Source of the DNA: Patescibacteria group bacterium | Lineage (GTDB): Bacteria > Patescibacteriota > Patescibacteriia > JBDRGY01 | Assembly (NCBI GenBank): GCA_043817315.1 | Contig: JBDRGY010000004.1 | Coordinates: 797 to 64,796 of the forward strand | DNA length: 64,000 nucleotides | Direction of reading: 5' to 3' | Notes under the pieces: generated by a model | The model's input: the letters and a program-made list of their open reading frames with translations, nothing else | Told to the model about the DNA's origin: nothing | Databases searched by the model: none | Program-made: the position numbers and the translations under genes | In this document: positions 1 to 64,000 of the stretch, piece after piece | How the letters are laid out: every line of letters starts with the position of its first letter | How positions within the stretch are numbered: the stretch's first letter is position 1

Positions 1-215
1 TCTCCGCAGTCACTAAAGAGACAATCGACGGTCAGGCTGCCGCCATTGTAGAGGGAGAGTTAGACGATTCGGGTTTGGTTTTGGGTATCTTGATTGCCAT
101 CGTCCCCAAAGGCGAAAGCTATTTCATCATTACTGCTAACACCACTACGGAAAAATGGTCAGAATACAAACCGATTTTCTACGAGACGGTTCGCAGTTTT
201 GAATTCGAGTATTAA
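1..215 (+). CDS. 3' end of a hypothetical protein that runs off the window start (stop TAA at 213-215)
   Basis: Open frame from position 3 ending ...KPIFYETVRSFEFEY*. No recognisable family. Confidence 0.3.
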   Translation, partial: SAVTKETIDGQAAAIVEGELDDSGLVLGILIAIVPKGESYFIITANTTTEKWSEYKPIFYETVRSFEFEY

Positions 216-242
216 TAACCATTAACAATTAAATAGAAAACA

Positions 243-1010
243 ATGGCTGACGAGCAAAAAAAATCACCAGTTTTGATTATTGTCATTGTGATAGTAGTTC
301 TGGGAATAGCCATCGGTGTTTACTTTGCGATGAGTGGTGGAGAAGAAATAACTAACACAAATGTTGCTACTAATAGTTCTTCTACCAACACCAATCAGAC
401 AGCCACCAATACCGCAACCGATCCCTACGCCGATTTAATGCAGTATGATGACAAGACGATTGATATCACATCAGCTGACGGCAAGGTAACCGGTCAGATT
501 GCTATCAGCATTGATAAGACTCAAGAAATGCCCATAACAGTAGTTTACTTTATGAGAGTAGATGATGCTTTACCCCAAACCATAGCTGCTACCGGTGGCG
601 GGGCATCATATTACTATATAGCTAGTCATGCCCAAGAGGCAGACCTGAGGGCCGGGGACGGCACCGGTTCTCTTGGAGCAGCTTTCTGCAATGTTGATCA
701 GATCCCCGATGTATTAGCCTTGGCTCAGCAGCGTAGTATTGATGTTGATCTTTATCTAGGTTGTGATGCTCAGTATGAGGTGGGAAATTCAACTGAAACT
801 TTTTATCATATCTACTCCAGTTACTTTAATAATTACACCTGGGATTACAACAATGATGTAATTGGCAAGGATAAACTAGCCGTTTTTGACACTGCCCCTT
901 TCTATGAAGAGGAGGATTTTGAAGGCGTTCAAAGTTGGGGTGCCGATAATGAGACAGTGATCAGAGATGGAGAAGTTATGTCTCAATACGATTTGATTTT
1001 CACCGAATAA
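243..1010 (+). CDS. hypothetical membrane-anchored or secreted protein
   Basis: ORF with an N-terminal hydrophobic helix (VLIIVIVIVVLGIAIGVYFA) followed by an S/T/N-rich linker. No recognised catalytic motif. Confidence 0.5.
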   Translation: MADEQKKSPVLIIVIVIVVLGIAIGVYFAMSGGEEITNTNVATNSSSTNTNQTATNTATDPYADLMQYDDKTIDITSADGKVTGQIAISIDKTQEMPITVVYFMRVDDALPQTIAATGGGASYYYIASHAQEADLRAGDGTGSLGAAFCNVDQIPDVLALAQQRSIDVDLYLGCDAQYEVGNSTETFYHIYSSYFNNYTWDYNNDVIGKDKLAVFDTAPFYEEEDFEGVQSWGADNETVIRDGEVMSQYDLIFTE

Positions 1011-1032
1011 AGAATATTAATAATAAAACAAA

Positions 1033-1530
1033 ATGGCTAAACCAAAAAAACAAATCATGATCGTGGTCGCTATTGTGGTAATAGCTGGAGCAGCTGCCGG
1101 CACTTATTTCGGGTTGGATTATTTGGGTGAATCACGCCTGCAGAGATTCGAAGAGTTGCAAGATGAGCATACGGCCAAGGGAACAACTGTTGAGGCTAAT
1201 GTTAATGCAGTAGCCGTTGCCCTACAAGGGTTGGATTGGCAAACTGGTAAAACGGAAAGCCAGAAAACAATTACCAGCTTCCAAGAGGTCATAGAAATTG
1301 ATGAAGAGTTGGCCAAGCTAGCCAACCAACTTGATTTGGCAGAAGATGCAGCTAAATTCTCCAAACGCAAGGAGACCGAAGAAGTGATTATCGAATTCTA
1401 CCAGAAGACCATAGAATGTGCCGATTACGCCATTGCAGAAGACCAGACATCATTTGCCACCTGTGACACCGAGGCCGGGGAGATCTATGACAGATTTCTG
1501 GCCCTCAATGAAGAATTTAACACTTTGTAA
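1033..1530 (+). CDS. hypothetical membrane-anchored protein
   Basis: N-terminal TM helix (IMIVVAIVVIAGAAAGTYF) and an acidic helical C-terminal region. Translation only. Confidence 0.45.
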   Translation: MAKPKKQIMIVVAIVVIAGAAAGTYFGLDYLGESRLQRFEELQDEHTAKGTTVEANVNAVAVALQGLDWQTGKTESQKTITSFQEVIEIDEELAKLANQLDLAEDAAKFSKRKETEEVIIEFYQKTIECADYAIAEDQTSFATCDTEAGEIYDRFLALNEEFNTL

Positions 1531-1588
1531 TAATTATGCAGAATAGCAAAGAATCGCCTTTGAGGCGGTTTTTTGTTAAAATGAAAAC

Positions 1589-1954
1589 ATGAAAAAAGGT
1601 AATCTATCAGGACTGAAATGGCAGGAGCGGTTTGACTACGTCAAAAACGTTACTTTTAATGAAGACGATTTCAAAACAAAAGGAAGCAAGTTTCAAATCG
1701 TCAAGTTTCCGGCCGGTAAGCAAGTTGATCCACATTTCCACAAAACAAAGGTGGAAGTATTCTATGTCGTTAAAGGCCAGGGGATTATCAAAATCAATGA
1801 TCAAGAATTTCGATGCCAACCCGACGATTTCTTTTTAATAGAAAGAGGTGATGTTCATCAGATAATAAATGATACGGATGAAGATTTTATCATGTTAGTT
1901 TTTCGCACTAACGAAATTCAAGAAGATTTACATTGGCACAATGAAGAAAAATAA
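1589..1954 (+). CDS. cupin-domain protein
   Basis: HFHKTKVEVFYVVKGQG...LIERGDVHQIIN matches the two-motif cupin_2 pattern. Confidence 0.6.
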   Translation: MKKGNLSGLKWQERFDYVKNVTFNEDDFKTKGSKFQIVKFPAGKQVDPHFHKTKVEVFYVVKGQGIIKINDQEFRCQPDDFFLIERGDVHQIINDTDEDFIMLVFRTNEIQEDLHWHNEEK

Positions 1955-2378
1955 GACCAAACTAAAATCAGAGCTTATCGCTCCTTGTGGCATGAATTGC
2001 GGTTTGTGCAAGGCTTATATGGGTTTCGCTCTGGATATGACAAAAGACCAGAGAAAAAAACATGGGGTTGGTCAGTGTTCGGGTTGCCGGGCTAGAGGTA
2101 AGATGTGTGCCTTTTTAAAGAGAGATTGTTTCTCGTTAAAAAATAATAAAATAAAATTCTGTCATCAGTGTAAGAAGATGCCTTGTCAAAACCTGATCCG
2201 TTTAGATAAAAGCTATAAGGAGAAATACCAATACAGTTTTGTTAGTAATCAAGAACAGATAAAGAAGCAGGGGATCAAGAGGTTCCTGGCCAGTCAGGAA
2301 AGAAAATATCGGTGCCCAAAATGCGGAGGATTAATTTGTATCCATGATAAAAAGTGCTATTATTGTAGAGTAAGATAA
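1941..2378 (+). CDS. small Cys-rich protein (DUF3795-like, putative metal-binding)
   Basis: CGMNCGLCKAY...CSGCRARG...CHQCKKMPC...CPKCGGLICIHDKKCYYC. Multiple CxxC pairs. Confidence 0.5.
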   Translation: MKKNKTKLKSELIAPCGMNCGLCKAYMGFALDMTKDQRKKHGVGQCSGCRARGKMCAFLKRDCFSLKNNKIKFCHQCKKMPCQNLIRLDKSYKEKYQYSFVSNQEQIKKQGIKRFLASQERKYRCPKCGGLICIHDKKCYYCRVR

Positions 2379-2395
2379 TTAATTAAGAAAATACA

Positions 2396-3115
2396 ATGGA
2401 CACTAAATATGCCTATTTAGTCGGCAGTCTATTCTTCCTGGCAGTCTGGATAGTAATTTTTGCGCTAAAAAAAGAAACCCGGAAAGAGATGACTATTATC
2501 AGCTTTTTCTTCCTGCCTGTGGTACCGATTTTAGAGTATCTTCACATCAAAGACTATTGGATACCCGGTTTTATTTGGGGAAATTTCTTTGGGGTTGAAG
2601 ATTTTATTTTTGCCTTTTCCTTTGCCGGAATTGCCTCGGTAATCTATCAGGTGGTATTTAAAAAAAGAAAAGAAACCCTTAAGAAATATCTGGTAATTCC
2701 TAAGGTAAGGAAAAACTGGCCCGCCTACCTGATATTTTTCGGGGGCATGGTTTTTATGATATTTTCCTTCTTTTACTTTATGCTAGGAGTCAATTCTGTG
2801 ATTGCCCTCATCTTCGCTTTTTTGTTCGCCGGACTGTATATGATAATGCAGAGAAGAGATTTGCTGGTTAACGCCATATTTTCCGGCTTGTTGATGTCCT
2901 TGCTTTTTTTCCTTTTCTATTTTGTTTTATTCCTAAGACTTTACCCGGACATTATTGAAAGATGGTGGCAGATCTCTGATCTTTCCGGCAACATGATTTA
3001 TGGGCTACCGATCGAAGAAGTTGCCTGGGCTTTTGCCTTTGGTTTTATGTTTGGACCGCTTTACGAATTCGTGTGCCATTTAACCCTGAAAAAGGTAGAC
3101 CAAAACGATATATGA
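2396..3115 (+). CDS. polytopic integral membrane protein (unknown function)
   Basis: Six to seven hydrophobic helices across the ORF. Ends in a 4-nt overlap (ATGA) with the next gene. Confidence 0.5.
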   Translation: MDTKYAYLVGSLFFLAVWIVIFALKKETRKEMTIISFFFLPVVPILEYLHIKDYWIPGFIWGNFFGVEDFIFAFSFAGIASVIYQVVFKKRKETLKKYLVIPKVRKNWPAYLIFFGGMVFMIFSFFYFMLGVNSVIALIFAFLFAGLYMIMQRRDLLVNAIFSGLLMSLLFFLFYFVLFLRLYPDIIERWWQISDLSGNMIYGLPIEEVAWAFAFGFMFGPLYEFVCHLTLKKVDQNDI

Positions 3116-3780
3116 AGCTGACCCTGGCCAATATAAAAAAATCTCCCCAAGTCAAAGCCTACATCGAACAAACCGATCGTGCTTTCAAGGGGCAGGGGTA
3201 TACTGATCATGGTTTCAGGCACGCTAATCTGGTGGCCGATCGAGCCAGTTCTATAGCTCGCAAGGTGGGTCTGGCCAAAAGAGAACAGGAACTATGTGCT
3301 ATTGCCGGATATGTTCATGATATTGGCAATTTTATCGGGCGGATGTATCACCAGAAGTATGGAGCTATACTTTTTCTCCAACTATTTAACAAAGAGAAAG
3401 CCAACCTCAAAGATACCATGGCCATTACCGAGGCCATTATTGCTCACGACCATCATGAAGTCTGGATTCCTTCCAAGATTGGTGCCGTGGTCATTTTGGC
3501 TGATAAAAGTGATGTCCACTGGAGTAGGGTGATTGAAAAAGAAGCCAAGAATCTGGAAACTGATATCCATGATCGAGTCAATTTCTCGGTCAGTAAAAAC
3601 GATTTATACGTTTATCCCCAGAAGAAAGTGATTGAGCTGAAAATCAAGATTAACACCAAGATGACTGATGTAGCTGAATACTTCGAGATATTTACCGGCA
3701 GGATGCATTATGTACGCCAGGCCGCAGAGTATTTGGGGTATAAATTTAGTTTAGTGATAAATAATTCCAAGCTAGCATAG
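3112..3780 (+). CDS. HD-domain phosphohydrolase
   Basis: HGFRHANLV ... HDIGNFIGR ... AHDHHE His/Asp motifs. Start moved to the internal ATG at 3112 (MKLTLANIKK), which overlaps the upstream stop. Confidence 0.55.
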   Translation: MKLTLANIKKSPQVKAYIEQTDRAFKGQGYTDHGFRHANLVADRASSIARKVGLAKREQELCAIAGYVHDIGNFIGRMYHQKYGAILFLQLFNKEKANLKDTMAITEAIIAHDHHEVWIPSKIGAVVILADKSDVHWSRVIEKEAKNLETDIHDRVNFSVSKNDLYVYPQKKVIELKIKINTKMTDVAEYFEIFTGRMHYVRQAAEYLGYKFSLVINNSKLA

Positions 3781-3782
3781 TA

Positions 3783-4604
3783 ATGGATAAAAAACCGAAC
3801 TGGAAACCGACCAAAGCAGAGTATTGGCAATATCTTCCAGCACCCGCACGCCCCTGGCCGAGCGAAGTTGCTTGGTTTGAGAAATACGCTCTTAAGAAAA
3901 AAGAGGAAGGCTTAAAAGATGTTTTAATTTTGGGTTCAACCGTGGAGTTTCGAGCCATGCTCCATAAACACAAAATGAATGTACATGTTGTCGATTTTTC
4001 TAAAGAATTCTACGAGACACTTTCAAGGCAGAAAATGAAATTCAGAAGGGAAGAGGTATTCTATGAACAAAACTGGGTGACAATGGATCTAGGCAAGAAG
4101 TTTGATCTAATTTTTGGTGATTGGGTGCCGGGAGTTTTATACACCAAAGATTACGACAAATTTTATATAAACATAATAAAACACCTAAACAATAAAGGAC
4201 TATTCATCGGCAGAGAATGTTTAAGGCCAAATAAGAATCCGGTTGACCTGGAAAAAGTAGCCAAAGAACACTATAAAAAATACGCTAGCCGGTATTCATT
4301 TTACGAGACCTCAGCCCAATATGCCTATGGTTTTAGCCCGGATCCTGTCACTTCCATGTGGAATATTACCAAAGCCCAGAAAGCCCTTGATGATGTTTAC
4401 AAAAAGAATCTTATGGAAAAAGATGACTTCGATTTTATGACCAAGGCACTTTCTTTTGAGAGTGACGGCAGTATGTCAATAATGGTTAAAGAAGACTTTG
4501 AGAAAGAGATAAAGAAGTATTTCAATATTTTTACAGTTCATCATGTTGAAGAACCATCTTCTGATTGGTTTCCCATTTATGTCCTACAGAAAAAGGGGAA
4601 CTAG
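3783..4604 (+). CDS. hypothetical protein, possible Rossmann-fold methyltransferase-like
   Basis: VLILGSTVEF ... VHVVDFSKEF ... FDLIFGDWV resembles class-I methyltransferase motifs I, II and IV. Weak. Confidence 0.4.
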   Translation: MDKKPNWKPTKAEYWQYLPAPARPWPSEVAWFEKYALKKKEEGLKDVLILGSTVEFRAMLHKHKMNVHVVDFSKEFYETLSRQKMKFRREEVFYEQNWVTMDLGKKFDLIFGDWVPGVLYTKDYDKFYINIIKHLNNKGLFIGRECLRPNKNPVDLEKVAKEHYKKYASRYSFYETSAQYAYGFSPDPVTSMWNITKAQKALDDVYKKNLMEKDDFDFMTKALSFESDGSMSIMVKEDFEKEIKKYFNIFTVHHVEEPSSDWFPIYVLQKKGN

Positions 4605-4619
4605 ATGCCTCCAGAAGAA

Positions 4620-4644
4620 ACAGGGCGAAACACCCTGTTTTTTG
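4620..4644 (+). terminator. rho-independent terminator
   Basis: ACAGGG-cgaaacac-CCCTGT hairpin followed by TTTTTT. Confidence 0.6.
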
Positions 4645-4737
4645 CATTTGACAGATTATTAGTGAAGGAATAAGGTCATATACTAGAGGAATGACAGATC
4701 TTTGACAGAGTTTGGCTAGCTAGAGCCAAAAAGGAGG

Positions 4738-4927
4738 TGGTAACTTCAATACTGATCCTGAATTCTGGGACATGTCAGCTGACGACTACCACTTGTCAGC
4801 CACTTCACTCTGCCTGCCCGGCAACCATCCTGGTGGATGTAATGCCGAGTTGATCGGTGCTTATCCAGCTGATCTGACTCTAGTGGAATACCGATCCTGG
4901 GGGAGTATCAAGGCCATGTATCGTTGA
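4738..4927 (+). pseudogene. orphan 3' cassette or short ORF ending in the island C-terminal motif (...VEYRSWGSIKAMYR*)
   Basis: Frame open from the TAG at 4721. Strong SD AAGGAGG at 4731-4737 but no canonical start nearby (first ATG at 4772). The last 14 aa match the C-termini of the two downstream genes. Confidence 0.35.
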
Positions 4928-4977
4928 GCCTTTTAAGGTTACTGAAGGGTTGGCAACCAGTGAAAGGAGGTTAGGTC

Positions 4978-5727
4978 ATGTTTAGGCATCGAACATTCAT
5001 CTTTTTGATGGTGATGGCGTGTGTGACATTCGGGGCAGAGGCAACTGGACAGAGTGAGCAGTCCGGCCGCGAGTTGGTTTACGCGGAGGATTTCTCGTCA
5101 GACCCCGGCTACGACTCGATGCAGGATCTCTATGCCTTCTGGGATGCATCAGGCGGCAGCTACTTTGCACTCTCGCTGGACGTCAGTTCTGGCCTGGGAC
5201 GATACATGGGATACAGCCCGGAGTTCACAGTCGTCGCGGGCGACTTCACGGTGTCGTTTGACCTGATGGTTCTGGCTCAGGACTGGGGGTGTTATCCCGG
5301 TATCGTTTTTCAGAACACGAATGTACCGGATCCTGCCCAGCCCGATGGGTATCACGTCACCTTCTATGCCAAGTTTTTGTGGAGCGACCATGAAGTGCGC
5401 AAGTTCGCGATCATGCCAGATCAGGGGGAGTACCTTTTGACCCCGAGCTCGCCGAACGTCGGAGAGTGGTACCACTTCGAGGTGGTCTACCACTCCGGCA
5501 GTCAAACCGTCGATTGGACGATTGAGTCAGGCGGAGTGTTCTACCAGGTTGTCGGTGTCTCCTTTCCCCTGTCGACGGGTTTCAACAGGCTCTATATAGG
5601 TGAGATCACTCAGCCTCCTAAATATGGGGAGCAGACGGCGATCCGGGTGGATAATATCTCCGTATGGACCGGGATGGTTCCTGTAGAAAAGACGAGCTGG
5701 GGCAGTGTTAAGGCCATGTATCGTTAG
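4978..5727 (+). CDS. secreted protein, jelly-roll (LamG/DUF1080-like) domain, with conserved C-terminal WGSVKAMYR tail
   Basis: Signal peptide (FIFLMVMACVTFGAEA). SD AAAGGAGG 8 nt upstream. GC-rich codon usage unlike the flanks. C-terminus ...VEKTSWGSVKAMYR*. Confidence 0.6.
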   Translation: MFRHRTFIFLMVMACVTFGAEATGQSEQSGRELVYAEDFSSDPGYDSMQDLYAFWDASGGSYFALSLDVSSGLGRYMGYSPEFTVVAGDFTVSFDLMVLAQDWGCYPGIVFQNTNVPDPAQPDGYHVTFYAKFLWSDHEVRKFAIMPDQGEYLLTPSSPNVGEWYHFEVVYHSGSQTVDWTIESGGVFYQVVGVSFPLSTGFNRLYIGEITQPPKYGEQTAIRVDNISVWTGMVPVEKTSWGSVKAMYR

Positions 5728-5754
5728 ACACGTCAGTGTCAGAGAGGAGGAAGT

Positions 5755-6462
5755 ATGAGACGGGCCTGTCTTACTCTTACGCCGCTGCTGATCATCATTT
5801 TTAGCTGGAGCCTGTGTCTGGCGGACGGTGGTACGGTTTTCTTCATCGTCGACGGTGAGACAGTGGCACAGCTGGAGTGCCAGGAGTTTCCCATGGCCAA
5901 GCCGATCAAGCTGGCTGGCCGAAGTGGCGGTTCTGGCTGCTATCAACGCTCCGGGTTGATCGACAACGTTTACGTCGAACTGGGTGAAACCGGAGTAGTC
6001 TGCAACGAGGATTTCCAGTGCTTCGAGGTAGGTGGCTGGGTTCTCTACGGTGAACCTTCGCCGGTTATCCTGCTTGACTTCGGTAACCCATTACCCTGTC
6101 TGATGACTTCAGGCGACAGTTGGTACGACAGTGGCATATGTTCTGAAGCCCTCTACAATTGGTCAGCCGGATTCCACTTTGCCGCTTATGCTCACGTCGA
6201 TCAACAGGCGGCTTTTCACTCGGTGGAGATGGGAATCGCCGACCAGGATGCCCCCACTGATGAAGGTATCGGTCACGTCATTGGGGTCAATTGGAAAACC
6301 TCTGGCCAAGGCGACTACATCCTGCAGCTGGATACGGACATAGAAACCGTGCAGGTTCCAGCTCCGAGTTGCGGACAGTGGCACTGGATCGAGATCATCG
6401 GTATTCCTACTACCTCAGTCGAGAGTACGGACTGGGGTAGTATCAAAGCGTTATATCGTTAG
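5755..6462 (+). CDS. secreted Cys-containing protein with conserved C-terminal WGSIKALYR tail
   Basis: Signal peptide (LTLTPLLIIIFSWSLCLADG). SD GAGGAGG. GC-rich. C-terminus ...VESTDWGSIKALYR*. Not obviously homologous to 4978..5727 apart from the tail. Confidence 0.6.
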   Translation: MRRACLTLTPLLIIIFSWSLCLADGGTVFFIVDGETVAQLECQEFPMAKPIKLAGRSGGSGCYQRSGLIDNVYVELGETGVVCNEDFQCFEVGGWVLYGEPSPVILLDFGNPLPCLMTSGDSWYDSGICSEALYNWSAGFHFAAYAHVDQQAAFHSVEMGIADQDAPTDEGIGHVIGVNWKTSGQGDYILQLDTDIETVQVPAPSCGQWHWIEIIGIPTTSVESTDWGSIKALYR

Positions 6463-6470
6463 CTCTTTAC

Positions 6471-6497
6471 GGGGTGACCGAAGTCACCCCTTTTCTT
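6471..6497 (+). terminator. rho-independent terminator
   Basis: GGGGTGAC-cgaa-GTCACCCC followed by TTTTCTT. Confidence 0.65.
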
Positions 6498-6501
6498 ATC
6501 T

Positions 6502-6532
6502 AAAAAAAGAGTGCTAAAGGTTTTTAGCACTC
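6502..6532 (-). terminator. rho-independent terminator for the minus-strand tRNA unit
   Basis: GAGTGCTAAA / TTTAGCACTC 10-bp stem. The A-run on plus gives a U-run on minus. Confidence 0.5.
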
Positions 6533-6558
6533 AGGAATATTCTTTTAAGGTAATTTAC

Positions 6559-6635
6559 TGGTCGGAGTGGGGGGACTTGAACCCCCGACCTCAGCGTCCC
6601 GAACGCTGCGCGCTAGCCATCTGCGCCACACTCCG
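6559..6635 (-). tRNA. tRNA-Pro (anticodon CGG)
   Basis: Reverse complement: CGGAGTG TG GCGC AGATGGCTA GCGC G CAGCG TTCGGGA CGCTG AGGTC GGGGG TTCAAGT CCCCC CACTCCG A CCA. Cloverleaf with 7-bp acceptor, T-loop TTCAAGT and encoded CCA. Confidence 0.85.
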
Positions 6636-6878
6636 TTAGAAATTTTTGTTATCTAACCACTTTCTACCAACACCAGATTTCAGGAACCTTTCCCTTTTGG
6701 CGGCTTCTTCTTTTGTTTTGAATTTCTCATAATACATTAGCCAGAACGGTCCATTTTGTCTTGTCCATTTATTTGATCCGTTGTTATGTTCATATAGCCG
6801 TATCTTTGGTGACTTCTTTGTATACCCCACATAACGTTTTTTGTTTTTTGTGCTTCTAAGTACGTAGACATTATACAT
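6636..6878 (-). CDS. GIY-YIG domain protein (YhbQ/UPF0213-like small nuclease)
   Basis: VYVLRS...RYVGYT...RLYEHN matches the GIY-YIG core. Directly abuts the tRNA-Pro. Confidence 0.7.
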   Translation of the reverse strand: MYNVYVLRSTKNKKRYVGYTKKSPKIRLYEHNNGSNKWTRQNGPFWLMYYEKFKTKEEAAKRERFLKSGVGRKWLDNKNF

Positions 6879-6991
6879 TGTTCTTTGATTATTCTAGCCC
6901 CCGCCAGAGGCGGGTCCGCCTTCGGCGGAATCTGCGCTACACCCCGATATGACTATTTTATCAAATCTGGTCTTAAAAAAGAAGCCCGGGA

Positions 6992-7224
6992 TTATGATAA
7001 CTCCCGGGCGGTTCTGGAACGACGGAACAAGAGGCACAGAGGAAAGAAGATCGGCCAGCCGACAGTGCAGAAGAATCTAATGTCGTATTCCTCGCTGTGT
7101 GCCCGGTGCTCGGTCTTTCTATCCGGCCAGGGTACGTCGGCAAACAGGTACTGATAAGAGAGTCGCATGCCGATGAACCAGACTGCCAGCAGGGCATAGG
7201 ACACCACCATACCAATTGGCGACA
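6992..7224 (-). CDS. small two-TM membrane protein, GC-rich, strong SD
   Basis: Start placed at the internal ATG (MSPIGMVVSYALLAVWFIG...) preceded by AAGGAGG 5 nt upstream. GC-rich, like the island genes. Confidence 0.45.
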
Positions 7225-7390
7225 TTTTGCCTCCTTTCCGTCTGAGTAAAGGAACGATTAAAAATGTTAACAAAAAGGATTGTTTTTGTCAATAAATTAG
7301 AGAAATTGAGACATATTGACCGAATTAGCTATTTGTAATAGACTTATAATTGATATTTAATAACAATCTGAAATTTCCGTTTTTTTATCT

Positions 7391-8071
7391 ATGAAAAAAG
7401 TACCGAATCACTTAGGTATAATCATGGACGGTAATCGCCGTTGGGCCAGAAATAGGGGTTTACCCACTTTGGAGGGCCATCGGAGAGGATACAATAAGGT
7501 CAAAAAGGTAGGAGACTGGTGTTTAGACAGGGGTATTAAAATCCTGACTGTTTACGCCTTTTCTACCGAGAATTGGAATAGAAGCAAGAAAGAAGTGGGT
7601 TATTTGATGAAATTACTTAAAAAGGCTCTGACTGATGATATTCAAGAAATGCACCAGAAAAATATCCAAGTCAGAGTAATTGGCCGTGTCTCTCAATTGT
7701 CCAAAGATTTACAAAAGGCGGTTAGAGATGCCGTTAAACTTACCAAAAAGAACACCAAGGGCATTCTCAATATAGCCCTCAATTACGGGGGCCGACCGGA
7801 GATTGTTGATGCTATCCGCAAAGTAGTCAGAAAAAAAGTACCTATCACCGAAGCGGCCATTGCCGATAATCTGTATACCGCCGGTTTGCCTGATCCGGAT
7901 CTGATAATCCGTACTTCCGGAGAATACCGCTTATCCAACTTCTTAACTTGGCAGGCATCTTATTCTGAGCTGATGTTCATCGATAAGCATTGGCCTGCTT
8001 TTACCGAAAAGGATTTGGATAAAGCTATCAAAGAATATCAAAAGAGAAACCGCCGCTTTGGCGGAAACTAA
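7391..8071 (+). CDS. uppS: undecaprenyl diphosphate synthase
   Basis: HLGIIMDGNRRWAR ... TVYAFSTENWNR ... ALNYGGRPEI. Canonical cis-prenyltransferase motifs. Confidence 0.9.
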   Translation: MKKVPNHLGIIMDGNRRWARNRGLPTLEGHRRGYNKVKKVGDWCLDRGIKILTVYAFSTENWNRSKKEVGYLMKLLKKALTDDIQEMHQKNIQVRVIGRVSQLSKDLQKAVRDAVKLTKKNTKGILNIALNYGGRPEIVDAIRKVVRKKVPITEAAIADNLYTAGLPDPDLIIRTSGEYRLSNFLTWQASYSELMFIDKHWPAFTEKDLDKAIKEYQKRNRRFGGN

Positions 8072-8088
8072 AACAAAGACAAAAATAA

Positions 8089-9405
8089 ATGCATCGATTT
8101 TTCGATGCTTTTTGGTTTAAAGATATGGATCTATTTGATAAAAAATTAGAAAAGGATTTGAGCCAGAATGCTCCCTTGGCTGATCGTATGCGGCCGGAGC
8201 AGCTGGAGGATTTTGTGGGACAGAAAAACATCGTAGGTGAAGGCAAGATATTACGCAAAGCGATTGCCAATGATGAAATATTCTCCATTGTCTTCTGGGG
8301 GCCACCGGGTTGTGGCAAGACTACTTTGGCCTACATAATTGCCAAGATGACTAAATCCCATTTCTCCAAGTTCTCAGCCGTGGAATCAGGGGTTAAGGAC
8401 CTGCGCAAGATTATTAAAGAGGCAGAAGACAGAAGAAAACTGCAAGGGACCCGGACTATTCTTTTTGTGGATGAAATCCATCGTTGGAACAAGGCCCAGC
8501 AGGATTCATTTTTACCTTATGTGGAAAAGGGGATCATTGTCTTAATTGGGGCCACTACGGAGAACCCCTCTTTTGAAATAATCGCTCCGCTACTATCCCG
8601 TTCCCGCGTCTTCGTTTTGGAACAGCACCAGAAAGAAGACATCCAGAAGATCATTAAGAAGGCACTGACCGATAAAGAAAAGGGATTGGGTCAGTATAAA
8701 GTTAAAATAGAGAAGAAGGGCATTGAATTGCTGATAGATGCCAGCAATGGTGATGCCCGCACCGTTCTTAACGCTTTGGAAGTAGCCGTAAAAACCACCA
8801 AGTCGGATAAGTCAGGTGAAGTTCACTTAACCTTAAAAATTATTGAAGATGCCCTGCAGCACAAAGCCCTGATGTACGATAAAAAGGGCGAGGAGCATTA
8901 CAACGTAATTTCCGCCTTTATTAAGTCATTAAGAGGCTCTGATCCTGATGCCGCTGTTTACTGGTTGGCCAGGATGATTACTGCCGGAGAAGATCCCCGG
9001 TTTATAGCCAGGCGGCTGGTTATTTTGGCTTCAGAAGATATTGGCAATGCCGATCCTATGGCATTGGTAGTAGCCAATGCCGCGGCTCAGGCAGTGGAAT
9101 ACGTTGGTTTTCCCGAGGCTCAACTCAATCTTTCTCAAGCGGTTATTTATCTGGCTAAAGCGCCGAAATCTAACGCCTCCACAACGGCCTTAGGAGAGGC
9201 CATGAAAGACGTAGAAGCTACTTTAAACCAACCAGTACCTTTGCACCTGCGAAACGCCAGCACCGGTTTAATGAAAGACTTGGGCTACGGCAAGGGTTAT
9301 AAGTATTCTCATAATTTTGGCCAAGAAGAAGGCCAGCAGGATTATTTGCCAAAGGAGCTGAAGGGCAAGAAATATTACGATCCGGAAAAGGATAAAAACA
9401 AATGA
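8089..9405 (+). CDS. rarA: replication-associated recombination protein A (AAA+ ATPase)
   Basis: FWGPPGCGKTTLA Walker A, FVDEIHRWNK Walker B, MgsA-type C-terminal domain. Start may be the internal M at 8125. Confidence 0.9.
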   Translation: MHRFFDAFWFKDMDLFDKKLEKDLSQNAPLADRMRPEQLEDFVGQKNIVGEGKILRKAIANDEIFSIVFWGPPGCGKTTLAYIIAKMTKSHFSKFSAVESGVKDLRKIIKEAEDRRKLQGTRTILFVDEIHRWNKAQQDSFLPYVEKGIIVLIGATTENPSFEIIAPLLSRSRVFVLEQHQKEDIQKIIKKALTDKEKGLGQYKVKIEKKGIELLIDASNGDARTVLNALEVAVKTTKSDKSGEVHLTLKIIEDALQHKALMYDKKGEEHYNVISAFIKSLRGSDPDAAVYWLARMITAGEDPRFIARRLVILASEDIGNADPMALVVANAAAQAVEYVGFPEAQLNLSQAVIYLAKAPKSNASTTALGEAMKDVEATLNQPVPLHLRNASTGLMKDLGYGKGYKYSHNFGQEEGQQDYLPKELKGKKYYDPEKDKNK

Positions 9406-10289
9406 CTCTCGCTATTTTTTTAGCCCTGATAGCTGGTCTATTCTGGGGAATTTCCAATGTAATAGATAAAGCGGTTTTATCCAGATATGTTAAAAATCCG
9501 CTTTTGGTGATGCCGGTAGTTGGCTCCCTGGCCCTGATTGTCGGCACTTTTTTTGTGGTCCTAAATTACCAATCGTTGGCTGTTGATGTGCTGTGGAGCC
9601 TAATATTATTTTCAGCTCTAAATTTCTGCTCCATTGTTTTTTACTTTTTGGCCCTAAAAAGGGAAGAGGTATCTCGGATGGTACCTCTTTATGGAACTAC
9701 CCCAGCCTTTATGGTGCTGATTGAGTTAATGGCCTTTGGCACCAAATTAACCATGGAGCAATATATTGGAGTCATTGCTGTAGTCATCGGGGCTATTATT
9801 TTGTCTTACCGCTCTGGACCTATCAAGTTTAATAAAAAAGGGTTGGCCTTAGTTTTAACTTCCAGTATTTTTTGGGCAACAGCAGTAGTTTTTCTGACAG
9901 ACATCTTTGATAAACACGGTTATTGGCTAGGGTGGGGTTGGCTGCAGGTAACTATCGGGGTGCTTAGTCTATTAAGCTTATTTTTCATTAAGAAAGATTT
10001 TATTAATACCATAAAGGAAAAGGGCAGTCGGGTCGTCTGGTCAATCGTCAGCAGCCAGTTGTTTAGCATGACAGCCGGGGCTTTTCTCTTTTACGCTGGG
10101 ACTCTTTGGGTTGCTTCCTTGTCTTCTGCTATTACTTCTGATCAATTTATCTTTACTTTCCTATTTTCCTTACTAATTTCCTGGAAATGGCCGCAACTAC
10201 TTAAAGAAGAAGTGAGTCCCAAGATAATCATCCAAAAAACTATCAGCATATTATTGATTGTCGCCGGAATCTTTTTAATTAGCCTATAA
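9402..10289 (+). CDS. EamA/DMT-family transporter
   Basis: About 10 TM helices in two halves. ATGA overlap with rarA. Confidence 0.6.
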   Translation: MTLAIFLALIAGLFWGISNVIDKAVLSRYVKNPLLVMPVVGSLALIVGTFFVVLNYQSLAVDVLWSLILFSALNFCSIVFYFLALKREEVSRMVPLYGTTPAFMVLIELMAFGTKLTMEQYIGVIAVVIGAIILSYRSGPIKFNKKGLALVLTSSIFWATAVVFLTDIFDKHGYWLGWGWLQVTIGVLSLLSLFFIKKDFINTIKEKGSRVVWSIVSSQLFSMTAGAFLFYAGTLWVASLSSAITSDQFIFTFLFSLLISWKWPQLLKEEVSPKIIIQKTISILLIVAGIFLISL

Positions 10290-10296
10290 ATATATT

Positions 10297-10485
10297 ATGG
10301 AATGCCAATTAGAAAAAAATAAGGCCGATTGTCCCTGCACTCATGATTGCCCCAGAAGGGGCAAGTGCTGCGAGTGTATTGCCCATCATCGAGTCAGCGA
10401 TGAGTTACCCGCCTGTTACTTTCCAGCTGACGTGGAAAAAACCTACGATCGATCAGTAGATAAATTTATAGCCACCAGAAGTTAG
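10297..10485 (+). CDS. small Cys-rich protein (CPCTHDCPRRGKCCECIAHH)
   Basis: 62 aa with a C-x-C-x3-C-x5-C-C-x-C-x3-H cluster. Confidence 0.5.
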   Translation: MECQLEKNKADCPCTHDCPRRGKCCECIAHHRVSDELPACYFPADVEKTYDRSVDKFIATRS

Positions 10486-10497
10486 CCAGTTTTAAAG

Positions 10498-10527
10498 AAA
10501 GACAAGTATAATCACTTGTCTTTTTGT
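10498..10527 (+). terminator. rho-independent terminator
   Basis: AAGACAAGT-ataatc-ACTTGTCTT followed by TTTTTG. Then a TTGACA-15-TATAGAAT promoter-like sequence. Confidence 0.6.
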
Positions 10528-10657
10528 TGTCCCTATTTATCAGGTCTTGACAGGGTAGAGTGGGAAGTATAGAATCAATGATTATATCCATAAACAATTT
10601 GTATTAATCTCCGTACTGGTTGATTCAACTAATCAATTAAGCAAGGGGATTTTTAAA

Positions 10658-11182
10658 ATGGACAAATTTAAGAAGGTTTTCCAGGGAGAATTGTTTACTA
10701 TCAAGCAGGGGTATTTGAAGTCCCAGAACAAGACAGATCTTTTTTACGAAACTTGCCAGAGACCACCAGCGGTTGGGGTTTTGGCTATTGATAATCAGAA
10801 GAGGATAATTTTAACCAGAGAATTCAGACACCACCTTGGCAGGACGATCTGGCGTATTCCGTTGGGGGGCTTGGAAGATAATAGACGACCTGATGGGGCC
10901 GCCAGGCAGGAACTACTGGAAGAAGCCGGCTTTAAAGCTGGGCAGTTTGATTTGTTTTATAAATCGACTGCTGGTAGCTCTGTTCAGTTTATTTTCTATT
11001 TTTATCTGGCCCGGGACTTAAAACATGTTGGCAAAGACTTAGAACCTGATGAGCACAATAGGGTACACAAAGTTAATCTGAAAAGAGCTCACAATCTGGC
11101 ATTGAAAAACGGTTTCCATAACGAAAATATCTCTTATGCTATAATTAGATTGTGGCATGAGAGAAAGAAATGGTTAAAGTAA
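10658..11182 (+). CDS. NUDIX hydrolase
   Basis: GGLEDNRRPDGAARQELLEEAGF approximates the Nudix box. Confidence 0.65.
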   Translation: MDKFKKVFQGELFTIKQGYLKSQNKTDLFYETCQRPPAVGVLAIDNQKRIILTREFRHHLGRTIWRIPLGGLEDNRRPDGAARQELLEEAGFKAGQFDLFYKSTAGSSVQFIFYFYLARDLKHVGKDLEPDEHNRVHKVNLKRAHNLALKNGFHNENISYAIIRLWHERKKWLK

Positions 11183-11721
11183 AGAAACCCAAATTACTAT
11201 TACATTCCTGTTGTGCTGGTTGCACCGCTTATGTTATTCAATTGTTGAGTAAAGAGTATCAGGTAACCAGCTATTTTTTTAATCCCAATATCCACCCGGA
11301 CCAAGAATACAAGCAGAGATGTCAAGAGTTAAAGAACTACTGCAAAAAGACTAAGGCACCGTTTATCGAAGGGGAATACCAAGCAGAAAAATGGCAGCAA
11401 CTTACTAAGGGCTTTGAATTTGAGCCGGAAAAAGGTAAAAGGTGTCTGATTTGCTACGCCATGCGTTTGGAAAAAACTGCCGAACATGCCAAGCAAAACG
11501 GGTTTGATTTCTTTGCCACCACCTTATCTGTTTCTCCCCATAAACTGGCTGACAGGATTAACCAGTTTGGCAATAAGCTGGCAGAGCTATACGGGGTTAA
11601 GTTTTATGAGGCGGATTTCAAGAAGCAGGAAGGCTATAAGAAAGCTTGTGCCATAAGCAAGGAGGAAAACTTTTATCGGCAGGATTATTGTGGCTGCAGC
11701 TTCAGTAAAAGAGGTACTTGA
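11170..11721 (+). CDS. queH: epoxyqueuosine reductase QueH (DUF208)
   Basis: LLLHSCCAGCTAY ... YFFNPNIHPDQEY ... TTLSVSPHK ... YCGCSF. Characteristic QueH Cys pattern. Confidence 0.8.
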   Translation: MVKVKKPKLLLHSCCAGCTAYVIQLLSKEYQVTSYFFNPNIHPDQEYKQRCQELKNYCKKTKAPFIEGEYQAEKWQQLTKGFEFEPEKGKRCLICYAMRLEKTAEHAKQNGFDFFATTLSVSPHKLADRINQFGNKLAELYGVKFYEADFKKQEGYKKACAISKEENFYRQDYCGCSFSKRGT

Positions 11722-11771
11722 TTTTTTGTGCCCATTTCCTATAATAAATAAAGAAGAAGTAACTATAGTTT

Positions 11772-12104
11772 ATGAATGCTGAAAAATGGGGAGAAATTAT
11801 CGATCTAGTTCAAGAGAAATTTGGTATTCTCGATAAAGGCAAAGAAGCCCTGGATCCGGGCCCCGGAGAAGGGGAGTTTTTGATTTTTGAAGCCCCGATT
11901 GGCAAAATGAAAGTAGTAAGAGAGATTAAACCGGTAGTTTTGGATAGAAAAGTTCATTCCTCCAGACGGGTTGGATCAACTACCACCGAAGAATTTGTCT
12001 ATTCCGATACCGAGAAATATGAAAAACTAAAAGCCTATAACTGGAGTGATGAAGATCAAGTCTGGGTAGAGATGGAAATGAAGCCAGAAGCCTTCTCACT
12101 GTAA
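11772..12104 (+). CDS. hypothetical protein
   Basis: ORF only. Confidence 0.4.
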   Translation: MNAEKWGEIIDLVQEKFGILDKGKEALDPGPGEGEFLIFEAPIGKMKVVREIKPVVLDRKVHSSRRVGSTTTEEFVYSDTEKYEKLKAYNWSDEDQVWVEMEMKPEAFSL

Positions 12105-12129
12105 GTAGTTATTAGTAATTAGTAAAAAT

Positions 12130-12483
12130 ATGTGGTTTAGAAAAAAAGAAGAGGAAATTTCAACCAAAAAGATGACAGAGATTGCTATTGGAGCCGGCAC
12201 CCTGGAATTTATCTACATCATGCTGATTGCCAGTTTTATTCTGGGGATGGAAGGTGTTTTTTATTACAAAAATTTTCCTGAGGTAGTTTTCTTCGGGATG
12301 TGGTTGATACTTTTGGTAATCTCAGCGGCCATTTCCGGGGTTCTGGTAATGGGCTATCCTGCTTATCTAATCTATATTAAAAAGATCAGGGAAGGAGTCT
12401 ACACCTTTATAGTAACCCTGATCACTCTGTTAGTATATTTTATCCTGGCCATGACATTGGGCTGGTTGATGTACGCTAGCTAG
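12130..12483 (+). CDS. small membrane protein (3 TM)
   Basis: Hydrophobic helices. Confidence 0.45.
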   Translation: MWFRKKEEEISTKKMTEIAIGAGTLEFIYIMLIASFILGMEGVFYYKNFPEVVFFGMWLILLVISAAISGVLVMGYPAYLIYIKKIREGVYTFIVTLITLLVYFILAMTLGWLMYAS

Positions 12484-14117
12484 AATTTATACAAATAAAT
12501 GGAATAACCAACCCGAGCTACGGGTTGATATTTTTTTAGCCAGGAAAAATCATCAGCGGCTCCATAAAGATATCCGACCGAAATAGCAATTAGTCCGGAG
12601 AAGTCTTCAGATTCAGCTACTTCTGGGCCAGGAATGGGTTGGTGTTCGAAATAGTATTCTGGCAAGGCCGTTCCGGCGTAGTCCAGGTAGACCTTTTCGA
12701 AATTATTTTCCATCATATAGTTTTTTAAACCAATAAGATCTTGTCCCCAATCCAGATTGGAATCCAGAAGGTACTTGGGACCGTTTTTTGGCCCTCCCAC
12801 CGCTTCATTAAAGTAGGCCAGATAATGAGGAAAGATGTTGACTGAACTGAACAGATAAAAAGCGAATAAAATCATTAAAACAATTGGCCAGAGTCTCTTT
12901 TTTAATAATGGCCAATTGATCATGGAACCGATCAGGATAAAGATGAATGGGTAGATCAATAAGACGTGTCTTAGACCCAGATTTAAGTTGGAAGTCATTG
13001 AGTACAGAAAGTAAAATAGGGGAGGGATGATTAAGATAAAGTAGCGCAAGGGTATCTTTTTGAAATCTGCCTTTCTTTTTTTGATAAGCCATTTAAGAGC
13101 CACCAGTTTGGCAGTAATTAGTAACAAAATGGTCGTCAAAGGTGTTTTTAGCAGAAAGGCTACAGGGAAATAATACCACCAGCCAAAATTGCTGTGTTGG
13201 CCTAATAGATAAGTGCCGTGACCGAAAGAAGAATGAAAGACTACCCTAAAGAAACCGATGAAGTAGTGAGCAGCGGGGAGGTTGCTATTAAACAGAGGAA
13301 TTGATTGGGCAATTGGTCCCACTCTTTGCTGAACAACGGGATCGTCGGCAATTTTACCCATTTCCAGACCATAACCGGCCCAGACAACCAATATGCCTAC
13401 AATGGTGACAACAAAGATAGTGAGCAGAACTTTTTGAAGAGGAAAAGCTTTCTTGTCTTGGCCCCATTTGATAAAAAGCAAGACAATTACCAGCGGCAAG
13501 ATAAGGGGAGCGGAGAATTTGGTTAATAAGCAAAGGCCAAAGGCTAGGGCCAGGAATATCAGATTTTTGAATTGTGGTTTCTTTAGATAATTATAGAGAC
13601 AGTAAAAGGTCAGAAGGAAAAAGAAAGCCAAGGCAATATCGGAGTTAGCTAATCTGGCGTGGGCTAAAATATTGGGACTAAAAACATAGAAAATTAAAGC
13701 TAGGAGTCCAGCCTTCCAGTTAAAAAGTTTTCTGGTAAAGACAAATATTAGCCAGCCTAACAACAGACTTAATATCATAAAAGGAAACCGGGCCCAGAAG
13801 AGTAGAGTATCCGCTGGCACTGTGTTATTATATAAAAAGACAGGGGCATAATGCCACTGATCAGCGTCTTGCCACATAGCTGATTCTGTATCCAGTTGTG
13901 GATTTAGAAATAACAAAGGAAGGCCAGCCAGGTATTTAGTCAGAGGTGGATGTTCCGAATCCCAGCGGTAATCCCGTTCTTTCAGATAAGAATAGCCGGC
14001 CAGAATATGAACTGCCTCATCATAAGTCTGACTTTTCTGTTGAGCCGAGGTAATCTCCAGGCCCAACATCAAAATCAACAGAAAAATCGCTGTTAAATTT
14101 ACTAGTTTCTTATTCAT
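12480..14117 (-). CDS. GT-C glycosyltransferase, family 39/83 (PMT/ArnT-like)
   Basis: N-terminal DEAVHILAGYSYL...EHPPLTKYLAG (the DE motif of PMT/ArnT-type GT-C enzymes), then about 11 TM helices. Confidence 0.75.
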   Translation of the reverse strand: MNKKLVNLTAIFLLILMLGLEITSAQQKSQTYDEAVHILAGYSYLKERDYRWDSEHPPLTKYLAGLPLLFLNPQLDTESAMWQDADQWHYAPVFLYNNTVPADTLLFWARFPFMILSLLLGWLIFVFTRKLFNWKAGLLALIFYVFSPNILAHARLANSDIALAFFFLLTFYCLYNYLKKPQFKNLIFLALAFGLCLLTKFSAPLILPLVIVLLFIKWGQDKKAFPLQKVLLTIFVVTIVGILVVWAGYGLEMGKIADDPVVQQRVGPIAQSIPLFNSNLPAAHYFIGFFRVVFHSSFGHGTYLLGQHSNFGWWYYFPVAFLLKTPLTTILLLITAKLVALKWLIKKRKADFKKIPLRYFILIIPPLFYFLYSMTSNLNLGLRHVLLIYPFIFILIGSMINWPLLKKRLWPIVLMILFAFYLFSSVNIFPHYLAYFNEAVGGPKNGPKYLLDSNLDWGQDLIGLKNYMMENNFEKVYLDYAGTALPEYYFEHQPIPGPEVAESEDFSGLIAISVGYLYGAADDFSWLKKYQPVARVGYSIYLYKF

Positions 14118-14144
14118 TTTTAATAATTAAATTATAACCGCTTT

Positions 14145-14519
14145 ATGCCAAAAAAGATATTGTATTATATTATAGTGTTTTTAGCCGCAGTTATTATTGT
14201 ATTAGTAATTATGTTAGTGCGTTTGGCCGGTGAAGAGGCAGAAACCAATACCAATACCTCAGTAGAGGCTGACCAACGGAACGTCAATAGTCAGCCTAAT
14301 GGTACGGCGGAGTGTCAATCGGATACCGATTGTGTAATTGGAGGCTGTAATAGAACTATTTGTTATGCGCCCTCAGAGGGTTCGGGAATTTCAATTTGTG
14401 ACTGGCGAGATGAGTATCGTTGTTATTCATTGGCCAGCTGTGGTTGTATCAACGGAAAATGTGCCTGGGAAAAAGGAGATGATTTTGATGATTGCTGGAG
14501 AGATCCAGCTGATTATTAA
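14145..14519 (+). CDS. small secreted Cys-rich protein (paralog of 17998..18366)
   Basis: N-terminal TM anchor and a 12-Cys domain containing a CYAPS motif. Confidence 0.5.
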   Translation: MPKKILYYIIVFLAAVIIVLVIMLVRLAGEEAETNTNTSVEADQRNVNSQPNGTAECQSDTDCVIGGCNRTICYAPSEGSGISICDWRDEYRCYSLASCGCINGKCAWEKGDDFDDCWRDPADY

Positions 14520-14544
14520 ATCAAATACCGATAGTGGAATAAAA

Positions 14545-15666
14545 ATGTCTCAGTTTAAAAAATACCAAGCCAAGAAAATCCTCAATAGCTACAAGCACGT
14601 TGATGGCGGCTGGTTTCATATTAAATATTCTGCTTATCCTTATCTTGGCTGCAGCCACGGTTGTCTTTACTGCTGCGAGTGGGGTACTAAGTACACTCCG
14701 TATAAAGGCAATCCCGCCGATTTTACTAAAGTAATTACCGTTAAAGCCAACGCCCCAGAATTATTAAAAAAGGAATTGGCTAAAGTGGACCAGGATTTGA
14801 TTGCAGTAGGAGACTGGCAGCCGGCTGAAGCTAAATTTGGCATATCAAGAAAAATGCTGGAGGTTTGTTTGGAGATGGACTTCCCGGTTTTTTGTCTAGA
14901 GAAATCACCTCTAATTACTAAAGACCTTGATTTACTAAAAAAGATAAATAAGAAAACAGAAGCCTTGGTTGGTTGGTCAATAATTGGGACGGAGGAGGAT
15001 GAACGCAAAAAGGTATTCGAGCCCAATGTCCCTTCTTTTGAATCACGTTTTAAGGCAATGAAAGAAATCGCAGACGCCGGGATCACCACCGGCACGGTTT
15101 TTATGCCAATCCTGCCTTACATTTACGATGACGATGCCAGTCTGGAGGCAGTTGTTATGAGAACCAAAGAAGCAGGCGGCAAATTCGTTTTAGCGGCAGC
15201 TCTGACCTTAGAACAGAACACTGAATTAAAAAGGAGGTATTTAGAATTAATTGCTAAGCATTACCCAAAACTGTTAAATGACTATGAAATCCTGTTTCGG
15301 GGTTACGGACCGCCAAGCAGCTACTGGAGCCCCATACAGCTCAAGATAGATGCCCTATGCCAAAAATACGGCTTATTGAACTATATACCTCGACCGGTTA
15401 AATTCTGGCCCCAAGATATTAGAATTAACAAAGAAATTGCCAACAAATTCCACTTGAAAGCCAAGGAATTACAATTCTATAAAAAAGACGAGCGCCGCGG
15501 TTGGGCTTATAGGCGGGCTGCCTGGGCTTTGGATGAATTGGATAAAGGCGTTGCTGAGATTTATAAAAAAAGTTGGCTGGCCGGCCTGCAAAAAATTGAT
15601 AGTATTGGCAACCGTTTGGCCCATTTAATTGAGAATGAATTGAAAGCCCGGGGCATAGAAAGATAG
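14545..15666 (+). CDS. radical SAM protein, SplB/DNA-repair photolyase-like (COG1533)
   Basis: YPYLGCSHGCLYCC = CxxxCxxC radical SAM cluster motif. Start moved to the internal ATG at 14545 (MSQFKKY), because the listed 14338 start overlaps the upstream gene. Confidence 0.7.
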   Translation: MSQFKKYQAKKILNSYKHVDGGWFHIKYSAYPYLGCSHGCLYCCEWGTKYTPYKGNPADFTKVITVKANAPELLKKELAKVDQDLIAVGDWQPAEAKFGISRKMLEVCLEMDFPVFCLEKSPLITKDLDLLKKINKKTEALVGWSIIGTEEDERKKVFEPNVPSFESRFKAMKEIADAGITTGTVFMPILPYIYDDDASLEAVVMRTKEAGGKFVLAAALTLEQNTELKRRYLELIAKHYPKLLNDYEILFRGYGPPSSYWSPIQLKIDALCQKYGLLNYIPRPVKFWPQDIRINKEIANKFHLKAKELQFYKKDERRGWAYRRAAWALDELDKGVAEIYKKSWLAGLQKIDSIGNRLAHLIENELKARGIER

Positions 15667-15750
15667 CTTAAGGCCACGATTATTTTCTTATTTGAAAATA
15701 CGGCTAATTGTGATAGAATATAGACATTATAATAGAAAGGATAAAATACA

Positions 15751-16800
15751 ATGACAGGAAAAATGAAGGCACTTTTTAAGAATCGCAGGGGCAAAGGAGC
15801 CACTCTTAAAGAAGTTGACATCCCGAAAATTAAGGTCGATGAAGTCTTGATTAAAGTAAAGGCAGCCGCAATCTGTGGTACTGATAAGCATATCTATGAA
15901 TGGGACCAATGGTCCCAGAGCCGAATAAAGCCGCCGATGATTTTTGGTCATGAATGTGCCGGTGAAGTTATTGAGGTAGGGGACAAAGTCAAGAAGATAA
16001 AGAAAGGTGATTGTGTTTCAGCCGAAACCCATATTCCTGATCAAACCTGTAAGTTGTGTCAGATGGGCTTGATGCATATCTGCAAAAACATGAAAATATT
16101 GGGAGTCGATGTAGACGGTGCTTTCGCTGAATACGTAGTTATTCCCGAGATCTGCGCCTGGAAAAATGATCCCAAATTACCGATGGCTATTGCAGCCATC
16201 CAAGAACCGTTTGGTAATGCTACCTATACTGTGATGTCCTCGGTCGTTAAAGATAAAATAACCGTAATCATGGGCGATGGACCGATTGCCTGTTTTGCCG
16301 TAGGCATTGCCAAGGCAGTTGGGGCAAATCCGCTGATTGCTGTAGGTAAATACCCCTATCGCAAAAAACTGTTAAAGAAAATGGGAGCCGATATTATTCT
16401 AGATTCCAAAAAGGACGATGTCCTTAAGCAAGTATTGAAACTAAGCCAAGGCTACGGAGCTGATGTAGTTTTGGAAATGGCAGGCAGCAAAGAAGCGGTA
16501 GAAACCGGATTTGCCGTTTTGCGCAAGGCCGGTCAGTTTACCGCTTTTGGCATACCCAAAGAGCCATTCCTTTTCGATTACGCTAATAATCTGGTGTTCA
16601 AGGATTTGACCCTAAAAGGTATTTCCGGTCGTCTGATGTTTAAAACATGGGAGCAGTTATCTGATTTATTGAATAAAAAATTGGTTGATCCCAAACCAGT
16701 GATTACCCACCAAATACCTTTTGATAACTGGCAGCAAGGTTTTAACATTGTTACCGCCCGAAATAGGGAAGTAGGTAAGGTAGTATTTACCTTTGACTAA
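15751..16800 (+). CDS. tdh: L-threonine 3-dehydrogenase
   Basis: MKALFK...[36 protein letters not shown] matches Zn-dependent Tdh. Confidence 0.85.
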
Positions 16801-17995
16801 TATGTTAGGAAAATATAAAGACAAATTGGAATCGACACTAGCCGAGATCAAAGAAGCCGGCTTATTTAAGGAAGAAAGAATCATAGAGACTCCCCAGAGT
16901 GCCCAGATCGTAGCCAACGGCCAGGAAGTCCTCAATTTCTGTGCCAATAACTATTTGGGATTGTGTAATCATCCGGCCATGAAAAAAGCAGCCCAAGAAG
17001 GGGTTTCTAAATGGGGCTATGGCATGTCTTCGGTCAGGTTTATCTGCGGTACTTTGCAGGTCCACAAAGATTTGGAAAAAAAGTTGGCTGAGTTTTTATT
17101 GATGGATGATACTGTTTTATACTCTTCCTGTTTCGATGCCAATGGCGGGTTGTTTGAAACACTGTTAGGGGAAGATGATGCAGTTATTTCCGATAAGCTA
17201 AACCATGCTTCAATTATTGACGGGATCAGGTTGTCCAAGGCAGAACGCTTTGTTTTTGAGCACCTGGACATGGACGATTTAGAAACGAAGCTAAAAGAAG
17301 CAAATGATAAGAAACTGGGCACTAAACTTATTTGTACTGACGGCGTTTTTTCCATGGATGGAGATGTGGCCAATCTCCGGGGGATTTGTGACTTAGCAGA
17401 TAAATATGATGCCTTGGTGATGGTTGATGATTCTCACGCTACCGGATTTATTGGGAAAAGCGGCCGAGGTACGCCCCAACATTGTGGAGTAGAGGGCAGA
17501 ATAGACATCATTACTTCCACCCTAGGAAAAGCCCTGGGAGGGGCCTCTGGCGGTTTTACCGCCTGTCGCCAGGAAATAGCCGACGTCTTAAGACAACGCT
17601 CCAGGCCTTATCTATTTTCCAATACCTTGGCACCAGTCATTGCCTTCGGTTCTATCAAAGCGATTGAGCTGGTTTCAGAGTCTCCAGAATTACTCAATAA
17701 ACTCAAGGAGAATACCAAATATTTCAGGACCAAGATGGCAGAGGCCGGTTTTGCTATCAGAGAGGGAATTCATCCTATTGTGCCTATTATGCTGGGTGAA
17801 GCCAAATTGGCGGTTGGTATATCATCTGACTTGTTAGAGGAAGGCATATATGTCATCGGCTTTAGCTACCCAGTAGTACCTAAAGGTAAGGCCAGGATCA
17901 GAGTTCAGATCTCTGCGGCTCACCAACAAGAGGATTTGGATAAAGCCATCGAAGCATTTATTAAAATTGGCAAGAAATATCAAGTAATAAAATAG
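16793..17995 (+). CDS. kbl: 2-amino-3-ketobutyrate CoA ligase (glycine C-acetyltransferase)
   Basis: PLP-dependent AOS-family motifs. tdh-kbl operon arrangement. Confidence 0.85.
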
Positions 17996-17997
17996 TC

Positions 17998-18366
17998 ATG
18001 AATAAAAACAAATTGACTGCAGCAACCGTGATAATTATCGGACTGGCTCTAATCGTTTGGTATTTAGCAAGTCAGTACAGCCCTCTTTTTGATGATGAGG
18101 ATGCCGATCAAACTGCTGAGAATGTGAAAATTACCTCTGTTGATGAGATTTGTGATGGAGATGAGGATTGTCCCAAACAATACAGTTGTTATGCTCCAGC
18201 TAGCTGTGATTTTATCGAAGGCAGAACGGTTTGTGACAGACCAGAAGGAGATCCTATCTGTTATTTTAACTGTGTTACTGATGCTGATTGTGGTCAAGAA
18301 GAAACCTGCCAGGAGGTAGATCAGCTAATCAATAATCGTCTGATTGACAAGAAGCTCTGCCTCTAA
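17998..18366 (+). CDS. small secreted Cys-rich protein (paralog of 14145..14519)
   Basis: TM anchor and a Cys-rich domain with CYAPASC. Confidence 0.5.
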   Translation: MNKNKLTAATVIIIGLALIVWYLASQYSPLFDDEDADQTAENVKITSVDEICDGDEDCPKQYSCYAPASCDFIEGRTVCDRPEGDPICYFNCVTDADCGQEETCQEVDQLINNRLIDKKLCL

Positions 18367-18375
18367 GAAAAAATT

Positions 18376-18864
18376 ATGATAAGCAGCGTTTTAATTTGGA
18401 TAGCAGTCATTGTCTTATTCCTGGTGGGATTTCTGGGGATTATTTTGCCATTCTTGCCAGGAATTCCTTTAATATTCCTGGCTACTTTAGTGTATGGAAT
18501 TGGGACCGATTTCAGGGAAATTACCGGAAATACTGTCCTGTGGTTTTTGGGCCTAACTATCTTTGCCTTGATAGTTGATTATTTAAGCGGAATAATTGGA
18601 GCCAAGAAATTTGGGGCCTCCAGGATGGGCATAATTGGTGCCTTTTTGGGTATGATAATAGGCGTTCTTTCGCTGGGCCTGGTCGGTCTTGTCCTGGGGC
18701 CGTTTCTGGGAGCCGTCTTTTTCGAAATACTGGCTGGACGCAAAGAAAAAGATGCGATTAAAATCGGCTTTGGCGCTTTCGTTGGTTTTTTGGCTGGCAC
18801 GCTGTTTAAATTCGTTCTGGGGTTGATCATGATCGGGATTTTCTTTTCCAAAATTATTTTTTAA
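18376..18864 (+). CDS. DUF456-family membrane protein
   Basis: FLGIILPFLPGIPLIFLATLVYG is characteristic of DUF456. Confidence 0.6.
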   Translation: MISSVLIWIAVIVLFLVGFLGIILPFLPGIPLIFLATLVYGIGTDFREITGNTVLWFLGLTIFALIVDYLSGIIGAKKFGASRMGIIGAFLGMIIGVLSLGLVGLVLGPFLGAVFFEILAGRKEKDAIKIGFGAFVGFLAGTLFKFVLGLIMIGIFFSKIIF

Positions 18865-18868
18865 TAAT

Positions 18869-19660
18869 ATGAGTGTATCCAGAATAATATTTGTTACCTC
18901 CTTATTGATTATAATTATTTTCTGTGCTTCCTTTATTTTGTTTCGCTATTATGGCAATCAGGACAATGCAAATTGGTTTAATGATAATTTGCGTGGGGAG
19001 TTAGCAAAGTCTCCGACCTTGCGTTCTTTGTATGCTCTCAATTGGGATGGGGATGCCAAATCTGATTATTTATCCAACAGAAAATTTAAGAAACTAGTGA
19101 TCGAAATTGAATCAATCCAGCAATGTGCTTTGTATTTTGCGGATAATCAAGCGTTGGCTGACCAGATCAATGACTTGATCCAAAAACCAGAAGGAGTCGA
19201 AATTATATTGAATGATTCCATCGATGAAGACGAAATTATTTTCTTGGAAAGCAACCCCCTTGATAGAGCAGTTTCCCGCCTCAAAGCTCGATTGCAGAAT
19301 CATAAGACAGGGGGTGATACCGCTTTTTTGCATGTTTTATGCCTGGATTACAACCGGGATGCCAGCACGACCATCGGCGCCACTTATGAAAACACAACCG
19401 TATTGCTTTTTTATAATAGAATCAAAGAAGTGACCGAAAAAAACTCAGCTGCCCTGCCCATCTATTTAAAAACTACCCTGTTACACGAATTTGGCCACCA
19501 ATTGGGGTTACCGCACCTTGAAGACACCGGCTGTATGATGGCGGCCACAGTAGAAAGTCCTGGCAATGCGATCGGAGCCCTGGACCAAATTCCTCAATCT
19601 TTTTGCCCGGCCAGTTTAAATATGATTCAAACGTTACGTTTGCAGTATCAAGAAACTTAA
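18869..19660 (+). CDS. membrane-anchored metzincin-like zinc metalloprotease
   Basis: HEFGHQLGLPH = HExxHxxGxxH, followed by Cys/Met. Confidence 0.55.
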   Translation: MSVSRIIFVTSLLIIIIFCASFILFRYYGNQDNANWFNDNLRGELAKSPTLRSLYALNWDGDAKSDYLSNRKFKKLVIEIESIQQCALYFADNQALADQINDLIQKPEGVEIILNDSIDEDEIIFLESNPLDRAVSRLKARLQNHKTGGDTAFLHVLCLDYNRDASTTIGATYENTTVLLFYNRIKEVTEKNSAALPIYLKTTLLHEFGHQLGLPHLEDTGCMMAATVESPGNAIGALDQIPQSFCPASLNMIQTLRLQYQET

Positions 19661-19693
19661 TCCCGCTTTTGTCTTAGTATTATTGAACTTTAA

Positions 19694-20563
19694 ATGCCAG
19701 AATTACCAGAAGTCGAAACCATTGTTAGAGACTTAAAAACCAAGCTAAAAGGTAAAAAGATTACCAATTTCACCAGCGATCGGCCCCGACAGCTGAATCT
19801 GTCGGTGGCTTCCTTTGCGAAGAAAATAGCGGGATCTAATTTTATTAATGTCAGGCGCCGGGCCAAGATAATAATCCTTGATTTAAATATAGGACAAAGT
19901 ATCTTGATTCATCTAAAAATGACCGGTCAGTTAATTATGCGTGATCGATCTGGTAAATACTCGGGTGGAGGACATCCCATCGACCATTACTTAAAGGAGC
20001 TACCTAATAAGTTTACTCATGCTATTTGGCATCTCCAGGGCGGCCAGCAGCTTTTTTTTAATGACATTAGAATGTTTGGCTATATTAAACTGGTGCCCAC
20101 CAAAGAATTGCCGGAACTATTTAACAAGATGAAACTGGGGCCGGAGCCGTTGAGCCCCTTATTTAACCTGGCCATGTTCAAGACATTGCTGGAGCGGAAG
20201 AAAATTGCCAAGATCAAGCCTTTATTAATGGAGCAGTCCTTTATAGCCGGGATCGGAAATATCTATGCTGATGAAGTCTGCTATTACGCCAAGGTAAAAC
20301 CAACCAGGATAGTCGGATTCCTCAAAGATGAAGAGATAAAAAAACTGTATCTAGGTATTAAAGAAATACTGCCCCAGGCTATTGAATCCAGGGGGACTTC
20401 AGCTGATACCTATGTTGACAGTGATGGCCAAAAAGGTAATTATGAGACCCAGCTAAAAGTATACGGTCGCAAAAAAGAAAAATGCCTGAAATGTCAGACA
20501 CCGCTTAAGTCTATGAAATTGAGAGGGCGCACTACCGTTTTTTGCCCTAAGTGCCAGGCATGA
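19694..20563 (+). CDS. mutM: formamidopyrimidine-DNA glycosylase
   Basis: MPELPEVETI N-terminus. C-terminal CxxC...CxxC zinc finger. Confidence 0.9.
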   Translation: MPELPEVETIVRDLKTKLKGKKITNFTSDRPRQLNLSVASFAKKIAGSNFINVRRRAKIIILDLNIGQSILIHLKMTGQLIMRDRSGKYSGGGHPIDHYLKELPNKFTHAIWHLQGGQQLFFNDIRMFGYIKLVPTKELPELFNKMKLGPEPLSPLFNLAMFKTLLERKKIAKIKPLLMEQSFIAGIGNIYADEVCYYAKVKPTRIVGFLKDEEIKKLYLGIKEILPQAIESRGTSADTYVDSDGQKGNYETQLKVYGRKKEKCLKCQTPLKSMKLRGRTTVFCPKCQA

Positions 20564-21002
20564 CCAACCAGTGGTACAGAAAGCTAGTTATTATCCCTAA
20601 AGCCCCGCCAGTGGTTACTTGCAAGAAAGTATGGCCCAATCTTTCCCTGAGACGGGGCAGCTGTTTCCTTTCTGGCTCCGGCAGTTTATCGACTAAATGA
20701 TTTAGAACTTTACTTTGTTGGCCTAGAATCAGCCTGAAACCCATTGCGTCTCTGATAACAATAGCCATCAGGATAAAAGAAACGGCAAAGATGGCAGTAT
20801 TGATTCCCTCAGTTAAGCCGAGTATAGCGGTCAGAGAAACCACAAAGGCGGTGTGAGCCGAGGGCATGCCACCGTAAGAAGCAAGAAGCTCGTGCCAATT
20901 AAAATTTCCCTTGATTTGATCAGTAGCAAGCTTTATGGCCTGCGTTATCAATCCGGCCAGGATAGGCACGATTAGAATAGCGTATTCTTGAAAAAAATTC
21001 AT
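20547..21002 (-). CDS. DUF212 (divergent PAP2/YuiD-like) membrane protein
   Basis: GGMPSAHTAFV motif. Confidence 0.7.
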   Translation of the reverse strand: MNFFQEYAILIVPILAGLITQAIKLATDQIKGNFNWHELLASYGGMPSAHTAFVVSLTAILGLTEGINTAIFAVSFILMAIVIRDAMGFRLILGQQSKVLNHLVDKLPEPERKQLPRLRERLGHTFLQVTTGGALGIITSFLYHWLVMPGT

Positions 21003-21821
21003 ATGGATATAATATGCTCAATTATTGCCGGTATCATTCAGGGCGTTACAGAATTCCTGCCAATTTCTTCGTCCGGTCATCTTGTATTATTTCATCAACT
21101 GGTTGAATTTGAAGTGTTAAACGACTTGCTTTTTGATGTGGTGCTGCATTTGGGAACTCTGATTTCTCTGCTGATCTATTTCCGGAAAGATATTGGTAAA
21201 TACATAATAGCCTTTTTTCAAAGTTTTGCAAAGTGGCAGTTAAGAGATAACCTGGATCAGCGTTTAGCCTGGTTTATTGTTATCGGAACCATCCCGGCTG
21301 TAGTTCTGGGATATTTTCTGGATAATATTTTTGAGAATTTTTTCCGTCAAACTTATTGGGTAGCTATTATGTTGATTTTGGTGGCCATTTTATTTTATGT
21401 TCTAGAAAAGATTGCTCCCAAGAATAAGGATTTTAGCGCCCTCAATGTCAAGAATACATTGATGATTGGCTTGGCCCAGGCTATTGCCCTGATTCCCGGG
21501 GTTTCGCGCTCCGGTATTACCATTTTAGCTGGCATGGGTAGCGGTTTAACCAGGCAAATGGCGGCCCGTTTTTCCTTTTTATTATCAATTCCGGTTGTTT
21601 TGGGAGCCGGGCTGAAGAAATCACTAGAGATGACCAGCTATTCCCTTGATGCGGCAACAACCGGGGTTCTGGTAGCAGGTTTTCTGGCTTCAGCTATAGC
21701 TGGTTATGTCTGTATCAAGTATTTCCTGAGATATCTACAAAAAAATACCCTGAAACCATTTGCCATCTACCGCATCTTTCTGGCCTTGGTGGTTTTCGGG
21801 TATTTTTATATATTTAGATAA
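20988..21821 (+). CDS. uppP: undecaprenyl-diphosphatase
   Basis: VTEFLPISSSGHLVLF canonical BacA/UppP motif. Confidence 0.9.
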   Translation: MKKIHMDIICSIIAGIIQGVTEFLPISSSGHLVLFHQLVEFEVLNDLLFDVVLHLGTLISLLIYFRKDIGKYIIAFFQSFAKWQLRDNLDQRLAWFIVIGTIPAVVLGYFLDNIFENFFRQTYWVAIMLILVAILFYVLEKIAPKNKDFSALNVKNTLMIGLAQAIALIPGVSRSGITILAGMGSGLTRQMAARFSFLLSIPVVLGAGLKKSLEMTSYSLDAATTGVLVAGFLASAIAGYVCIKYFLRYLQKNTLKPFAIYRIFLALVVFGYFYIFR

Positions 21822-23382
21822 TTTTGACTATCTCGGGAACTCTTTCCAGGAAATGGAAACGCATCAGCAGTAAAGCAATAGTCAGTCCAGCTACCAGCAG
21901 GGTTTGTAAAATCGTGGGAGCGTGCTGAACTCTGACTTTGATCAGGATATTCAACAGTAAAGCGATTATAATAAAGGCTAAGAATATTTCGTAGAAACGC
22001 TTGGTGAAATTAATAACTTTTTCCACCAAGTTTTCTTTTTTATCGGGTTTAATCTCCGCCACTATATGGGCAGAAGTGGTCTGATCTTCGTTAACGTTGG
22101 AGATAGACTGATTGGTATTGGCGTTTAGGTTGGTATTGGTTATCGTTGCTGGGGGAGTTTCCTCGGTAACAGGAGCGGTTACTTCTTGCTGGGGTTCGGC
22201 CGGAGCAGGTTCCGGTTCGGCATCTGTAGCTGATTCGATTACCGGTATGGCAGTAACGGTTATGGGAATAGAAAGATCCCCGCCGGGAATAAAGGTGACG
22301 TTCTCAGCGACCAGTTGAAAATCCTCTACGTATTCCCCCGGCTCATCCGGTGCTTGAAGGGCAAAGGTAAAGCGACCAGTTTCAGATACGCCCACTGATT
22401 GATTATCTAGACGGGTAGCACGATAAAACTGTTCATCCCAATAATTATGTTTGAAAGGACTGACCCGTCCTGGCGGGTTAGTAACATTTATAGCTACAAA
22501 GTATTGGCCGGTATTGCTCCAAGCAACAGTTCCGGTATTTTTGAAATCAGCCCAATAAGTTAGAGCTTTTCCGGCTTGCAGACTGACTCTTTGGTAGCTT
22601 TGAGCTACTAATTCAGTAGCATAGGATTCTGCCAGAGATTCAGCCGGAGGTGCTGGTGGAGCTACTGGTTCTGGGGTTGGGGTTGGTTCGGGGGTTGGTT
22701 CGGGGGTTGGTTCGGTCACCGGTTCAGGCTCTTCTTCTTGGGAAGGAGTAGTCACCGGTATGGCCGGTTCTGGTTCGGGCACATAAGAAGCTCCGAAGAA
22801 CTGGACACAGACAATAGTTTTACGCCCTTCGATTTCTCCGGCCAGAACAGCCACTCCGATTTCTTTATAACTGGAATTAACAATATTTTTACGATGAGTG
22901 GGAGAAGCCATCCAGGCGTTGACCACATCTTCAGCTTCGATAAAGTCCATCGCCAGATTTTCCCCAGCGTAAGTGTAGACATATCCTGCGTTTTTAAACC
23001 AATACCAAGGTGTAGTTCCCGAAGGTGAAGTATGGGCAAAATAGTTAGTAGCTACCATATCCTGGGCCTTAGCCATGGCTGCCTGATTAAGAACTGAGTT
23101 TTGAGTTAAGGTGGCCAAGCCCTCTCCAACCCTGGCTGAATTGGTCATATTAATAATGTTGGCGGTGGTTATGGAGGCAAATGATGCTTCATCTGGGTAG
23201 GAAAAGAAAAAGAATGAAGTAGTAACCAACTTAACAACAATTAACAGAGCACTATAAAATCTTAGAGCACCCGGACGTAAAGCGTGTGGTTTATGATTAT
23301 TGCAGACATTGGGAATAAAATAATGATTGAAATTATTATTTCCCTCTTTACATCGCACCAGGTTTTTCGGCTCGTATCCCAT
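21814..23382 (-). CDS. membrane-anchored CAP/SCP (YkwD-like) domain protein with PT/PE-rich linker and C-terminal domain
   Basis: NYFAHTSPSG...GENLAMDF...AWMASPTHRKNI CAP motifs. (EPTP)n linker. C-terminal TM helix. Confidence 0.7.
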   Translation of the reverse strand: MGYEPKNLVRCKEGNNNFNHYFIPNVCNNHKPHALRPGALRFYSALLIVVKLVTTSFFFFSYPDEASFASITTANIINMTNSARVGEGLATLTQNSVLNQAAMAKAQDMVATNYFAHTSPSGTTPWYWFKNAGYVYTYAGENLAMDFIEAEDVVNAWMASPTHRKNIVNSSYKEIGVAVLAGEIEGRKTIVCVQFFGASYVPEPEPAIPVTTPSQEEEPEPVTEPTPEPTPEPTPTPEPVAPPAPPAESLAESYATELVAQSYQRVSLQAGKALTYWADFKNTGTVAWSNTGQYFVAINVTNPPGRVSPFKHNYWDEQFYRATRLDNQSVGVSETGRFTFALQAPDEPGEYVEDFQLVAENVTFIPGGDLSIPITVTAIPVIESATDAEPEPAPAEPQQEVTAPVTEETPPATITNTNLNANTNQSISNVNEDQTTSAHIVAEIKPDKKENLVEKVINFTKRFYEIFLAFIIIALLLNILIKVRVQHAPTILQTLLVAGLTIALLLMRFHFLERVPEIVKII

Positions 23383-23631
23383 TGTTTTTATTATAGATTA
23401 ATTCCCTAATTTTTAACAGGTTATTATAGACTAAAAATCATAAAATGTCAACCCCGAAACAAATTTATGATTTCTGAACCCTTTTTTGGGCCCCTTTTTT
23501 AAACTAGCATTTTATTATATATTGAAACGCTATATTATTTCTGGTTTGTTTATACATTTATGTACAAATAGACCCAAATCTTATCAGTTACGGAAAATTT
23601 GTTACGGGGTCAAGGCTTGCTGGTTTTGATA

Positions 23632-23661
23632 CAAAAAAACGGGACAGTCAGCCCCGTTTTT
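23632..23661 (-). terminator. rho-independent terminator after the sortase gene (hairpin is bidirectional-capable)
   Basis: AAAAAAACGGG-acagtcagc-CCCGTTTTT. Confidence 0.6.
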
Positions 23662-23678
23662 ATTATAGGAAAGTATTA

Positions 23679-24314
23679 TTAGATTAGTTCACCGATTACC
23701 ACTAATCGTTTGTCAGTGGAGAACAGGGGAGTGCAGGTAAATAGAGTAACTCGGGGAGTTTCTGTTGCTTCTTTGATACTGATTTCATTGGGTTCGACGA
23801 TTTTAGTTTCTGTTACTACATAATCGTATTCTTGCTCTTGCCAGTAAACAATGAAATTATCGCCATTGGTTATTTTGTCCAGGAGATAAAAGGTTTGGCT
23901 GGATGGGGGGCGGTAGCGAAAGCGATGAGCTGAAATCACCATATTACTGCCATCTACCGGATCGCTGGTATCGGGCAAATGCCAAGCTCCTTGATTGAGA
24001 CAAAGGCCCTCATTGGTACCTTCAATGATTTTGATATAGACCCCGATTTTAGGAATCACCAGATAGTTTTCCAGAGGAATACCTGCTTCGTTGAGGGGAA
24101 TACTGCTTTCTCTCCGTTCAATATCCGGCAAAGTGCTTGATTCTTCTTCATTAACTAATTGAGTGGGAAACGGGTAGTACGGTTCGGGTTCACTGACGCT
24201 ATATTTTATCAAAGGAAAAAAGGGATAGCTGATGACCACTATCCCGATGACAATTAAGGCTATGGCAAGTATCTTGAGCGCTTTGCGTTGTTGCCCAGTC
24301 AGGGATTTAGTCAA
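23679..24314 (-). CDS. sortase (transpeptidase)
   Basis: N-terminal TM anchor. VISAHRF His motif. TLFTCTP = TLxTC catalytic Cys motif. Confidence 0.75.
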   Translation of the reverse strand: MTKSLTGQQRKALKILAIALIVIGIVVISYPFFPLIKYSVSEPEPYYPFPTQLVNEEESSTLPDIERRESSIPLNEAGIPLENYLVIPKIGVYIKIIEGTNEGLCLNQGAWHLPDTSDPVDGSNMVISAHRFRYRPPSSQTFYLLDKITNGDNFIVYWQEQEYDYVVTETKIVEPNEISIKEATETPRVTLFTCTPLFSTDKRLVVIGELI

Positions 24315-24346
24315 TTTTCTACCCCTTTTTCCTTATATAGTAGTTT

Positions 24347-26914
24347 TTAAGCGCGTTTGTGGGCGAAGCTGTATATGGTGATACCACCGGCAATCAACAT
24401 CAGGGCAAAAGCAGCCAGCAGCCAATCCATCATAGTAGCTCCGGTTTCAGTAAGATCGTCTTCAGCACCTAAAACTTGTCCCGCTCTGACTTCCAGGGAG
24501 ACTTTATCATTGACATCATTGACATCGTCAGCTGAAGCAACGGCCAGGTTGATGTATTTGCCGTTCTGCATGGAGGCATCTACTTTTACTTCATAGGTAA
24601 CATCTTTGACTTCACCTGGTACTAGATCACCCAATTCCCAAGAATGGGTATAGCTACCAGATTCGGTGAAAGTGAATCCTTCAGGCAAGATATCAACCAA
24701 TTTGACGTTGAGGGCTGGTGCTTCACCAACACTGGTCACTGTGACCGTGTAGTTGGCAGTACCACCCGGATTGACCAGTTCTTTATCTACGGTCTTTTCT
24801 ATTGCCAGTTCGGATCCGGCTTCTTCACCTAAGACAGTAGGCACTCTAACGTCTATTTTGGCGTCATCAGAAACATCGTCGTGGTTATCGGCTTTAGTGA
24901 TAGCCACATTATCGTATTCTCCTTCACCGAGATTGCTGTCTACATAGACTGTGTAGTTGATTGAATGGTCATCACCAGCAGCTAGAGTGCCAATATCGAA
25001 CATCTTCACTCTTTCACCGGTGTTGGCTCCATTTTCGTAGAAGTAGAGACCAGCTGGCAGAGTATCGGTGACGGTGACGTTCTCCGCTTGGCCTTTACCG
25101 GAATTGCTAACGGTAACAGTATAATCAACTGTCTTTCCAGGATTGGTCAGAGTGGTGCCAGTAGTCTTTAGGATTCCCAGGGAAGGCAAGGCCAGAATAG
25201 TTGTCTCTTCCTCAGCCGTAGCAACAACGTACATTTGTCTGGTGGCTGCCATAGTAAAGTCCGCTTCAACTCCATTTTCCACAACATCATACTCCGTGCT
25301 CAGAGTGGCTTCGTTGATCAAGACAGTGGCATCATCTATTCCACTATTAACCTCAACATCTATCCAAACGGAACCTGAGGCTACTGCTTCACGGAAACCC
25401 AAGTCCCAAGTGACAGTATGGGTGGCTGCGTCATAGGTGCCGCCGTCTGAGTCTATGTAAGTAACCTCAGCCGGTAGCGGATCTGTTAGGGTCAGATGAA
25501 TAGCATACCCTTCAGTCAATTCCCAATCGAGGGTATAACGGAAGGTTTCCGCTTCCATAACCGGATCAGCGCTGTCGGTTTTGTCCAGAGCGAGAACCGG
25601 TTCCACAATCGGCTCAGCTGTTTGGTAATTGATGAAATTATACATTGTCGGCTCTTCTTCAAAGCCGGTATTGGATTGGATATTTACCATGTGTCCATCT
25701 ACTGGAGACAGAGCGGCCCAGCCCTCTTGCATGGTTTCAGTTACCATGTAATCACCAAATTTTAGACCAGTAAATTCGTAATAACCATTTTCATTAGTAG
25801 TTTCACAGTTATCTTCCGGTAGCAAGCCAACCACATTCGCTACAAAATCTCCTTCTGGTGGTTGAACACTTTCTAGCACATCCAGACAGATTTCCCAGCC
25901 CGGTAGGGGAGTATCTGAACTATCGTATTTATAACCGGCAATACGTCCCGGATGGATGTTGCCGAAGTTGCACATAATAGGCACGTCTCCCACAAAGTTT
26001 TCTTCTAGTTCTTCTGTGCAAGTGCCTTCATTATCGTAAGGTAGGGTAACCCAATGGCAGGCATCAGCTTCAGGACTGGTTTGGTTCCAGCCCGGTTGTC
26101 CTACTTCACAGATGTGATAGGTTCCTCTTTCCAGGTTCTCGAACCAGTACCAACCTAGATGTTGTGGATCTGAACTAGTTACCATGGTATCAATCGGATT
26201 CTCCAGATCACTTTCTTTATAGAGTTTGATTGTCCAACCAGGTAGCTTCGGATCATCGTTGTCTTTACCGTTAATGTTCAAGTCGTTGAACTTGTAGCCA
26301 TGGATTGAGTACGTCGGAACAGCGACATTAAAGCCAACGCAGTAGTATTCACCGCCAGAGACTGCATTTATATAATCGTAATTATCGTAGTTTAATACAT
26401 CTTCGTCGCAGTAGAATTCTGCACTAATGGCTTCGCCATTTGCATCACCTGTGTTTCCGCCATGGAATGGCACATAGCCGGCTTGTAAAACTTCACGGAA
26501 CCAGACAGTTGCGCCAGCACCAACATTAATTGTTGTTGATGAGCCAAAAGTAGTCCAGTTTCCGCCAGCAGTACCAATAAGTGTATCGCCAGCATCGGAA
26601 ACCTGTCCATCAAATCCCCATTCAAATTCCCAGTCATCAACTAGTTCACAACCCTCGTGGGTATCGGCCCAAATCTGTGCAGTTGAAGAGGTAATTGCAC
26701 TACCGCCATCACCCCAGTCCGGTAGTTTGGATTCATCATCGCAGACAACTTTGTAAGCTGTGATGGTAGCTTCTACGCTTACAGCCACAGCTCTTTCCGG
26801 AGCCAGAAATAAAACACTCGCCGAACTCATATAGACGACGAGAGTGATATTAACAATCAGATTAGTGGTTTTAATTAGTTTTTGTTTCCATACTTTCTTG
26901 GTTGTTTGACTCAT
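24347..26914 (-). CDS. large cell-surface protein with Cna-B/SdrD-like and DUF11 repeat domains and a C-terminal sorting signal
   Basis: Signal peptide. GYKFNDLNINGKDNDDPKLPGWTIKLY (Cna B-like). Repeated TVTVxNxGxGxAxNVxVxDxLPxG (DUF11). C-terminus DDLTETG + 25 hydrophobic residues + HKRA. Confidence 0.75.
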   Translation of the reverse strand: MSQTTKKVWKQKLIKTTNLIVNITLVVYMSSASVLFLAPERAVAVSVEATITAYKVVCDDESKLPDWGDGGSAITSSTAQIWADTHEGCELVDDWEFEWGFDGQVSDAGDTLIGTAGGNWTTFGSSTTINVGAGATVWFREVLQAGYVPFHGGNTGDANGEAISAEFYCDEDVLNYDNYDYINAVSGGEYYCVGFNVAVPTYSIHGYKFNDLNINGKDNDDPKLPGWTIKLYKESDLENPIDTMVTSSDPQHLGWYWFENLERGTYHICEVGQPGWNQTSPEADACHWVTLPYDNEGTCTEELEENFVGDVPIMCNFGNIHPGRIAGYKYDSSDTPLPGWEICLDVLESVQPPEGDFVANVVGLLPEDNCETTNENGYYEFTGLKFGDYMVTETMQEGWAALSPVDGHMVNIQSNTGFEEEPTMYNFINYQTAEPIVEPVLALDKTDSADPVMEAETFRYTLDWELTEGYAIHLTLTDPLPAEVTYIDSDGGTYDAATHTVTWDLGFREAVASGSVWIDVEVNSGIDDATVLINEATLSTEYDVVENGVEADFTMAATRQMYVVATAEEETTILALPSLGILKTTGTTLTNPGKTVDYTVTVSNSGKGQAENVTVTDTLPAGLYFYENGANTGERVKMFDIGTLAAGDDHSINYTVYVDSNLGEGEYDNVAITKADNHDDVSDDAKIDVRVPTVLGEEAGSELAIEKTVDKELVNPGGTANYTVTVTSVGEAPALNVKLVDILPEGFTFTESGSYTHSWELGDLVPGEVKDVTYEVKVDASMQNGKYINLAVASADDVNDVNDKVSLEVRAGQVLGAEDDLTETGATMMDWLLAAFALMLIAGGITIYSFAHKRA

Positions 26915-27102
26915 ATTTCCTTAATTAATGGTTTAAATTAGGGATTTATATTTAAAATTGACCTTTATTTGAGTATGTAGTCAAGGTAGCAAATTGAGGC
27001 TGTTTGTCAAGTTTATTACAGCATTTTAGGAAAATATGTCAATCTCCAAGCAGCATTATGTTTTCAGGACAACTTAGCACCGCTTGCTCAGTTTGTCAAG
27101 GG

Positions 27103-27132
27103 ATAATAAAAGAGCAGGTATTCTACCTGCTC
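27103..27132 (-). terminator. rho-independent terminator (downstream of 27143..27760)
   Basis: GAGCAGGTA-gaa-TACCTGCTC followed by TTTTATTAT on the minus strand. Confidence 0.6.
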
Positions 27133-27142
27133 CCGGAAAGAA

Positions 27143-27760
27143 CTAAGTGGCTTGCTGCCAGCGTTTGCCGGTGATGAACCGGCCGAAGTGGGGCCAAAAG
27201 GACCAGCGAAGGTTGTGAACCAGAGCCTGTAACAAGATCCAAACAGCCCAGCTACCCAGACAAACTAACAGTCCGGCAGTAGGCCCGGCTCCTAGCCATA
27301 TGTATAAACTGATGATGGCTCCGCGGAACAAAAGTCCGTTGGGACCGCTAACGATGATTGTGGCAAATCCGTAGTAGGCGAAACAGATGAGCATACAGGT
27401 AGTGACCGCATCTCTGTAGTTGAAAAGATAGAGAATGAAGGCCATGAAGGCTCCAATCATGAAACAGGCCACAGGCACCATGGTGGAACCCATGACAAAT
27501 TCTGACCGGTGATTCTTGATTTCGGGATCGAACTTGATGTTAAGGAAGCTGGCGGTCATGGTGAGGGCGACTAAGGGAACATAGACAAGATCCCAAAGCC
27601 GGCTGACTGGCTGGAAAGTCCAGCTATAGAATTGCCAACCTTGACTGGGAATCGATCCGGCAATCAGATGCCAGATCATCCAGAAGGCAGAGATGGTGAC
27701 CAGACTGAACAACGGCCAACGCCAACACAACTGCCATTTCCTGACAGTGACCTGATCCAC
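27143..27760 (-). CDS. Trp-rich polytopic membrane protein (5-6 TM), possible small-solute transporter S-component-like
   Basis: Hydropathy only. No signature motif recognised. Confidence 0.45.
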   Translation of the reverse strand: MDQVTVRKWQLCWRWPLFSLVTISAFWMIWHLIAGSIPSQGWQFYSWTFQPVSRLWDLVYVPLVALTMTASFLNIKFDPEIKNHRSEFVMGSTMVPVACFMIGAFMAFILYLFNYRDAVTTCMLICFAYYGFATIIVSGPNGLLFRGAIISLYIWLGAGPTAGLLVCLGSWAVWILLQALVHNLRWSFWPHFGRFITGKRWQQAT

Positions 27761-27845
27761 TTTTTTCCTCCTTTGGCGGCAGGTTTCAGGTTTCTAATGA
27801 ACAAAGGATAGTTGATAAAATTACCACAGTCAGCAATTTGTTGTC

Positions 27846-27985
27846 AAACAAAAAATCCGGGGTGAACCGGATTATTATCGTTTACCATTGCGAGTCCCGA
27901 GCTATGCTCGGAGCGCGGCAATCCCGTTCTCTTACAGTATCGGGATTACTTCACTTCGCTCCGGCGGAGTTCGCAATGGTTAGTG
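27846..27985 (-). promoter_or_regulatory. GC-rich structured RNA element (about 110 nt) ending in an intrinsic terminator, between a CAP gene and the membrane-protein gene
   Basis: Long-range closing stem CCATTGCGA...TCGCAATGG enclosing three hairpins. Then AATCCGG-ttcacc-CCGGATT followed by TTTTTTGTTT on the minus strand. Confidence 0.3.
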
Positions 27986-28486
27986 TTAGATATTTTGAGG
28001 GTCAGCAAATAGAGCGACAACCAGGATGGAATCCCTTCCATCAATTTTTCCTTTTTGATAAGCAATGCCGATTTCTTGATATTCCGGGGACAGAATCAGT
28101 TTACGGTGAGAAGGACTTTGCATCCAAGCATCGTGAGCTTCAGTCAGATCAACGTAATCCATGGCCAGGTTTTCCCCGGCTTTAGCATAAGGGTAACCAA
28201 CTTTTTCCAGGAAATGCCAGGGACTCTTACCCCAGGGAGAAATATGATCAAAATAGTTATGGTCAAACATATCAGCTAATTTCAATTGAGCCGCCTGCTG
28301 CAGCTTATCGTTCATTGCCAATGACGGCAAACCAAAGTTAATTCTGGCTTGATTGGTCAGGTCAACCAGGCCAGGGGAGTAATCAGCAATTCCTTCGGAA
28401 CTAGTAGGTATCAAAAAAAGCAGGACCGCTAAAAAGCCTACTTTAAGTGATAAAAAAATGATTCGGTTGTCACCCTGTCGTTTCAT
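27986..28486 (-). CDS. secreted CAP/SCP (YkwD-like) domain protein
   Basis: Signal peptide. HNYFDHISPWG...GENLAMDY...AWMQSPSHRKLIL. Confidence 0.7.
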   Translation of the reverse strand: MKRQGDNRIIFLSLKVGFLAVLLFLIPTSSEGIADYSPGLVDLTNQARINFGLPSLAMNDKLQQAAQLKLADMFDHNYFDHISPWGKSPWHFLEKVGYPYAKAGENLAMDYVDLTEAHDAWMQSPSHRKLILSPEYQEIGIAYQKGKIDGRDSILVVALFADPQNI

Positions 28487-28566
28487 TTTAGTTTTTCTTT
28501 TTGTTTTTGACGAGAAGTTCTTTATTCTCTACAATAAGTATATCACAAAATGACAATAAAATCAAG

Positions 28567-29187
28567 ATGGAAAGGCTAATTAAGGAGTTAATAGACCAGG
28601 GGGTCTTAAAGACCCCGGAGATAATAGAGGCTTTTCACACTGTAAGAAGGCGTGATTTTTTGCCGGCAGGCTTAGTGCCAGAAGAGGAAGTAAACGCCCC
28701 TTTGCCTATCGGTCACGGCCAGACTATTTCTCAACCCCTGACAGTTGCCTTTATGTTGGAATTGTTGCAGCCCCAGCCTGGTGATAAGGTTTTGGACATC
28801 GGTTCCGGTAGCGGTTGGCAGACAGGACTGCTGGCTTATTTGGTAGGGGATAAAGGAAGAGTGATTGCCTTAGAGAGAGTTCCCGAATTGAAAAAAAGGG
28901 GAGAAGAAAACCTCCAAAAATACAAATTCCGCAATGTTGAATTCAGAACAGGAGACGGCACCAAGGGTTTGGCAGGGCAGGCTCCCTTTGATAAGATAAT
29001 CGTAGCGGCAGCTGCTCTGGAAATTCCCAATCCTTTGAAAAAACAGTTGGTAGTGGGCGGCCGTTTAGTCATTCCGGTGGGGGAGGGGGAGCAGGCCATG
29101 AATTTATTAATCAAGAAAGCAGACGAAGAATTTGAAGAAAAGAAATATCCAGGATTTCGATTTGTACCATTAATCAGCGACCAGTAA
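28567..29187 (+). CDS. pcm: protein-L-isoaspartate O-methyltransferase
   Basis: HGQTISQPLTVAFMLELL...VLDIGSGSGWQTGLLA. Start placed at MERLIKEL. Confidence 0.85.
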   Translation: MERLIKELIDQGVLKTPEIIEAFHTVRRRDFLPAGLVPEEEVNAPLPIGHGQTISQPLTVAFMLELLQPQPGDKVLDIGSGSGWQTGLLAYLVGDKGRVIALERVPELKKRGEENLQKYKFRNVEFRTGDGTKGLAGQAPFDKIIVAAAALEIPNPLKKQLVVGGRLVIPVGEGEQAMNLLIKKADEEFEEKKYPGFRFVPLISDQ

Positions 29188-29260
29188 CAAGAAACGGGTA
29201 ACGAGCAAAAGGTAACATCTATACTCTCGTTACTCATCACCCATTACTCATTCCTAAACT

Positions 29261-30337
29261 ATGAAAGCAATTATCATGGCGGGGGGTGGGGGCACCAGGT
29301 TGTGGCCCGCCTCCAGAGCCAACAAGCCAAAACAATCCCAAAACTTATTGGGCAATAAGACCTTATTGCAGATTACCTATAAACGGGTGCTCCAGTCTTT
29401 TAATAAGAAAGATATTTATTTAACCTTAGGCCAATCACATCTCAAAGATGTAAAAAAGGAATTACCGGGGTTTACCAAGGATAATTATTCAGTTGAGCCC
29501 TCATTAAGAGACACTGCACCGGCGATAGGTCTGATAGCCGCCGTTTTAAACAAAAGAGATCCTGATTCAGCTATGGTTACTTTGAGCTCTGACCACTTCA
29601 TCAAGGACACAGCGGCCTTTACCAAAACAATGAAGATGGCTGCCAAGATTATCAATAAGTATCCTGACTACACGGGAGTTTTGGGAATTAATCCCACTTA
29701 TCCGGAAACCGGCTATGGCTACATAAATATCGGTAAAGAAATTACTAAGGTTAATAAGGAACCCGTTTTTAGTGTTAAGAGTTTTACGGAAAAGCCCGAC
29801 TTAAAGACAGCCCAGAGATATCTAAAGAGATGGGATTATTTATGGAACTCCGGAAACTTTATCTGGAAGACAGACCATTTATTGTCTTTATTCCAAAAAT
29901 ACCAACCTCAAATTTATCGCAAGTTAATGATTTTGCAGAAATATGTTGATACACCCAGATGGCCCCAGGTGCTAAAGAAGGAATACTCTACTATAAAGAA
30001 GGTGGCCATTGAATTTGCTATCTTGGAAAAAACCAAGAAGATATTCTGCATTCCCTCGTTATTCGACTGGACCGATATCGGTCATTGGCGTTCGGTTAAA
30101 GAAGTGTTATCGGATACAGCAGAGGACAACGTCATTAGGGGCCGGCATCTGGGCATTGATACTAAAGGCTCCCTTATCTATAATCTTTCGGACAAATTAA
30201 TCACCACTGCCGGAATCGAAGACATGATTATAGTTAACACCAAAGATGCCATCCTAATCTGTCCCAAAGACAAAGCCCAAGATGTTAGGGAGATAGTCAA
30301 GAAGATAAAAAAGAAGGGTTATCGCAAGTATCTATGA
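29261..30337 (+). CDS. mannose-1-phosphate guanylyltransferase-like nucleotidyltransferase
   Basis: MKAIIMAGGGGTRLWPASR N-terminal NTP-transferase motif. ManC-like length and layout. Confidence 0.7.
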   Translation: MKAIIMAGGGGTRLWPASRANKPKQSQNLLGNKTLLQITYKRVLQSFNKKDIYLTLGQSHLKDVKKELPGFTKDNYSVEPSLRDTAPAIGLIAAVLNKRDPDSAMVTLSSDHFIKDTAAFTKTMKMAAKIINKYPDYTGVLGINPTYPETGYGYINIGKEITKVNKEPVFSVKSFTEKPDLKTAQRYLKRWDYLWNSGNFIWKTDHLLSLFQKYQPQIYRKLMILQKYVDTPRWPQVLKKEYSTIKKVAIEFAILEKTKKIFCIPSLFDWTDIGHWRSVKEVLSDTAEDNVIRGRHLGIDTKGSLIYNLSDKLITTAGIEDMIIVNTKDAILICPKDKAQDVREIVKKIKKKGYRKYL

Positions 30338-31065
30338 AAAGTCAATTTCAAACCGTAGACGGTCACCGAATTGAATACTACCAGCTGGGCCAAGGACAGC
30401 CCCTGTTTTTTTTACACGGTTGGGGTGCCCGGCCAGTCGCCTATAGCCAAACCATTAAAAGATTAGCCGACCGTTTCCAGGTGATCGCTCCGGTTATGCT
30501 GGGCCATGGTCGGTCCGATCCAGTTCCTCAGGATTATAAATTTCATGATTACGCCGAGGTAGTCAACCGTTTCCTAAAAAAAATGAACCCTCAAAATCCG
30601 ATTGTAGTGGGGCATTCCTTAGGAGGAGCAGTCAGTATATATATTGTCGGACATAACTCCAGCATAAACAAACTATTTTTAGTTAATTCCTCCGGTTTAC
30701 ACATTGAAAGATCAGGCAGTCAATGGAGAAATCTATGGATCCGCAAAGCCTTATTCAATCTCAAATACCCTCACGGATGGCGCCAGCTTGCTTATTTTTT
30801 TCTTAATTCGGCCAAACATTTCTCTGATCTGAAGATATCAGCTCGTTTGACTCAGGGCCTGGATCTGGAAAATGTGCTACAATATATTAAAGTACCTACT
30901 TATTTACTTTGGGGGGATCGGGATTACTTCTTTCCGGTTGAGTATGCCCAGCGTTTTTGCCAGAAAATTCCCACCTGCCATCTGGAAATTATCAATAATC
31001 AAGGTCATGACTGGTGTTTGGTCAGGCCCCAATTATTTAGTGAAGTTTTTTCCAAATATGCCTAA
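30334..31065 (+). CDS. alpha/beta hydrolase
   Basis: GHSLGGAV nucleophile elbow. HGWGARP oxyanion region. Confidence 0.6.
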   Translation: MKSQFQTVDGHRIEYYQLGQGQPLFFLHGWGARPVAYSQTIKRLADRFQVIAPVMLGHGRSDPVPQDYKFHDYAEVVNRFLKKMNPQNPIVVGHSLGGAVSIYIVGHNSSINKLFLVNSSGLHIERSGSQWRNLWIRKALFNLKYPHGWRQLAYFFLNSAKHFSDLKISARLTQGLDLENVLQYIKVPTYLLWGDRDYFFPVEYAQRFCQKIPTCHLEIINNQGHDWCLVRPQLFSEVFSKYA

Positions 31066-32089
31066 GATAAAAAAAGTCACAATTATTATTATAGTTCTGG
31101 TCATTGTCGGAATTTTTTACCTTTTGCAATTGACCTACCAAATCAATTCTAAAAACAGTGATGCTACTGATTCCGTATTTTTTTCCATCGAGCCAGGCCA
31201 GGGCGTCAATGAGATCAGCTTCAATCTGCATGAGGCGGGATTAATCAAAAGTCAGTTTGCTTTTGAGGTTTATTTATGGTTTACCCGTTCCGAGTCAGAT
31301 TTAAAAGCCGGGGAGTTCCAGATCGGCAAAGACATGAGCACTAAAGAGGTCATTCGCATTTTAGTTGACGGTTCCAATTCCAATGAAAGCGTCATCCAAA
31401 TAATTGAAGGCTGGAGAGTTACTGAAATAGCTGAGTATTTGGCGGAGAAGGGAATTGTCTCTGCCAATGATTTTGTGGAAGCGGTATCGGTTCAGGACTC
31501 CAGAACACTTATTCCTGATAAAAATTATGATTTTCTCAGCGACCGCAGCTTGCTGGCTGATTTGGAAGGATATCTTTTTCCTGACACCTACCGGGTATTT
31601 AAAGACTCTGAGGCCGCAGACATTGTAGAGAAGATGTTGGACAACTTTGACTCCAAGCTGACCCAAGAAATGCAGCAGGAAATTGCCAAGCAGGGAAAGA
31701 CCATTTTTGAAATTGTAACCCTGGCTTCTGTTTTGGAAAAAGAATTGCGTACCGATACAGACAGAAAGATGGCGGCTGATTTATTCTACCGCCGCATTGC
31801 TGCAGGGATTCCCATGCAATCTGATGCCACAGTCAATTACGTAACCGGAAAAAGTATGTTGCAGCCTACTTATACAGACACTCAAACCGAATCTCCTTAT
31901 AACACTTATTTATATCGAGGCTTACCACCAGGTCCCATTTGTAATCCATCGCTTTCTTCAATCCAGGCAGCTATTTACCCTGAGGGTAATCAATACTGGT
32001 ATTATCTGAATAAGCCTGACGGCACCACGGTTTTCAGCAAAACTTTAGAAGAACACAATAGTAATAAGATTAAGTACTTGAGTGATTAA
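31058..32089 (+). CDS. mltG: endolytic murein transglycosylase MltG (YceG-like)
   Basis: N-terminal TM. YceG-like core ...PPGPICNPSLSSIQAAIYP. Start at internal ATG 31058 (MPKIKKV). Confidence 0.8.
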   Translation: MPKIKKVTIIIIVLVIVGIFYLLQLTYQINSKNSDATDSVFFSIEPGQGVNEISFNLHEAGLIKSQFAFEVYLWFTRSESDLKAGEFQIGKDMSTKEVIRILVDGSNSNESVIQIIEGWRVTEIAEYLAEKGIVSANDFVEAVSVQDSRTLIPDKNYDFLSDRSLLADLEGYLFPDTYRVFKDSEAADIVEKMLDNFDSKLTQEMQQEIAKQGKTIFEIVTLASVLEKELRTDTDRKMAADLFYRRIAAGIPMQSDATVNYVTGKSMLQPTYTDTQTESPYNTYLYRGLPPGPICNPSLSSIQAAIYPEGNQYWYYLNKPDGTTVFSKTLEEHNSNKIKYLSD

Positions 32090-32771
32090 AATGAAAACAA
32101 TAGTATTATCTTTAGGCGGTTCCTTGATTATCCCTAGTGATAATATCGACATCAACTACCTCAAAAAGTTCCGTAAGTTTATCTTGTCCTTGGTCAAGAA
32201 GAAATATCGAGTGATTATCGTAGCCGGTGGGGGACGGGTTAACTCCAAATATAATAAAGCAGCCCAGCAATTAGCCAGAATCAGCGATGAAGATTTACAT
32301 TGGATCGGCATCAAGGCAACACATCTTAATGCGGAACTTCTAAGGTCAATCTTTTCCCAGTGGGCTTTCCCTAAAGTGGTAGTAAATCCTACCACCAGGA
32401 TAAAAACCAATAAGCCGATAATAATTGGAGCTGGATGGCTGCCGGGCTGTTCCACGGATAAAGATGCGGTGCTCTTGGCTATCAATTTTAAAGCCAAGGA
32501 AGTGATCAATCTGACGGATGTCGATTATGTCTATGATAAAGACCCGGATAAACATAAAGATGCCAAACCGATCAAGCAGATATCCTGGCCAGAATACAAG
32601 AAAATGTTTGGTGAAGTGGTAAAACCACGAATGTCTTCTCCCTTTGACCCCGTGGCCACTAAATTGGCTTGTCACCAGGGAATCAAAGTAGTAATATTAA
32701 ACGGTCGCAAGCTGAAAAATCTGAATAATCATCTATCAAATAATAAGTATTTAGGAACAGTAATAAAATAG
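32082..32771 (+). CDS. amino-acid-kinase-fold protein, archaeal-type UMP kinase-like
   Basis: IVLSLGGSLI...VIIVAGGGRV. Length about 229 aa. Confidence 0.6.
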   Translation: MIKMKTIVLSLGGSLIIPSDNIDINYLKKFRKFILSLVKKKYRVIIVAGGGRVNSKYNKAAQQLARISDEDLHWIGIKATHLNAELLRSIFSQWAFPKVVVNPTTRIKTNKPIIIGAGWLPGCSTDKDAVLLAINFKAKEVINLTDVDYVYDKDPDKHKDAKPIKQISWPEYKKMFGEVVKPRMSSPFDPVATKLACHQGIKVVILNGRKLKNLNNHLSNNKYLGTVIK

Positions 32772-32772
32772 T

Positions 32773-33102
32773 ATGGCGGAAATCGAAAAAATTGGGGAAG
32801 AAAGTTTTATTGCTTTCGATAAGAAAAATATTTCCAAGGTACCGCATGTAGCCGGTATTATTGAGTTGGCCAATTTGGAACGAGAGGTCATCTATATTGA
32901 TTCCTCTCCGGATATCAATAAAAAACTGTTTGAATTGATTGATTCGTATGACCCTTGCCTGGATAATGCAAAATTTTACCGCATTGAAATTAATCCCGGA
33001 GTTGATCAAGGTTTATTAAAAGCTTTTCAGCGCTATAAAGAGGCTCACGAGAACCATATTCCCCGTTGCAATCGTATGGATCCCACTCGTCGAGTGAAAT
33101 AA
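32773..33102 (+). CDS. small degenerate GIY-YIG-like protein, tandem paralog 1 of 3
   Basis: SKVPHVAGIIELAN..VIYID...C...FYRIEINP...YKEAHENHIPRCNRMD. Confidence 0.55.
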   Translation: MAEIEKIGEESFIAFDKKNISKVPHVAGIIELANLEREVIYIDSSPDINKKLFELIDSYDPCLDNAKFYRIEINPGVDQGLLKAFQRYKEAHENHIPRCNRMDPTRRVK

Positions 33103-33113
33103 TACTAATTCAT

Positions 33114-33437
33114 ATGGTGGAAGTAGAAAAAACAGGCGAGAGCTACATTAGGCTCGAAGAAAAGGCCGTATCCAAAGTTCCAACTGTGGCCGGCACTTTT
33201 GTCCTAGCCGATAAAGCCAGAGAGATTATCTACATCGGCATGGCTAAAAATCTGAATAAAGCACTGATGGATACTCTCGAAGGTTACAATTCCTGCCTGA
33301 CCAAGGCCAATTACTTCCAAATTTCCATAAATCCCAACCCCAAAGAAGGAGTGACTAATCTTTTTATCGAGTACAAAGAAGAACATGGTGGCTTTATCCC
33401 TAGGTGCAATAAATACGATCTCTCTCTTGGTAGATAA
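33114..33437 (+). CDS. small degenerate GIY-YIG-like protein, tandem paralog 2 of 3
   Basis: SKVPTVAGTFVLADKAREIIYIGMAKNLNKAL...IPRCNKYD. Start at internal ATG 33114. Confidence 0.55.
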   Translation: MVEVEKTGESYIRLEEKAVSKVPTVAGTFVLADKAREIIYIGMAKNLNKALMDTLEGYNSCLTKANYFQISINPNPKEGVTNLFIEYKEEHGGFIPRCNKYDLSLGR

Positions 33438-33473
33438 TAAAAAATAATTGAAGGTAATTTAAATAACCATACT

Positions 33474-33809
33474 ATGGCAGGAATTGAAAAAATCGGTGAT
33501 GACTTTCTGCCTTTTAATGATAGGACCGTTTCCAAAGTGCCAGGCGTGGCTGGTACTTTTATCTTGGCTGATAAAGCTAGACAGATTGTCTACATCGGCT
33601 TTGGTACTAATCTGAACAAAATGTTGATGGATGTCAAAAAAACCGGCAATATGTGTTTGGGCAGGGCCAGCTTTTATCAAATTGCCATGAACCCTAGTCC
33701 GCTAGAAGGAGCAGCCCGGATTTTCTCAGATTACAAAGAGGCCCATAGCGGAATGATACCCCGCTGTAATAAGTATGATTTGTCGGTTAATATCGGCCGA
33801 TTGCCTTGA
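33474..33809 (+). CDS. small degenerate GIY-YIG-like protein, tandem paralog 3 of 3
   Basis: SKVPGVAGTFILADKARQIVYIGFGTNLNKML...IPRCNKYD. Confidence 0.55.
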   Translation: MAGIEKIGDDFLPFNDRTVSKVPGVAGTFILADKARQIVYIGFGTNLNKMLMDVKKTGNMCLGRASFYQIAMNPSPLEGAARIFSDYKEAHSGMIPRCNKYDLSVNIGRLP

Positions 33810-33810
33810 C

Positions 33811-33861
33811 CCCGTCGCTCGCGAGCGACAGGGTTGACAAGTATTTCTGACACTATATAAT
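33811..33861 (+). promoter_or_regulatory. strong hairpin plus consensus sigma70-type promoter (TTGACA-16-TATAAT) for rplJ-rplL
   Basis: CCCCGTCGCTCGCGAGCGACAGGG palindrome, then TTGACA (33834-33839), a 16-nt spacer and TATAAT (33856-33861). Confidence 0.6.
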
Positions 33862-33976
33862 TGATTTACATCTAAATAGCCGCAGACAATAGGTATCCCC
33901 TAAAAAGGGAATAAACCCTATCTAGGCAATATACCTAACAGGGTCTGTGGTTATCCACAGATTTTTTAATAATATT
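33862..33976 (+). promoter_or_regulatory. rplJ leader with attenuator-like hairpin (putative L10(L12)4 autoregulatory leader)
   Basis: About 115-nt leader ending in CTGTGG-ttat-CCACAG followed by ATTTTTT, 10 nt before the rplJ ATG. Contains TTATCCACA. Confidence 0.45.
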
Positions 33977-34498
33977 ATGGCCAAAACCAAGCAAAGAAAA
34001 AAAGAAGATATTAAGAATCTCGAAGCTAAATTTAAGGAAGCCAAGACTATTGTTTTTGTTGACTATAAAGGTCTGGCAGTCAAAGAAGTAGAAGAGTTAA
34101 GGAAGAATCTTCGCGACAATCAAATAGATTACGTAGTATCCAAAAAGTCCTTAGCCAATATTGCCGCTGAAGAAGCTGGCTATCAGGATGTGGATCTTAA
34201 GAAGTTAGAGGGTCAACTGGCCATAGGATTTGGCCAACAAGAAGTTTTGCCTGCTAAATTGCTTTATCAGTTTGCAGTGCAACACGAGTCGTTAAAGTTA
34301 CTGGCTGGTTTGGTTGATGGCAAAATGGTTGACCAAGAGAGGATTACGGCCTTGGCTCAATTACCAACCAAGGAGGAGCTATTAGCCAAAATGGTCGGCT
34401 CTATCAAGGCTCCAATTTCCGGCTTGCTCAATGTACTACAGGGAAATATGAGGTCTCTGGTTTATGCCCTCAAAGCCATAGCAGAATCAAAAAGTTAA
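33977..34498 (+). CDS. rplJ: 50S ribosomal protein L10
   Basis: MAKTKQRKKEDIKNLEAKFKEAKTIVFVDYKGLAVKEVEELRKNLR. Start at the internal ATG. Confidence 0.9.
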   Translation: MAKTKQRKKEDIKNLEAKFKEAKTIVFVDYKGLAVKEVEELRKNLRDNQIDYVVSKKSLANIAAEEAGYQDVDLKKLEGQLAIGFGQQEVLPAKLLYQFAVQHESLKLLAGLVDGKMVDQERITALAQLPTKEELLAKMVGSIKAPISGLLNVLQGNMRSLVYALKAIAESKS

Positions 34499-34523
34499 TT
34501 ATAAGTAAGATAAAGGAGTAAAT

Positions 34524-34964
34524 ATGACAGATGAATCAAAACAGGAGGAAGTTAAAGAAGAGAAAGAAGAAAAAAAGGAAGTTGAAGTTCCCGCCAAGTT
34601 TCAAGACATTGTAACCAAGATTGAAGGTCTTTCCGTGGTTGATTTGGCAGAATTGGTTACCATCCTGGAAGACAAATTTGGTGTCTCGGCTGCTGCTCCG
34701 GTAATGGCCGTGGCCCCTGGTGCCGTAGCCGGACAGGCAGAAGCAGAGGAGAAATCTTCCTTTGACGTTGAGCTAACCGAAGCCGGCGGTAATAAGATTT
34801 CCGTAATTAAAGTGGTCAGGGAAGTAACTCAAAAAGGTTTGAAAGACGCCAAGGACTTAGTTGACGCTGCCCCCAAAGTGATCAAAGAAGGGGCAACCAA
34901 GGAAGAAGCCGAAGATATCAAGAAGAAAGTCGAAGAAGCAGGCGGTCAGGTTACTCTAAAGTAG
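34524..34964 (+). CDS. rplL: 50S ribosomal protein L7/L12
   Basis: [17 protein letters not shown]...[56 protein letters not shown]. Confidence 0.9.
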
Positions 34965-34974
34965 ATTGCAATAA

Positions 34975-35020
34975 CAAAAAAGGACCGAAGAGGATATGCT
35001 CTGTCGGTCTTTTTTATTTC
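34975..35020. terminator. bidirectional rho-independent terminator between rplL and the convergent minus-strand gene
   Basis: GGACCGA...TCGGTC hairpin, A-run before and T-run after. Confidence 0.55.
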
Positions 35021-35028
35021 AGTAATTA

Positions 35029-37287
35029 TTATAGGCTGATTTGGAATAGCTTAGTTTTATTAAGTAGGTAGATTGTTGCTTCATCATCGGTAACCACAAA
35101 GTCTTTGAGTCCATCAAATTGATCCGATCGGTATTGATTTATCAACAGACCTTTTTTATCCAGTATCACTAAGCGATTATTTTCTGGATCTAGAACGTAG
35201 ATGTTGTCCAGTTCCGACCGAGTGTAGATGCGAGTGGAGTTGGATAGGGAGGGCTCAAACTGACCAAGGGTAAATTCATCTTTAGCCCCCTGGGTCAATT
35301 TCCAGATCTGGCCGTCAGCCTTTAAGACATAAATATTACCATCGATAGTTATTGAAGTTGCATCGGTCAGATCCAATTCTTCAGTTATCCAGGATTGACC
35401 AGAAGCATACCCGGTAGCAGTGGCATTGTGGCGGAAGATTTGATTATTCTTGGTGTCAAGAATATAAAGCCGTCCCGCGAAACTTTCTAAGTATCCGACT
35501 TGCTTATCTTGGTTGGCAAAGCTAATTTCTCTCTCGACCAGACTACCATCAGCCAAGGCAAATCTGGCAATCTTATCAGAATTGGTGTAGAACACAATAT
35601 AGTTATTATCCGAAGGAATAGCCTTCATCTGGAGGTTGCCGATTTCTTCCGTGGTATTAGTCACAATATCGGATTCTTTAGTCTCCAGATCATAACCGTA
35701 GATAGAATTATTATTGGGATTAAATGAATATATTTTGCCATTGATTAAAGTAATTCCTCTAACTGCAGCTCCTTCTTCGGCCGTGGCGAAATCAAACACT
35801 TCGGTAGGTTCAGTAATATTATTGATATGATTTATTTTATCTGACTTTTCTCGAATTGACTTATTAAACTGAGCAATCTGATCTTGGAATTGTTTTTTAT
35901 CCGGTAATTGGCCGACCAGATCCCGGGCAACATTGAGGATAGCCAGGGCTTTTTGGTCGTCTCCGTAGATAAGGGTGGCATCAATCTCGGCCAACTTTTG
36001 ATCAATGTCGGTAATTATCTGATTGTATTCTGTGGTTACTTTTTCTTTCTCCTGTCCCTCTCCTAGCGTAACTATGCTTTGGGCGAAACCGAATATGAGG
36101 ACAAAAGCAATGATCAGCAAGGCCTTTCTCTGAGTGGGTAGGCCCCGGAATTGTTCAATCCAGGTGGCCAGATTAACCGCCACTTTATCGGGAAAACTTT
36201 TTAGTTGCTGACGGGATGTTTTCCAGTTTTTGAAAAAGTTATAGATCCCCAAAAGTCCTTTGGTGATCAGTAGGAAGATGCCTTTGATAATATTCCAAAA
36301 AACCATGGCAATTCTTAGCAGCAGGTTGCCCTCCTTTTCTTCTTTGTATTTGGGTTCCTGGCTGGGGCGTACTTTCTCGGGATAAGATTTCTCTTCTTTG
36401 GTCTGGCGCAGGACTTTCTCATTAAAAAATGCCCTGGCCTTATCCGTGCTGGCCAGCAAGTTTTTCTTAACAGCCGGCCACAAAGAGGGGGTAAGTAATT
36501 CGGAAGTTTGTCGCTCTCTGGTTTGTAATTCGTCCATTGAAACTTGAGGAGCCGAGTACTGTGAATGTTCCAGATGGAGGGGCATATAGGTTTTCTTGGC
36601 CTCTGCTTCGGTCAGGGCATGAACGATTAGGGCGGCAAAAGTAGTTCTCTGGTTGGTATCAATCAGCAAGTTTTCAATGTAGGCGGCAGCGTCCTGAGGC
36701 CGGGAACCGGAAATTGTTCTTTTAAGTTTTTCTTGGGAGACAAAATCAAAAAGGCTGCTGGTGGCACAAAGCAAATAATCACCTTCGGCCAGCTGTCCCG
36801 AGACGATATTGGCAAATATTTTTAGAGGATTAATTTCTATTTCGGCAGGAGTTTGAGAAGCCTCCAGGATATCGACAATCTTGGGTCCGTGAATTAATAA
36901 GGCTTTCATGGTTCCCAGCTGAGTAAGGTGAAGTTCGTTATCTTTGATAACGGCGATAATAATATTCAGTTTATCCACCCAGTTGGTCAAACCGTCCTGG
37001 ATAAGTTGGTGCAGTTTTTCATTGGTTTTCTGCAGGGCGTTTTCAAAAGCAGTCTCAATGTTAAGATCAGACGATTGATAATAATGTTTTTTGACTTCTT
37101 CTTGAATGGTGTTGATGATATCCTGATTTATCCTGTCCTGGGAGTGGATGTCGGTAATAATCAGTAGTTTTCCAAAAGTGTCTTCTTCCACCGGGGTGGG
37201 ATGGGAAATATAAACATTGCCGGTTGACTGTGATTTGTCCGGGTCGTATATAAGAAACTTGTCTACAACGATAGTGGTTTTACTCAT
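35029..37287 (-). CDS. membrane protein with N-terminal PP2C-like phosphatase domain, TM helices and C-terminal beta-propeller-like repeats
   Basis: PP2C-like ...NIIIAVIKDNELHLTQLG...GDYLLCATSSLFDFVS. Two TM segments mid-protein. Repeated IYxLDxxNNxI units at the C-terminus. Start placed at MSKTTIVV (37287) rather than the listed 37404. Confidence 0.5.
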   Translation of the reverse strand: MSKTTIVVDKFLIYDPDKSQSTGNVYISHPTPVEEDTFGKLLIITDIHSQDRINQDIINTIQEEVKKHYYQSSDLNIETAFENALQKTNEKLHQLIQDGLTNWVDKLNIIIAVIKDNELHLTQLGTMKALLIHGPKIVDILEASQTPAEIEINPLKIFANIVSGQLAEGDYLLCATSSLFDFVSQEKLKRTISGSRPQDAAAYIENLLIDTNQRTTFAALIVHALTEAEAKKTYMPLHLEHSQYSAPQVSMDELQTRERQTSELLTPSLWPAVKKNLLASTDKARAFFNEKVLRQTKEEKSYPEKVRPSQEPKYKEEKEGNLLLRIAMVFWNIIKGIFLLITKGLLGIYNFFKNWKTSRQQLKSFPDKVAVNLATWIEQFRGLPTQRKALLIIAFVLIFGFAQSIVTLGEGQEKEKVTTEYNQIITDIDQKLAEIDATLIYGDDQKALAILNVARDLVGQLPDKKQFQDQIAQFNKSIREKSDKINHINNITEPTEVFDFATAEEGAAVRGITLINGKIYSFNPNNNSIYGYDLETKESDIVTNTTEEIGNLQMKAIPSDNNYIVFYTNSDKIARFALADGSLVEREISFANQDKQVGYLESFAGRLYILDTKNNQIFRHNATATGYASGQSWITEELDLTDATSITIDGNIYVLKADGQIWKLTQGAKDEFTLGQFEPSLSNSTRIYTRSELDNIYVLDPENNRLVILDKKGLLINQYRSDQFDGLKDFVVTDDEATIYLLNKTKLFQISL

Positions 37288-37392
37288 ATTTATACCTATA
37301 TTATGATACGAATATGCTTCTAAGGCAAATGGCTTGAATTTGTGGGGCAACAATATTATACTATAAATATAACAACTAATAAATGCGGGAAA

Positions 37393-37959
37393 ATGCTTGA
37401 ACACTTATTTGGTTCACGGACCAGAGTTAAATTGCTTCGATTATTTCTGTCCAATCAGGAAAGAGCCTTTTTTGTCCGGGAATTAACTCGCAAAATTAAT
37501 GAGCGTATAAATTCTGTTAGGCGCGAACTGACCAATTTAGAGAAAATAGGAATTATTATCAAGAGAACAGAGAAGAGAAAAGTTTATTACCAAGTCGATA
37601 AAGAACACATCCTTTATCAGGAATTAAGAACTTTGATCTTAAAAGCGGAAGTTGGCTTGGAGAGAAGCTTGGCCCGTACCATTAAGAATATCGGAAATGT
37701 TCGGCTGATGGTTTTAACCGGTATGTTTACCGGCATGAAAGAAGAAACCCAGACTGACATGTTAATCGTGGGTACAATTAACCGAAAAAAGTTAGCTAAC
37801 CTGATGATAAAGTTTCAGACTGACTTTGGTCGTCAGATCAACTATACCGTGATGACTTCCAAAGAATACAAATACCGCAGTGATTTAACGGACCGATTTT
37901 TATTCAACATTCTGGAGAACAATAAAGTTGTCTTGGTGGATAAGATAAATACGGAATAA
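37393..37959 (+). CDS. winged-helix transcriptional regulator-like protein
   Basis: MLEHLFGSRTRVKLLRLFLSN...FFVRELTRKIN N-terminal wHTH pattern. Start at internal ATG. Confidence 0.5.
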   Translation: MLEHLFGSRTRVKLLRLFLSNQERAFFVRELTRKINERINSVRRELTNLEKIGIIIKRTEKRKVYYQVDKEHILYQELRTLILKAEVGLERSLARTIKNIGNVRLMVLTGMFTGMKEETQTDMLIVGTINRKKLANLMIKFQTDFGRQINYTVMTSKEYKYRSDLTDRFLFNILENNKVVLVDKINTE

Positions 37960-37969
37960 GGTAGATCAG

Positions 37970-39217
37970 ATGAATAAAATTGCCACCCCAACCCTCCAAC
38001 GTTTGCTGGCCTCCCACGGGCTACAAGCAGCCGGCAAAACATTCGTAGATATCTTTATGGGTATTTACATTTGGAAACTGACAGAGGACCTGACACTGGT
38101 TGCTCTGTTTTTTTTACCTTTTGTTATTGTCCATACTATCTCCTTTACCCTGTTTGCCAATCCCGTCAAGAGGGGACACATCCATGTACCTCGCCGCATC
38201 GGTTTACTGGGGGTGATGTCAATTGTGGTTATTGTTGCCTTCTTGGGAGAAAGATCGATTGACTACCTTATGCCAATTGCCATAGGATACGGCCTTTTTA
38301 ACGGCATGTATTGGATCAGCTATCACGTTTTAAGATTTGATCTGACCAGGCCAGCCAACAGGGGTAATTACATTGGCATGGAAAAGGCAATTAAGAGGAT
38401 AGTTGGCGTAGTGATGCCGGCTCTGGGCGGTTCTTTAATAGCTCTCAACTTGTTTGATCTAAACTACGGAGCTGTATTTATCTTCACCGGGTTTCTCTAT
38501 TTATTATCCTTTTTCATCGGTAACGTAAAAATAAAGCACAAAAAGATGGGGGCACCACTTCATCTACGGGAAACGATTAAGGTGCTGCGGAAGAATAAAG
38601 ACATAGTTAAAGCGACGACTGCTTATATTTTTACAGGGATAAGCCGGGGCGGGGCTATGCAGAAACTAATCCCAATATTAATATTTGATATTCTAAACAG
38701 CGAATTTCAATTAGGAGGATGGCTTTCCCTTGTTTCTGTTGTATCGATTATCATGTCTGTTTTGGTCGGCAAATTTTTACATTATCGACATTACCGAAAA
38801 GCCATATCTATTGCCGGAGTGATTTTCTTTATATCAATTCTATCATTAGTAGGAGTGCCGGGATTGGTCACTTATCTAGTTTTTGCCATTGTTAAAGGAT
38901 TGGTCATATTGTATATAACAATACCGAAACAGGTTGTGAGTGATAACCTGATTCACAGCGTCGAAGACCACAATGCTCATCGAGTTGAATACATCGTGAT
39001 TAGAGAATGGTTTGGTGTCGGTCTGGGTCGGACCTTTAGTTATATCATGCTGCTATTCGCTGTAGGTGTTGGTGGCACTGAGCTAAAGATAATTTTGACA
39101 ATCATGGCCTTTGCAGCATTGGCAGAGGTTTGGTTACTGGGCTCTATCAACAAAAACTGGTATACCAAGAAAGATTGGCATGGCATCTCTTGGTCAAAAA
39201 GCGAGAACTTACAATGA
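37970..39217 (+). CDS. MFS-like polytopic membrane transporter
   Basis: About 12 TM helices. Confidence 0.5.
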   Translation: MNKIATPTLQRLLASHGLQAAGKTFVDIFMGIYIWKLTEDLTLVALFFLPFVIVHTISFTLFANPVKRGHIHVPRRIGLLGVMSIVVIVAFLGERSIDYLMPIAIGYGLFNGMYWISYHVLRFDLTRPANRGNYIGMEKAIKRIVGVVMPALGGSLIALNLFDLNYGAVFIFTGFLYLLSFFIGNVKIKHKKMGAPLHLRETIKVLRKNKDIVKATTAYIFTGISRGGAMQKLIPILIFDILNSEFQLGGWLSLVSVVSIIMSVLVGKFLHYRHYRKAISIAGVIFFISILSLVGVPGLVTYLVFAIVKGLVILYITIPKQVVSDNLIHSVEDHNAHRVEYIVIREWFGVGLGRTFSYIMLLFAVGVGGTELKIILTIMAFAALAEVWLLGSINKNWYTKKDWHGISWSKSENLQ

Positions 39218-39837
39218 AATACCTTACTGTTTACAAAAAATTTAGAAAGAATATTGCCAAATTTCCCGATAAGGAAAAGGAAAAGATTTGGCAAGCTTAT
39301 TTATACGCCAAGAAGTATCATAAAGGACAAATATGTTATCCCGGCTTTCCTTTTATCATTCATCCTATGGGTGCTGCTAATTTCTTGATGGAATTTGGGT
39401 ATTGGGAGCACGAAATGGTTATGAGTGCTTTACTGCACGACGTGGTAGAAGACACACCAGCTACATTAAAAGAGGTTAAGAAGAAATTCGGTAATCGAGT
39501 TTATCGGCTGGTTAGGGGCAATACCAGAATAAAACCAAAAAGCGAGACAACTCAATTAATTCGATTCAGAAATAAAATTGCCAAGTTCCGTAAAACAATG
39601 AAAGCCAGCAAGGAAATAAGAGCTATTAAATGCTGTGATTTGCTTTTTAACGTATCTTGGTGGCGTTACAATCCCAAAAAAAGTTGGCAGACGGATAAAT
39701 TCCCCCGACGCATAAAGGAAGCACAAGCACTATATTTACCATTGGCCCAAAAGACGGATAGGAGAATATATCTTCGAATGAAAAAAGAGTATGCTAAATT
39801 CTTAAAATGGTACGGTAAAAAACCTAAGTTTCCTTAA
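39214..39837 (+). CDS. HD-domain (p)ppGpp hydrolase-like (RelA/SpoT-family small alarmone hydrolase)
   Basis: YHKGQ...HPMGAANFLMEFG...SALLHDVVEDT = RelA/SpoT HD motif. Start at MKYLTVYKK. Confidence 0.65.
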   Translation: MKYLTVYKKFRKNIAKFPDKEKEKIWQAYLYAKKYHKGQICYPGFPFIIHPMGAANFLMEFGYWEHEMVMSALLHDVVEDTPATLKEVKKKFGNRVYRLVRGNTRIKPKSETTQLIRFRNKIAKFRKTMKASKEIRAIKCCDLLFNVSWWRYNPKKSWQTDKFPRRIKEAQALYLPLAQKTDRRIYLRMKKEYAKFLKWYGKKPKFP

Positions 39838-39839
39838 AG

Positions 39840-41048
39840 ATGACTAAAAAAGTCTGGTTTAAAAATAACAAAGGACAAAAATTGGCCGGGATTTTGCATA
39901 TCCCTAAAAAATTCCCAGGCCAGAAACCGGCTGGGGTGGTTTTGTGCCACGGGCATCATGATACCAAAGATCGCAATCATCTTAAGGAAATCGCTTCTGG
40001 TTTGACTAAAGCGGGAATGATGAGCCTGCGTTTTGATCTCAGCGGTAACGGGGAGTCGCAAGGCCAATTTAAAAAGGAAACCTACACTCAATACATCAAG
40101 GATTATAAATCAGCTGTTGATTTTATTGCCAGGCAGGGGATTAAACGTATTGGGGTGGTCGGACACAGTATGGCCGGGACAATTATTCTGGAAGAAAGAA
40201 TTTACGATCACAGAATCCATTGCATCGGATTATATAACCCGGTGACCTATCTAAAAGAAGTTCACGGAAAATCTCTCAAGGCTAAGGATTATAGAAAGTT
40301 GAAAGAGAAAGGGTATTACAGCTTTGTCAGTGTCCATGACGGAATAGAGTATTATACTTATAAACCTTTCTTCGACGATCTAAAAAACCATGATCCTTTG
40401 CAAGCAGCCAAGGCGGTGACCTGTCCGGTAATTATTTACCAGTCCACCAAAGATTCCAATATGCCGGTCAGTCACTCCAGGGATTTGTACAAAGCCCTGC
40501 TGACCGAAGTCAAGTTTCTAAAAATAATGAAAGCGGATCACAATTTCCGGCAGAAGAAGGTCCGTCAGGAATTAGTCAAAGATATTGTCTACTGGTTTTC
40601 CAAGTATCTGCACTACCGCTCTCCCGTGATCAATGCATTTGTTCAACACCAGGGTAAGCTGCTGATGCTTAAAAGGAGTGACAGAGTTGGCACTCATCAA
40701 GGCATGTGGGATTGTGTTGGTGGTTATCTGATGAGCGATCTGGCCAGAGACGGAGAATTGAAAATAAAAGAAGATCCCAAAACCAGAGCGATTTATGAGA
40801 TAGGGGAGGAGCTGGGCATTGCCCGGAAAGATTTGAAGCTTATCAAAGAAGTTAAACCGGTAGAGTGGTACGATCAACCGGAAGACAAAACTTGGTATAT
40901 CTATCCTTTTCTTTTTGAGTCTAAAACTGAACAAATAAAACTGGATTGGGAACACACTAATTATAAATGGATAACACTCCAGCAATTAAAAAAGTTTAGA
41001 CACATCAAGGGATTAGATATTAATTTAAAAAAGTTAATTAAAAAATAG
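39840..41048 (+). CDS. fusion protein: alpha/beta hydrolase (dienelactone-hydrolase-like) + C-terminal NUDIX domain
   Basis: GHSMAG nucleophile elbow in the N-terminal half. C-terminal GGYL...RAIYEIGEELGI Nudix-box-like. Confidence 0.6.
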   Translation: MTKKVWFKNNKGQKLAGILHIPKKFPGQKPAGVVLCHGHHDTKDRNHLKEIASGLTKAGMMSLRFDLSGNGESQGQFKKETYTQYIKDYKSAVDFIARQGIKRIGVVGHSMAGTIILEERIYDHRIHCIGLYNPVTYLKEVHGKSLKAKDYRKLKEKGYYSFVSVHDGIEYYTYKPFFDDLKNHDPLQAAKAVTCPVIIYQSTKDSNMPVSHSRDLYKALLTEVKFLKIMKADHNFRQKKVRQELVKDIVYWFSKYLHYRSPVINAFVQHQGKLLMLKRSDRVGTHQGMWDCVGGYLMSDLARDGELKIKEDPKTRAIYEIGEELGIARKDLKLIKEVKPVEWYDQPEDKTWYIYPFLFESKTEQIKLDWEHTNYKWITLQQLKKFRHIKGLDINLKKLIKK

Positions 41049-41068
41049 AAAAGTTTCATAAAAAAGTC

Positions 41069-41097
41069 TTGATAAAAGATTTTTTTTATTCTATAAT
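41069..41097 (+). promoter_or_regulatory. sigma70-type promoter (TTGATA-17-TATAAT) in an extremely AT-rich spacer upstream of the ATP-grasp gene
   Basis: TTGATA 41069-41074 and TATAAT 41092-41097. TTATCCACA at 41111-41119. Confidence 0.5.
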
Positions 41098-41253
41098 ATA
41101 GGCGTAATAGTTATCCACAATAAATTTTTTATATTTTTTCTTTATAACTTTTTTAAAAGAGTGCTAAAAAAAATAGAGGAGGGGATTAATATTTTTTCGA
41201 AGAGAATAATTTTGTAAACAAAAAACTACAAAAATAGTTTTTAAATTATTTTA

Positions 41254-42429
41254 ATGGCCAACAATAACCAAAATAACGGTCAAAACAACCAAGAAACATA
41301 TCAAAACGGCAACGGTAACCGTATGGTAGAAAGGCTTAGAAAGCGCAAAAAAGCCCAAAAGATTGATAAAATCGTCAAAGTTGCCGAATCCGAGATAAAA
41401 TCACTGCATATCGGTGTTTTATGCAACGTTTTTGAGCCCAAAGGCAAGAAAAATTTGGTGGAACAGGATTTAACCAAAATAGGCAAAGGCATTCAAAAAG
41501 CTTTAGAAAAGAACGGTCACAAAGTGACCTTTTTTGATATGAATCATAATCCTTTACCGATCAGAAAATTACAAAAAGCCGAAGTTGATATGATGTTTAA
41601 TGTTTGTGAAAGGGTAAATGAAAGTTCCCTACTGGAACCTCATGCAGCTTCTTTGTTGGATATCTTTGAAGTTCCTTACACCGGCTCCAATCCGCAAACT
41701 CTGGCTTTGTGCATTGATAAGATTAGAGTAAAAAAATTATTAAACTATCACGGCGTCCCTACACCTAACTACGATTATATCTATAATGTAGATGATAGAA
41801 TCAGGGGCGACCTAAAATTTCCTCTAATAGTTAAGCCAGCCAATACCGACAACAGTATTGGCATCACCAATGATTCTGTAGTTACCAACTGGGAGCAGCT
41901 AAAGAAACAAACAGAGTATGTTATCCGAAGGATAAAACGACCAGCCTTGATCGAAGAGTTTATTGATGGAGATGAAATAGATGTTTCCATTATTGGTAAT
42001 GATAAAGAGTTGACGGTGCTGCCGATGACCAAATGGGATTTTAGCAAACTGCCGGGAAATCTATGGCACATCTTTCCCTTTGAAGCCAAGTGGGAAGAAG
42101 AAGATTCTCCATACTATAATATCGAAGCAGAACGTCCAGCCAAGATTGGGAAAAGGTTGGAGGATACTATTAAGAAAATTGCTACAGACACCTACAACAT
42201 TCTGGACTGCCATGATTACGGTAGGGTAGAGATTAGGGTAGACAAGGAAGGCAATCCCTATGTTTTGGAATTAAACCCCAACCCTTCAATTGGTGAAGAG
42301 GACTGTGTACCGGGAGCCGCCGAATTGATCGGAATGGATTACCCAACTTTTATTGAGACTGTTGTTAAGTTAGCCATTCGTCGTTACCAAAAACATCCTC
42401 CCTATTATCATCTACAATCAACTGTCTGA
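41254..42429 (+). CDS. ATP-grasp enzyme (D-Ala-D-Ala ligase-like fold) with N/Q-rich N-terminal tail
   Basis: Pre-ATP-grasp and ATP-grasp layout. ...FPLIVKPANTDNSIGIT... Confidence 0.6.
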   Translation: MANNNQNNGQNNQETYQNGNGNRMVERLRKRKKAQKIDKIVKVAESEIKSLHIGVLCNVFEPKGKKNLVEQDLTKIGKGIQKALEKNGHKVTFFDMNHNPLPIRKLQKAEVDMMFNVCERVNESSLLEPHAASLLDIFEVPYTGSNPQTLALCIDKIRVKKLLNYHGVPTPNYDYIYNVDDRIRGDLKFPLIVKPANTDNSIGITNDSVVTNWEQLKKQTEYVIRRIKRPALIEEFIDGDEIDVSIIGNDKELTVLPMTKWDFSKLPGNLWHIFPFEAKWEEEDSPYYNIEAERPAKIGKRLEDTIKKIATDTYNILDCHDYGRVEIRVDKEGNPYVLELNPNPSIGEEDCVPGAAELIGMDYPTFIETVVKLAIRRYQKHPPYYHLQSTV

Positions 42430-42431
42430 TT

Positions 42432-42833
42432 ATGTACTTGTTTATTAATACCGCAGAACAAAATAGAATTACTGTCGGCCTGATAGAGTCCGATTTTTTA
42501 TTTGATAAGATAATCGAGCCATGCCAGTGGCAGGAGTCGGAGAAGCTGGTGCCCCTGATTAACAGAGTTATAAAAAAGAACAAGCTCACTTTAAAAAAAT
42601 TAAAAGGGATTATTGTGGTCAAAGGGCCAGGCGGTTTTACTTCTTTGAGAATTGGTGTTATCACAGCCAACACCTTAAGCTATTCATTGAAGATACCGGT
42701 GGTGGGTGTCCGCTTGGGCCAGGGGATGATAAAGCAGGGGATAAAAAGGATTAAGAAGCTTAGATCATTCAGAATAATCGAACCCCATTACGGCAGACCG
42801 CCCAATATTACCAAGCCTAAGAAGAATAAATAA
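42432..42833 (+). CDS. tsaB: TsaB/YeaZ-like protein (short form)
   Basis: ITVGLIESD...VVKGPGGFTSLRIGVITANTLSYSLKIPVVGV matches the TsaB N-domain. Only 133 aa. Confidence 0.55.
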   Translation: MYLFINTAEQNRITVGLIESDFLFDKIIEPCQWQESEKLVPLINRVIKKNKLTLKKLKGIIVVKGPGGFTSLRIGVITANTLSYSLKIPVVGVRLGQGMIKQGIKRIKKLRSFRIIEPHYGRPPNITKPKKNK

Positions 42834-42854
42834 TAGTTAATAAGTAAGCAATCG

Positions 42855-42884
42855 CAGGGTAATAATTTTCCCTGTTTTTTATTT
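42855..42884 (+). terminator. rho-independent terminator
   Basis: CAGGG-taataatttt-CCCTG followed by TTTTTTATTT. Confidence 0.6.
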
Positions 42885-42921
42885 GACAAATAGTCCAATA
42901 AATATTGTAAACATAAAAAGT

Positions 42922-43020
42922 GTTGACTTGTGCATTAAAGTGGTGTAAAATGTAAGTACTGTGGTGAAAAGTGGATAAATGTGGGGATAAGTCAGAAATC
43001 TGTGGATAACCACTATAATT
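42922..43020 (+). promoter_or_regulatory. mra promoter (TTGACT-17-TAAAAT) with downstream GTGG direct repeats at 10-bp periodicity (putative MraZ operator)
   Basis: GTGG at 42941, 42961, 42971, 42981 and 43002. TGTGGATAA (DnaA-box-like) at 43001-43009. TATAAT at 43014. Confidence 0.5.
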
Positions 43021-43038
43021 TATTAAAACTCAATACCC

Positions 43039-43470
43039 GTGTTCATAGGAGAATATCATCATAATATTGATCAGAAAGGCCGTTTGGCTGTACCAGTTAA
43101 GTTTCGAGCTGCCTTGAAGCAGGGAGCTGTAGTTACCAGAGGATTGGACAACTGCTTGTTTCTTTACACTAAAGTAGAGTGGAAAAAATTGGCGGATAAA
43201 TTGGCAGCTCTGCCCATTTCCAAGGCCAACACCCGTGCCTTTGCCCGATTAATGTTAGCTGGCGCTATGGATGTACGAGTTGACGGACAAGGAAGGGTGA
43301 TCCTACCGGATTACTTAAGAGACTATGCCACTATAAAAAAGAGAGTAGTTGTAACCGGTTTATACAATCGATTGGAAATCTGGGACAAGACTGTTTGGGA
43401 CAAATATAAAGCTAACACTGAAAGGGATTCCACCGATATTGCAGAAGCTTTGGGCGAAATTGGCGTTTAG
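43039..43470 (+). CDS. mraZ: transcriptional regulator MraZ
   Basis: MFIGEYHHNIDQKGRLAVPVKFR and second DxxGR repeat. Confidence 0.9.
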   Translation: MFIGEYHHNIDQKGRLAVPVKFRAALKQGAVVTRGLDNCLFLYTKVEWKKLADKLAALPISKANTRAFARLMLAGAMDVRVDGQGRVILPDYLRDYATIKKRVVVTGLYNRLEIWDKTVWDKYKANTERDSTDIAEALGEIGV

Positions 43471-43471
43471 T

Positions 43472-44413
43472 ATGCCAAGGACAAAACATATCCCGGTTCT
43501 ATCAAAAGAGGTTCTTCAATATTTAGACCCCCAGCCAAATCAAAACTTTATTGATTTAACTTTAGGGGGAGCCGGCCACACGGTGGCCATCTTGGAGGAA
43601 ACCGGTCCTGAAGGAAAAATGTTAGGAGTCGATTGGGACCGATTGGCTCTATCAGAAGCCAAGCAAAATTTGAAACGCTTTCCTACCAAGAGATATCATT
43701 TAGTATCAGACAATTTTGTTAACTTAGAAAAAGTAGTCAATGAATATCCCGATATACATCCGATTAGCGGTATTTTACTCGACCTGGGCTTATCTAGCCT
43801 TGCAATCGAGGATGGATCTAGAGGATTTTCTTTTCTAAAAGACGGCCCCCTAGACATGAGATTTTCTGGTGAGGGAGAAACTGCAGCCGATCTTTTAAAC
43901 AAATTATCAGCTAAAAATTTGCGCGATATACTCTGGGAGTACGGCGATGAGAAATATGCCTCTGAAATCACAAAACAAATTTTAACAACAAGGCAAAAAC
44001 AAAAATTTTTGAAAACTCATCATCTAACTTCCGCCGTACTCCAAGTATATCGTCATAAACCAAAGCCAAAAAAAATTCACCCGGCCACCAAGACTTTTCA
44101 GGCATTGCGCATTGCCGTCAATAAAGAACTTTCTAATTTATCCGAAGTATTACCCCAAGCAGTTTCTTTGATAGCGAAAGGGGGGAAGCTGGCTGTCATT
44201 TCTTTTCACTCCAAAGAAGACAGTATAGTCAAGAATTATTTCCGTAATCAGGCTAAAGAATGTCTCTGCCCGCCCCAATTCCCGGTCTGTAGGTGTGATC
44301 ATCAAAAGAAGCTCAAGATCGTTACCAAAAAACCAATTTCTCCCAGTCAAAAAGAAATTTATAATAATCCGCGATCTCGTAGCGCTAAATTACGGGTCGC
44401 TCAAAAAATATAA
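43472..44413 (+). CDS. rsmH: 16S rRNA m4C1402 methyltransferase
   Basis: HIPVL...FIDLTLGGAGHT...DLGLSS. Confidence 0.9.
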   Translation: MPRTKHIPVLSKEVLQYLDPQPNQNFIDLTLGGAGHTVAILEETGPEGKMLGVDWDRLALSEAKQNLKRFPTKRYHLVSDNFVNLEKVVNEYPDIHPISGILLDLGLSSLAIEDGSRGFSFLKDGPLDMRFSGEGETAADLLNKLSAKNLRDILWEYGDEKYASEITKQILTTRQKQKFLKTHHLTSAVLQVYRHKPKPKKIHPATKTFQALRIAVNKELSNLSEVLPQAVSLIAKGGKLAVISFHSKEDSIVKNYFRNQAKECLCPPQFPVCRCDHQKKLKIVTKKPISPSQKEIYNNPRSRSAKLRVAQKI

Positions 44414-44418
44414 AAAAA

Positions 44419-44781
44419 ATGTCCAAATTCATACTTTTCTCCAGATTCAACAAAAAACACATTCGTCCTCAAATGAACGGGAAACAAAAAAAGTTTTCTG
44501 TTAACGCCAATATGCTACGATTGATGATAGTATCTACTGTACTGGCCTTGGGCATTTTTTATCTGGTTGAAACAAACCAAGTTTCCACACGAGGTTTTGA
44601 ACTAAGAAACCTGCAGGATAAAGTTGATGAATTGAATGTTCAGAATGAAAAGCTGGAGGTAGAGGCGGCTGAGATGAAATCTATGCAGCGAATCGAAGAA
44701 TTAAGCCAAGAATTAAATCTAATTTCCGGTGGCCCGGTACTGTATCTTAATACAGCTAGCGCAGAAGTGGCCGCCAAATAA
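44419..44781 (+). CDS. ftsL: cell division protein FtsL-like
   Basis: Single TM and coiled coil. Position between rsmH and ftsI. Confidence 0.55.
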   Translation: MSKFILFSRFNKKHIRPQMNGKQKKFSVNANMLRLMIVSTVLALGIFYLVETNQVSTRGFELRNLQDKVDELNVQNEKLEVEAAEMKSMQRIEELSQELNLISGGPVLYLNTASAEVAAK

Positions 44782-44836
44782 CATAAAAATAAAAAGTTAA
44801 GAGTTCGTTTCTCTTAACTTTATATTTTGAAATCCT

Positions 44837-46588
44837 ATGGTGTCTAAAAAGCAAAAAAAGAAAATTGGACCAGACCGCGTCTACTTGCTTGCCATAGCTA
44901 TTTTTATTTTTGCCGGCTTTGCCATCTTCAGGCTTTTTGATTTACAAATTTTACGAAATCACTATTACGAAGCCTTGGCTTCCGGCCAGCACGAAATTTC
45001 GGAAAAGTTGATGGCCGAAAGAGGGGAGATATATGTGCGGGAGAGGAATTCTGATGAGTTGTTTCCCATTGCCCAAAACCAAGAACTGAATTTAGTCTTT
45101 AGCATCCCCAGAAAGATAAAAAATCCCAAGGAGGTCCTGGACAAGATAACCCCTGTTTTGGAAATTACCGAGGAAGAGGTTCCTACCATGATGGAGAGGT
45201 TATCCAAGGAAGGTGATCTTTATGAACCGCTACGGCACCTGGTTAGCGATCAAAAAGTTGCTGAGCTGGAGAAATTGGAGATAGAAGGAATTGATTGGAT
45301 GCCGGAGACCAATCGCTATTATCCGGAAAAAAATATTTACTCACATATTACCGGTTTCTGGGGATACCTCAATGACCAAAGAGTGGGCCAATATGGCCTG
45401 GAGGGTTATTTAGATGAACAGCTTTGCGGCAAGACGGGCAGCATCATAGCCGAGAAAGATGCTGGCGGGCGTTTTATTACCATCGGTCAGAAGTTCTTAG
45501 AAGAAGCTCAAGACGGTGATGACTTTGTCTTAACGATTGATCGAACGATTCAATACAACACTTGTTCCAAATTAAAAGAAGCAACTATGAAACACGGAGC
45601 TGATAAGGGTAGTGTTATAGTGCTAGACCCCAAAACCGGAGCCATCTTGGCTATGTGTAATTACCCGGATTACGACCCTAATGATTATAGCGCCACCGAG
45701 GACATTGAAGCTTTTAAAAATACCGCTCTTTACGATATGTGGGAGCCGGGCTCTGTCTTCAAATCGATCACTATGGCTGCTGGCTTGGATCTGGGATTAG
45801 TCAGCCCGGGCACTACTTACGTGGATACCGGTGAATTAAAATATGGTAAATACACTATCAAGAATTCCGACGGCAAGGCCTATGGTACCCAAACCATGAC
45901 CAATGTACTGGAAGAATCTCTTAATACCGGCGCTGTTTTTGTAGCAGAACATGTAGGCAATGAAAGATTTTATAACTACGTCAGGGACTTCGGTTTTGGT
46001 GAGAGGATCGGCTTACCGCTGGAAAGTGAAAGTGTCGGAGACTTAAGCACCATTGCCAAGCTCAGAGATATCTACACGGCCACCGCTTCCTACGGACAGG
46101 GAATTACCGTTACCCCGATCCAATTAATAATGGCTTATTCAGCCATTGCCAATGATGGCCTAATGATGAGGCCATTTATAATTGACGAAATAGTTAAGAA
46201 CAACGGTACCACCGTCAAGTCTACTCCCGAGGAAATGCGTCAGGTGATATCGGCCGAAGCGGCTAATACCCTGTCGGCCATGCTGGTTTCTGTCTTGGAA
46301 AACGGACATGCTCAGAGGGCTTTGGTGCCGGGCTATTTTATGGCCGGAAAAACGGGGACCGCTCAAGTTGCCAGAAGCAGCGGAGCCGGTTACGAATCAG
46401 GTTTGCACAAGGATACCTTTGTAGGATTCGGACCGATTTCCGATCCCCAATTTGTGGTTTTAACCAAACTTGATAATCCCAAAGACGTTCCTTGGGCAGC
46501 CAGCTCAGCGGCCCCCTTGTTTGGTGAGATTGCTCAATTTCTGGTAAACTACTATCAGATCCCCCCGGAGCGTACTATCGATCGATAA
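44837..46588 (+). CDS. ftsI: penicillin-binding protein (FtsI/PBP2-type transpeptidase)
   Basis: SVFK (SxxK), SLNTG (SxN), KTGTAQ (KTG). Confidence 0.85.
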   Translation: MVSKKQKKKIGPDRVYLLAIAIFIFAGFAIFRLFDLQILRNHYYEALASGQHEISEKLMAERGEIYVRERNSDELFPIAQNQELNLVFSIPRKIKNPKEVLDKITPVLEITEEEVPTMMERLSKEGDLYEPLRHLVSDQKVAELEKLEIEGIDWMPETNRYYPEKNIYSHITGFWGYLNDQRVGQYGLEGYLDEQLCGKTGSIIAEKDAGGRFITIGQKFLEEAQDGDDFVLTIDRTIQYNTCSKLKEATMKHGADKGSVIVLDPKTGAILAMCNYPDYDPNDYSATEDIEAFKNTALYDMWEPGSVFKSITMAAGLDLGLVSPGTTYVDTGELKYGKYTIKNSDGKAYGTQTMTNVLEESLNTGAVFVAEHVGNERFYNYVRDFGFGERIGLPLESESVGDLSTIAKLRDIYTATASYGQGITVTPIQLIMAYSAIANDGLMMRPFIIDEIVKNNGTTVKSTPEEMRQVISAEAANTLSAMLVSVLENGHAQRALVPGYFMAGKTGTAQVARSSGAGYESGLHKDTFVGFGPISDPQFVVLTKLDNPKDVPWAASSAAPLFGEIAQFLVNYYQIPPERTIDR

Positions 46589-46598
46589 ATTATCAATA

Positions 46599-47885
46599 AT
46601 GAAAAAGTGGTTACAAAGTTATCTTAATAAATTGGCCAAGAGGATTTTGGTCAAATACCAGCCAGATATTATTGGAGTAACTGGTAGCTATGGTAAAACT
46701 TCAACTGTGGAAGCAATTTACCAGGTTTTGGCAACTACTTATTCGGTTAGAAAGAATCTGAAAAATTACAATAACGAAATTGGAGTACCCCTTTCCATAA
46801 TCGGTAAAGAAACTGGCGGAAAGAATTTCTATAAATGGCTGGGAGTGATTTTTAAAGCTTGGTCTTTATTACTGTCTCGAGATAACAGCTACCCTCAAAT
46901 TTTAATTTTAGAAATGGCCGCCGATCACCCCGGAGACATTAAATACTTAGTTAAAATGGCACCGCCTAAAGTTGGGGTGATTACCGCGATTGGCCCTGTC
47001 CACCTGAAGTTTTTCAAAAAAATTGAAAAGGTCTTGGACGAGAAAAAAATGATTGTTTCTAAATTACCCGAGGACGGATTTGCCATCTTGAATGCGGATG
47101 ACAATTATGCCATATCCGTCAAGGATCAGACTAGGGCCAAGGTGCTATCATATGGATTCTCTGAAGAGGCAGTGGTTCGGGCTTCCGACCACCTGATTTT
47201 TTCCGAATTGCCTGAGGAGGTTGAGAAAAGAGTAAAGGGAGTCAGTTTCAAACTTCATTATCAAGGCAATACGGTCCCCGTTTTCTTGCCCGATGTTCTG
47301 GGTAGACACCAGATCTACTCAGCTTTGGCGGCCGCTGCTTGTGGAATCAGTTTTAACGTAAATTTGGTAGATACGGCTGAAGCCTTAAAACGTTTTCAAT
47401 CTCCCAAAGGCCGCATGAAAATCATTGACGGAATCAAACACACCGTTTTAATCGACGATTCCTACAATTCCTCACCGGTGGCTTGCGAAGCTGCTTTAGA
47501 AGTATTGTCTCGTATCCCAGCCGAAGGAAAAAATAAATTTGCCGCCCTGGGTGATATGGCCGAGCTTGGTGAGTTTATGGAAGAGGGTCATTATCAAGTG
47601 GGCAAGAAGGCAGCCAAGGTTTGTGACTATTTGGTAACAGTGGGGGAAGCCGCCAAGATGATGGCGGAACAAGCTATTAAGTCCGGCATGTCGCAAGACA
47701 AAGTATTCAGCTTTGGTTCGGCGGATCGAGCCGGCCGCTTTATTCAAGAAAGAATCAAGCAAGGCGACATTGTTTTAATAAAGGGATCACAAGTATCCAG
47801 AATGGAACGGGTAGTTAAAGAATTAATGGCAGAGCCTGAGAAAGCCAACGAGTTATTAGTGCGCCAAGGTTCTAGTTGGCAATAA
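46599..47885 (+). CDS. murF: UDP-MurNAc-tripeptide--D-Ala-D-Ala ligase
   Basis: GVTGSYGKTST P-loop. DDSYNSSP (MurF-type rather than MurE-type). Confidence 0.8.
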   Translation: MKKWLQSYLNKLAKRILVKYQPDIIGVTGSYGKTSTVEAIYQVLATTYSVRKNLKNYNNEIGVPLSIIGKETGGKNFYKWLGVIFKAWSLLLSRDNSYPQILILEMAADHPGDIKYLVKMAPPKVGVITAIGPVHLKFFKKIEKVLDEKKMIVSKLPEDGFAILNADDNYAISVKDQTRAKVLSYGFSEEAVVRASDHLIFSELPEEVEKRVKGVSFKLHYQGNTVPVFLPDVLGRHQIYSALAAAACGISFNVNLVDTAEALKRFQSPKGRMKIIDGIKHTVLIDDSYNSSPVACEAALEVLSRIPAEGKNKFAALGDMAELGEFMEEGHYQVGKKAAKVCDYLVTVGEAAKMMAEQAIKSGMSQDKVFSFGSADRAGRFIQERIKQGDIVLIKGSQVSRMERVVKELMAEPEKANELLVRQGSSWQ

Positions 47886-47973
47886 AGAAACGGAAAATAT
47901 CAGAGATCCCTTTGGGGATTTTTTTCTTGATTTTTAACGGGAGTTAAGCTACAATAGGAAAACGATTAATAAT

Positions 47974-48594
47974 TTGGATATTATGACAAGCAGGGAAAAT
48001 CCAGAGGGAGCCCAACCAGGAGACAAAAATCCTGAAATCCCTGAAGGATTTGAAACAATATTAGAAGGCAAATCACCCGAGGAACAGACAGAAATATTAG
48101 CAGCTATTGCAGCTGATGCAGAATTGCTAAAGCCAACGGGCGGGGAAAGGCCAGGGCTAAACAAACAGGAAATCATTGAGCATTCTATCGGTTATTGCAA
48201 TCTTTATATTGAAATTTGGAGTAAAATAATAGGTTTAAATCATACATCTATAAGGCAATGTGAATCAGAGGGAGACCAACAAGCTGGAGAAATTGAAGAT
48301 ATCAAGCAACAAATAATAGATCATACAAAGGAATTGGAAAAGTGGGAAAAGATTAAAAAAGAAATTGAACGTGGGGAAACAGAGAATCTGCTAATTGAGA
48401 TAGAGCGATCAATAGAAACCCATACCGAGACGCTTAGTTCTTGGGCCAAAAAAATTGCGGATGCTAGCCATGATACACCTGATGAAGAAATTGCTGAGTT
48501 TAGGGTGGAGCTAATCAAAGCTGCCAGCAGACTTGCTGATGCATCTGAACACAAACGATTGCTTAGATTTATGCGGGAGCAAAAAGTTAAATAA
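47974..48594 (+). CDS. acidic coiled-coil protein (paralog of the next gene)
   Basis: Glu-rich. Shares the ENLLIEIERSIETH motif with the next gene's DGLLLEIEEMIQKD. Confidence 0.45.
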   Translation: MDIMTSRENPEGAQPGDKNPEIPEGFETILEGKSPEEQTEILAAIAADAELLKPTGGERPGLNKQEIIEHSIGYCNLYIEIWSKIIGLNHTSIRQCESEGDQQAGEIEDIKQQIIDHTKELEKWEKIKKEIERGETENLLIEIERSIETHTETLSSWAKKIADASHDTPDEEIAEFRVELIKAASRLADASEHKRLLRFMREQKVK

Positions 48595-48612
48595 ATATAA
48601 GCACACTAGTTT

Positions 48613-49443
48613 ATGCCGGAAAGAGAAAAACCAATTCCCAAAGATATGGAAGATTTGATTTTCGACGAAGAAGAGGGTGGGAGAACAATCAAACAAAAAG
48701 CTCATGATTATCATCAAGATGAGGCCATGCTTAAGGAAGTTGAAGAAGGGGGGAAGCAAGAGGACTTGGAAATCGATTATCAAGAAGTGATCGACATGAT
48801 CGAAAAAGAATCGCCTCAAAAAGCCCAAGAGATGCTTATAGGCTTTTGTCAGGGATATGTAGAAAGATTATCAATGCCAGGGGACAGAGAGAAATGGACT
48901 GAATATGTAAGGCGGCTACAAAAAGGAGAGGTCGATGGTTTACTCTTGGAAATTGAGGAGATGATCCAGAAAGACGTCAATAGTCTAACAAAGTTGAATG
49001 AAGAGGCCGATACTGTTCCCAGCGATGGTTTTCATCAAAACGATAATGTTAAAAGAAAAAAACAAGTTTTAAAGAGTCTAAGGGGGCTAACTACCCTGGA
49101 GAACTTGTTATGGAGATTAGAAAAAGAATTGAAGCCGGAAATGCTGGCTGGGTTGAAAAAAGAGTTACTGGACCATTGCCGTACTTGGATCGATATTGCA
49201 CAACAAGAGCATGATCATGAAGGAGAAAGAGCCTGGCTGCAGGCGATGACCGAATTACAAAATGGGGATTCGGATGAAATGTGGAATGCAATCAGAATTA
49301 CCATAAACAAAAAAATAAGAGAGTTTGATCTAGCTGATAAAATGGGAAAAGAGAAAGATACAAAAAGGCTGACAGCTGATCTTTCTGAACTAACCAGAAT
49401 CCAGAGTAGTCTGCTCAAAGTACTGCGCAGCCAGGAACACTAG
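48613..49443 (+). CDS. acidic coiled-coil protein (paralog)
   Basis: Glu-rich. Shared motif as above. Confidence 0.45.
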   Translation: MPEREKPIPKDMEDLIFDEEEGGRTIKQKAHDYHQDEAMLKEVEEGGKQEDLEIDYQEVIDMIEKESPQKAQEMLIGFCQGYVERLSMPGDREKWTEYVRRLQKGEVDGLLLEIEEMIQKDVNSLTKLNEEADTVPSDGFHQNDNVKRKKQVLKSLRGLTTLENLLWRLEKELKPEMLAGLKKELLDHCRTWIDIAQQEHDHEGERAWLQAMTELQNGDSDEMWNAIRITINKKIREFDLADKMGKEKDTKRLTADLSELTRIQSSLLKVLRSQEH

Positions 49444-49445
49444 AT

Positions 49446-49958
49446 ATGAAAATTGCCCTAAAAATAATTTTCGTTATCTTGTTAATTTGGGGCACAATCG
49501 TCATCGCCAGAGGGGGTTACATCGGTTTACTAGATAACGTTAATCTGATATGGCACGAAGCAGGCCATACCTTATTTGTTTTCTTCGGTGATTTCGTCAG
49601 AATATTAGGGGGATCACTGACTCAAGTCTTAATACCGCTACTATGTGGTGTTGTTTTTTTAGTCAAGCGCCAGTGGTTTGCCAGCACTTTCGCTTTGTGG
49701 TGGGCAGGCCAAAATCTTACTAATGTCAGTATCTATATTGGTGATGCCCGGGCTCTGAAGTTAGACCTTATTGGTGGAGAGGCCTCTATCCATGACTGGA
49801 ATTATCTTTTGGGGATGATGGGCCAGCGGCATTTGGATATGGCCATAGCTAGTTATGTCTGGTGGATCGGGATGATAGCCATGGGAGCAGCCCTGTTTTT
49901 AACACTTTATTTTATTTGGCGTGATGACATCAAAACCAAAAAGGGGATAGCGCTTTAA
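49446..49958 (+). CDS. membrane protein (unknown function)
   Basis: Four to five TM helices. Confidence 0.5.
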   Translation: MKIALKIIFVILLIWGTIVIARGGYIGLLDNVNLIWHEAGHTLFVFFGDFVRILGGSLTQVLIPLLCGVVFLVKRQWFASTFALWWAGQNLTNVSIYIGDARALKLDLIGGEASIHDWNYLLGMMGQRHLDMAIASYVWWIGMIAMGAALFLTLYFIWRDDIKTKKGIAL

Positions 49959-49982
49959 AACCACTAAAAATTAATTATTACC

Positions 49983-50013
49983 AAAAAACACCCCCTATTT
50001 AGGGTGATTTTTT
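49983..50013. terminator. bidirectional rho-independent terminator
   Basis: AAAAAA-CACCC-cctattta-GGGTG-ATTTTTT. Confidence 0.6.
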
Positions 50014-50020
50014 AACGGAA

Positions 50021-50275
50021 AGAAAATAGGGGACAAGCGTGTTGATTGCCTGTCCCCTGACGCATAGCCATGTAGAGTGCAGATCGGAACGTCCAGGTGT
50101 TGAGCCTGGAACCTAATCGTTGGCTGCAACGACCTGAGGCTATCAACCTCTTTAAGGACGCCCTAATTTGGCACCTCCCCCTTTCGGGCATTTGCGGCTT
50201 CGCGTCGACATGAACCCGCCTACCAAGAGGCGGGGGGTACCGCGACAGCAGTCATCATCGTCTGCCCTGCTGCCA
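50021..50275 (-). ncRNA. candidate structured ncRNA 1 (about 250 nt, GC-rich, ORF-free), identity unassigned
   Basis: Minus-strand TTGACA(50310-50305)-17-TAATAT(50287-50282) promoter. No ORF over 42 codons in any frame. Multiple GC hairpins including a CCC-GAAA-GGG GNRA hairpin. Ends in GGGGACA...TGTCCCC followed by UAUUUUCU. Confidence 0.35.
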
Positions 50276-50323
50276 ATAATTATATTAGATAAAAGCAATT
50301 AATATGTCAATTGATATATTGTG

Positions 50324-50354
50324 GAAAAAAAACGGGCAAGTTTTTAACTTGCCC
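50324..50354 (-). terminator. rho-independent terminator (after the small acidic ORF)
   Basis: GGGCAAG-ttaaaaa-CTTGCCC followed by GTTTTTTTT on the minus strand. Confidence 0.6.
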
Positions 50355-50497
50355 TAAAGATCGTCTGCCTCTTCTTCAAGCTCGATACTTCTGATGACAG
50401 CAGCCAGGTCATGTTCCTGGCTAACGGGTACAGGCTGATCTTCACCGTCTTCTTCTCTCATCCAATTCTCGGGATTTATCAGTTCGGCATGGTGCAC
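50354..50497 (-). CDS. small acidic protein (48 aa with GTG start, or 35 aa from the internal ATG)
   Basis: AAGGAGG then 5 nt then GTG. ...MREEDGEDQPVPVSQEHDLAAVIRSIELEEEADDL*. Below the ORF-track size cutoff. Confidence 0.3.
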   Translation of the reverse strand: MHHAELINPENWMREEDGEDQPVPVSQEHDLAAVIRSIELEEEADDL

Positions 50498-50820
50498 TTT
50501 ATCCTCCTTGGTTGGAGCTTCTCCACAAAAACCTTAAGTTTGACATTATGACCGAAAGAGTTGGGGACATCTCCAGCCGGAGCCGTCAAAGCCATCCTGG
50601 GGCGCCGACTTACGGTCTGGGGTGCAATGAGCTGTTGCTTCAATATTGCGGAGGTTGAGAGCGGTTGAGAGCAAGTGTTTGTAGATCGTGCCTATTTACC
50701 GATCTCTCAGCCTCCACTTGGAGAAGGAGTATGAAGCGAATTAATTCTATCTGATAATACGAATCTAGTCAAAAAAATTTGACAAAATATAGTTTAGTAA
50801 TAATATGGAAGCAGCTCTTT

Positions 50821-51294
50821 ATGTCGGATAACACTTTAGGCCAAAAGCGAAGGAGGGACCAAGTGTCTGAATCGAGACAAGGCTTACCTCGAGTTCTTGT
50901 CATCTTAGCCAAGAGAAAATTCAACCGGGACTTGGGAAGCGGTGGGACTCCCACATATTGGTTAGTGCACAGTGAAGTGGTGGAGCTCCATACTTGTACT
51001 ACTTGCCGAGGTTTGATCCGGCAGATTCGAAGTGCTCAGCGCCAGTCCCGACCTTTTGGGGCAGTAGTGGTGGAGGCGACTGATAACGAATCCAGCATTC
51101 GCCAGGAAGTGCTGGAAGAAGCTATGGAGCATATACCGGAAGGTACTACTTTGTTGAAAATAGAAAAGGGGCCGGTCTGTATGCAAGTCTGTTCTTTTGA
51201 CGCTGCGGAAGGCGATTTCGCGGTACGGGGCAACAGTACCAGCGGCGACCGCTTAGCCGCAACCATCATGGCCCTTTGCTCATCAGCACAATAG
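50821..51294 (+). CDS. hypothetical GC-rich protein (start uncertain; GTG at 50857 has a perfect AAGGAGG SD)
   Basis: The listed ORF starts at 50779, but a TTGACA-16-TAATAT promoter lies inside it. Internal ATG at 50821 or GTG at 50857. Confidence 0.4.
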   Translation: MSDNTLGQKRRRDQVSESRQGLPRVLVILAKRKFNRDLGSGGTPTYWLVHSEVVELHTCTTCRGLIRQIRSAQRQSRPFGAVVVEATDNESSIRQEVLEEAMEHIPEGTTLLKIEKGPVCMQVCSFDAAEGDFAVRGNSTSGDRLAATIMALCSSAQ

Positions 51295-51299
51295 TCTAT

Positions 51300-51380
51300 A
51301 CCAGGGCGCTTCCTTAAGAAGCGTCTTTTTAAATAAAAAAGACGTATCCTGGAATCTGGATACGTCTTATGAATAAGGTA
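51300..51380. terminator. pair of convergent terminators
   Basis: GCGCTTC-cttaa-GAAGCG followed by TCTTTTT for plus. AGACGTATCC-agattcca-GGATACGTCT followed by TTTTTTATTT on minus. Confidence 0.6.
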
Positions 51381-51387
51381 CATCTCT

Positions 51388-51642
51388 TCAGCTGTCGTTG
51401 CCTTCGGCAGGTGGCTGCCATTCAGTCAGCAGTCGTTCCGGGACGAAAGTCTTGCCGTGAGGTTCGTCTGACTGGGTGTCGAAAACCTCTACCTCTAGCC
51501 AGTTCTGCGGTCTTTCCCCATTTGGCTTGACTTCGCCAGTCAACCTGAGCCTATTACCCTCCGGAGTCAATTGACCCAGCTTGGTGGTGACCGGAGCACG
51601 GACAGTACAAAAGACAACTTCTCCCTTCTCTGGAACTGACAT
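51388..51642 (-). CDS. small GC-rich protein, family member A (LLTEW family)
   Basis: SD AGGAGA. ...LRLTGEVKPNGERPQNWLEVEVFDTQSDEPHGKTFVPERLLTEWQPP. Confidence 0.55.
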   Translation of the reverse strand: MSVPEKGEVVFCTVRAPVTTKLGQLTPEGNRLRLTGEVKPNGERPQNWLEVEVFDTQSDEPHGKTFVPERLLTEWQPPAEGNDS

Positions 51643-51789
51643 AGGTCTCTCCTGGTATGGGCCTGGACCATCACTTCGACCTTAGCCAGCTCATGCTGCC
51701 GTAAGTGATTACATTTTAGTTCTAATTAGGTTTTTGTCAAGAAATGAGCGCATCGCGTCGGAGACGCGATGCGCTCTGGAAAACTCCTC

Positions 51790-52038
51790 CTAGATTCCCT
51801 TGAACGGCCAATGCCACTCGGTCAGCAGAACCTGCGGAAAAACTGCCCTACCCAACACCTTATCGTCCAGGAAGTTTCTCCTGACCTCTGCTTCAACTCC
51901 GGCAGCTGGCCTGCCTTGCCAGACAACCTGTTCTTCATGACCCGTTAAGATCAGGTAGTGATCGTCTGGGGTTACTTCTCCAAAGTCAGTGTCAAACGGT
52001 TCTCTGACTTTGTGTCTTTTGGCATCGATCAGGCCCAT
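51790..52038 (-). CDS. small GC-rich protein, family member B
   Basis: Start at the internal ATG with SD AGGAGG (MGLIDAKRHK...). ...LILTGHEEQVVWQGRPAAGVEAEVRRNF...RAVFPQVLLTEWHWP. Confidence 0.55.
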   Translation of the reverse strand: MGLIDAKRHKVREPFDTDFGEVTPDDHYLILTGHEEQVVWQGRPAAGVEAEVRRNFLDDKVLGRAVFPQVLLTEWHWPFKGI

Positions 52039-52173
52039 CCCTATCCTCCTGTCGGCGGTTTTTGCCGGCCCAACTACCTGATTACCGAAATGTATTAATA
52101 ATACTATTCTATATTTTCTATTTGTCAAGAAAAAGAGTATAATAATTGTGTAGGATTATTAATCAAAATAGCA

Positions 52174-52761
52174 ATGGAACAAGAAAAAAACGATTATCAA
52201 CAACCAAGTCAATTTGGCAACCAAGAACCGGCCAAAAAACATTTTGGCTTGAAAAAAGCAGTTCTGGTCATCAGCATTGTTATTGTCTTGAATCTGTTTA
52301 TCGGCTATGGCATAACTACTTTTTGGCATACACCCCAATATGAGGACTACTGCACCGAGGAGATTACCTCTAAGACATATTCTGACCAGGAATCCTGTGA
52401 AGCAGCTGGAGGTAAATGGATAATAAGCGCAGAAGTGGGTGTCCCGGAAGAGAAAAGCAGAATAAGTAATTGGTGTGAAATGGATTACCAGTGCCGGCAG
52501 GAGTATCAAGCAGCTTCCGATGTTTATGGCCGTAACTTCTTTGTCGTTGAAATAATAGCTGGAGTAATTCTGATAGTAGTCGGCTTGTTTGCCATCAAGG
52601 CCCAGTCGGTTTCTTTGGGGCTTTCTTTCGGTGGTCTGCTGGCCTTGATTGTCGGTACCATGCGGCACTGGTCAGGGATGCAGGAATATCTGAGATTTAT
52701 CATTCTAGGTCTGGCCCTGATTATCCTGATCTGGGTGGGAGTCAAGAAGTTCAAAGATTAA
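52174..52761 (+). CDS. membrane protein (host-like AT-rich composition)
   Basis: N-terminal TM, a Cys-containing ectodomain, C-terminal TMs. Confidence 0.5.
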   Translation: MEQEKNDYQQPSQFGNQEPAKKHFGLKKAVLVISIVIVLNLFIGYGITTFWHTPQYEDYCTEEITSKTYSDQESCEAAGGKWIISAEVGVPEEKSRISNWCEMDYQCRQEYQAASDVYGRNFFVVEIIAGVILIVVGLFAIKAQSVSLGLSFGGLLALIVGTMRHWSGMQEYLRFIILGLALIILIWVGVKKFKD

Positions 52762-52773
52762 TCACAATATTTT

Positions 52774-53538
52774 ATGCGAGTAGACGATCAAGACAAGTCT
52801 AAAAAAGAAGAAAAACTAAAGGAAGAGTCAAAACAACCAGAACCTGCTAGAGGAGACAAGCCCAAAAAGAAGGGCCACCTGTTACGCAACTGTTTTATCA
52901 TTGTGCTCATTGTCTTCATTTTATTGATCTTGGCGATTGTTTCCCTGTTCTTCTTTAAGGTCCCGGTTATTTCTTCAATCGTTGGATTAAACAGTCAGAA
53001 GGATTTGGGGATTGAAGCCACTGAGGAAGCTAAAGACAGTGCCCAGCAAAAAGTGCCCTGGCAATTTACGGCTGAGATGTCGGAATATACCTTGACGGGG
53101 AATAGAACTTTTTCCGGGAAGATGGACTTAGATGTAGAACTGACATCAGAAGAGGTTACTTCCTACCTTGGACTAATGGGATTTCCGGATGAAGTCATTG
53201 AAAATGTCCAAGTTAAAATGGTTGAAGGCGGAATGGAAATTTCTTCTCAGATAAAAGAGCCGGTTAACTTACCAGTATATTTTAAAGTAGATATAGATAA
53301 GGAGTCAGCCAAAAGTGTCAGCCTAGACATTCAGAAAGCTAAAGTGGGATGGTTCTCTGTACCGCAAAAGTACATAGATCAGGCCGAAGAGTTTTTCCAA
53401 GACACAGTCAATGGGAGGTTAACGGAGGTGGAGGCAGTAAGCATCGAAACCCTTGAGTATCATGACGGCTATTCCGTTTTTAAAGGCACAGTGCCTGAGA
53501 AAGTGGAACCAGCTTATGGTAAATGGCTTGATATCTAA
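52774..53538 (+). CDS. membrane-anchored protein with Lys/Glu-rich N-terminal tail
   Basis: Single TM and an extracytoplasmic domain. Confidence 0.5.
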   Translation: MRVDDQDKSKKEEKLKEESKQPEPARGDKPKKKGHLLRNCFIIVLIVFILLILAIVSLFFFKVPVISSIVGLNSQKDLGIEATEEAKDSAQQKVPWQFTAEMSEYTLTGNRTFSGKMDLDVELTSEEVTSYLGLMGFPDEVIENVQVKMVEGGMEISSQIKEPVNLPVYFKVDIDKESAKSVSLDIQKAKVGWFSVPQKYIDQAEEFFQDTVNGRLTEVEAVSIETLEYHDGYSVFKGTVPEKVEPAYGKWLDI

Positions 53539-53607
53539 GCTAGTATAAATCAAACAGAACCCGGGTCAATAGGCTTGGGTTCTTATATATAAAAAAACGG
53601 ACGACTA

Positions 53608-53892
53608 TCAAGTCGTCCGGATAAGCCAATCGGGCAGATCTTCGGTCATGATGTGTCTGATCGGTACCACGACGGGACCGTTGTAGGAAGCCTTGCCGCT
53701 CTCCAGCTCCACCTCAATACCGCATTCGAAACGCCAGTGTCCTCGAGGATCGTGGAAGATGGCAATGCCCTCTTCTCCGGTAACCCGGCCGGAAGCACCA
53801 TGAGGGATTTTGACCGTCTTACCATGATGACCCAACACTTCCACTTCACCTACTTCTACCTGTAAGCCTTTCAATTGACTGATTTTCAACAT
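53608..53892 (-). CDS. small GC-rich protein, family member C
   Basis: Start at the internal ATG with SD GGGAGGA (MLKISQLKG...). ...RVTGEEGIAIFHDPRGHWRFECGIEVELESGKASYNGPVVVPIRHIMTEDLPDW. Confidence 0.5.
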   Translation of the reverse strand: MLKISQLKGLQVEVGEVEVLGHHGKTVKIPHGASGRVTGEEGIAIFHDPRGHWRFECGIEVELESGKASYNGPVVVPIRHIMTEDLPDWLIRTT

Positions 53893-54058
53893 GATCCTAT
53901 CCTCCCAAGGAAAGGTGGGGGTTCTTGATGCCCGATTGCTAAGGTACATTTGCCTTATCTTACAGTTTCTCTTTTATTTAGTCAAACCCTGCACCAGACG
54001 GTGCAGGGTAAATTAAAAAGGACGGCGGATAGTTTGCCGTCCAATGAACATGGGCCCT

Positions 54059-54280
54059 CTAGCCCTCGACTGGGTCCAGATGAGTGGCTGGCACCAAGAC
54101 ATGGTCACCTTCGACTACCACTTCGATCAGCAGCCCCTGATCTTGTGAGGGTAGTTTGGCCTCGTGAGCCAGTCTGGCCTCAGTACCTTGGAGCAAAACC
54201 TTGGGCAAGGTGCCGACTCTGACATCGGCCCTCTGGTTGACTATAACTCTGGTTCCTGCCATCAGCTTGCTATTGGCCAT
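54059..54280 (-). CDS. small GC-rich protein, family member D (shorter)
   Basis: MANSKLMAGTRVIV...GLLIEVVVEGDHVLVPATHLDP. Confidence 0.45.
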   Translation of the reverse strand: MANSKLMAGTRVIVNQRADVRVGTLPKVLLQGTEARLAHEAKLPSQDQGLLIEVVVEGDHVLVPATHLDPVEG

Positions 54281-54436
54281 GATGTTCCCCCCTGGTTGTC
54301 GCTCTCCCGTTCTTAAGACCCGAAACAGTTTATTACAATATTACTTATTGATTTTTTTGTCAAGCCCTGCATCAGACGATGCAGAGCAAGTAGATAAAAA
54401 AAGATGGCAGATGCTCTTGCCATCTTGGGCCGTGGG

Positions 54437-54709
54437 CTAGCGGCTCTCATCAACCAGTCCCAGCATGACATCAGTGATGTCGATGACTCCTGGTTCCCGG
54501 TCGGGCCCGATCAAGCAGACCATGCCTCGGTGCACCTGGCCAAACTCATCGGTGAACTCCCGGTCCTCTCCCAGGTAGCGAAACTGGGTGCCGCCCGGGA
54601 ATCGGTAGTTGCGAGGCGAATCATCTTTCTTGATCGGAGCCTCTTTCTGTCCCGGGGCCGGAGACTTTAGCTCCAGCTACTTACCATTTAGTTCTGCCCT
54701 GGTGACCAT
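54437..54709 (-). pseudogene. family member E interrupted by an in-frame TAG after codon 10
   Basis: SD GGGGG then 7 nt then ATG. MVTRAELNGK*LELKSP...RFPGGTQFRYLGEDREFTDEFGQVHRGMVCLIGPDREPGVIDITDVMLGLVDESR*. Stop at 54677-54679. Not in the ORF track because it has no long ATG-initiated frame. Confidence 0.4.
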
Positions 54710-54845
54710 TTGGTTACCCCCTTTTCGGGCCTCCTACCTCGTAGATTTGGCGCCCTGGAATGAACATTTAAACTTAAGGGATATTAAAGAATTTGTCAAG
54801 GCCTTAGCCGTAGTCAAAGCTCTTTTGTCAATGGGCGGCTTTTGC

Positions 54846-55490
54846 TTAGGTCGCCCTTTTTGTTTCCCGGTATAAATGGATAATTCGTTGAATAAAAGTA
54901 AAGTGGGTAAAAATGGCCATAATAATCATCAGGATGACAATAGCGTCTAGGCCCCAGAAATGAGCTAGAAACAAACCAATTATTAACAGGATAAAACGGG
55001 GAGCTCTTTGAAAAAAGCCTATGTTACACTCGATGCCGATCCCCTCAGCCCTGGCCCGGACGTAGGATACTAAAAAGGAACCGATTAAGGCCAACCAGAT
55101 AAATATTACCTGCCAGTCTTTGAGGGAATCGAGGTAGTGAAGATAAATGGCCAAAAAGATTACAAATTCAGAATATCGATCTAGAAAGGAATCAAAGAAA
55201 GCGCCAAAGCTGGAGACTCTATTTTGTTTTCTGGCTACCATTCCGTCGATCACGTCAAAATTGACAGCCAGAAAAGTAATGATACCGCCGATCAAGAAAT
55301 TCCCGAGATAAATAAAATAGGCGGCGATCAAGAACATTACAAATCCCAGAACCGTAACCAGATTAGGATGCACTTTTGATTTGGCCAAGCCATTGGCTAT
55401 GGGCTGCCACAGTTTTAAGTAACTCAGGGAAACAGGGTGGTGGCGGGAAAAGTTGAATCGTGATTCTATCATATCACCATTGTAGCACAT
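54846..55490 (-). CDS. CDP-alcohol phosphatidyltransferase
   Basis: DVIDGMVARKQNRVSSFGAFFDSFLD = DG-x2-AR-x8-G-x3-D-x3-D. Confidence 0.8.
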   Translation of the reverse strand: MCYNGDMIESRFNFSRHHPVSLSYLKLWQPIANGLAKSKVHPNLVTVLGFVMFLIAAYFIYLGNFLIGGIITFLAVNFDVIDGMVARKQNRVSSFGAFFDSFLDRYSEFVIFLAIYLHYLDSLKDWQVIFIWLALIGSFLVSYVRARAEGIGIECNIGFFQRAPRFILLIIGLFLAHFWGLDAIVILMIIMAIFTHFTFIQRIIHLYRETKRAT

Positions 55491-55574
55491 CGAATGTTTA
55501 ATAACGAGATTGACAGGAGCAGTATATAAAGTTATGATTCAGCCGTCTATCAATAAATCAGCGACGGCGCTAAT

Positions 55575-56573
55575 ATGAAAAGATATCGTAAAAAAATTTG
55601 CTTGCTGTTTGCCGGAGGTACAAAATTATCCCACTCGAGTGGTAAGGGTTTTGAAGTTAAAAAGACTGACGATATTAAACCCTGGCTAATGCATTTTGAA
55701 GAATTGAATATTATGGCTGACATTGAGTCGGTTTTTATTTTTGGCGGAAAGTCGGAGAATGTAACAGTTGATCAATGGATCAAATTAATCGATGAGATCA
55801 AGAAGAGAATCAATTCCAGCGACGGATTCGTAGTCTTGCAGGGACCACAGACTATGAACTATACAGCTTGCGCCCTGACCTTTGCTTTCCAGAATTTAAA
55901 CAAACCGATTATTTTAACCGGTTCCCCGTTTACCCCCCAGACTAAAAGTCAGCAAGCGGATCCGCTAGAAGAGTATAAGGGTTTAGGAATCAAAGCCAAT
56001 TTACTAAACGCCATCCAAGTTGCTTTGTCCGATATCAACCAGGTGGCCATCCTTTTCGGCTCGCGCCTGATTTCTGGAGTACAAGCGGTACAGGCTACTC
56101 CGCCAGGGTTGAATTTCTTTGATTCTTTCTCCGGTCATTTTTTGGGAAGGGTTGATTTTGGCATTAGTTTGTTTGGCAAAACTAAAAAGAGTAAAGCCAA
56201 AATGAAGTTTAGTAACGGCTTTGACAATAAAGTCTCTATTTTGGACTGGCATCCGGGGGTGGATGTCTCCTTGATCCAGAATCTGAAAAAACAAAAAATT
56301 CACGGATTGATAATAAGAATGCATCATCAGACAGTGCTGCCCGACAGTTTCTTGCCCGCTCTGCGAAAACTAGCCAAGGACAGTATTCCGGTAATTATCT
56401 ACCAATCCGGCCAAGAACAAAAATTTTTAAAAGGCGCCAATATCATCATGATTGAAAATATGAGCCTGTCAGCTGTTTTGGTGAAATTGATGTGGGTGTT
56501 GGCTCAGACCAAGAGCCTGTCCAAAATTAAAAGTCTAATGGCTAGAAATTTATCAGGAGAGATAGTCAAATAG
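55575..56573 (+). CDS. asparaginase/glutaminase-family protein (catalytic motif degenerate)
   Basis: LLFAGGT N-terminal motif. VVLQGPQTM where the canonical motif is HGTDTM. Confidence 0.55.
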   Translation: MKRYRKKICLLFAGGTKLSHSSGKGFEVKKTDDIKPWLMHFEELNIMADIESVFIFGGKSENVTVDQWIKLIDEIKKRINSSDGFVVLQGPQTMNYTACALTFAFQNLNKPIILTGSPFTPQTKSQQADPLEEYKGLGIKANLLNAIQVALSDINQVAILFGSRLISGVQAVQATPPGLNFFDSFSGHFLGRVDFGISLFGKTKKSKAKMKFSNGFDNKVSILDWHPGVDVSLIQNLKKQKIHGLIIRMHHQTVLPDSFLPALRKLAKDSIPVIIYQSGQEQKFLKGANIIMIENMSLSAVLVKLMWVLAQTKSLSKIKSLMARNLSGEIVK

Positions 56574-56574
56574 T

Positions 56575-57168
56575 ATGAAGGTATACTTTTTCGGACCAGC
56601 AACCAGTAAAACTAAAATGTGTCAGACTTACGGCACCATTTTGAGTTTGCTGAAAAAAGCTGACCTGGAAGTCTATTCCAACCAGGAGCCAACAGATCTC
56701 TCTGAAGAGTTGAGTCAGATTTATCAATCAGGCGGCATGATATTAGACAAGATGGAAGCTTTTATTATCGAGGGCTCAACCCCAGATCAGGAAATCGGTT
56801 ATTTCTTAGCCTATGCCTTAAGCCAGAAAAAGCCAACCTTATATTTATCTGAAAAGTCACATCAAATAAAATCCACTCTTAAATATCTGAAAAGCAAATC
56901 CACTCCCAAATTTTTGCAGATTACCACTTATAGTCAAAAGAATATAGAGGAACAGCTTATCAAATTTCTACAGCTGATCAAAGCCGGTAAAATAAAAGAG
57001 ATTCCTTCTATCAAGTTCACACTGCGCATCACTCCTTCTATTGAGCGCTTTCTTCATTGGAAGACTCACAACACCGATAAGTCCAAAGCGGACTTTTTAC
57101 GACAAGATATTGAAGAGATGATCAAGAAAGACGACAAGTATCAGCGGTTTTTGAGAAATAAAGACTAA
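56575..57168 (+). CDS. hypothetical protein, possibly nucleoside 2-deoxyribosyltransferase-like fold
   Basis: VYFFGP...EVYS pattern. Weak. Confidence 0.35.
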   Translation: MKVYFFGPATSKTKMCQTYGTILSLLKKADLEVYSNQEPTDLSEELSQIYQSGGMILDKMEAFIIEGSTPDQEIGYFLAYALSQKKPTLYLSEKSHQIKSTLKYLKSKSTPKFLQITTYSQKNIEEQLIKFLQLIKAGKIKEIPSIKFTLRITPSIERFLHWKTHNTDKSKADFLRQDIEEMIKKDDKYQRFLRNKD

Positions 57169-57193
57169 GCCTCTTTATAATTTAGGTAAAAAG

Positions 57194-58939
57194 TTGTATA
57201 GTATTACTATGAACAAATTATTAATTCTCTCGGTAATCATAATTTTTGGAGGATTTTTTGTTACACCGGTTTCGGCTCAGGAAATTGAAGAAATCAAAAG
57301 CTTTGATATCAGAGTTGTTCTAAATGAAGACAGCACCTTCACCATTACTGAAACTATCCTATATGATTTCGGGGAGGATGCTTATAATAAACACGGTATC
57401 ATCAGGGAGATGCCCTATAAGTATCAGAGGAAAGGAGCCAATTATAACGTCAGAATAACTCTATTGTCGATTACCGATTCTGCCGGCAATCCTTACAATT
57501 ATAGTACCAGTCGCTCCGGCGGTAACCTTTACCTAAAGATTGGTGATGCCGATGTTACGGTTACCGGCAAGAGGGCATACCAAATTGAATACAAACTAGC
57601 CAGAGCTATAAACTATTTTGCCGATCACGACGAATTTTACTGGAATGTAACTGGTACTGGCTGGCCGGTAGATATCGAGCAGACAACGGCAACTATCACT
57701 ATGCCTCAGTCCGTTTTGATGGAAGATTTGCAGTTTGCCTGCTATACCGGTTATTACGGTGCCACTGAAGGTTACTGTGATTACGAGATGATCGATGAGC
57801 AACATTACGTTTATTACACCAAAGAGGCTTTGGTGGCGGGCGAGGGCTTGTCGATCGTTCTGGGTTTGCCCAAGGGGATTATACAGCAGCCTACTCTGGC
57901 TCAGAATCTATTGTGGTTCTTTCAGGATAACTGGTATATTTTTCTGCCCTTACTCGTCCTGATTATCCTGATCTATGTTTGGTGGACTAGGGGCCGGGAC
58001 CCAGAAACAAAATTGAGTGAAACCATAATTCCTTATTACGCACCTCCTAATGATATGCCCCCAGGACTTTTGGGGGTAGTCTATGACGAAAAGGCTGATC
58101 TTAGAGATATCAGCTCCTCAATTATTGATTTTGCAGTCAGAGGCTATATTAAAATAAAGAAAATTGGCAAGAAAGACTCTGACTATGAATTTATTAAAAT
58201 AAAAAATATTGACGATACTTTTGAACCGTACGAAAGAGATGTCTTCAAAGCTATCTTTAAGAATACTAATTCCAGAAAATTATCCAGCCTCAAATACAAA
58301 TTTTATAAAGAATTGCCTGCCATCAAAAAAACCCTTTATCAATCGGTGGTAGATCAAGGTTTTTTTCCGATCAATCCGGATAAAGTACGAGGATCCTATG
58401 TTGGTTGGGGAATAGTATTCATCATAGTCGGATTTATCCTGATGTTTGTCGGTATCTCTGTTTATGCCGGCATAGCAGTGATGGCTAGTGGAGTCCTGGT
58501 AACCTTCTTTGCCAAAGCTATGCCCAGGAAAACCAAGTTTGGAACTAATACCCACGCCAAAATATTGGGATTGAAGATGTATATGTCAGTGGCTGAAAAA
58601 GACCGGATAAAATTTCACAATGCTCCAGCCAAAAGCCCGGAGGTTTTTGAGAAACTGTTGCCCTATGCCATGGTTCTGGGGGTGGAGAAAGAATGGGCTG
58701 AAGAATTTAAGGATATGTATAAAACGCCGCCTGATTGGTACCAGGGAGATACCATCCGGGGATTTAATTCTCTGTACCTCATAAACTCATTGAGCTCTAT
58801 GAATCGGTCAGTCGGTAGTACTATTACTTCAAGGCCTCCAAGTCGCAGTAGTGGTAGTGGGGGAGGATTCTCGGGTTTTTCCGGTGGTGGTGGTTTTTCT
58901 GGCGGTGGTTTTGGAGGCGGAGGCGGAGGCAGCTGGTAA
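57194..58939 (+). CDS. DUF2207-family membrane protein with Gly-rich C-terminal tail
   Basis: Signal peptide, large ectodomain, 3 TM, and a ...SGSGGGFSGFSGGGGFSGGGFGGGGGGSW tail typical of DUF2207. Confidence 0.65.
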   Translation: MYSITMNKLLILSVIIIFGGFFVTPVSAQEIEEIKSFDIRVVLNEDSTFTITETILYDFGEDAYNKHGIIREMPYKYQRKGANYNVRITLLSITDSAGNPYNYSTSRSGGNLYLKIGDADVTVTGKRAYQIEYKLARAINYFADHDEFYWNVTGTGWPVDIEQTTATITMPQSVLMEDLQFACYTGYYGATEGYCDYEMIDEQHYVYYTKEALVAGEGLSIVLGLPKGIIQQPTLAQNLLWFFQDNWYIFLPLLVLIILIYVWWTRGRDPETKLSETIIPYYAPPNDMPPGLLGVVYDEKADLRDISSSIIDFAVRGYIKIKKIGKKDSDYEFIKIKNIDDTFEPYERDVFKAIFKNTNSRKLSSLKYKFYKELPAIKKTLYQSVVDQGFFPINPDKVRGSYVGWGIVFIIVGFILMFVGISVYAGIAVMASGVLVTFFAKAMPRKTKFGTNTHAKILGLKMYMSVAEKDRIKFHNAPAKSPEVFEKLLPYAMVLGVEKEWAEEFKDMYKTPPDWYQGDTIRGFNSLYLINSLSSMNRSVGSTITSRPPSRSSGSGGGFSGFSGGGGFSGGGFGGGGGGSW

Positions 58940-58969
58940 TATTTGAAATTAATTTGGAAATACAATTTT

Positions 58970-59479
58970 ATGGCGAAAATTTTAATGATTATCGCGCCGG
59001 AAAGTTTTGATGCAAAGGAATTTAAAATTTGTAAGCAAACTATCGAAAAAGCCGGACATCAGGTAGACGTAGCTGCTCGCTACAAGGGAGAAGCTAAAAG
59101 TAATAAAGAAGACACCTATCAGGTAACAATTGGCATCAGGGAGGTGAAAATGGAAGAGTATCAGGGCATTCTGTTTATCGGCGGATCAGGGGCGGCCATC
59201 TATTTAAATGACGACGAAGCACATATATTAGTGCGGATCGCCAGCGATATCGGTCAAGCGATAGGGGCTATCAACATTGCCCCCTCTATTCTGGCCAATG
59301 CCGGAATACTCAGCGGCCGCAAAGCTTCTGTGTTTCCCTCTGAAGAGGAGAACATGAGGGCCAAGGGGGCAGAGCTGATGTCATCTGACGTTACAGTAGA
59401 CGGGAAAATCGTGACAGCTTCAGGCGCCTATGCGGCGGAGGAATTTGCCCGGCATTTTGTTGAGGCCTTGAACAAATAA
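58970..59479 (+). CDS. DJ-1/PfpI-family protein (nucleophile Cys replaced)
   Basis: KILMIIAPE...GILFIGGSG...AINIAPSIL, where Cys is expected in AICHGP. Confidence 0.55.
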   Translation: MAKILMIIAPESFDAKEFKICKQTIEKAGHQVDVAARYKGEAKSNKEDTYQVTIGIREVKMEEYQGILFIGGSGAAIYLNDDEAHILVRIASDIGQAIGAINIAPSILANAGILSGRKASVFPSEEENMRAKGAELMSSDVTVDGKIVTASGAYAAEEFARHFVEALNK

Positions 59480-59481
59480 CT

Positions 59482-59787
59482 ATGTCTAAAATATTAATAA
59501 CCACTAATTTTATTGTTCAGCCAGACAAGGTTAATCAGTTTAAAGATTTCCTGCAGTAATTGGTAAAGGCTGGCCAAGAGCTCAAGGGGGTTGAAAAAAG
59601 TTATATTTGTCGCCATCAAGAGTAGTCTAATATATTGTCCACCTGGACCATAATCGATACGCCGGCCAACGCCGAGAATCTCAAAAGAACTTTCCGAGAC
59701 GATATAGACTTTGCTCAAAAATATTTAGCGGCAATGGAGCTTCTGGAAGCTAAACCGAAATTAGCTACTTACCAAATCGTGGGATAA
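59482..59787 (+). pseudogene. ABM (antibiotic-biosynthesis-monooxygenase-like) domain gene with two in-frame stops (TAA 59557-59559, TAG 59623-59625)
   Basis: MSKILITTNFIVQPDKVNQFKDFLQ*LVKAGQELKGVEKSYICRHQE*SNILSTWTIIDTPANAENLKRTFRDDIDFAQKYLAAMELLEAKPKLATYQIVG*. Confidence 0.5.
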
Positions 59788-60097
59788 AAAAACGCCCCCA
59801 CATCCTCAAGGGCGCTTGTCAGTCAGCTGAAGGGTTACCTTCAATGGCCCACTGTCTAGGAGCGGGCGCCTGGCCAGGCGACAGGAATTCAGAAACCGAT
59901 CTCATGCCTTCTTACGCCCGGAAGACACGAATGCAGGGACGTCTGCATGCCGCAGGGGGTGGCGGACGGTGTCCTAGGTTCACTGCCAGGTCAGACTAGC
60001 TGATTCCTTTTCGAACAGCTGACTTATGTAGCGCTTATGGAGGAATAGGGAGCGTCAAAGCTCCTTGATAATGAACAAAATCCGAGTAAGCGGATAA
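59786..60097 (-). ncRNA. candidate structured ncRNA 2 (about 300 nt, GC-rich, ORF-free), identity unassigned
   Basis: Minus-strand TTGACG(60131-60126)-15-TATAAT(60110-60105) promoter. Stops in all frames. Many GC hairpins. Ends in ACGCCC...GGGCGT followed by UUUUUUU (plus 59785-59814). Confidence 0.35.
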
Positions 60098-60180
60098 ATA
60101 AGATATTATACCCTATTATTATCTACGTCAAGTAATCATTACCCTTTTTAAGGAAATTTGTTATAATTAATTAAGCTATT

Positions 60181-60696
60181 ATGGAGGACCAAAAGAAAAA
60201 TACCGCTTTTTTGTACCTTTTTGGTGTAATTATCGTTTGTTTTATTGCTCTGCGAATTTTTCAGGTTACAGTGTCAGACGAAGAAGAGAAAACTAACCAG
60301 GCAGTAGCAAACTCTAATGTGGCTAATGCCAGCATTGAAGAAAACTTTCAACTACTCCTGGAGATCAGAGCTCCTTTTTCCAATACATCAATCCAAATTG
60401 ATAATGAAGGCCAGATTACCTATCAAAAAATTGTATTTGGTTTGCAAGAAGATAGTCAGCAAGAAAAAACTATCAATCAAGAAAAACTTATAAATCTGCA
60501 GAATCTAATATCAAGTAGCCAGTTCTTTTCCATGAATAGTGCCTATCGGTCCCAGGAAATCGTGGAAGACTCCACTTTCTCTATTTTGAGTATTAGCTGG
60601 GACGAGGATGATCACTCTGTCTTATGTGAGACTAATTGTCCGGATGGTTTTAATAGTATTCAAACGCAAGTCGAATCACTTTGGAATAATATTTAA
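60181..60696 (+). CDS. hypothetical membrane-anchored protein
   Basis: N-terminal TM (FLYLFGVIIVCFIALRIF). Confidence 0.45.
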   Translation: MEDQKKNTAFLYLFGVIIVCFIALRIFQVTVSDEEEKTNQAVANSNVANASIEENFQLLLEIRAPFSNTSIQIDNEGQITYQKIVFGLQEDSQQEKTINQEKLINLQNLISSSQFFSMNSAYRSQEIVEDSTFSILSISWDEDDHSVLCETNCPDGFNSIQTQVESLWNNI

Positions 60697-60706
60697 TTAT
60701 ATCAAT

Positions 60707-61654
60707 ATGAAAGCAATTCGTTATCTTATCTTCCTGGCAATTTTCTTAGTCGTCGTTTACGGAATTCTAACCGTGACTTATTTCGGTTTATATTCCGATT
60801 CCAAATATGCCAAGGGCCAGGATTTAGAAGCAGCCCAGGATGGTCAATTTGTCAATTTGTCGACCGGAGAAATTTTTTACCGTGAGGCTGGACTGGGTAA
60901 AAAAGTAATCTTTCTTCATGGCTTTGGCGATTCTTCAGCCAGCTTCGAGAAGATAATGGAAGAAATGAGCAGCCAGTACCGGGTCTATGCTTTAGATTTT
61001 CCGGGTTTTGGTTTTTCCAGCAAAGAAAAAACAAACGAAATGAATCTGGAAGAAAAGGTTCAGACAGTCTTGGACTTTATGGATTTTAAGAACACGGATA
61101 AAGTGTATTTAGTCGGTCACTCCATGGGAGGAGCAGTGGCTACTCAACTGGCTGTTGATTATCCAGAAAAAGTAGAGAAACTGGCTTTAATCTCGACCGC
61201 TGGATACGGGGATGATCATGGAGCCTATTCGACACTAAAATGGATTCCTCCTCCGCTGGATAAGCTTTTTGTCCGCTGGTTCTTGTTTAACAATAATACA
61301 GTAAAAAAGAATCTGGATGCAGCTTTTTATGATGATGATTTGGCCTCAATAGAGTTAGTAAACCAGTATCTGGAACCCACTCAAACCAAAGGGGCGGATT
61401 GGAGCTACTTGAAAAATATCAAACAAGGTATTGCTCCGGATCTTAAAGATGAGTTTGCCAAGGTTACACAGCCGACACTATTAATCTGGGGCAGGGATGA
61501 CGAAATGATATCCAGTGACACCATGGCCTCCTTAAGGGGAATAATGCCGAATGCAACAGGTTATTTCTTAGAATTTACCGGACATCTGGTCCACCAGGAA
61601 AGCCCTGAGGGAGTAGCTTCACTGCTGGAAAATTTCTTTAGTCAAATTCTATAA
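60707..61654 (+). CDS. membrane-anchored alpha/beta hydrolase
   Basis: GHSMGGAV nucleophile elbow. Start at the internal ATG. Confidence 0.6.
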   Translation: MKAIRYLIFLAIFLVVVYGILTVTYFGLYSDSKYAKGQDLEAAQDGQFVNLSTGEIFYREAGLGKKVIFLHGFGDSSASFEKIMEEMSSQYRVYALDFPGFGFSSKEKTNEMNLEEKVQTVLDFMDFKNTDKVYLVGHSMGGAVATQLAVDYPEKVEKLALISTAGYGDDHGAYSTLKWIPPPLDKLFVRWFLFNNNTVKKNLDAAFYDDDLASIELVNQYLEPTQTKGADWSYLKNIKQGIAPDLKDEFAKVTQPTLLIWGRDDEMISSDTMASLRGIMPNATGYFLEFTGHLVHQESPEGVASLLENFFSQIL

Positions 61655-61657
61655 ACG

Positions 61658-62173
61658 ATGAATTTCTTTGAGCTGATAAAAAAACGGCATTCAATTCGTC
61701 AATACAAAAAACGGGAAGTACAAAAAGATAATATCAAAAAGATATTGGAAGCGGTTAAGACTGCTCCCTCTGCTGGCAATGTTCAGGCATACCATATCTT
61801 TGTGGTTAAGCAACAAGCCAATAAAGATCAGTTGGCCCTGGCCGCTTTCGGCCAGAATTTTATTGCTCAAGCGGGAGTGGTTTTTGTCTTTATGGCGGAC
61901 CCCTCTCGTTCCTCCTCGCGGTACGGCTCCAGGGGGGCGGAATTATACGCCACCCAAGATGCCACCATTGCCTGTAGTTATGCTCAATTAGCTGCTCGGG
62001 ATCTGGGATTGGGAGCTTGTTGGGTCGGGGCCTTTGACGAAGAAAGAGTCAGGCTGATTTTAAAAGCTCCCAACGAGATGTTGCCGGTGGCCATCCTGCC
62101 GGTTGGCTATTCAGCAGTTCCCGGAAGTAGATGCCAAAGAAGGCCCCTCAAAGATATTTTCACTGATAGTTAA
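61658..62173 (+). CDS. nitroreductase-family protein
   Basis: MNFFELIKKRHSIRQYKK...AGNVQAYHIFVV. Confidence 0.8.
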   Translation: MNFFELIKKRHSIRQYKKREVQKDNIKKILEAVKTAPSAGNVQAYHIFVVKQQANKDQLALAAFGQNFIAQAGVVFVFMADPSRSSSRYGSRGAELYATQDATIACSYAQLAARDLGLGACWVGAFDEERVRLILKAPNEMLPVAILPVGYSAVPGSRCQRRPLKDIFTDS

Positions 62174-62244
62174 TAAAGTGCCAGGTCTGACGAGTATCTA
62201 GCGCTTTTTTTATTGGTTTATTCGGGTTATAATTAAACTACTTT

Positions 62245-63564
62245 ATGCAGCAAATCGCCTTATCCATTATCAAAAAACTACAAGCCGCCGGCTTTGTGGC
62301 TTATCTGGCCGGTGGTTTTGTGCGTGATAAATTGATGAAGAAGCAGCCGGATGATTTTGACATTGCTACTTCAGCCAAACCCAGTCAAATAGAAAAGTTA
62401 ATGCCCAAGACCATTTCCGTGGGTAAAGAGTTTGGTGTCATTATTGCTATTGTCAAAGGTCACAGTTTTGAAATAGCCACTTTCCGTTCCGATGCCGGTT
62501 ATTCAGATGGGCGTCGGCCCGATGCTGTTTATTACGCTAAGCCAGCCAATGATGCCCAGCGTAGAGATTTTACCATCAACGGCATGTTTTATGATCCGAC
62601 CAAAAAGAAAGTGATTGATTTTGTCGGGGGACAAAAGGATTTAAAGAAGAAGATAGTACGTTTTATTGGTGATCCCAACAAAAGGATCAAAGAAGATCAC
62701 TTACGACTCCTACGTGCCATCAGATTCAAAAACGTTCTAGGGTTTAAATATCATCCTAAGGCTTGGCTAGCAGTTAAGAAACATGCCAAGCTAATCAGAA
62801 CTGTTTCCGGGGAAAGGATTAAACAGGAGCTAGACAAGATTTTAGCATCTCCCAATCGAGCCAAGGCCATTTTGGATTTACAAAAGTCCGGAATCTTAGC
62901 ACAAATATTGCCGGAAGTAATTAAAATGATAGGAGTAGCTCAACCTTATCAATTTCACGGTAGGGCAGACGTTTTTAAGCATACTATTAAGTGTGTGGCT
63001 CAATTACCGGAAGAAGTTTCCCGGGAACTGGCCTGGGCGGCCCTATTACACGATTTGGGTAAGCCGGCAACGTTTAGGCGGGCTGATCGTATCCGTTTTA
63101 CCAGACATGTTCAGAAGTCAGTGGAAATTTCCAAGAAGATTCTAAAGAGACTTCATTTCTCCCGGAAAGAATCAGAGAAAATCTTATGGTTGGTCAAGTA
63201 TCATCATCTGTTACAGAGTTATGACGACATGAAATTATCAACCAGAAGGAAATGGTTACTGGATCCTTTTTTTCCTGATTTATTGGAATTGGCCAAGGCT
63301 GATACCGAAGCTACTCCGGCCATTCGTTGGTTTAAGGAGTATAAAAAAATAAAAGCAGCTATGGGGGCGGCCCATAAGAAATTCCCCAAAATTCCTAAAT
63401 TGATTTCTGGTAAAGAAGTGATGAAATGGTGTAAAATAGAGGAAGGACCGATGGTTGGAAAGATACTGGCTAAAGTTAAAGAGGCCCAGTTGGCTGGCAA
63501 GCTAAAGACTAAAACCGAGGCCAGAAACTATGTTAAAAAAATTAAAGTATCAAACATCAGGTGA
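62245..63564 (+). CDS. cca: CCA-adding tRNA nucleotidyltransferase (class II Pol-beta NTase + HD domain)
   Basis: YLAGGFVRDKLMKKQPDDFDIAT head motif. C-terminal HD domain (LHDLGKP). Confidence 0.85.
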   Translation: MQQIALSIIKKLQAAGFVAYLAGGFVRDKLMKKQPDDFDIATSAKPSQIEKLMPKTISVGKEFGVIIAIVKGHSFEIATFRSDAGYSDGRRPDAVYYAKPANDAQRRDFTINGMFYDPTKKKVIDFVGGQKDLKKKIVRFIGDPNKRIKEDHLRLLRAIRFKNVLGFKYHPKAWLAVKKHAKLIRTVSGERIKQELDKILASPNRAKAILDLQKSGILAQILPEVIKMIGVAQPYQFHGRADVFKHTIKCVAQLPEEVSRELAWAALLHDLGKPATFRRADRIRFTRHVQKSVEISKKILKRLHFSRKESEKILWLVKYHHLLQSYDDMKLSTRRKWLLDPFFPDLLELAKADTEATPAIRWFKEYKKIKAAMGAAHKKFPKIPKLISGKEVMKWCKIEEGPMVGKILAKVKEAQLAGKLKTKTEARNYVKKIKVSNIR

Positions 63565-63943
63565 TGGCTGTGAAGTGATTGATGTCACCGGCGACATCCA
63601 GGATTTAGTTAGCCAGTCTTCGGTTCAAGAAGGGTTAGTTGCAGTCTGCGTGCCGGGCTCAACAGCCTCTATCAGCACTACAGAATTTGAGCCGAATACG
63701 GTGGTCGATATTAAGAATCTTTTTGAAAAAGTCATTCCTGATGCCCAGGATTACCAGCACAACAAAACCTGGGGAGATGGGAATGGCTTTTCTCATTTAC
63801 GGGCCACTTTGCTTGGTCCTTCCCAAAGTTTTGCCATTGCCAAAGGCCAGGTATTAACTGGTAGCTGGCAGCAGATTGTCTTGATAGATTTCGATAATAA
63901 AGCCAAAACCAGAGAAGTAATTGTGAAAATTATTAAGGGGTAG
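63530..63943 (+). CDS. YjbQ/UPF0047-family protein
   Basis: ...NGFSHLRATLLGPSQSFAIAKGQVLTGSWQQIVLIDFD matches the UPF0047 core. Confidence 0.75.
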   Translation: MLKKLKYQTSGDGCEVIDVTGDIQDLVSQSSVQEGLVAVCVPGSTASISTTEFEPNTVVDIKNLFEKVIPDAQDYQHNKTWGDGNGFSHLRATLLGPSQSFAIAKGQVLTGSWQQIVLIDFDNKAKTREVIVKIIKG

Positions 63944-64000
63944 CAAAATCGCTAGGAACCAGGCCCTGAGGGGCTTTTTTTGTTGACTTTTTTCCATAAA

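What the first reader, a model, noticed from the sequence alone, without database searches (positions are those of the whole stretch)
4700..6500. GC-rich islet next to tRNA-Pro encoding unrelated secreted proteins that share one extreme C-terminal tail
The two genes 4978..5727 and 5755..6462 are far more GC-rich than their neighbours. Both carry strong AAGGAGG-type SDs and signal peptides. Their bodies are not alignable, yet they end in nearly identical 14-residue tails (VEKTSWGSVKAMYR, VESTDWGSIKALYR). A third copy of the tail (VEYRSWGSIKAMYR) ends an orphan cassette just upstream. A short conserved tail on otherwise unrelated exported proteins is the signature of a C-terminal sorting or processing signal. 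Unlike LPXTG, PEP-CTERM or PGF-CTERM signals there is no TM helix and no basic tail, and at about 14 aa it is far shorter than a T9SS CTD. I know of no described signal matching it. The islet sits between a terminator and a tRNA-Pro plus GIY-YIG gene, a classic integration context.
Basis: partly seen in the sequence, partly recalled or inferred. Interest (0 to 1): 0.75.

Follow-up and report, generated by a model that had tools for sequence, protein, structure and literature searches.

The report
Undescribed terminal tag on exported proteins
A GC-rich islet in a Patescibacteria genome carries two exported proteins and a gene remnant that all end in the same 16-residue peptide. That peptide closes hundreds of unrelated exported proteins in Eisenbacteria and related uncultured phyla, matches no curated model or paper I could search, and is most likely a new protein-sorting or surface-docking signal.

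Summary
Three adjacent ORFs (4772-4927, 4978-5727, 5755-6462) end in VExx[ST/D]WGS[IV]KA[LM]YR. They lie in the only long stretch of at least 50% GC in a 42% GC window, beside tRNA-Pro(CGG) and a GIY-YIG gene.

The tail is not a local duplication:
- A DNA pattern for it hit at least 120 stretches in 64 MAGs, mainly Eisenbacteria, Krumholzibacteria, Latescibacteria and Gemmatimonadota.
- A tail profile found 477 cluster representatives among 1.84 billion proteins.
- The motif ends within 4 residues of the C-terminus in 137 of 142 cases.
- About 90% of full-length carriers have signal peptides, and their bodies are very diverse.
- One beta-helix homologue carries a T9SS type A domain exactly where another carries the tail.
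- No Pfam, NCBIfam or PDB entry and no searchable paper covers it.

The "orphan cassette" is the 3' remnant of a beta-helix gene. Independent assemblies rule out a chimera. Related Patescibacteria strains keep the tail under purifying selection, and one has swapped the 3' two-thirds of gene 2 by recombination.

Best reading: horizontally acquired genes carrying an undescribed terminal sorting or docking tag. The receptor and mechanism are unknown. No integrase or att repeat supports the tRNA-integration idea.

The parts
4615..4643 (+). Terminator-like hairpin (AAGAAACAGGG...CCCTGTTTTTT) closing the upstream methyltransferase-like gene (3783-4604).
   Evidence: Inverted repeat I20; sequence read.
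4644..4738 (+). Low-GC leader with two TTGACA boxes and the left junction of the islet. It is conserved upstream of fam2 in another Patescibacteria relative (L136). It is the only flank segment that differs between the window and L003 (indels, 67-79% identity).
4739..4927 (+). 5'-truncated remnant of a right-handed beta-helix protein gene (GNFNTDPEFWD...SLCLPGNHPGGCNAELIGA...) ending in the tag VEYRSWGSIKAMYR. The longest ORF with a start codon is 4772-4927.
   Evidence: BLASTP of the 97-aa version in L003 against the last 67 residues of a 477-aa tag-bearing beta-helix protein, E=7e-13. Same C-terminal layout in many beta-helix proteins.
4883..4927 (+). Tag copy 1 (VEYRSWGSIKAMYR plus stop).
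   Evidence: Direct-repeat family D1.
4978..5727 (+). fam1: 249-aa exported protein. It has a Shine-Dalgarno site (AAAGGAGG) at 4964-4971, a signal peptide at about residues 1-23, a ConA-like jelly-roll body and a disordered tail.
5683..5727 (+). Tag copy 2 (VEKTSWGSVKAMYR plus stop).
   Evidence: D1.
5755..6462 (+). fam2: 235-aa exported protein with a Shine-Dalgarno site (GAGAGGAGG) about 5 nt upstream and a signal peptide at about residues 1-23. It matches no family.
   Evidence: 6 homologues, all ending in the tag. No Pfam or NCBIfam hit. AlphaFold2 model poor, pLDDT 48.7.
5950..6480 (+). Recombinant segment covering the 3' two-thirds of fam2. It is 67-82% identical to strain L003, while everything else from 4150 to 7900 is 97-100% identical.
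   Evidence: Sliding identity. dS about 2.0, dN 0.19, dN/dS 0.09, and no adenine-specific spectrum.
6418..6462 (+). Tag copy 3 (VESTDWGSIKALYR plus stop).
   Evidence: D1.
6471..6490 (+). Intrinsic-terminator-like hairpin (GGGGTGACCGAAGTCACCCC followed by TTTTCTT) closing the islet.
   Evidence: The same hairpin follows fam2 in L136.
6559..6635 (-). tRNA-Pro (anticodon CGG). Its 3' end faces the islet.
   Evidence: ARAGORN; Rfam tRNA 63.8 bits.
6636..6878 (-). 80-aa GIY-YIG nuclease-domain protein with native low GC (0.35).
   Evidence: Pfam PF01541, E=6.4e-16; GC.

Best explanation
The islet is DNA that a Patescibacteria (CPR) lineage acquired horizontally from a high-GC diderm of the Eisenbacteria / Krumholzibacteria / Latescibacteria / Gemmatimonadota group. 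It encodes two Sec-exported proteins and the stump of a third. At least one of the two has a ConA-like lectin/glucanase jelly-roll body.

All three end in a 16-residue peptide, [TVS]-P-V-E-x-x-[ST]-W-G-x-[IV]-K-[ASG]-[LM]-Y-R. In the donor phyla this peptide is a modular terminal tag on hundreds of unrelated exported proteins.

The tag hangs as a flexible extension after the folded body, often just after a cysteine pair. It most likely acts after Sec export as a recognition handle for a still unidentified envelope receptor. That receptor would either retain the protein on the cell surface or pass it across or into the outer membrane. The tag would then be a sorting or docking signal working in parallel with the T9SS C-terminal domain used by the same organisms.

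Shown: the motif, its terminal position, its association with signal peptides, its breadth, its exchange with a T9SS domain in homologous bodies, its absence from curated libraries, the foreign composition of the islet, and its real presence in several CPR strains.

Inferred: that it is a sorting or docking signal, the direction of transfer, and everything about the receptor.
For: 1. Breadth. The hits lie in 64 assemblies with median GC 65%, and those that carry a name are Eisenbacteria, Krumholzibacteria, Latescibacteria or Gemmatimonadota. By my own estimate, about 2 hits would be expected by chance. The same pattern gave 0 hits in 2.9 million viral contigs.

2. Unbiased profile search. 477 representatives at E<=1e-3 among 1.84 billion. 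The strict motif ends exactly at the C-terminus in 117 of 142 occurrences and within 4 residues in 137 of 142. It is never internal in 749 ORFs from the loci.

3. Positions the search pattern did not impose are also conserved: P at -15 (95/155), S/T at -10 (149/155), A/S/G at -4, L/M at -3.

4. Export. 107 of 118 complete carriers in the loci and 68 of 74 from the profile search have signal-peptide-like N-termini. About 10 are lipoprotein-like.

5. Diverse bodies: beta-helix, NosD, PMP repeats, FG-GAP, MAM, pectate lyase, CBM20/X25, CHRD, PD40, NHL and cohesin. Some bodies match families that NCBIfam defines by pairing with other sorting signals: choice-of-anchor P, PEP-CTERM ScyF and PepA, and rhombosortase- or myxosortase-dependent M36.

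6. Positional swap. A tag-bearing beta-helix protein (L070) aligns over 453 residues (E=5e-66) with L067. The alignment runs to the last conserved Cys. L070 then has 18 residues containing the tag, while L067 has about 100 residues containing a TIGR04183 T9SS type A domain scoring above its cut-off. Other neighbouring genes in the same loci also carry that domain.

7. The tail is disordered in the fam1 model.

8. The islet is foreign but real. GC and GC3 deviate. Three independent assemblies show the same junctions. fam1 and fam2 homologues sit on 63-67% GC contigs alongside OMP and FlgD_ig genes.

9. The tag is maintained in CPR. Three CPR alleles of fam2 with saturated dS keep W, G, K, Y and R through synonymous codon changes.
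Against: - No receptor, protease or translocon was identified, and no non-tag gene family recurs next to tag genes across the 120 loci.
- A few proteins carry the motif directly after the signal peptide or in 4-5 tandem copies. This fits a docking peptide better than a classical cleaved C-terminal export signal. It also shows that a free carboxylate at the Arg is not strictly required.
- Hydrophobic-moment analysis does not distinguish helix from strand and is no better than shuffled sequences.
- The fam2 model is too poor to use.
- Patescibacteria are thought to lack an outer membrane (my knowledge, not tested here), yet they keep the tag. The donor-type machinery may therefore be missing in this genome, and the tag may do something different here.
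Confidence: 0.55

Rival explanations
1. The tag is a true secretion signal for crossing the outer membrane, a miniature alternative to the T9SS C-terminal domain. A translocon component would recognise it, and it would be removed, perhaps after the conserved P-V-E.
For: It occupies the position of a T9SS type A domain in homologous beta-helix proteins. It is strongly terminal. A conserved P-V-E lies three residues upstream of the core. It is restricted to diderm phyla of the FCB group that also use T9SS-type domains.
Against: Tandem copies and copies directly behind the signal peptide are unusual for a cleaved export signal. About 10 carriers are lipoproteins that already have an anchor. The tag is maintained in Patescibacteria, which are thought to have no outer membrane (envelope type from my knowledge). 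No candidate translocon was found next to the genes.
Confidence: 0.25
2. The three tails are only a local duplication, or the genes are simple paralogues, with no wider meaning.
For: The three copies lie within 1.6 kb. A 29-nt stretch of two copies is 90% identical.
Against: Hundreds of unrelated carriers exist elsewhere. The bodies align only in the tail by BLASTP. The DNA of the tails differs at synonymous sites.
Confidence: 0.01
3. The GC-rich islet is an assembly or binning chimera: Eisenbacteria-like DNA wrongly joined to a Patescibacteria contig.
For: There is a sharp GC step. The closest non-CPR homologues come from 63-67% GC organisms.
Against: Two ENA assemblies and one Logan assembly from other runs contain the same left and right junctions at 97-100% identity. 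A more distant relative (L136) has fam2 behind the same HD gene, leader and terminator. At 55% GC the islet sits between host and donors, which suggests partial amelioration.
Confidence: 0.02
4. The conserved element acts at the DNA or RNA level, for example as an integron attC site, a REP-like repeat or a regulatory 3' element. The peptide would be incidental.
For: It sits at the 3' end of consecutive cassette-like genes, each with its own Shine-Dalgarno site.
Against: DNA identity is only 71%, with changes concentrated at third codon positions while the amino acids are kept. There is no conserved inverted repeat. The motif is conserved as a peptide across genomes from 42% to 74% GC. Rfam finds nothing.
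Confidence: 0.01
5. The tag is a degradation or quality-control tag, or a ligand for a PDZ-type periplasmic protease such as the Prc/Ctp family. It would control the turnover of exported proteins rather than their location.
For: It is a short, disordered extension at the extreme C-terminus. PDZ proteases are known to read C-terminal peptides (established knowledge, not tested here).
Against: Some natural variants carry 1-9 residues after the motif, N-terminal copies or tandem copies. That argues against reading a free C-terminus. Encoding a degron on hundreds of structurally unrelated exported proteins, in the position that a T9SS domain takes in homologues, is hard to explain.
Confidence: 0.07
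6. The divergent 3' part of fam2 is the variable region of a diversity-generating retroelement, a system common in Patescibacteria.
For: There is a sharply bounded hypervariable 3' segment in otherwise identical strains.
Against: The segment is 530 nt long with dS about 2 and dN/dS 0.09. Substitutions involve all four bases. No template repeat exists in the 64-kb window. This pattern matches allelic replacement by recombination.
Confidence: 0.01

Closest known systems
T9SS type A C-terminal sorting domain (TIGR04183 / Por_Secre_tail, FlgD-Ig-like)
   Same: It sits at the C-terminus of Sec-exported, otherwise unrelated proteins of FCB-group bacteria. It is present in the same genomes and even on homologous beta-helix bodies, at the very position the tag occupies.
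   Different: The T9SS domain is a folded unit of about 70-100 residues. The tag is 16 residues, is predicted to be disordered, shows no sequence similarity to it, and can occur in tandem or at the N-terminus of the mature protein. No tag protein matches TIGR04183.
PEP-CTERM / exosortase and related tripartite signals (LPXTG/sortase, GlyGly-CTERM/rhombosortase, MYXO-CTERM, PGF-CTERM/archaeosortase)
   Same: These are short C-terminal homology regions shared by many unrelated exported proteins of one genome, with a small signature motif (compare P-V-E with P-E-P). Several tag-protein bodies belong to families that carry these signals elsewhere. The approach that first described such signals is given in PMC1569441 and PMC3237569.
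   Different: All of those signals consist of a motif, a transmembrane helix and a basic cluster. The tag has no hydrophobic helix (sequence). No model for these signals hits the tag proteins.
Terminal targeting peptides of encapsulins and bacterial microcompartments
   Same: They are short (about 10-20 residue) peptides on flexible linkers that dock cargo onto a receptor protein and can sit at either terminus. This comparison rests on my knowledge. Occurrence of the tag at either terminus is shown.
   Different: Those peptides act in the cytoplasm on proteins without signal peptides. Tag carriers almost all have signal peptides. There is no sequence resemblance.
Outer-membrane-protein beta-signal (C-terminal strand read by BAM)
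   Same: It is an extreme C-terminal motif of about 10 residues with alternating hydrophobic positions and an aromatic residue near the end.
   Different: The beta-signal ends in an aromatic residue and belongs to beta-barrel proteins (my knowledge). The tag ends in Arg and sits on jelly-roll, beta-helix, propeller and other soluble folds.
tRNA-linked genomic islands
   Same: The islet is compositionally foreign DNA next to the 3' end of a tRNA gene, and its content varies between strains.
   Different: There is no integrase and no significant repeat of the tRNA 3' end. The 24-nt, 75% match D5 is within chance expectation. The islet is only 1.8 kb long.

Membership tests
T9SS type A CTD (TIGR04183 / PF18962) | A C-terminal Ig-like domain of about 70-80 residues that matches the model above its cut-off (23 bits). 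| tested here: not met
   No hit for the three window proteins at E<=10 or among 107 tag proteins. Four neighbouring or homologous proteins in donor loci do pass, at 26-32 bits.
T9SS type B CTD (TIGR04131) | A match to the gliding-motility-associated C-terminal domain model. | tested here: not met
   Absent from the NCBIfam results for the window proteins and for the 107 carriers.
PEP-CTERM / exosortase substrates | A PEP motif followed by a transmembrane helix and an Arg-rich cluster (TIGR02595). | tested here: not met
   Only 10 residues follow P-V-E-x-x, and there is no hydrophobic helix. No domain hit.
LPXTG / sortase substrates | An LPXTG-like motif, a hydrophobic segment and a basic tail. 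| tested here: not met
   The sequences lack the motif and the hydrophobic segment. No NCBIfam hit.
OMP beta-signal | A terminal aromatic residue on a beta-barrel protein. | tested here: not met
   Arg or Lys is the last residue of the motif in all 155 tails compared (Arg in 154). The fam1 body is a ConA-like jelly roll.
Integron gene cassettes (attC) | An imperfect inverted-repeat recombination site conserved as DNA after each ORF, plus an integron integrase. | tested here: not met
   The shared element lies inside the ORFs and is conserved as peptide with synonymous changes. No integrase is adjacent.
Diversity-generating retroelement target | A template/variable repeat pair, adenine-specific mutation and a reverse transcriptase. 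| tested here: not met
   No second copy of the segment exists in the window. All substitution types occur, and dN/dS is 0.09.
tRNA-integrated genomic island | Deviant composition. | tested here: met
   GC 0.52-0.57 against 0.42. GC3 0.61-0.68 against 0.37-0.48.
tRNA-integrated genomic island | An integrase gene and direct repeats derived from the tRNA 3' end. | tested here: not met
   There is no integrase. Only a 24-nt, 75% repeat was found, which is within chance.
Concanavalin A-like lectin/glucanase superfamily (fam1 body) | A jelly-roll beta-sandwich fold. | tested here: inconclusive
Proposed new tag class ([TVS]PVExx[ST]WGx[IV]K[ASG][LM]YR) | The motif lies within about 4 residues of the C-terminus of a signal-peptide protein. 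| tested here: met
   fam1 and fam2 meet it in full. The remnant keeps the motif at its C-terminus, but its 5' end, and therefore any signal peptide, is missing. The general rule was derived.

The most novel reading that the evidence does not exclude
The tag is the address label of a previously unknown envelope-docking system in Eisenbacteria and related phyla. This Patescibacteria episymbiont has captured host genes that carry the label, and it maintains and recombines them. Its own secreted lectin-like proteins could then dock onto the receptor on the host's surface. If so, the tag would both define a new sorting system and point to an Eisenbacteria-like organism as the symbiont's host.
Probability: 0.12. 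Interest if true: 0.9.

Novelty: new variant of a known kind. Interest (0 to 1): 0.72.

Why it matters
Terminal sorting signals such as LPXTG, PEP-CTERM and the T9SS domain each led to the discovery of dedicated envelope machinery, and they allow surface proteomes to be read from sequence alone.

This 16-residue tag marks hundreds of "hypothetical" exported proteins in several uncultured phyla. It has no curated model. It differs in architecture from every described signal, having neither a membrane helix nor a folded domain.

A profile of the tag would immediately annotate these proteins. Phylogenetic profiling with it could reveal the partner machinery.

Its maintenance in a Patescibacteria lineage is unexpected, because that lineage should lack the donors' outer membrane. 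It offers a concrete lead on gene flow, and possibly on physical interaction, between an ultrasmall episymbiont and a specific group of hosts. All cultivated Patescibacteria are obligate episymbionts (abstract of PMC11623550). Horizontal transfer shapes their gene content (abstract of PMC12455944).

Tried and rejected
The 40-column version returned only 9 short proteins and cost the last search of that tool.
- A metagenome scan with the flanking methyltransferase-like protein, meant to find an "empty site", gave only 63%-identical, non-syntenic relatives. The ancestral state of the locus is therefore unknown.
- Clustering of neighbour genes across the 120 loci found no recurrent non-tag partner. 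It found T9SS-domain proteins and, in a few homologous loci, an ECF sigma / anti-sigma pair.
- The amphipathic-helix idea was not supported. The hydrophobic moment is no better than shuffled sequences, and helix and strand periodicities score alike.
- The fam2 structure model is too poor to use for fold searching.
- A diversity-generating retroelement was rejected as the cause of the variable segment.
- The tRNA-like 17-mer at 6930-6946 is not recognised as a tRNA.
- Four literature searches for the motif or for sorting signals in these phyla found nothing relevant. A fifth, on Eisenbacteria secretion systems, returned one paper that I did not read.
- The PDB sequence search was empty.
- The viral-contig scan was empty.
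- Cluster look-up gave only "hypothetical protein" names.
Full report
**1.

The window has three consecutive plus-strand ORFs:
- 4772-4927, 51 aa, ending VEYRSWGSIKAMYR.
- 4978-5727, 249 aa, ending VEKTSWGSVKAMYR.
- 5755-6462, 235 aa, ending VESTDWGSIKALYR.

A relaxed pattern for the tail occurs only three times in all six reading frames of the 64-kb window, each time directly before a stop codon.

GC rises to 0.52-0.57 between 4800 and 6450, against 0.35-0.42 in the immediate flanks. The window mean is 0.424 (sd 0.045), and 4701-6600 is the only long run at or above 0.50. GC3 is 0.68 and 0.61 for the two genes, against 0.37-0.48 for neighbouring genes.

Both full genes have AGGAGG-type ribosome-binding sites and signal-peptide-like N-termini (sequence; helix 3-19 in the fam1 model). 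tRNA-Pro(CGG) lies at 6559-6635 on the minus strand. A GIY-YIG protein gene follows at 6636-6878. Terminator-like hairpins bracket the islet at 4615-4643 and 6471-6490.

BLASTP between the two proteins aligns nothing but the 14-residue tail. A profile-profile comparison adds one local 40-column match around a "GEWYHFEVV / GQWHWIEII" strand. The two may therefore share a jelly-roll superfamily, but they are not simple paralogues.

The three tail-coding stretches are only 71% identical as DNA and differ mainly at synonymous positions. What is conserved is the peptide.

**2. Where the window comes from, and whether the islet is real**

The second protein is identical to an NCBI entry named "hypothetical protein [Patescibacteria group bacterium]" on a 137-kb contig. 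Two ENA assemblies and one Logan assembly from other runs (L003-L005) contain the same arrangement. Both junctions to low-GC Patescibacteria flanks are present at 97-100% identity. The islet is not an assembly chimera.

A more distant relative (L136, 48.6% GC overall) has a 68%-identical fam2 gene directly behind the same HD-domain gene, with the same leader and terminator but without the remnant and fam1. Gene content at this locus therefore varies among strains.

**3. A recombination footprint**

The window and L003 are 97-100% identical from 4150 to 7900, with two exceptions. One is the left junction. The other is 5950-6480, the 3' two-thirds of fam2, at 67-82% identity.

In that segment dS is about 2.0, dN is 0.19 and dN/dS is 0.09. 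All substitution types occur, and the window holds no second copy of the segment. This is replacement by a deeply diverged allele under purifying selection, not retroelement-driven hypermutation.

Across the three Patescibacteria alleles the tail keeps W, G, K, Y and R while the codons for V, G, I/L and R change. The tag is maintained by selection in this lineage.

**4. The "orphan cassette" is a gene stump**

In L003 the same frame is open for 97 codons. Its last 62 residues align to the last 67 residues of a 477-aa beta-helix protein that also ends in the tag (E=7e-13).

Many beta-helix proteins in the donor phyla share this ending: "DPLFC...DF.L...SPC.PGN...CGLIGA..GC...VE..SWG.IK..YR". The left edge of the islet therefore cuts through a beta-helix gene. 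In one high-GC contig (L001) a fam1 homologue is followed by such a beta-helix gene.

**5. The tail is widespread**

All 12 full-length fam1 homologues and all 6 fam2 homologues end in the tag. Those outside the Patescibacteria strains lie on 63-67% GC contigs, alongside genes for outer-membrane barrels and FlgD_ig-type domains.

*Genome scan.* I scanned one genome per GTDB species with a degenerate DNA pattern for VE-x3-WG-x-[IV]K-x2-YR-stop. They come from 64 assemblies. Of these, 33 carry a phylum-level name: 20 Eisenbacteria-type, 6 Krumholzibacteria, 5 Gemmatimonadota and 2 Latescibacteria. My own estimate of chance matches for this pattern is about 2. The same pattern found nothing in 2.9 million viral contigs.

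*What the loci contain.* Translating the loci gave 158 tag-ending ORFs. Positions the pattern did not impose are also conserved: P at -15 (95 of 155), S/T at -10 (149 of 155), A/S/G at -4, and L/M at -3. The consensus is [TVS]-P-V-E-x-x-[ST]-W-G-x-[IV]-K-[ASG]-[LM]-Y-R. Half of the carriers have a Cys within 14 residues upstream of the conserved Val.

*Profile search.* A profile made only from window sequences and short database hits was run against 1.84 billion cluster representatives. It found 477 at E<=1e-3. This search does not require a stop codon. Even so, the strict motif ends exactly at the C-terminus in 117 of 142 occurrences and within four residues in 137. Among 749 ORFs called in the loci, the motif never ends more than three residues from the C-terminus.

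**6. Who carries it**

By a simple heuristic, 107 of 118 complete carriers of at least 150 aa in the loci have a signal peptide. Several of the rest have one after a later start codon. In the profile hits, 68 of 74 do. About ten carriers are lipoprotein-like, including six tandem paralogues in L037.

Bodies include right-handed beta-helix, NosD, PMP repeats, FG-GAP, MAM, pectate lyase, X25/CBM20, CHRD, PD40 and NHL propellers, and cohesin.

NCBIfam also matches some bodies to families that are defined by pairing with other sorting signals. These are choice-of-anchor P, the PEP-CTERM proteins ScyF and PepA, and rhombosortase- or myxosortase-dependent M36 peptidases.

No Pfam or NCBIfam model covers the tail itself. 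A model that did would have matched nearly all 107 members and topped the list. No PDB chain matches the tail profile. The sources name these proteins only "hypothetical". Searches of the full-text library for the motif, or for sorting signals in these phyla, returned nothing relevant.

**7. The most telling comparison**

A tag-bearing beta-helix protein (L070, 457 aa) aligns with another beta-helix protein (L067, 591 aa) from the signal peptide to the last conserved cysteine (453 aligned residues, E=5e-66). After that point L070 has 18 residues containing the tag. L067 instead has about 100 residues containing a T9SS type A sorting domain that passes the TIGR04183 cut-off.

Other genes in the same loci also end in that domain. 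The same organisms therefore use both endings on interchangeable bodies. This is the pattern that defines alternative sorting signals.

**8. Structure**

The fam2 model is unreliable.

A hydrophobic-moment test does not favour helix over strand and is no better than shuffled sequences. I make no claim about the tag's conformation.

**9. Exceptions that inform the mechanism**

- A few proteins carry 1-9 residues after the motif.
- Some carry four or five tandem copies at the C-terminus (P0031, P0043).
- One family carries a copy directly after the signal peptide and another at the C-terminus (P0050, P0035, P0032).

The element is thus a modular peptide on the flexible ends of mature exported proteins. 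It does not strictly depend on a free carboxylate. This fits a docking or recognition peptide, where several copies would add avidity. It fits less well with a classical cleaved export signal or a PDZ-type C-terminal ligand.

**10. Explanation and its limits**

*What is shown:*
- A position-specific, peptide-level motif on hundreds of unrelated exported proteins in a defined set of phyla.
- Its interchange with a T9SS domain.
- Its absence from the curated resources I could query.
- Its arrival and maintenance in a Patescibacteria lineage within a compositionally foreign, strain-variable, recombining locus.

*What is inferred:*
- That the tag is a sorting or surface-docking signal read by an unidentified envelope component.
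- That transfer went from the high-GC diderms to the Patescibacteria. The arguments are composition, breadth of distribution and the truncated beta-helix gene.

*What argues for caution:*
- No partner gene recurs next to tag genes.
- Patescibacteria are believed to lack the outer membrane in which such machinery would act (my knowledge).
- The genome scan was truncated, and taxon names are as deposited.

*The tRNA-integration idea.* It has no integrase or significant att repeat behind it. The neighbouring 6885-7260 stretch is also GC-rich, however, and contains a 17-nt copy of the tRNA's 5' end.

**11. Verdict**

The closest known systems work in a similar way (T9SS domain, PEP-CTERM-type signals). 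Every defining feature of those families that could be tested here is absent, so the tag should not be filed under any of them.

I rate it a new variant of a known kind, namely terminal sorting or docking signals, with high interest. The most novel reading still open is that the episymbiont uses a host-type address label to place its own proteins on the host surface.

Noticed in passing
window 6885-7260: A second GC-rich patch lies on the other side of tRNA-Pro and the GIY-YIG gene. It holds a 77-aa membrane-protein-like ORF (6995-7225, minus strand, GC3 0.68) that matches no family. A 17-nt copy of the tRNA-Pro 5' end sits at 6930-6946, but Rfam does not recognise it as a tRNA. The patch is near-identical in strain L003.
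   Followed up: partly
window 50900-52100 and 53600-54900: Two further patches of at least 50% GC contain only small minus-strand ORFs of 73-113 aa without tails. Two of them end in similar 'LLTEW..P' stretches. No RNA family matches there.
   Followed up: no
L136:1-1109: Another Patescibacteria relative has fam2 alone (68% identical) directly behind the HD-domain gene. It uses the same leader and terminator as the window but lacks the methyltransferase-like gene, the remnant and fam1.
   Followed up: partly
P0031, P0043; P0050, P0035, P0032: Some proteins have four or five tandem tag copies at the C-terminus. A separate family has one tag directly after the signal peptide and another at the C-terminus.
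   Followed up: partly
L037:1700-6330: Six tandem paralogous lipoprotein genes are present. Each has a lipobox followed by an acidic run (LGCGDDD...) and ends in a tag variant (TWGKIKGIFR-like).
   Followed up: no
P0033: A NifU_N (cytoplasmic Fe-S scaffold) domain is fused to the last 50 residues or so of a MAM-type tag protein. This is probably a chimeric contig or a gene-call artefact. It is the only clear carrier without an export signal.
   Followed up: partly
L058:5160-5945, L075:1237-1806, L116:1-668: Proteins with dockerin-like repeats (DFDW.G.I.P.DF..FA.HFG, recognised by eye) are encoded next to arrays of small tag genes. One tag protein has a Cohesin domain (Pfam E=2e-25).
   Followed up: no
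L024, L035, L113, L119: An ECF-type sigma factor and a zf-HC2-like anti-sigma gene (both recognised by eye from the sequences) sit next to a conserved pair of tag genes. One gene of each pair has 2-4 extra residues after the motif.
   Followed up: no
L006:5050-5325 (also L007-L009): An uncalled ORF of about 90 codons ends in ...VRHASWGVIRALFR, a tag variant with Arg in place of Lys. It lies 1 kb upstream of a fam1 homologue and near IS481- and IS3-type transposase genes.
   Followed up: no

What the first reader, a model, noticed from the sequence alone, without database searches (positions are those of the whole stretch)
23679..26914. Sortase operon with a large DUF11/Cna-B surface protein carrying a non-canonical LTETG sorting signal
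The 855-aa protein has a signal peptide, isopeptide-type Cna-B-like and DUF11 repeats, and a C-terminus of DDLTETG, then 25 hydrophobic residues, then HKRA. This is a tripartite cell-wall sorting signal, but the pentapeptide is LTETG rather than LPXTG or LAXTG. The co-transcribed downstream gene is a TLxTC sortase, followed by a terminator. This suggests a dedicated sortase-substrate pair with altered motif specificity.
Basis: partly seen in the sequence, partly recalled or inferred. Interest (0 to 1): 0.55.

Follow-up and report, generated by a model that had tools for sequence, protein, structure and literature searches.

The report
Patescibacteria sortase with proline-less LTETG substrate
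This is a real two-gene operon in an uncultivated Patescibacteria (CPR) bacterium: a stalk-like surface protein and the sortase predicted to fix it to the cell wall. Its odd LTETG tag is one example of a sortase family in which the normally conserved proline position varies freely, so it is a modest variant rather than a special re-engineered pair.

Summary
An 855-aa secreted protein (24347-26914, minus strand) ends in DDLTETG, then 26 mostly hydrophobic residues, then HKRA. A 211-aa sortase (23679-24314) starts 32 nt downstream and is followed by a strong terminator.

In five lineages of the same clade the tag is L[TS][DE]TG, so the pentapeptide is correctly placed. One sister lineage has lost four residues (…GAEDTG).

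Sixty substrates sit next to this Patescibacteria-specific sortase clade (about 628 clusters at 50% identity). Position 2 of their motif is Ala 24, Pro 14, Val 9, Thr 5, Gly 2, Glu 2, Ser 1, Ile 1, ambiguous 2. Single sortases sit beside two substrates that differ at this position. Sortases 81% identical pair with LPATG or LAATG. Only Thr-Gly is nearly constant. This points to relaxed position-2 recognition, not a dedicated altered specificity.

The sortase reaches no curated class cut-off. It is nearest class C but has no lid motif and no C-terminal anchor. The substrate is six tandem isopeptide-type Ig-like domains.

Verdict: new variant of a known kind, moderate interest.

The parts
24347..26914 (-). 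Gene for the 855-aa surface protein, the sortase substrate. It is 100% identical to NCBI 'hypothetical protein ABIB97_02875 [Patescibacteria group bacterium]'.
   Evidence: ORF; Pfam and NCBIfam domains; identical database protein P0121.
26780..26914 (-). N-terminal export signal, residues 1-45: MSQTTKKVWKQKLIKTT, a hydrophobic core, then AVA|VS.
   Evidence: Read from the sequence and conserved in the orthologues of L081 and L082. No signal-peptide predictor was available, so cleavage is inferred.
26315..26785 (-). Domain of about 150 aa with no Pfam match (residues 44-200). It has a CnaB-like beta-sandwich, a candidate isopeptide triad K55/E141/N196 and two Cys pairs.
   Evidence: It recurs at 40-53% identity in many large CPR proteins. 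K, E and N are invariant or nearly so in alignment A3. The AF2 model has pLDDT 89. Foldseek hits to pilin CnaB-type domains are weak: 2xid, 5f44, 2l4o, E 6e-4 to 1e-3, TM 0.36-0.45.
25625..26305 (-). Two CnaB-type domains: SdrD_B-like (residues 204-320; K208, E270, N316/319) and SpaA/prealbumin-like (residues 324-430; K329, E393, N426/429).
   Evidence: Pfam SdrD_B 41.6 bits and SpaA 45.8 bits; motif positions.
24470..25603 (-). Three DUF11/CLIPPER (CnaA-like) domains with K/D/N triads: K445-D478-N534, K584-D617-N669, K707-D741-N789.
   Evidence: Pfam DUF11 141 bits in 3 stretches, plus TIGR01451 and TIGR04226. The spacing matches K715-D748-N806 of the solved CLIPPER domain 9IFR (PMC12617251).
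24440..24454 (-). Sorting pentapeptide LTETG (residues 821-825). The predicted scissile bond is Thr824-Gly825.
   Evidence: It is conserved as L[TS][DE]TG in L085, L081, L082 and L087.
24350..24439 (-). Membrane-retention segment: 26 mostly hydrophobic residues (ATMMDWLLAAFALMLIAGGITIYSFA) plus the basic tail HKRA.
   Evidence: The post-motif pattern [AVTF][GS]xx[DE][YWLF] is conserved across the family.
24315..24346 (-). 32-nt intergenic spacer with an AAGGGG ribosome-binding site 7 nt before the TTG start. It contains no terminator.
   Evidence: Sequence; scan.
23679..24314 (-). Gene for the 211-aa sortase. It has an N-terminal membrane anchor (residues 15-37) and a YPFFP juxtamembrane motif. 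The catalytic residues are His130 (DNA 23925-23927), Cys194 (23733-23735) and Arg203 (23706-23708).
   Evidence: Pfam Sortase 84.8 bits; invariant H/C/R in 77 sequences; AF2 pLDDT 88.7; Foldseek hits to sortase crystal structures at E about 1e-12.
23630..23667 (-). Intrinsic terminator after the sortase gene: a GC-cored hairpin flanked by an A-run and a U-run.
   Evidence: RNAfold -17.2 kcal/mol, z -5.0, none of 200 shuffles as stable.
23423..23451 (-). Perfect sigma-70-type promoter match (TTGACA-17-TATAAT) in front of the CAP-domain gene.
   Evidence: 12 of 12 consensus positions. This is a consensus match only.
21814..23382 (-). Gene for a 522-aa CAP/YkwD-domain membrane protein, a conserved downstream neighbour of this sortase clade. 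Its role is unknown.
   Evidence: Pfam CAP 69 bits. A homologue lies directly downstream on the same strand in 40 of 77 related sortase loci. One also follows the fused substrate-sortase gene and lies in L086.

Best explanation
A Patescibacteria (CPR) cell-envelope operon encodes a surface protein and the sortase that processes it.

Proposed mechanism:
1. The 855-aa protein is exported by its N-terminal signal.
2. It folds into a rod of six tandem isopeptide-type Ig-like domains: one CPR-specific CnaB-like domain, two CnaB-type domains and three CLIPPER/DUF11 domains.
3. It is held in the membrane by its C-terminal hydrophobic segment and HKRA tail.
4. The membrane-anchored sortase encoded 32 nt downstream cuts between Thr824 and Gly825 of LTETG, using Cys194, His130 and Arg203.
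5. The sortase transfers the protein to an amine acceptor, most likely the peptidoglycan precursor.

The sortase belongs to a Patescibacteria-specific clade that fits none of the curated classes A-F. Its sorting signals keep Thr-Gly, and usually Leu at position 1. Position 2 is free to be Ala, Pro, Val, Thr, Ser, Gly or Glu. LTETG is one point in that spectrum, not a private code.

Shown here: the genes, domains, catalytic residues, operon structure, conservation of the motif position, and family-wide position-2 variability.

Inferred: cleavage at T-G, the wall acceptor, isopeptide bond formation, and any role in surface display or attachment.
For: - Gene pair, spacing, ribosome-binding site and terminator.
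- Sortase identity: sortase domain with invariant H/C/R; confident sortase fold that matches crystal structures.
- Tripartite signal at the C-terminus. It is the only such ORF, and this is the only sortase, in 64 kb.
- Clade relatives keep L[TS][DE]TG.
- 46 of 77 related sortase loci have a substrate with x-x-x-[TS]-G, a hydrophobic stretch and a basic tail immediately upstream.
- Position-2 spectrum among 60 substrates: A 24, P 14, V 9, T 5, G 2, E 2, S 1, I 1, ambiguous 2.
- Two substrates differing at position 2 sit beside one sortase. Sortases 81% identical pair with LPATG or LAATG.
- At least 10 independent single-ORF fusions join a substrate (LPxTG, hydrophobic stretch, basic patch) to a sortase. 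One was verified on contigs from two samples.
- Peptidoglycan machinery is in the window: a PBP transpeptidase and BacA/UppP.
- DUF11/CLIPPER is an experimentally shown isopeptide stalk domain (PMC12617251), and the K/D/N spacing matches here.
- A sortase family was already known to be present in more than half of CPR genomes (PMC6744442).
Against: - There is no biochemical evidence for any CPR sortase.
- The acceptor and the wall chemistry of this organism are unknown.
- Clade-specific motif styles ([ATV]V[DE]TG, LG[IL]TG, L[TS][DE]TG) could instead mean that each subclade has its own narrow specificity.
- Genomes can hold more than one sortase. For example, L026 and L040 come from one genome assembly. 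Adjacency to two different substrates therefore does not prove that one enzyme handles both.
- The rest of this genome could not be scanned for other substrates or sortases.
- Neither the LPXTG-anchor model TIGR01167 nor Pfam Gram_pos_anchor matched at E <= 0.01.
Confidence: 0.7

Rival explanations
1. One reading: this sortase has evolved a dedicated specificity for Thr/Ser at position 2 (LTxTG/LSxTG). It would discriminate against LPXTG and LAXTG and form a private enzyme-substrate pair.
For: Five of seven clade sequences keep Thr or Ser at position 2 and an acidic residue at position 3. Motif style tracks sortase subclades on the tree; for example, [ATV]V[DE]TG goes with sortases carrying FTCHPLFS. 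The gene pair is co-transcribed and isolated by terminators.
Against: Position 2 switches among P, A and T between sortases 70-81% identical. It also differs between two substrates flanking one sortase. A sister lineage with a 63-65% identical sortase has lost Leu and Thr entirely yet keeps the operon, in two independent samples. P, A, T and S are the four NCN codon families, one first-base change apart, which fits drift at a weakly constrained site (inference).
Confidence: 0.15
2. Pilus polymerase reading: the sortase acts like a class C enzyme and joins copies of the 855-aa protein head-to-tail into a covalent fibre, rather than simply anchoring monomers.
For: Class C sortases are the best hits by profile (NF033745 89.6 bits; PDB 8t28 70 bits) and by structure. 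The gene is clustered with its substrate, as in pilus islands. The substrate consists only of pilin-type CnaA/CnaB domains, and its N-domain weakly resembles pilin D1 domains. Kerfeldbacteria relatives have one large and one ~225-aa substrate per sortase.
Against: The score is far below the class C cut-off (89.6 against 160). None of 77 clade members has the DP[FWY] lid motif. All but two end 6-15 residues after the catalytic Arg, so they have no C-terminal anchor. The substrate has no YPK pilin motif. Class A and class E structures score almost as well as class C.
Confidence: 0.1
3. The C-terminal segment is only a membrane anchor, the LTETG is fortuitous, and the sortase acts on other proteins encoded elsewhere.
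For: The canonical LPXTG-anchor models do not match. The rest of the genome is unseen.
Against: T-G sits at the same offset from the hydrophobic segment in 60 substrates beside this sortase clade. Recurrent translational fusions join such substrates to the sortase. The motif is conserved in clade relatives.
Confidence: 0.04

Closest known systems
Class E sortases and their LAXTG signals (e.g. Streptomyces coelicolor SrtE1, PDB 5CUW; Thermobifida fusca SrtE)
   Same: These use proline-less sorting signals, have an N-terminal membrane anchor and serve as housekeeping-type anchoring enzymes of monoderm bacteria. SrtE1 accepts both LAXTG and LPXTG (PMC5148588). Ala is also the commonest position-2 residue among substrates of this CPR clade. 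NCBI labels some clade members 'class E'.
   Different: The class E model scores 55.9 bits against a cut-off of 160, and 5cuw scores only 48.7 bits by profile. Position 2 here also takes Thr, Ser, Val, Gly and Glu. The gene is operonic with its substrate. The clade is from Patescibacteria, not Actinobacteria. The class E Tyr in the beta3/beta4 loop was not checked.
Class C pilin-polymerising sortases (e.g. GBS SrtC1 4G1J/3RBI, Actinomyces oris SrtC2 8T28)
   Same: They are the best sequence and structure matches (30-36% identity over about 135 residues). They are encoded next to substrates built of isopeptide-type CnaA/CnaB domains.
   Different: This clade has no lid motif and no C-terminal anchor. 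It scores below the class cut-off. The substrate has no pilin YPK motif, and the signal is not LPXTG.
Class A housekeeping sortase SrtA with LPXTG
   Same: The chemistry implied by the His/Cys/Arg triad and TLxTC motif is the same. The signal has the same three parts, and the topology is the same.
   Different: Class A enzymes strongly require Pro at position 2 (established knowledge; also stated in PMC5148588) and are usually not linked to one substrate gene. No class A NCBIfam model matched at E <= 0.01.
DUF11/CLIPPER fibrillar adhesins (PMC12617251)
   Same: They have tandem CLIPPER repeats with the Lys/Asp/Asn isopeptide signature, CnaB-type domains, a signal peptide and a C-terminal sorting domain.
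   Different: No recognisable adhesive head domain was found. The N-terminal domain is itself a stalk-like module that occurs internally in other CPR proteins.
Other naturally divergent sortase motifs: Clostridioides difficile SrtB (S/P)PXTG, Bacillus SrtD LPNTA, class B NPQTN (recalled from established literature, not re-checked here)
   Same: They show that sortase pentapeptides differ between lineages while keeping Thr at position 4.
   Different: Those motifs are fixed within a class. Here position 2 varies within one clade and even within one locus.

Membership tests
Sortase superfamily (Pfam PF04203, cysteine transpeptidase) | Sortase domain above the curated cut-off | tested here: met
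   84.8 bits against 26.6; TIGR01076 81.8 against 39.35.
Sortase superfamily (Pfam PF04203, cysteine transpeptidase) | Catalytic His, Cys in TLxTC, and Arg | tested here: met
   H130, C194 (VTLFTC) and R203 are invariant in 77 aligned homologues.
Sortase superfamily (Pfam PF04203, cysteine transpeptidase) | Eight-stranded beta-barrel fold | tested here: met
   AF2 pLDDT 88.7. Foldseek matches sortase crystal structures at E about 1e-12.
Sortase superfamily (Pfam PF04203, cysteine transpeptidase) | Cleavage of the T-G bond and transpeptidation | not testable with these tools
   This needs an enzyme assay.
Class C (pilin) sortase | NCBIfam NF033745 at or above 160 bits | tested here: not met
   89.6 bits.
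Class C (pilin) sortase | Lid with DP[FWY] motif before beta1, and a C-terminal membrane anchor | tested here: not met
   None of 77 members has the motif. All but two proteins end 6-15 residues after the catalytic Arg.
Class C (pilin) sortase | Substrate with a pilin motif Lys (YPK[N]) | tested here: not met
   There is no YPK in the 855-aa protein.
Class E sortase | NCBIfam NF033747 at or above 160 bits | tested here: not met
   55.9 bits.
Class E sortase | LAXTG substrates | tested here: inconclusive
   The window substrate is LTETG. Across the family LAxTG is the commonest form (24 of 60) but far from exclusive.
Class E sortase | Conserved Tyr in the beta3/beta4 loop (SrtE1 Tyr229) | not tested
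   No residue-level alignment to 5CUW was obtainable with the tools as used.
Class D / class GN / SrtD-type sortases | NCBIfam class cut-offs | tested here: not met
   Class D 61 against 165; LPxTATN SrtD 72.3 against 140; class GN 35.1 against 158.
Canonical LPXTG cell-wall sorting signal | LPXTG pentapeptide | tested here: not met
   The motif is LTETG, with Thr at position 2. TIGR01167 and Pfam Gram_pos_anchor were not among hits at E <= 0.01.
Canonical LPXTG cell-wall sorting signal | Hydrophobic stretch plus a positively charged tail at the extreme C-terminus | tested here: met
   26 residues followed by HKRA.
DUF11/CLIPPER isopeptide domain | Pfam PF01345 above cut-off and a Lys/Asp/Asn triad at CLIPPER spacing | tested here: met
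   141.4 bits against 24.6, 3 stretches. K-D spacing is 33-34 and K-N spacing 82-89, against 33 and 91 in 9IFR. Bond formation itself was not tested.
Fibrillar adhesin | Stalk of tandem repeats plus a distinct adhesive domain | tested here: inconclusive
   The stalk is present. No adhesive head was identified; the N-domain resembles CnaB stalk or pilin domains only weakly.

The most novel reading that the evidence does not exclude
The Patescibacteria sortases form a distinct class beyond A-F with four properties. (a) Recognition rests mainly on an x-[DE/x]-T-G core plus the following small residues, and it tolerates loss of both Leu and Pro (GAEDTG, [ATV]V[DE]TG). (b) The enzyme works together with a conserved CAP-domain membrane protein encoded just downstream. 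(c) It sometimes occurs as a self-processing substrate-sortase fusion. (d) It displays the isopeptide-stabilised stalk proteins that these ultrasmall epibionts use on their surface.
Probability: 0.3. Interest if true: 0.6.

Novelty: new variant of a known kind. Interest (0 to 1): 0.4.

Why it matters
About 90% of known sorting signals carry Pro at position 2 (PMC5148588). Changing that preference in SrtA took 11 mutations in directed evolution (PMC5148588).

A natural clade of about 628 clusters at 50% identity may tolerate Ala, Pro, Thr, Ser or Val at that position. Such a clade would be a useful source of enzymes for protein ligation.

Enzymes that tolerate other residues at position 2 would also mean LPXTG-based predictors miss many wall-anchored proteins of Patescibacteria. 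The surface proteins of these organisms are central to their lifestyle attached to host bacteria.

For this particular locus the gain is modest. It is one more sortase-substrate pair, now placed in that context.

Tried and rejected
- **Tail search.** A database search with the 55-aa C-terminal tail, meant to find paralogous substrates from the same genome, returned nothing because no words were shared. Other substrates in the genome therefore could not be enumerated.
- **Class assignment.** I tried NCBIfam, a PDB profile search and Foldseek. All put class C first. No cut-off is met, and classes A and E follow closely, so no class is assigned.
- **Pilus reading.** I looked for a lid motif, a C-terminal anchor and a YPK pilin motif. 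None is present.
- **Terminator.** The simple scan found no terminator after the sortase gene. Folding the region showed a strong one. The scan's hit at 24222-24245 lies inside the sortase coding sequence (codons for GIVVISYPFFP) and is treated as chance: 10 sites found against 6.7 +/- 2.7 expected.
- **Literature.** The terms LTETG, LTXTG, LTDTG and LTTTG occur in no paper of the held library. Searches for sortase with CPR, Patescibacteria, Parcubacteria or Microgenomates found only passing mentions and no analysis of motifs. A search linking CAP or YkwD domains with sortase found nothing relevant.
- **VLG tripeptide.** I considered that the VLG before the motif is part of the signal. I rejected this because its distance to T-G varies from 1 to 7 or more residues, so it is more likely the end of the last domain.
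- **Covariation.** I did not attempt a covariation analysis between sortase residues and position 2. With about 60 phylogenetically clustered pairs it would be confounded.


Full report

Yes, at exactly the stated coordinates. Window 24347-26914 (minus strand) is an 855-aa ORF. Window 23679-24314 (minus strand, TTG start) is a 211-aa ORF.

The large protein starts with a Lys-rich stretch, about 21 hydrophobic residues and AVA|VS. This looks like an export signal by sequence; no predictor was available. Its Pfam hits are DUF11 (141 bits, three stretches), SpaA (45.8) and SdrD_B (41.6). NCBIfam adds the DUF11 repeat and the TIGR04226 isopeptide domain.

Its C-terminus is ...VLGAEDD-LTETG-ATMMDWLLAAFALMLIAGGITIYSFA-HKRA. 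LTETG is residues 821-825 (DNA 24440-24454). It is followed by 26 mostly hydrophobic residues and a basic tail.

The small protein scores 84.8 bits on Pfam Sortase against a cut-off of 26.6 and carries VTLFTC.

The two genes are 32 nt apart. The gap has an AAGGGG ribosome-binding site and no terminator. Folding the 48 nt after the sortase stop gives a hairpin of -17.2 kcal/mol (z = -5.0, none of 200 shuffles as stable) flanked by a U-run. The simple pattern scan had missed this hairpin.

In the whole 64-kb window there is one sortase and one ORF ending in L..TG, a hydrophobic stretch and a basic tail. They are neighbours.

**2. Whose genome is it?**

The substrate is 100% identical to NCBI 'hypothetical protein ABIB97_02875 [Patescibacteria group bacterium]' on a 136,977-bp contig. 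Sortase homologues are nearly all from Patescibacteria/CPR metagenome-assembled genomes.

The window also encodes a PBP transpeptidase and BacA/UppP. A peptidoglycan pathway, the usual sortase acceptor, is therefore present.

**3. Is LTETG the true motif?**

I fetched the neighbourhoods of the closest sortase relatives.
- L085 (sortase 91% identical) has an identical tail, ending in LTETG.
- L081 (74%, a fully syntenic 47-kb contig) has DDLSDTGAGVWDW.
- L082 (64%) and L087 (63%) have DDLTDTGAG.WDW.

The pentapeptide position is therefore conserved as L[TS][DE]TG.

One sister lineage was seen in two independent samples (L001 and L086, sortase 65% identical). It has ...VLGAED--TGAGLWDW. This is a four-residue deletion that removes Leu and Thr, yet the sortase and downstream gene remain intact.

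**4. The family picture**

A profile scan of one genome per species returned 80 loci with relatives of this sortase.
- Of 77 sortase genes with enough upstream sequence, 46 have a co-oriented ORF ending in x-x-x-[TS]-G, a hydrophobic stretch and a basic tail within 3.6 kb upstream, in most cases directly upstream.
- After removing three spurious ORFs, 60 substrates remain, including the window's.
- Position 1 is Leu in 49 of them. Position 4 is Thr in 57. Position 5 is Gly by construction of the search.
- Position 2 is Ala 24, Pro 14, Val 9, Thr 5, Gly 2, Glu 2, Ser 1, Ile 1, ambiguous 2.

For comparison, about 90% of known sorting signals carry Pro at position 2 (PMC5148588).

Thr at position 2 arises independently in other subclades: LTDTG in L012, LTTTG in L032, LTPTG in L052.

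Several single sortase genes are flanked by two substrates that differ at position 2: L006 LPKTG + LAATG, L012 LTDTG + LATTG, L032 LTTTG + LAETG, L044 LPATG + LATTG.

In the Kerfeldbacteria subclade, orthologous ~225-aa substrates carry three different motifs. LPATG (L044) and LAATG (L040) sit beside sortases that are 81% identical. LTDTG (L012) sits beside one that is 70-73% identical.

Pro, Ala, Thr and Ser are the four NCN codon families, so they interconvert by one first-base change. This fits drift at a weakly constrained site (inference).

Motif styles do track subclades: [ATV]V[DE]TG with sortases carrying FTCHPLFS, LG[IL]TG in L002/L009, and L[AP]xTG-F[SD]xxE[LF] in Falkowbacteria and Parcubacteria. 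Some co-evolution therefore cannot be excluded.

After T-G, the pattern [AVTF][GS]xx[DE][YWLF] is widely kept.

**5. What kind of sortase?**

No curated class cut-off is reached:

| NCBIfam model | Score (bits) | Cut-off (bits) |
|---|---|---|
| Class C | 89.6 | 160 |
| LPxTATN SrtD | 72.3 | 140 |
| Class D | 61 | 165 |
| Class E | 55.9 | 160 |
| Class GN | 35 | 158 |
| Class A, B, F | no hit at E <= 0.01 | – |

A profile of 16 family members against PDB sequences puts class C first (8t28, 70 bits). Class D (2ln7, 50.6), class E (5cuw, 48.7) and class A (about 45) come behind.

An AF2 model built from 77 homologues is confident (pLDDT 88.7). Foldseek again lists class C structures first (E about 1e-12, 30-36% identity). 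S. pyogenes class A and T. fusca class E follow within about 30-fold in E-value.

The class C hallmarks are absent. None of 77 members has a DP[FWY] lid motif before beta1. All but two proteins end 6-15 residues after the catalytic Arg, so there is no C-terminal anchor.

The clade has its own signatures:
- a juxtamembrane YP[FL]xP motif, with both prolines invariant;
- HRF[RKQ]Y[RL]PP after the catalytic His;
- TC[TH]PLF[ST]T;
- an invariant Trp111.

Against 1.84 billion representative proteins the clade profile finds 23,735 sortase-like proteins at E <= 1e-3 and 628 at E <= 1e-30. The latter is roughly the size of this clade at 50% clustering.

NCBI's own names for members are inconsistent: 'sortase', 'class D', 'class E', 'sortase A'. 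The literature notes that most sortases remain unassigned to a class (PMC8703055). It also notes that a sortase family is present in more than half of CPR genomes (PMC6744442). I found no paper in the held library that discusses CPR sorting motifs, and none containing LTETG or LTXTG.

**6. What is the substrate?**

It appears to be six tandem Ig-like domains, each with an intact candidate isopeptide triad by sequence:

| Residues | Domain type | Candidate triad |
|---|---|---|
| 44-200 | CPR-specific, no Pfam match | K55 / E141 / N196 |
| 204-320 | SdrD_B-like | K208 / E270 / N316 or N319 |
| 324-430 | SpaA-like | K329 / E393 / N426 or N429 |
| about 438-565 | CLIPPER | K445 / D478 / N534 |
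| about 577-690 | CLIPPER | K584 / D617 / N669 |
| about 700-815 | CLIPPER | K707 / D741 / N789 |

The CLIPPER spacings match Lys715/Asp748/Asn806 of the crystallised CLIPPER domain. [quoted passage not shown]

The N-terminal domain recurs at 40-53% identity, often internally or in tandem, in many large CPR proteins. Some of these carry peptidoglycan-binding domains. Its K, E and N and four Cys are invariant or nearly so. It models confidently (pLDDT 89). It resembles CnaB-type domains of Gram-positive pilins only weakly (E 6e-4 to 1e-3, TM 0.36-0.45).

No adhesive head and no YPK pilin motif were found.

**7. Independent support for the pairing**

Among the best 150 representatives of the clade, at least ten unrelated clusters are single ORFs. 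In each, a DUF11-type protein ending in LPxTG, a hydrophobic stretch and a basic patch runs straight into the sortase's own membrane helix, the YPxxP motif and the catalytic domain. The topology is self-consistent: outside, membrane helix, inside, membrane helix, outside.

One fusion (P0131) is present on contigs from two different samples.

These fusions tie this substrate type to this sortase clade. They also show that the clade handles Pro at position 2.

**8. A conserved third gene**

The 522-aa protein encoded downstream (21814-23382) has an N-terminal hydrophobic segment, a CAP/YkwD domain (69 bits), Pro/Thr-rich linkers, a weak Ig-like match and two C-terminal hydrophobic segments.

A homologue lies directly downstream, co-oriented, in 40 of 77 related sortase loci. 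One also follows the fusion gene. In the window it has its own perfect -35/-10 match and lies after the sortase terminator. The link is therefore by conserved neighbourhood, not by shown co-transcription. Its role is unknown.

**9. Verdict**

The mechanism most consistent with the evidence has four steps:
1. Sec export of the protein.
2. Retention by the C-terminal anchor.
3. Cleavage of Thr824-Gly825 by the adjacent sortase.
4. Transfer to the wall.

All four steps are inferred from family knowledge. None is shown for any CPR sortase.

The claim of a dedicated, altered specificity is not supported. The better reading is a Patescibacteria-specific, unclassified sortase clade with relaxed recognition at position 2, of which LTETG is one instance. 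A pilus-polymerase role is a minority possibility.

It is a new variant of a known kind, of moderate interest.

Noticed in passing
window 21814-23382 (-); also L001, L004-L008, L010, L011, L013-L018, L022-L025, L030-L032, L081, L083, L086 and others: A ~500-aa CAP/YkwD-domain membrane protein gene lies directly downstream of the sortase, co-oriented, in 40 of 77 related loci, and also after a fused substrate-sortase gene. A second, small CAP protein (window 27986-28486) lies upstream of the operon here and in L081 and L082. No literature link between CAP domains and sortases was found.
   Followed up: partly
P0131/P0128 (L083 5001-7988, L084 340-3327); P0194, P0202, P0210, P0228, P0246, P0248, P0249, P0262, P0288: These are natural single-ORF fusions. 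A DUF11-type surface protein with LPxTG, a hydrophobic stretch and a basic patch runs directly into the sortase membrane helix and catalytic domain. They occur in at least 10 independent clusters, and one was confirmed on contigs from two samples. They may be self-processing 'autosortase' proteins.
   Followed up: partly
L001 1-2019 and L086 1-210: A sister lineage of the window's clade has a four-residue deletion in the sorting signal (VLGAEDTGAG instead of VLGAEDDL[TS][DE]TGAG). This leaves no Leu at position 1, yet the sortase and the CAP gene are intact.
   Followed up: partly
L004, L005, L007, L010, L011, L013, L015: A whole sortase subclade (active-site context FTCHPLFS, plus a long low-complexity insert before the catalytic domain) is paired with 1,100-2,000-aa substrates. 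Their motif is [ATV]V[DE]TG-AG, without Leu or Pro.
   Followed up: no
L012, L020, L027, L029, L040, L044 (Kerfeldbacteria): Each sortase is preceded by two substrates. One is large (up to about 1,700 aa) with LATTG. The other is ~225 aa with LA[AE]TG, LPATG or LTDTG followed by [VIL]GQLD. The layout recalls tip plus shaft or base pilin gene sets. A different ~345-aa membrane protein, not the CAP protein, follows the sortase in several of these loci (L012, L021, L044; also L002, L009).
   Followed up: no
window 26315-26785 (-), protein residues 44-200: A conserved ~150-aa domain with no Pfam match (consensus ...AxKVVCDxExxLPNWG...WxFEW...WVREV..GYxPF...SAEFYC..DVLNYDNYD...YYCVGFN). It is widespread, often in tandem, in very large CPR proteins, including ones with PG_binding_1 domains and a conserved non-sortase C-terminus (...PTGxxYxTT...IN...CP).
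   Followed up: partly
window 27143-27760 (-): A 205-aa, GTG-start, Trp-rich multi-pass membrane ORF lies between the small CAP gene and the substrate gene. It has no Pfam or NCBIfam match and no homologue in any of the related loci, and it is absent from the syntenic contig L081. A terminator-like hairpin (27110-27134) follows it.
   Followed up: no
window 24222-24245 (-): A terminator-like hairpin plus T-run lies inside the 5' part of the sortase gene. It is formed by the codons for GIVVISYPFFP, the conserved YPFFP motif. It is probably fortuitous.
   Followed up: no
L001 and many loci among L004-L080: Record titles assign contigs carrying this CPR-type sortase module to 'Pirellulales bacterium' (L001) or 'uncultured Gammaproteobacteria bacterium' (many TPA_asm assemblies). 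These are probably binning or labelling errors.
   Followed up: no
window 35029-37404 (-): A 791-aa ORF with no Pfam match at E <= 1e-5.
   Followed up: no

What the first reader, a model, noticed from the sequence alone, without database searches (positions are those of the whole stretch)
32773..33809. Tandem triplication of a roughly 110-aa degenerate GIY-YIG-like protein directly upstream of rplJ
Three consecutive paralogs share a core SKVP-x-VAG(T/I)(F/I)(V/I)LA(D/N)-x4-(I/V)(I/V)YIG-x3-NLNK-xL, then C-L, then FYxI-x-NP-xxEG, then YKEAH-xxx-IPRCN(K/R)(Y/M)D. The core resembles the UvrC-type GIY-YIG motif (PGVYxFxD...IYVGKAKNLRxR). However the first Tyr is Phe or Ile, and the catalytic Arg is replaced, so they are probably not nucleases. 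The conserved C-x..H-x..C may bind metal. A triplicated non-catalytic GIY-YIG-fold protein beside the L10/L12 operon is unusual. I do not recognise this family.
Basis: partly seen in the sequence, partly recalled or inferred. Interest (0 to 1): 0.65.

Follow-up and report, generated by a model that had tools for sequence, protein, structure and literature searches.

The report
Tandem catalytically degenerate GIY-YIG mini-proteins
Three neighbouring genes in an ultra-small (Patescibacteria) bacterium encode about 110-residue copies of a DNA-cutting-enzyme fold (GIY-YIG) that have lost most of the residues that do the cutting, yet are conserved about as tightly as ribosomal proteins; what they do is unknown, and their position next to the ribosomal L10/L12 genes looks like an accident of where the ancestral gene was inserted.

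Summary
Three + strand paralogs lie at 32773-33102 (A), 33114-33437 (B) and 33474-33809 (C), 41-54% identical. AlphaFold models (pLDDT 82 and 87) match only GIY-YIG domains: UvrC N-domain and the AtGRXS16 N-terminal domain. Profile searches link them to Pfam DUF7508, an uncharacterised GIY-YIG family, but they score below its threshold.

Typical DUF7508 proteins keep the catalytic set. The 21 proteins of this Patescibacteria clade mostly or wholly lack four active-site positions. They keep the second Tyr, the Asn and an invariant Cys pair that co-occurs across the wider family.

The genes are under strong purifying selection and diverge at the rate of neighbouring L10 and PyrH. Copy number at the same slot is 1, 2 or 3 in related contigs.

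The slot lies directly after an archaeal-type pyrH. rplJ has its own perfect promoter and an L10-leader-like RNA. Sister lineages have pyrH-rplJ with nothing, or an unrelated gene, between. The link to rplJ is therefore positional.

Best reading: a domesticated GIY-YIG scaffold without the canonical active site, probably a Cys-pair-stabilised binding module. Its partner is unknown.

The parts
32773..33102 (+). Copy A (109 aa). Acidic orthogroup (pI 5.2-6.6) and the most degenerate copy: GII for GIY, YID for YIG, Lys at the Arg position, Leu at the metal-Glu position.
   Evidence: ORF and translation. Alignment. AF2 pLDDT 87.3, pTM 0.79. Foldseek top hits are UvrC GIY-YIG 1yd6 and 1ycz. Orthologs are 63-76% identical. 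Residue mapping. pI.
33114..33437 (+). Copy B (107 aa). Near-neutral orthogroup: GTF for GIY, YIG kept, Ala at the Arg position, Val at the metal-Glu position.
   Evidence: Sequence. The ATG at 33114 matches the start of all orthologs. Weak hits to Pfam GIY-YIG (E 0.04) and to NCBIfam uvrC TIGR00194 (E 1.8e-4). Orthologs are 55-69% identical.
33474..33809 (+). Copy C (111 aa). Basic orthogroup (mostly pI 7.8-9.4): GTF for GIY, YIG kept, Met at the Arg position, Ala at the metal-Glu position.
   Evidence: AF2 pLDDT 82.1, pTM 0.75, with beta-beta-alpha-beta-alpha topology. Foldseek hits 2lwf at E 3.4e-5, then UvrC N-domains. Orthologs are mostly 55-68% identical, with some pairs at 50-54%.
32082..32771 (+). 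Archaeal-type UMP kinase (pyrH). Its stop codon lies 1 nt before the start of copy A. It is the gene to which the family is tightly coupled in every locus.
   Evidence: TIGR02076 pyrH_arch scores 170 bits against a cutoff of 158. The gap from pyrH to the first copy is -7 to +10 nt in 5 loci.
29261..32089 (+). Upstream genes of the same overlapping or abutting chain: a mannose-1-phosphate guanylyltransferase-like gene, an alpha/beta hydrolase and MltG. Together with pyrH and the three copies they probably form one operon.
   Evidence: Overlapping ORF ends. Family assignments. The same gene order occurs in L001, L002 and L009.
33806..33837 (+). GC-rich hairpin that overlaps the stop codon of copy C. 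It has no T-run and is not conserved in related loci, so it is at most a weak, lineage-specific terminator.
   Evidence: Palindrome I2. Folding energy -18.5 kcal/mol, z -3.2. Not conserved in the alignment of intergenic regions.
33834..33861 (+). rplJ promoter: TTGACA, 16 nt, TATAAT (12 of 12 consensus positions).
   Evidence: Promoter scan. Both hexamers are conserved in L001, L002 and L005.
33862..33978 (+). rplJ leader RNA. It resembles the L10 leader and ends in a terminator-like hairpin (GTCTGTGG-TTAT-CCACAGA followed by T6) just before the start codon.
   Evidence: Rfam RF00557 scores 33.5 bits (gathering 44), E 7e-4, over model positions 1-138. Sequence and stems are conserved in 4 loci.
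33977..34964 (+). rplJ (33977-34498) and rplL (34524-34964). These are the neighbours named in the finding and form a separate transcription unit.
   Evidence: NF000955 L10, 153 bits. Pfam Ribosomal_L10 and L12 hits on the syntenic genes.

Best explanation

An ancestral single copy was inserted immediately after an archaeal-type pyrH, upstream of the rplJ promoter and leader, in one small Patescibacteria clade. By then it had lost the canonical one-metal nuclease site. That site comprises the first Tyr, the Arg, the His/Tyr four residues after the Arg, and the metal-binding Glu.

The gene was then duplicated in tandem into three specialised orthogroups: A is acidic, B is neutral and C is basic. 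All three are inherited vertically and are under strong purifying selection.

They are most likely expressed as the tail of the manC-hydrolase-mltG-pyrH operon, not with rplJ.

Inferred mechanism, not shown: they no longer cut DNA by the GIY-YIG mechanism. They act as non-catalytic binding modules. The former active-site cleft is now largely hydrophobic (F/I, F/M/S, M/A/K, V/T/L, A/V/L). The fold is held or regulated by an invariant Cys pair (a disulfide or shared metal). They possibly work as a hetero-oligomer of the differently charged paralogs. The ligand is unknown.
For: Fold:
- AF2 models of C and A have pLDDT 82 and 87.
- In PDB, the only hits at E <= 0.02 are the AtGRXS16 N-terminal domain and the UvrC GIY-YIG domains; the few weaker hits near E 0.2-0.6 include other GIY-YIG enzymes (Hpy188I, T4 EndoII).

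Family link:
- The clade profile finds about 130 proteins of about 100 aa. Of the 60 aligned, 52 match PF24348 DUF7508 and 27 match PF01541.
- The broader profile hits UvrC 1ycz at E 1.6e-6 and 2lwf at 2.9e-6.

Loss of the active site (UvrC numbering checked against the mutant entries Y19F, Y29F, Y43F and N88A listed):
- The 142 other aligned proteins (mostly canonical DUF7508) keep Y19 in 121, Y29 in 118, R39 in 88, His at the Y43 position in 101, E76 in 92 and N88 in 114.
- The 21 clade members have Y19 in 2, R39 in 3, His in 0 and an acidic residue at the E76 column in 0.
- They keep Y29 in 18, N88 in 19 and both Cys in 21.
- The single-copy relative in L009 also lacks Y19, R39 and E76, so the loss predates the duplications.

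Cys pair: among the distant relatives both Cys are present in 104, neither in 20 and only one in 7 (Fisher p 2e-17).

Selection and inheritance:
- pN is 0.16-0.31 against saturated pS of 0.69-0.89 in all three orthogroups.
- Identity to orthologs (mostly 55-76%) equals that of L10 (64-66%) and PyrH (64-71%) in the same contigs.

Locus:
- Copy number is 3 (window, L005, L007), 2 (L001, L006), 2 plus a deleted remnant (L002) and 1 (L009, L010), always in the same slot.
- Gaps are -7 to +10 nt to pyrH and 155-188 nt to rplJ.
- rplJ has its own promoter and leader.
- In sister lineages the slot is empty or holds another gene.

Charge: the orthogroups differ systematically in charge.
Against: - No experiment or structure shows loss of activity.
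- The closest solved structure, the AtGRXS16 N-terminal domain, also lacks the YIG Tyr, the Arg and (in this alignment) the Glu. It is nevertheless reported to have endonuclease activity (review PMC5890173, citing Liu et al. 2013). A non-canonical site could therefore remain.
- The clade has new invariant polar residues (R36, K49, E89, R97, D102 and often H91) that could form such a site.
- The mapping of the Glu rests on a local HMM alignment, not on superposed coordinates. An acidic or amide residue lies two positions upstream (E/Q in 'EG').
- Hetero-oligomerisation, the ligand and the chemistry of the Cys pair are pure inference.
- Co-transcription with pyrH is inferred from spacing only. 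Read-through into rplJ cannot be excluded.
Confidence: 0.55

Rival explanations
1. They are still nucleases (or nickases, or RNases) that use a re-wired active site. That site would be built from the retained YIG Tyr and Asn plus clade-specific residues: K49 next to the lost Arg, E78 or E89, H91, R97 and D102. The three paralogs would differ in substrate or act as a heteromeric enzyme.
For: - The AtGRXS16 N-terminal domain is the best structural match. It lacks the same canonical residues in the alignment, yet is reported to be an active endonuclease (PMC5890173).
- Y29 (18/21) and N88 (19/21) are retained, and new invariant charged residues exist.
- Strong purifying selection is compatible with an enzyme.
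Against: - Four active-site positions are lost at once and replaced mainly by hydrophobic residues.
- No acidic residue occupies the metal-Glu column in any of 21 sequences.
- The Glu two residues upstream would face a different side of the helix (inference from helix geometry).
- Copy A also changes YIG to YID.
- The proteins have small net charge (-4 to +5) and no DNA-binding extension.
Confidence: 0.2
2. They are thiol- or metal-based sensor or switch proteins on a GIY-YIG scaffold. The invariant Cys pair would be the functional centre (redox switch or metal site), by analogy with the regulatory Cys of the GRXS16 N-terminal domain.
For: - Both Cys are invariant in 21/21 clade members, while the catalytic residues were lost.
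- The two Cys co-occur across the wider family.
- The first Cys lies one residue from the single Cys of the GRXS16 N-terminal domain in the alignment. By my own count that Cys is probably the Cys123 reported to form a regulatory disulfide with the glutaredoxin domain, but the chain-to-protein numbering was not checked.
Against: - A co-varying Cys pair is equally explained by a purely structural disulfide or Zn staple.
- The His residues are not coupled to the Cys pair.
- There is no redox partner gene in the neighbourhood.
- Proximity of the two Cys in 3D could not be checked.
Confidence: 0.12
3. They are functionally tied to the L10/L12 stalk or to translation, for example as a regulator of the rplJ leader or a ribosome-associated factor. 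That would explain the conserved position next to rplJ.
For: - The copies are adjacent to rplJ-rplL in every locus that carries them.
- Their conservation is at the level of L10.
Against: - rplJ has a perfect, conserved promoter and an L10-leader-like RNA with its own attenuator downstream of the copies.
- The genes abut pyrH, not rplJ.
- The pyrH-rplJ adjacency exists without them in L018, and with an unrelated DUF5671 gene in L017.
- Distant DUF7508 relatives sit in unrelated contexts.
Confidence: 0.08
4. They are decaying remnants of a selfish GIY-YIG element (a homing-endonuclease-like gene) that landed in an intergenic region, and they have no cellular function.
For: - GIY-YIG domains are typical of mobile elements (PMC1564403).
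- Catalytic residues are lost.
- Copy number varies, and one copy is an internally deleted 49-aa remnant in L002.
- A distant relative lies in a variable region with toxin-antitoxin, M78-peptidase and RHS genes.
Against: - Open frames are intact in all loci, with pN far below pS.
- Divergence equals that of housekeeping neighbours.
- The locus is fixed and there are no flanking repeats.
- Clade-specific invariant residues were gained.
- There are no phage or defence-family hits.
Confidence: 0.05

Closest known systems
Pfam DUF7508 (PF24348): uncharacterised stand-alone proteins of about 100 aa in the GIY-YIG superfamily
   Same: - Same size and stand-alone architecture, alignable end to end.
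- Shared VP-x3-G, (I/V)Y(I/L)G, the Cys after helix 1, Y-x3-H and the C-terminal P-x-C-N.
- The clade profile retrieves these proteins at E down to 5e-13.
- One ortholog (P0021) carries a precomputed PF24348 hit.
   Different: - The window proteins score only 15.6-17.7 bits against a gathering score of 26.
- They lack the GIY Tyr, the Arg, the His after it and the Glu that most DUF7508 proteins keep.
- They have an extra conserved N-terminal peptide and their own invariant residues (R36, K49, NP, G79, E89, D102).
- They occur as 1-3 tandem copies at one fixed locus, whereas sampled DUF7508 genes are single and scattered.
N-terminal GIY-YIG domain of UvrC (PDB 1ycz, 1yd6)
   Same: - Same fold: Foldseek probability 1.00, TM 0.54-0.69, rmsd 2.4-3.2 A over about 84-92 columns in most hits.
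- The sequence motif LP-x2-PGVY ... IY(I/V)GKA-x-NL-x2-R is recognisably related.
   Different: - UvrC is a protein of about 600 aa with UvrB-binding, EndoV-like and HhH domains. These proteins are the bare domain.
- Y19, K32, R39, Y43 and E76 of UvrC are replaced.
- UvrC has no Cys pair.
N-terminal domain of Arabidopsis glutaredoxin AtGRXS16 (PDB 2lwf)
   Same: - Best structural hit for copy C (E 3.4e-5, 100 aligned columns).
- The only PDB sequence hit that covers the whole domain, including the C-terminal G-x-(I/V)-P-x-x-N.
- It also lacks the canonical Arg and other catalytic residues.
- It has a Cys within one residue of the family's first Cys.
   Different: - 12-17% identity.
- It is fused to a glutaredoxin domain in a plant plastid protein.
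- It has only one Cys at this site (Gly replaces the second).
- It is reported to be an active endonuclease regulated by an inter-domain disulfide.
GIY-YIG homing endonucleases (I-TevI type) and phage GIY-YIG endonucleases
   Same: The catalytic-domain fold is the same.
   Different: - There is no C-terminal DNA-binding (NUMOD-type) domain.
- There is no intron, intein or phage context.
- Inheritance is vertical and the catalytic residues are lost.
- PHROG hits are only marginal (E 0.004 or worse).

Membership tests
GIY-YIG nuclease superfamily (fold level) | A three-stranded sheet flanked by helices, in the order beta1-beta2-alpha-(alpha)-beta3-alpha, similar to solved GIY-YIG domains. | tested here: met
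   AF2 secondary-structure order. Foldseek hits at E <= 0.02 are exclusively GIY-YIG domains. In BFVD, every named protein among the best hits is a GIY-YIG protein.
GIY-YIG nuclease superfamily (active enzyme) | First motif Tyr ('GIY'; UvrC Y19). | tested here: not met
   I, F and F in copies A, B and C. Tyr in only 2 of 21 clade members, against 121 of 142 distant relatives.
GIY-YIG nuclease superfamily (active enzyme) | Second motif Tyr ('YIG'; UvrC Y29). | tested here: met
   Tyr in all three copies and in 18 of 21 clade members. The Gly is Asp in copy A and its orthologs.
GIY-YIG nuclease superfamily (active enzyme) | Conserved Arg in helix 1 (UvrC R39, I-TevI R27). | tested here: not met
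   K, A and M in copies A, B and C. Arg in 3 of 21 clade members (type A orthologs only), against 88 of 142 distant relatives.
GIY-YIG nuclease superfamily (active enzyme) | Metal-binding Glu (UvrC E76, I-TevI E75). | tested here: not met
   L, V and A at the aligned column. No acidic residue in 0 of 21, against Glu in 92 of 142 distant relatives. The mapping comes from a local HMM alignment, not from superposed structures.
GIY-YIG nuclease superfamily (active enzyme) | Conserved Asn of motif E (UvrC N88). | tested here: met
   The Asn of IPRCN is present in all three copies and in 19 of 21 clade members.
GIY-YIG nuclease superfamily (active enzyme) | Metal-dependent cleavage of DNA. | not testable with these tools
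   This needs a biochemical assay.
Pfam DUF7508 (PF24348) | Score at or above the Pfam gathering threshold (26 bits). | tested here: not met
   15.6, 17.7 and 17.5 bits (E 0.019-0.004). One ortholog, P0021, has a precomputed PF24348.2 hit.
Pfam DUF7508 (PF24348) | Homology to bona fide members shown by profile search. | tested here: met
   The clade profile retrieves about 130 proteins at E < 1e-3. Of the 60 aligned (three of them the window copies), 52 match PF24348, best E 4e-18.
UvrC / Cho excinucleases | UvrB-binding domain, C-terminal EndoV/RNase H-like nuclease domain and HhH. | tested here: not met
   The proteins end 10-15 residues after the GIY-YIG-like domain (107-111 aa). NCBIfam uvrC matches cover only model positions 3-38 and score 11-20 bits against a cutoff of 285.
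GIY-YIG homing endonucleases | C-terminal DNA-binding module, and residence in introns, inteins or mobile DNA. | tested here: not met
   No extra domain. Fixed chromosomal locus with divergence equal to that of housekeeping neighbours. No flanking repeats.
rplJ-rplL (L10) operon | Location downstream of the operon's promoter and L10 leader. | tested here: not met
   The promoter (33834-33861) and the leader-like RNA (33862-33978) lie downstream of copy C.
Known anti-phage defence systems / phage protein families | Match to PADLOC or PHROG models. | tested here: not met
   No PADLOC hit for A, B or C. PHROG hits are only marginal, E 0.008 or worse.

The most novel reading that the evidence does not exclude
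The three differently charged paralogs, which lack the canonical GIY-YIG active site, assemble into a hetero-oligomer. This complex has acquired a new function that this streamlined Patescibacteria lineage needs. Examples would be a Cys-pair-dependent (redox or metal-sensing) nucleic-acid- or protein-binding factor, or a re-wired nuclease with a non-canonical active site. Either would make them the first characterised case of a GIY-YIG scaffold repurposed as a multi-subunit non-nuclease.
Probability: 0.12. Interest if true: 0.6.

Novelty: new variant of a known kind. Interest (0 to 1): 0.36.

Why it matters
GIY-YIG domains are known almost only as nucleases in repair, recombination, restriction and homing. 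Here a clade of them has lost most of the canonical one-metal active site. Up to three specialised paralogs are nevertheless kept in very small genomes, under constraint similar to that on ribosomal protein L10. This would be a clear natural example of a GIY-YIG scaffold reused for something else.

It also gives a handle on DUF7508, an uncharacterised family. The Cys pair is conserved independently of the catalytic residues, which suggests it is a structural or regulatory element of the whole family.

The practical weight is limited. The clade is tiny: about ten contigs among 15 billion proteins. The organisms are uncultured and no function can yet be assigned. The apparent link to the L10/L12 operon, which made the finding look unusual, does not hold.

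Tried and rejected
- **Rfam at gathering thresholds.** Only a tRNA was found elsewhere in the window. The L10 leader appears only below threshold.
- **NCBIfam on the three proteins.** Only sub-threshold UvrC and DEDD-exonuclease N-terminal matches were found.
- **PADLOC and PHROGs.** Nothing usable.
- **Literature.** No paper mentions DUF7508, and none combines GIY-YIG with 'pseudonuclease'. Liu et al. 2013 on the GRXS16 N-terminal domain is not held, so its catalytic-residue assignment could not be read.
- **Genome and metagenome scans.** The GTDB genome scan returned one locus and the metagenome scan four. Their patterns came from the N- and C-terminal peptides only.
- **Spurious profile hits.** Four giant proteins ranked high in the deep search (P0024, P0038, P0078, P0100). 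P0024 is a T/S/N-rich repeat protein whose score sums many weak 'C..F.I.VNPTP' matches, and P0038 has only one short weak stretch. The other two have no single stretch passing the domain threshold and were set aside on that basis. None is taken as a homolog.
- **The TTG start at 33066 for copy B.** Rejected: it overlaps copy A, and all orthologs start at the M-x-E-V-E peptide.
- **A C-C-H-H zinc site.** The two His are not coupled to the Cys pair. The first His corresponds to the active-site position UvrC Y43 (I-TevI H31 from my own knowledge) and is absent from the clade.
- **Recent gene conversion among copies.** Paralogs within a genome (38-59% between B and C) are no more alike than orthologs between genomes.
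- **Contexts of distant DUF7508 genes.** They gave no common theme.
Full report
**1. Observation**

The window carries three consecutive + strand genes: 32773-33102 (copy A, 109 aa), 33114-33437 (copy B, 107 aa) and 33474-33809 (copy C, 111 aa). The mechanical ORF list starts B at a TTG at 33066, which overlaps A. All orthologs begin at the M-x-E-V-E peptide, so ATG 33114 is the start.

A is 41-42% identical to B and C. B and C are 54% identical. There are 38 invariant columns. The window holds no further copy. rplJ (33977-34498) and rplL (34524-34964) follow.

**2. Source and relatives**

The three proteins are identical to hypothetical proteins ABIB97_02915, 02920 and 02925 of an NCBI 'Patescibacteria group bacterium' MAG, on a 137-kb contig. 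Among 5.8 billion proteins only 23 close homologs exist, on about ten short contigs.

An exhaustive HMMER search of 1.84 billion cluster representatives added five intermediate proteins (P0025-P0029, E 1e-30 to 1e-19). It also found about 125 distant proteins of about 100 aa. Four giant proteins high in that list are not homologs. P0024 is a repeat protein that sums many weak matches, and P0038 matches over one short stretch only. The other two have no stretch passing the domain threshold.

**3. Fold and family**

AlphaFold2 models of C (pLDDT 82, pTM 0.75) and A (pLDDT 87, pTM 0.79) have the order beta-beta-alpha-(alpha)-beta-alpha.

- Against PDB, the only hits at E <= 0.02 are the N-terminal domain of Arabidopsis GRXS16 (2lwf) and the GIY-YIG domains of UvrC (1yd6, 1ycz and its point mutants).
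- Against viral models, every named protein among the best hits is a GIY-YIG endonuclease or GIY-YIG-domain protein.

By sequence, the window proteins give only sub-threshold hits:

- Pfam DUF7508: 15.6-17.7 bits against a cutoff of 26.
- Pfam GIY-YIG: copy B only, E 0.04.
- NCBIfam uvrC N-terminus: copies B and C only.

Of the 60 aligned family proteins, 52 match DUF7508 and 27 match GIY-YIG. A profile of the enlarged family hits UvrC 1ycz at E 1.6e-6 and 2lwf at 2.9e-6. No paper mentions DUF7508.

The proteins are therefore a divergent offshoot of an uncharacterised GIY-YIG family.

**4. Active site**

GIY-YIG enzymes cut by a one-metal mechanism (PMC3664794 abstract). The superfamily signatures are the two Tyr motifs, a conserved Arg and a metal-chelating Glu (PMC9071465), plus a usually conserved Asn (PMC1564403).

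I mapped UvrC Y19, Y29, K32, R39 and Y43 by hmmalign, and E76 and N88 through the local alignment. The numbering agrees with the PDB mutant entries Y19F, Y29F, Y43F and N88A listed.

| UvrC position | Copies A / B / C | Clade (n=21) | Other aligned relatives (n=142) |
|---|---|---|---|
| Y19 | I / F / F | Tyr 2 | Tyr 121 |
| Y29 | Y / Y / Y | Tyr 18 | Tyr 118 |
| K32 | S / M / F | not counted | not counted |
| R39 | K / A / M | Arg 3 | Arg 88 |
| Y43 (His in DUF7508) | L / T / V | His 0 | His 101 |
| E76 | L / V / A | acidic 0 | Glu 92 |
| N88 | N / N / N | Asn 19 | Asn 114 |

In 68 of 131 full-length distant relatives all five of Y19, Y29, R39, E76 and N88 are present together.

The single-copy relative in L009 already lacks Y19, R39 and E76, so the loss predates the duplications. 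The replacements are mostly hydrophobic.

The clade gained its own invariant or nearly invariant residues: R36, K49, N73-P74, G79, E89 and D102 (copy C numbering). It also gained a conserved N-terminal peptide, M-x-E-[IV]-E-[KQ]-x-G-[DE].

I conclude that the canonical nuclease site is gone. This is an inference from sequence and is not proof of inactivity. The GRXS16 domain also lacks several of these residues in the alignment, yet is reported to be an endonuclease (PMC5890173 citing Liu et al. 2013). The original paper is not held.

**5. Cys pair**

Both Cys (C61 and C98 of copy C) are invariant in 21/21 clade members. Among distant relatives they occur together in 104, are both absent in 20, and occur singly in only 7 (Fisher p 2e-17, not corrected for phylogeny). 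The His of Y-K-E-x-H is present in 16/21 and is not coupled to the Cys pair.

The pair thus behaves as a unit, either a disulfide or a shared metal site. It was kept when catalysis was lost. In the alignment the first Cys lies one residue from the only Cys of the GRXS16 domain in this region. By my own count that Cys is probably the Cys123 reported to form a regulatory disulfide. This is a lead, not a test.

**6. Evolution**

The copies fall into three orthogroups:

- A: 62-76% identity between genomes, pI 5.2-6.6.
- B: 51-69%, near neutral.
- C: mostly 55-68%, mostly pI 7.8-9.4.

B and C are closer to each other than either is to A. Within each group pN is 0.16-0.31 while pS is 0.69-0.89, which is saturated. 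Where dS is calculable, dN/dS is about 0.09-0.15. L10 and PyrH from the same contigs are 64-71% identical to the window's versions. The genes therefore evolve like vertically inherited housekeeping genes.

Copy number at the same slot:

- 3 in the window, L005 and L007.
- 2 in L001 and L006.
- 2 plus a 49-aa in-frame internally deleted remnant of A in L002/L003.
- 1 in the more distant L009/L010.

B and C within a genome are no more alike than orthologs between genomes, so there is no sign of concerted evolution.

**7. Locus and transcription**

The first copy starts -7 to +10 nt from the stop of an archaeal-type UMP kinase (TIGR02076, 170 bits against a cutoff of 158). That kinase overlaps mltG, which overlaps an alpha/beta hydrolase, which overlaps a manC-like gene.

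The last copy is 155-188 nt from rplJ. That spacer contains three elements:

- A perfect TTGACA-16-TATAAT at 33834-33861, conserved in three other loci.
- A leader of about 117 nt that matches Rfam L10_leader over its full length below threshold (33.5 against 44 bits, E 7e-4).
- A conserved terminator-like hairpin just before the ATG.

A GC-rich hairpin at the end of copy C (-18.5 kcal/mol) is not conserved.

In sister Patescibacteria the same pyrH-rplJ-rplL-(large minus-strand gene) synteny exists in two other forms. L018 has nothing in the slot (160 nt), and L017 has an unrelated 136-aa gene with a faint DUF5671 hit.

The adjacency to rplJ is therefore inherited from an older pyrH-rplJ junction into which the gene was inserted. 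The copies are most probably the tail of the upstream operon. Distant DUF7508 genes lie in unrelated contexts: a region with HEPN/NTase, M78-peptidase and RHS genes, or among small hypothetical or metabolic genes. There are no PADLOC or meaningful PHROG matches.

**8. Explanation and rivals**

Best supported (0.55): a domesticated DUF7508-type GIY-YIG scaffold without the canonical active site, stabilised or regulated by its Cys pair. It was amplified into three specialised and differently charged paralogs, and acts by binding rather than cutting. A hetero-oligomer is possible and the ligand is unknown.

What is shown: the fold, the family link, the residue losses, purifying selection, vertical inheritance, the variable copy number, and the separate rplJ promoter and leader. 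What is inferred: loss of activity, operon membership, the role of the Cys pair and oligomerisation.

Rivals:

- A re-wired active nuclease (0.20), kept alive by the GRXS16 precedent.
- A thiol or metal switch (0.12).
- A stalk- or translation-linked factor (0.08), weakened by section 7.
- A decaying selfish remnant (0.05), contradicted by section 6.

**9. Novelty and score**

This is a new, catalytically degenerate variant of a known superfamily. It hangs off a Pfam DUF, in a very small uncultured clade. It is a tidy example of a GIY-YIG fold that has lost its catalytic residues, and it hints that the Cys pair is the conserved core of DUF7508. There is no function yet, and the feature that made it look odd (the rplJ neighbourhood) is explained away. 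Interest is 0.36.

Noticed in passing
window 33834-33978: rplJ has a perfect sigma-70 promoter (TTGACA-16-TATAAT). It is followed by a leader of about 117 nt that matches Rfam L10_leader RF00557 over the full model but below threshold (33.5 against 44 bits). The leader ends in a conserved hairpin plus T6 just before the ATG. This looks like a divergent Patescibacteria version of the L10 leader or attenuator.
   Followed up: partly
window 32082-32771: The UMP kinase is of the archaeal type: TIGR02076 scores 170 bits against a cutoff of 158, while the bacterial model scores only 68 bits. Relatives at 50-59% identity include Woesearchaeota, Nanoarchaeota and Bathyarchaeota MAGs as well as Parcubacteria and Falkowbacteria.
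   Followed up: partly
L018 1116-1275; L017 4202-4612: The slot between pyrH and rplJ is variable. It is empty (160 nt) in L018. In L017 it holds an unrelated 136-aa gene whose product looks like a membrane protein and has a faint DUF5671 hit. The GIY-like genes are therefore one of several insertions at this junction.
   Followed up: yes
L002 5836-5985 (= L003 1800-1949, L004 3444-3593): In one relative, copy A is reduced to a 49-aa ORF that matches profile positions 1-28 and 89-107. This is an in-frame internal deletion of the whole GIY-YIG core, while B and C stay intact.
   Followed up: partly
L004 / L002 (contig JAIWBS010000012.1): The 13-kb contig is titled 'Pirellulales bacterium isolate SFP3_RM_35'. 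It nevertheless has the same Patescibacteria gene order and 64-80% identical PyrH, L10 and L12, so it was probably mis-binned into a planctomycete MAG.
   Followed up: no
window 35029-37404 (- strand): A 791-aa ORF converges on rplL and has no NCBIfam hit. Its syntenic counterparts (750-761 aa where complete) are present in every related locus, including the sister lineages that lack the GIY-like genes, and have no Pfam hit on record.
   Followed up: no
window 33159-33272 and 33519-33632: Copies B and C share a 114-nt stretch at 76% nucleotide identity over the SKVP..YIG..NLNK core, well above their overall similarity. This could reflect selection on the core or an old partial gene conversion.
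   Followed up: no
window 33806-33837: A strong GC-rich palindrome (-18.5 kcal/mol, z -3.2) spans the stop codon of copy C and runs into the -35 box of the rplJ promoter. It is not conserved in related loci.
   Followed up: partly
window 33977-34964 and flanks: rplJ-rplL stand alone. pyrH and the GIY-like genes lie upstream where many bacteria have rplK-rplA, and a convergent unknown gene lies downstream where many have rpoB-rpoC. The comparison with other bacteria rests on general knowledge. The same arrangement holds in all related loci.
   Followed up: no
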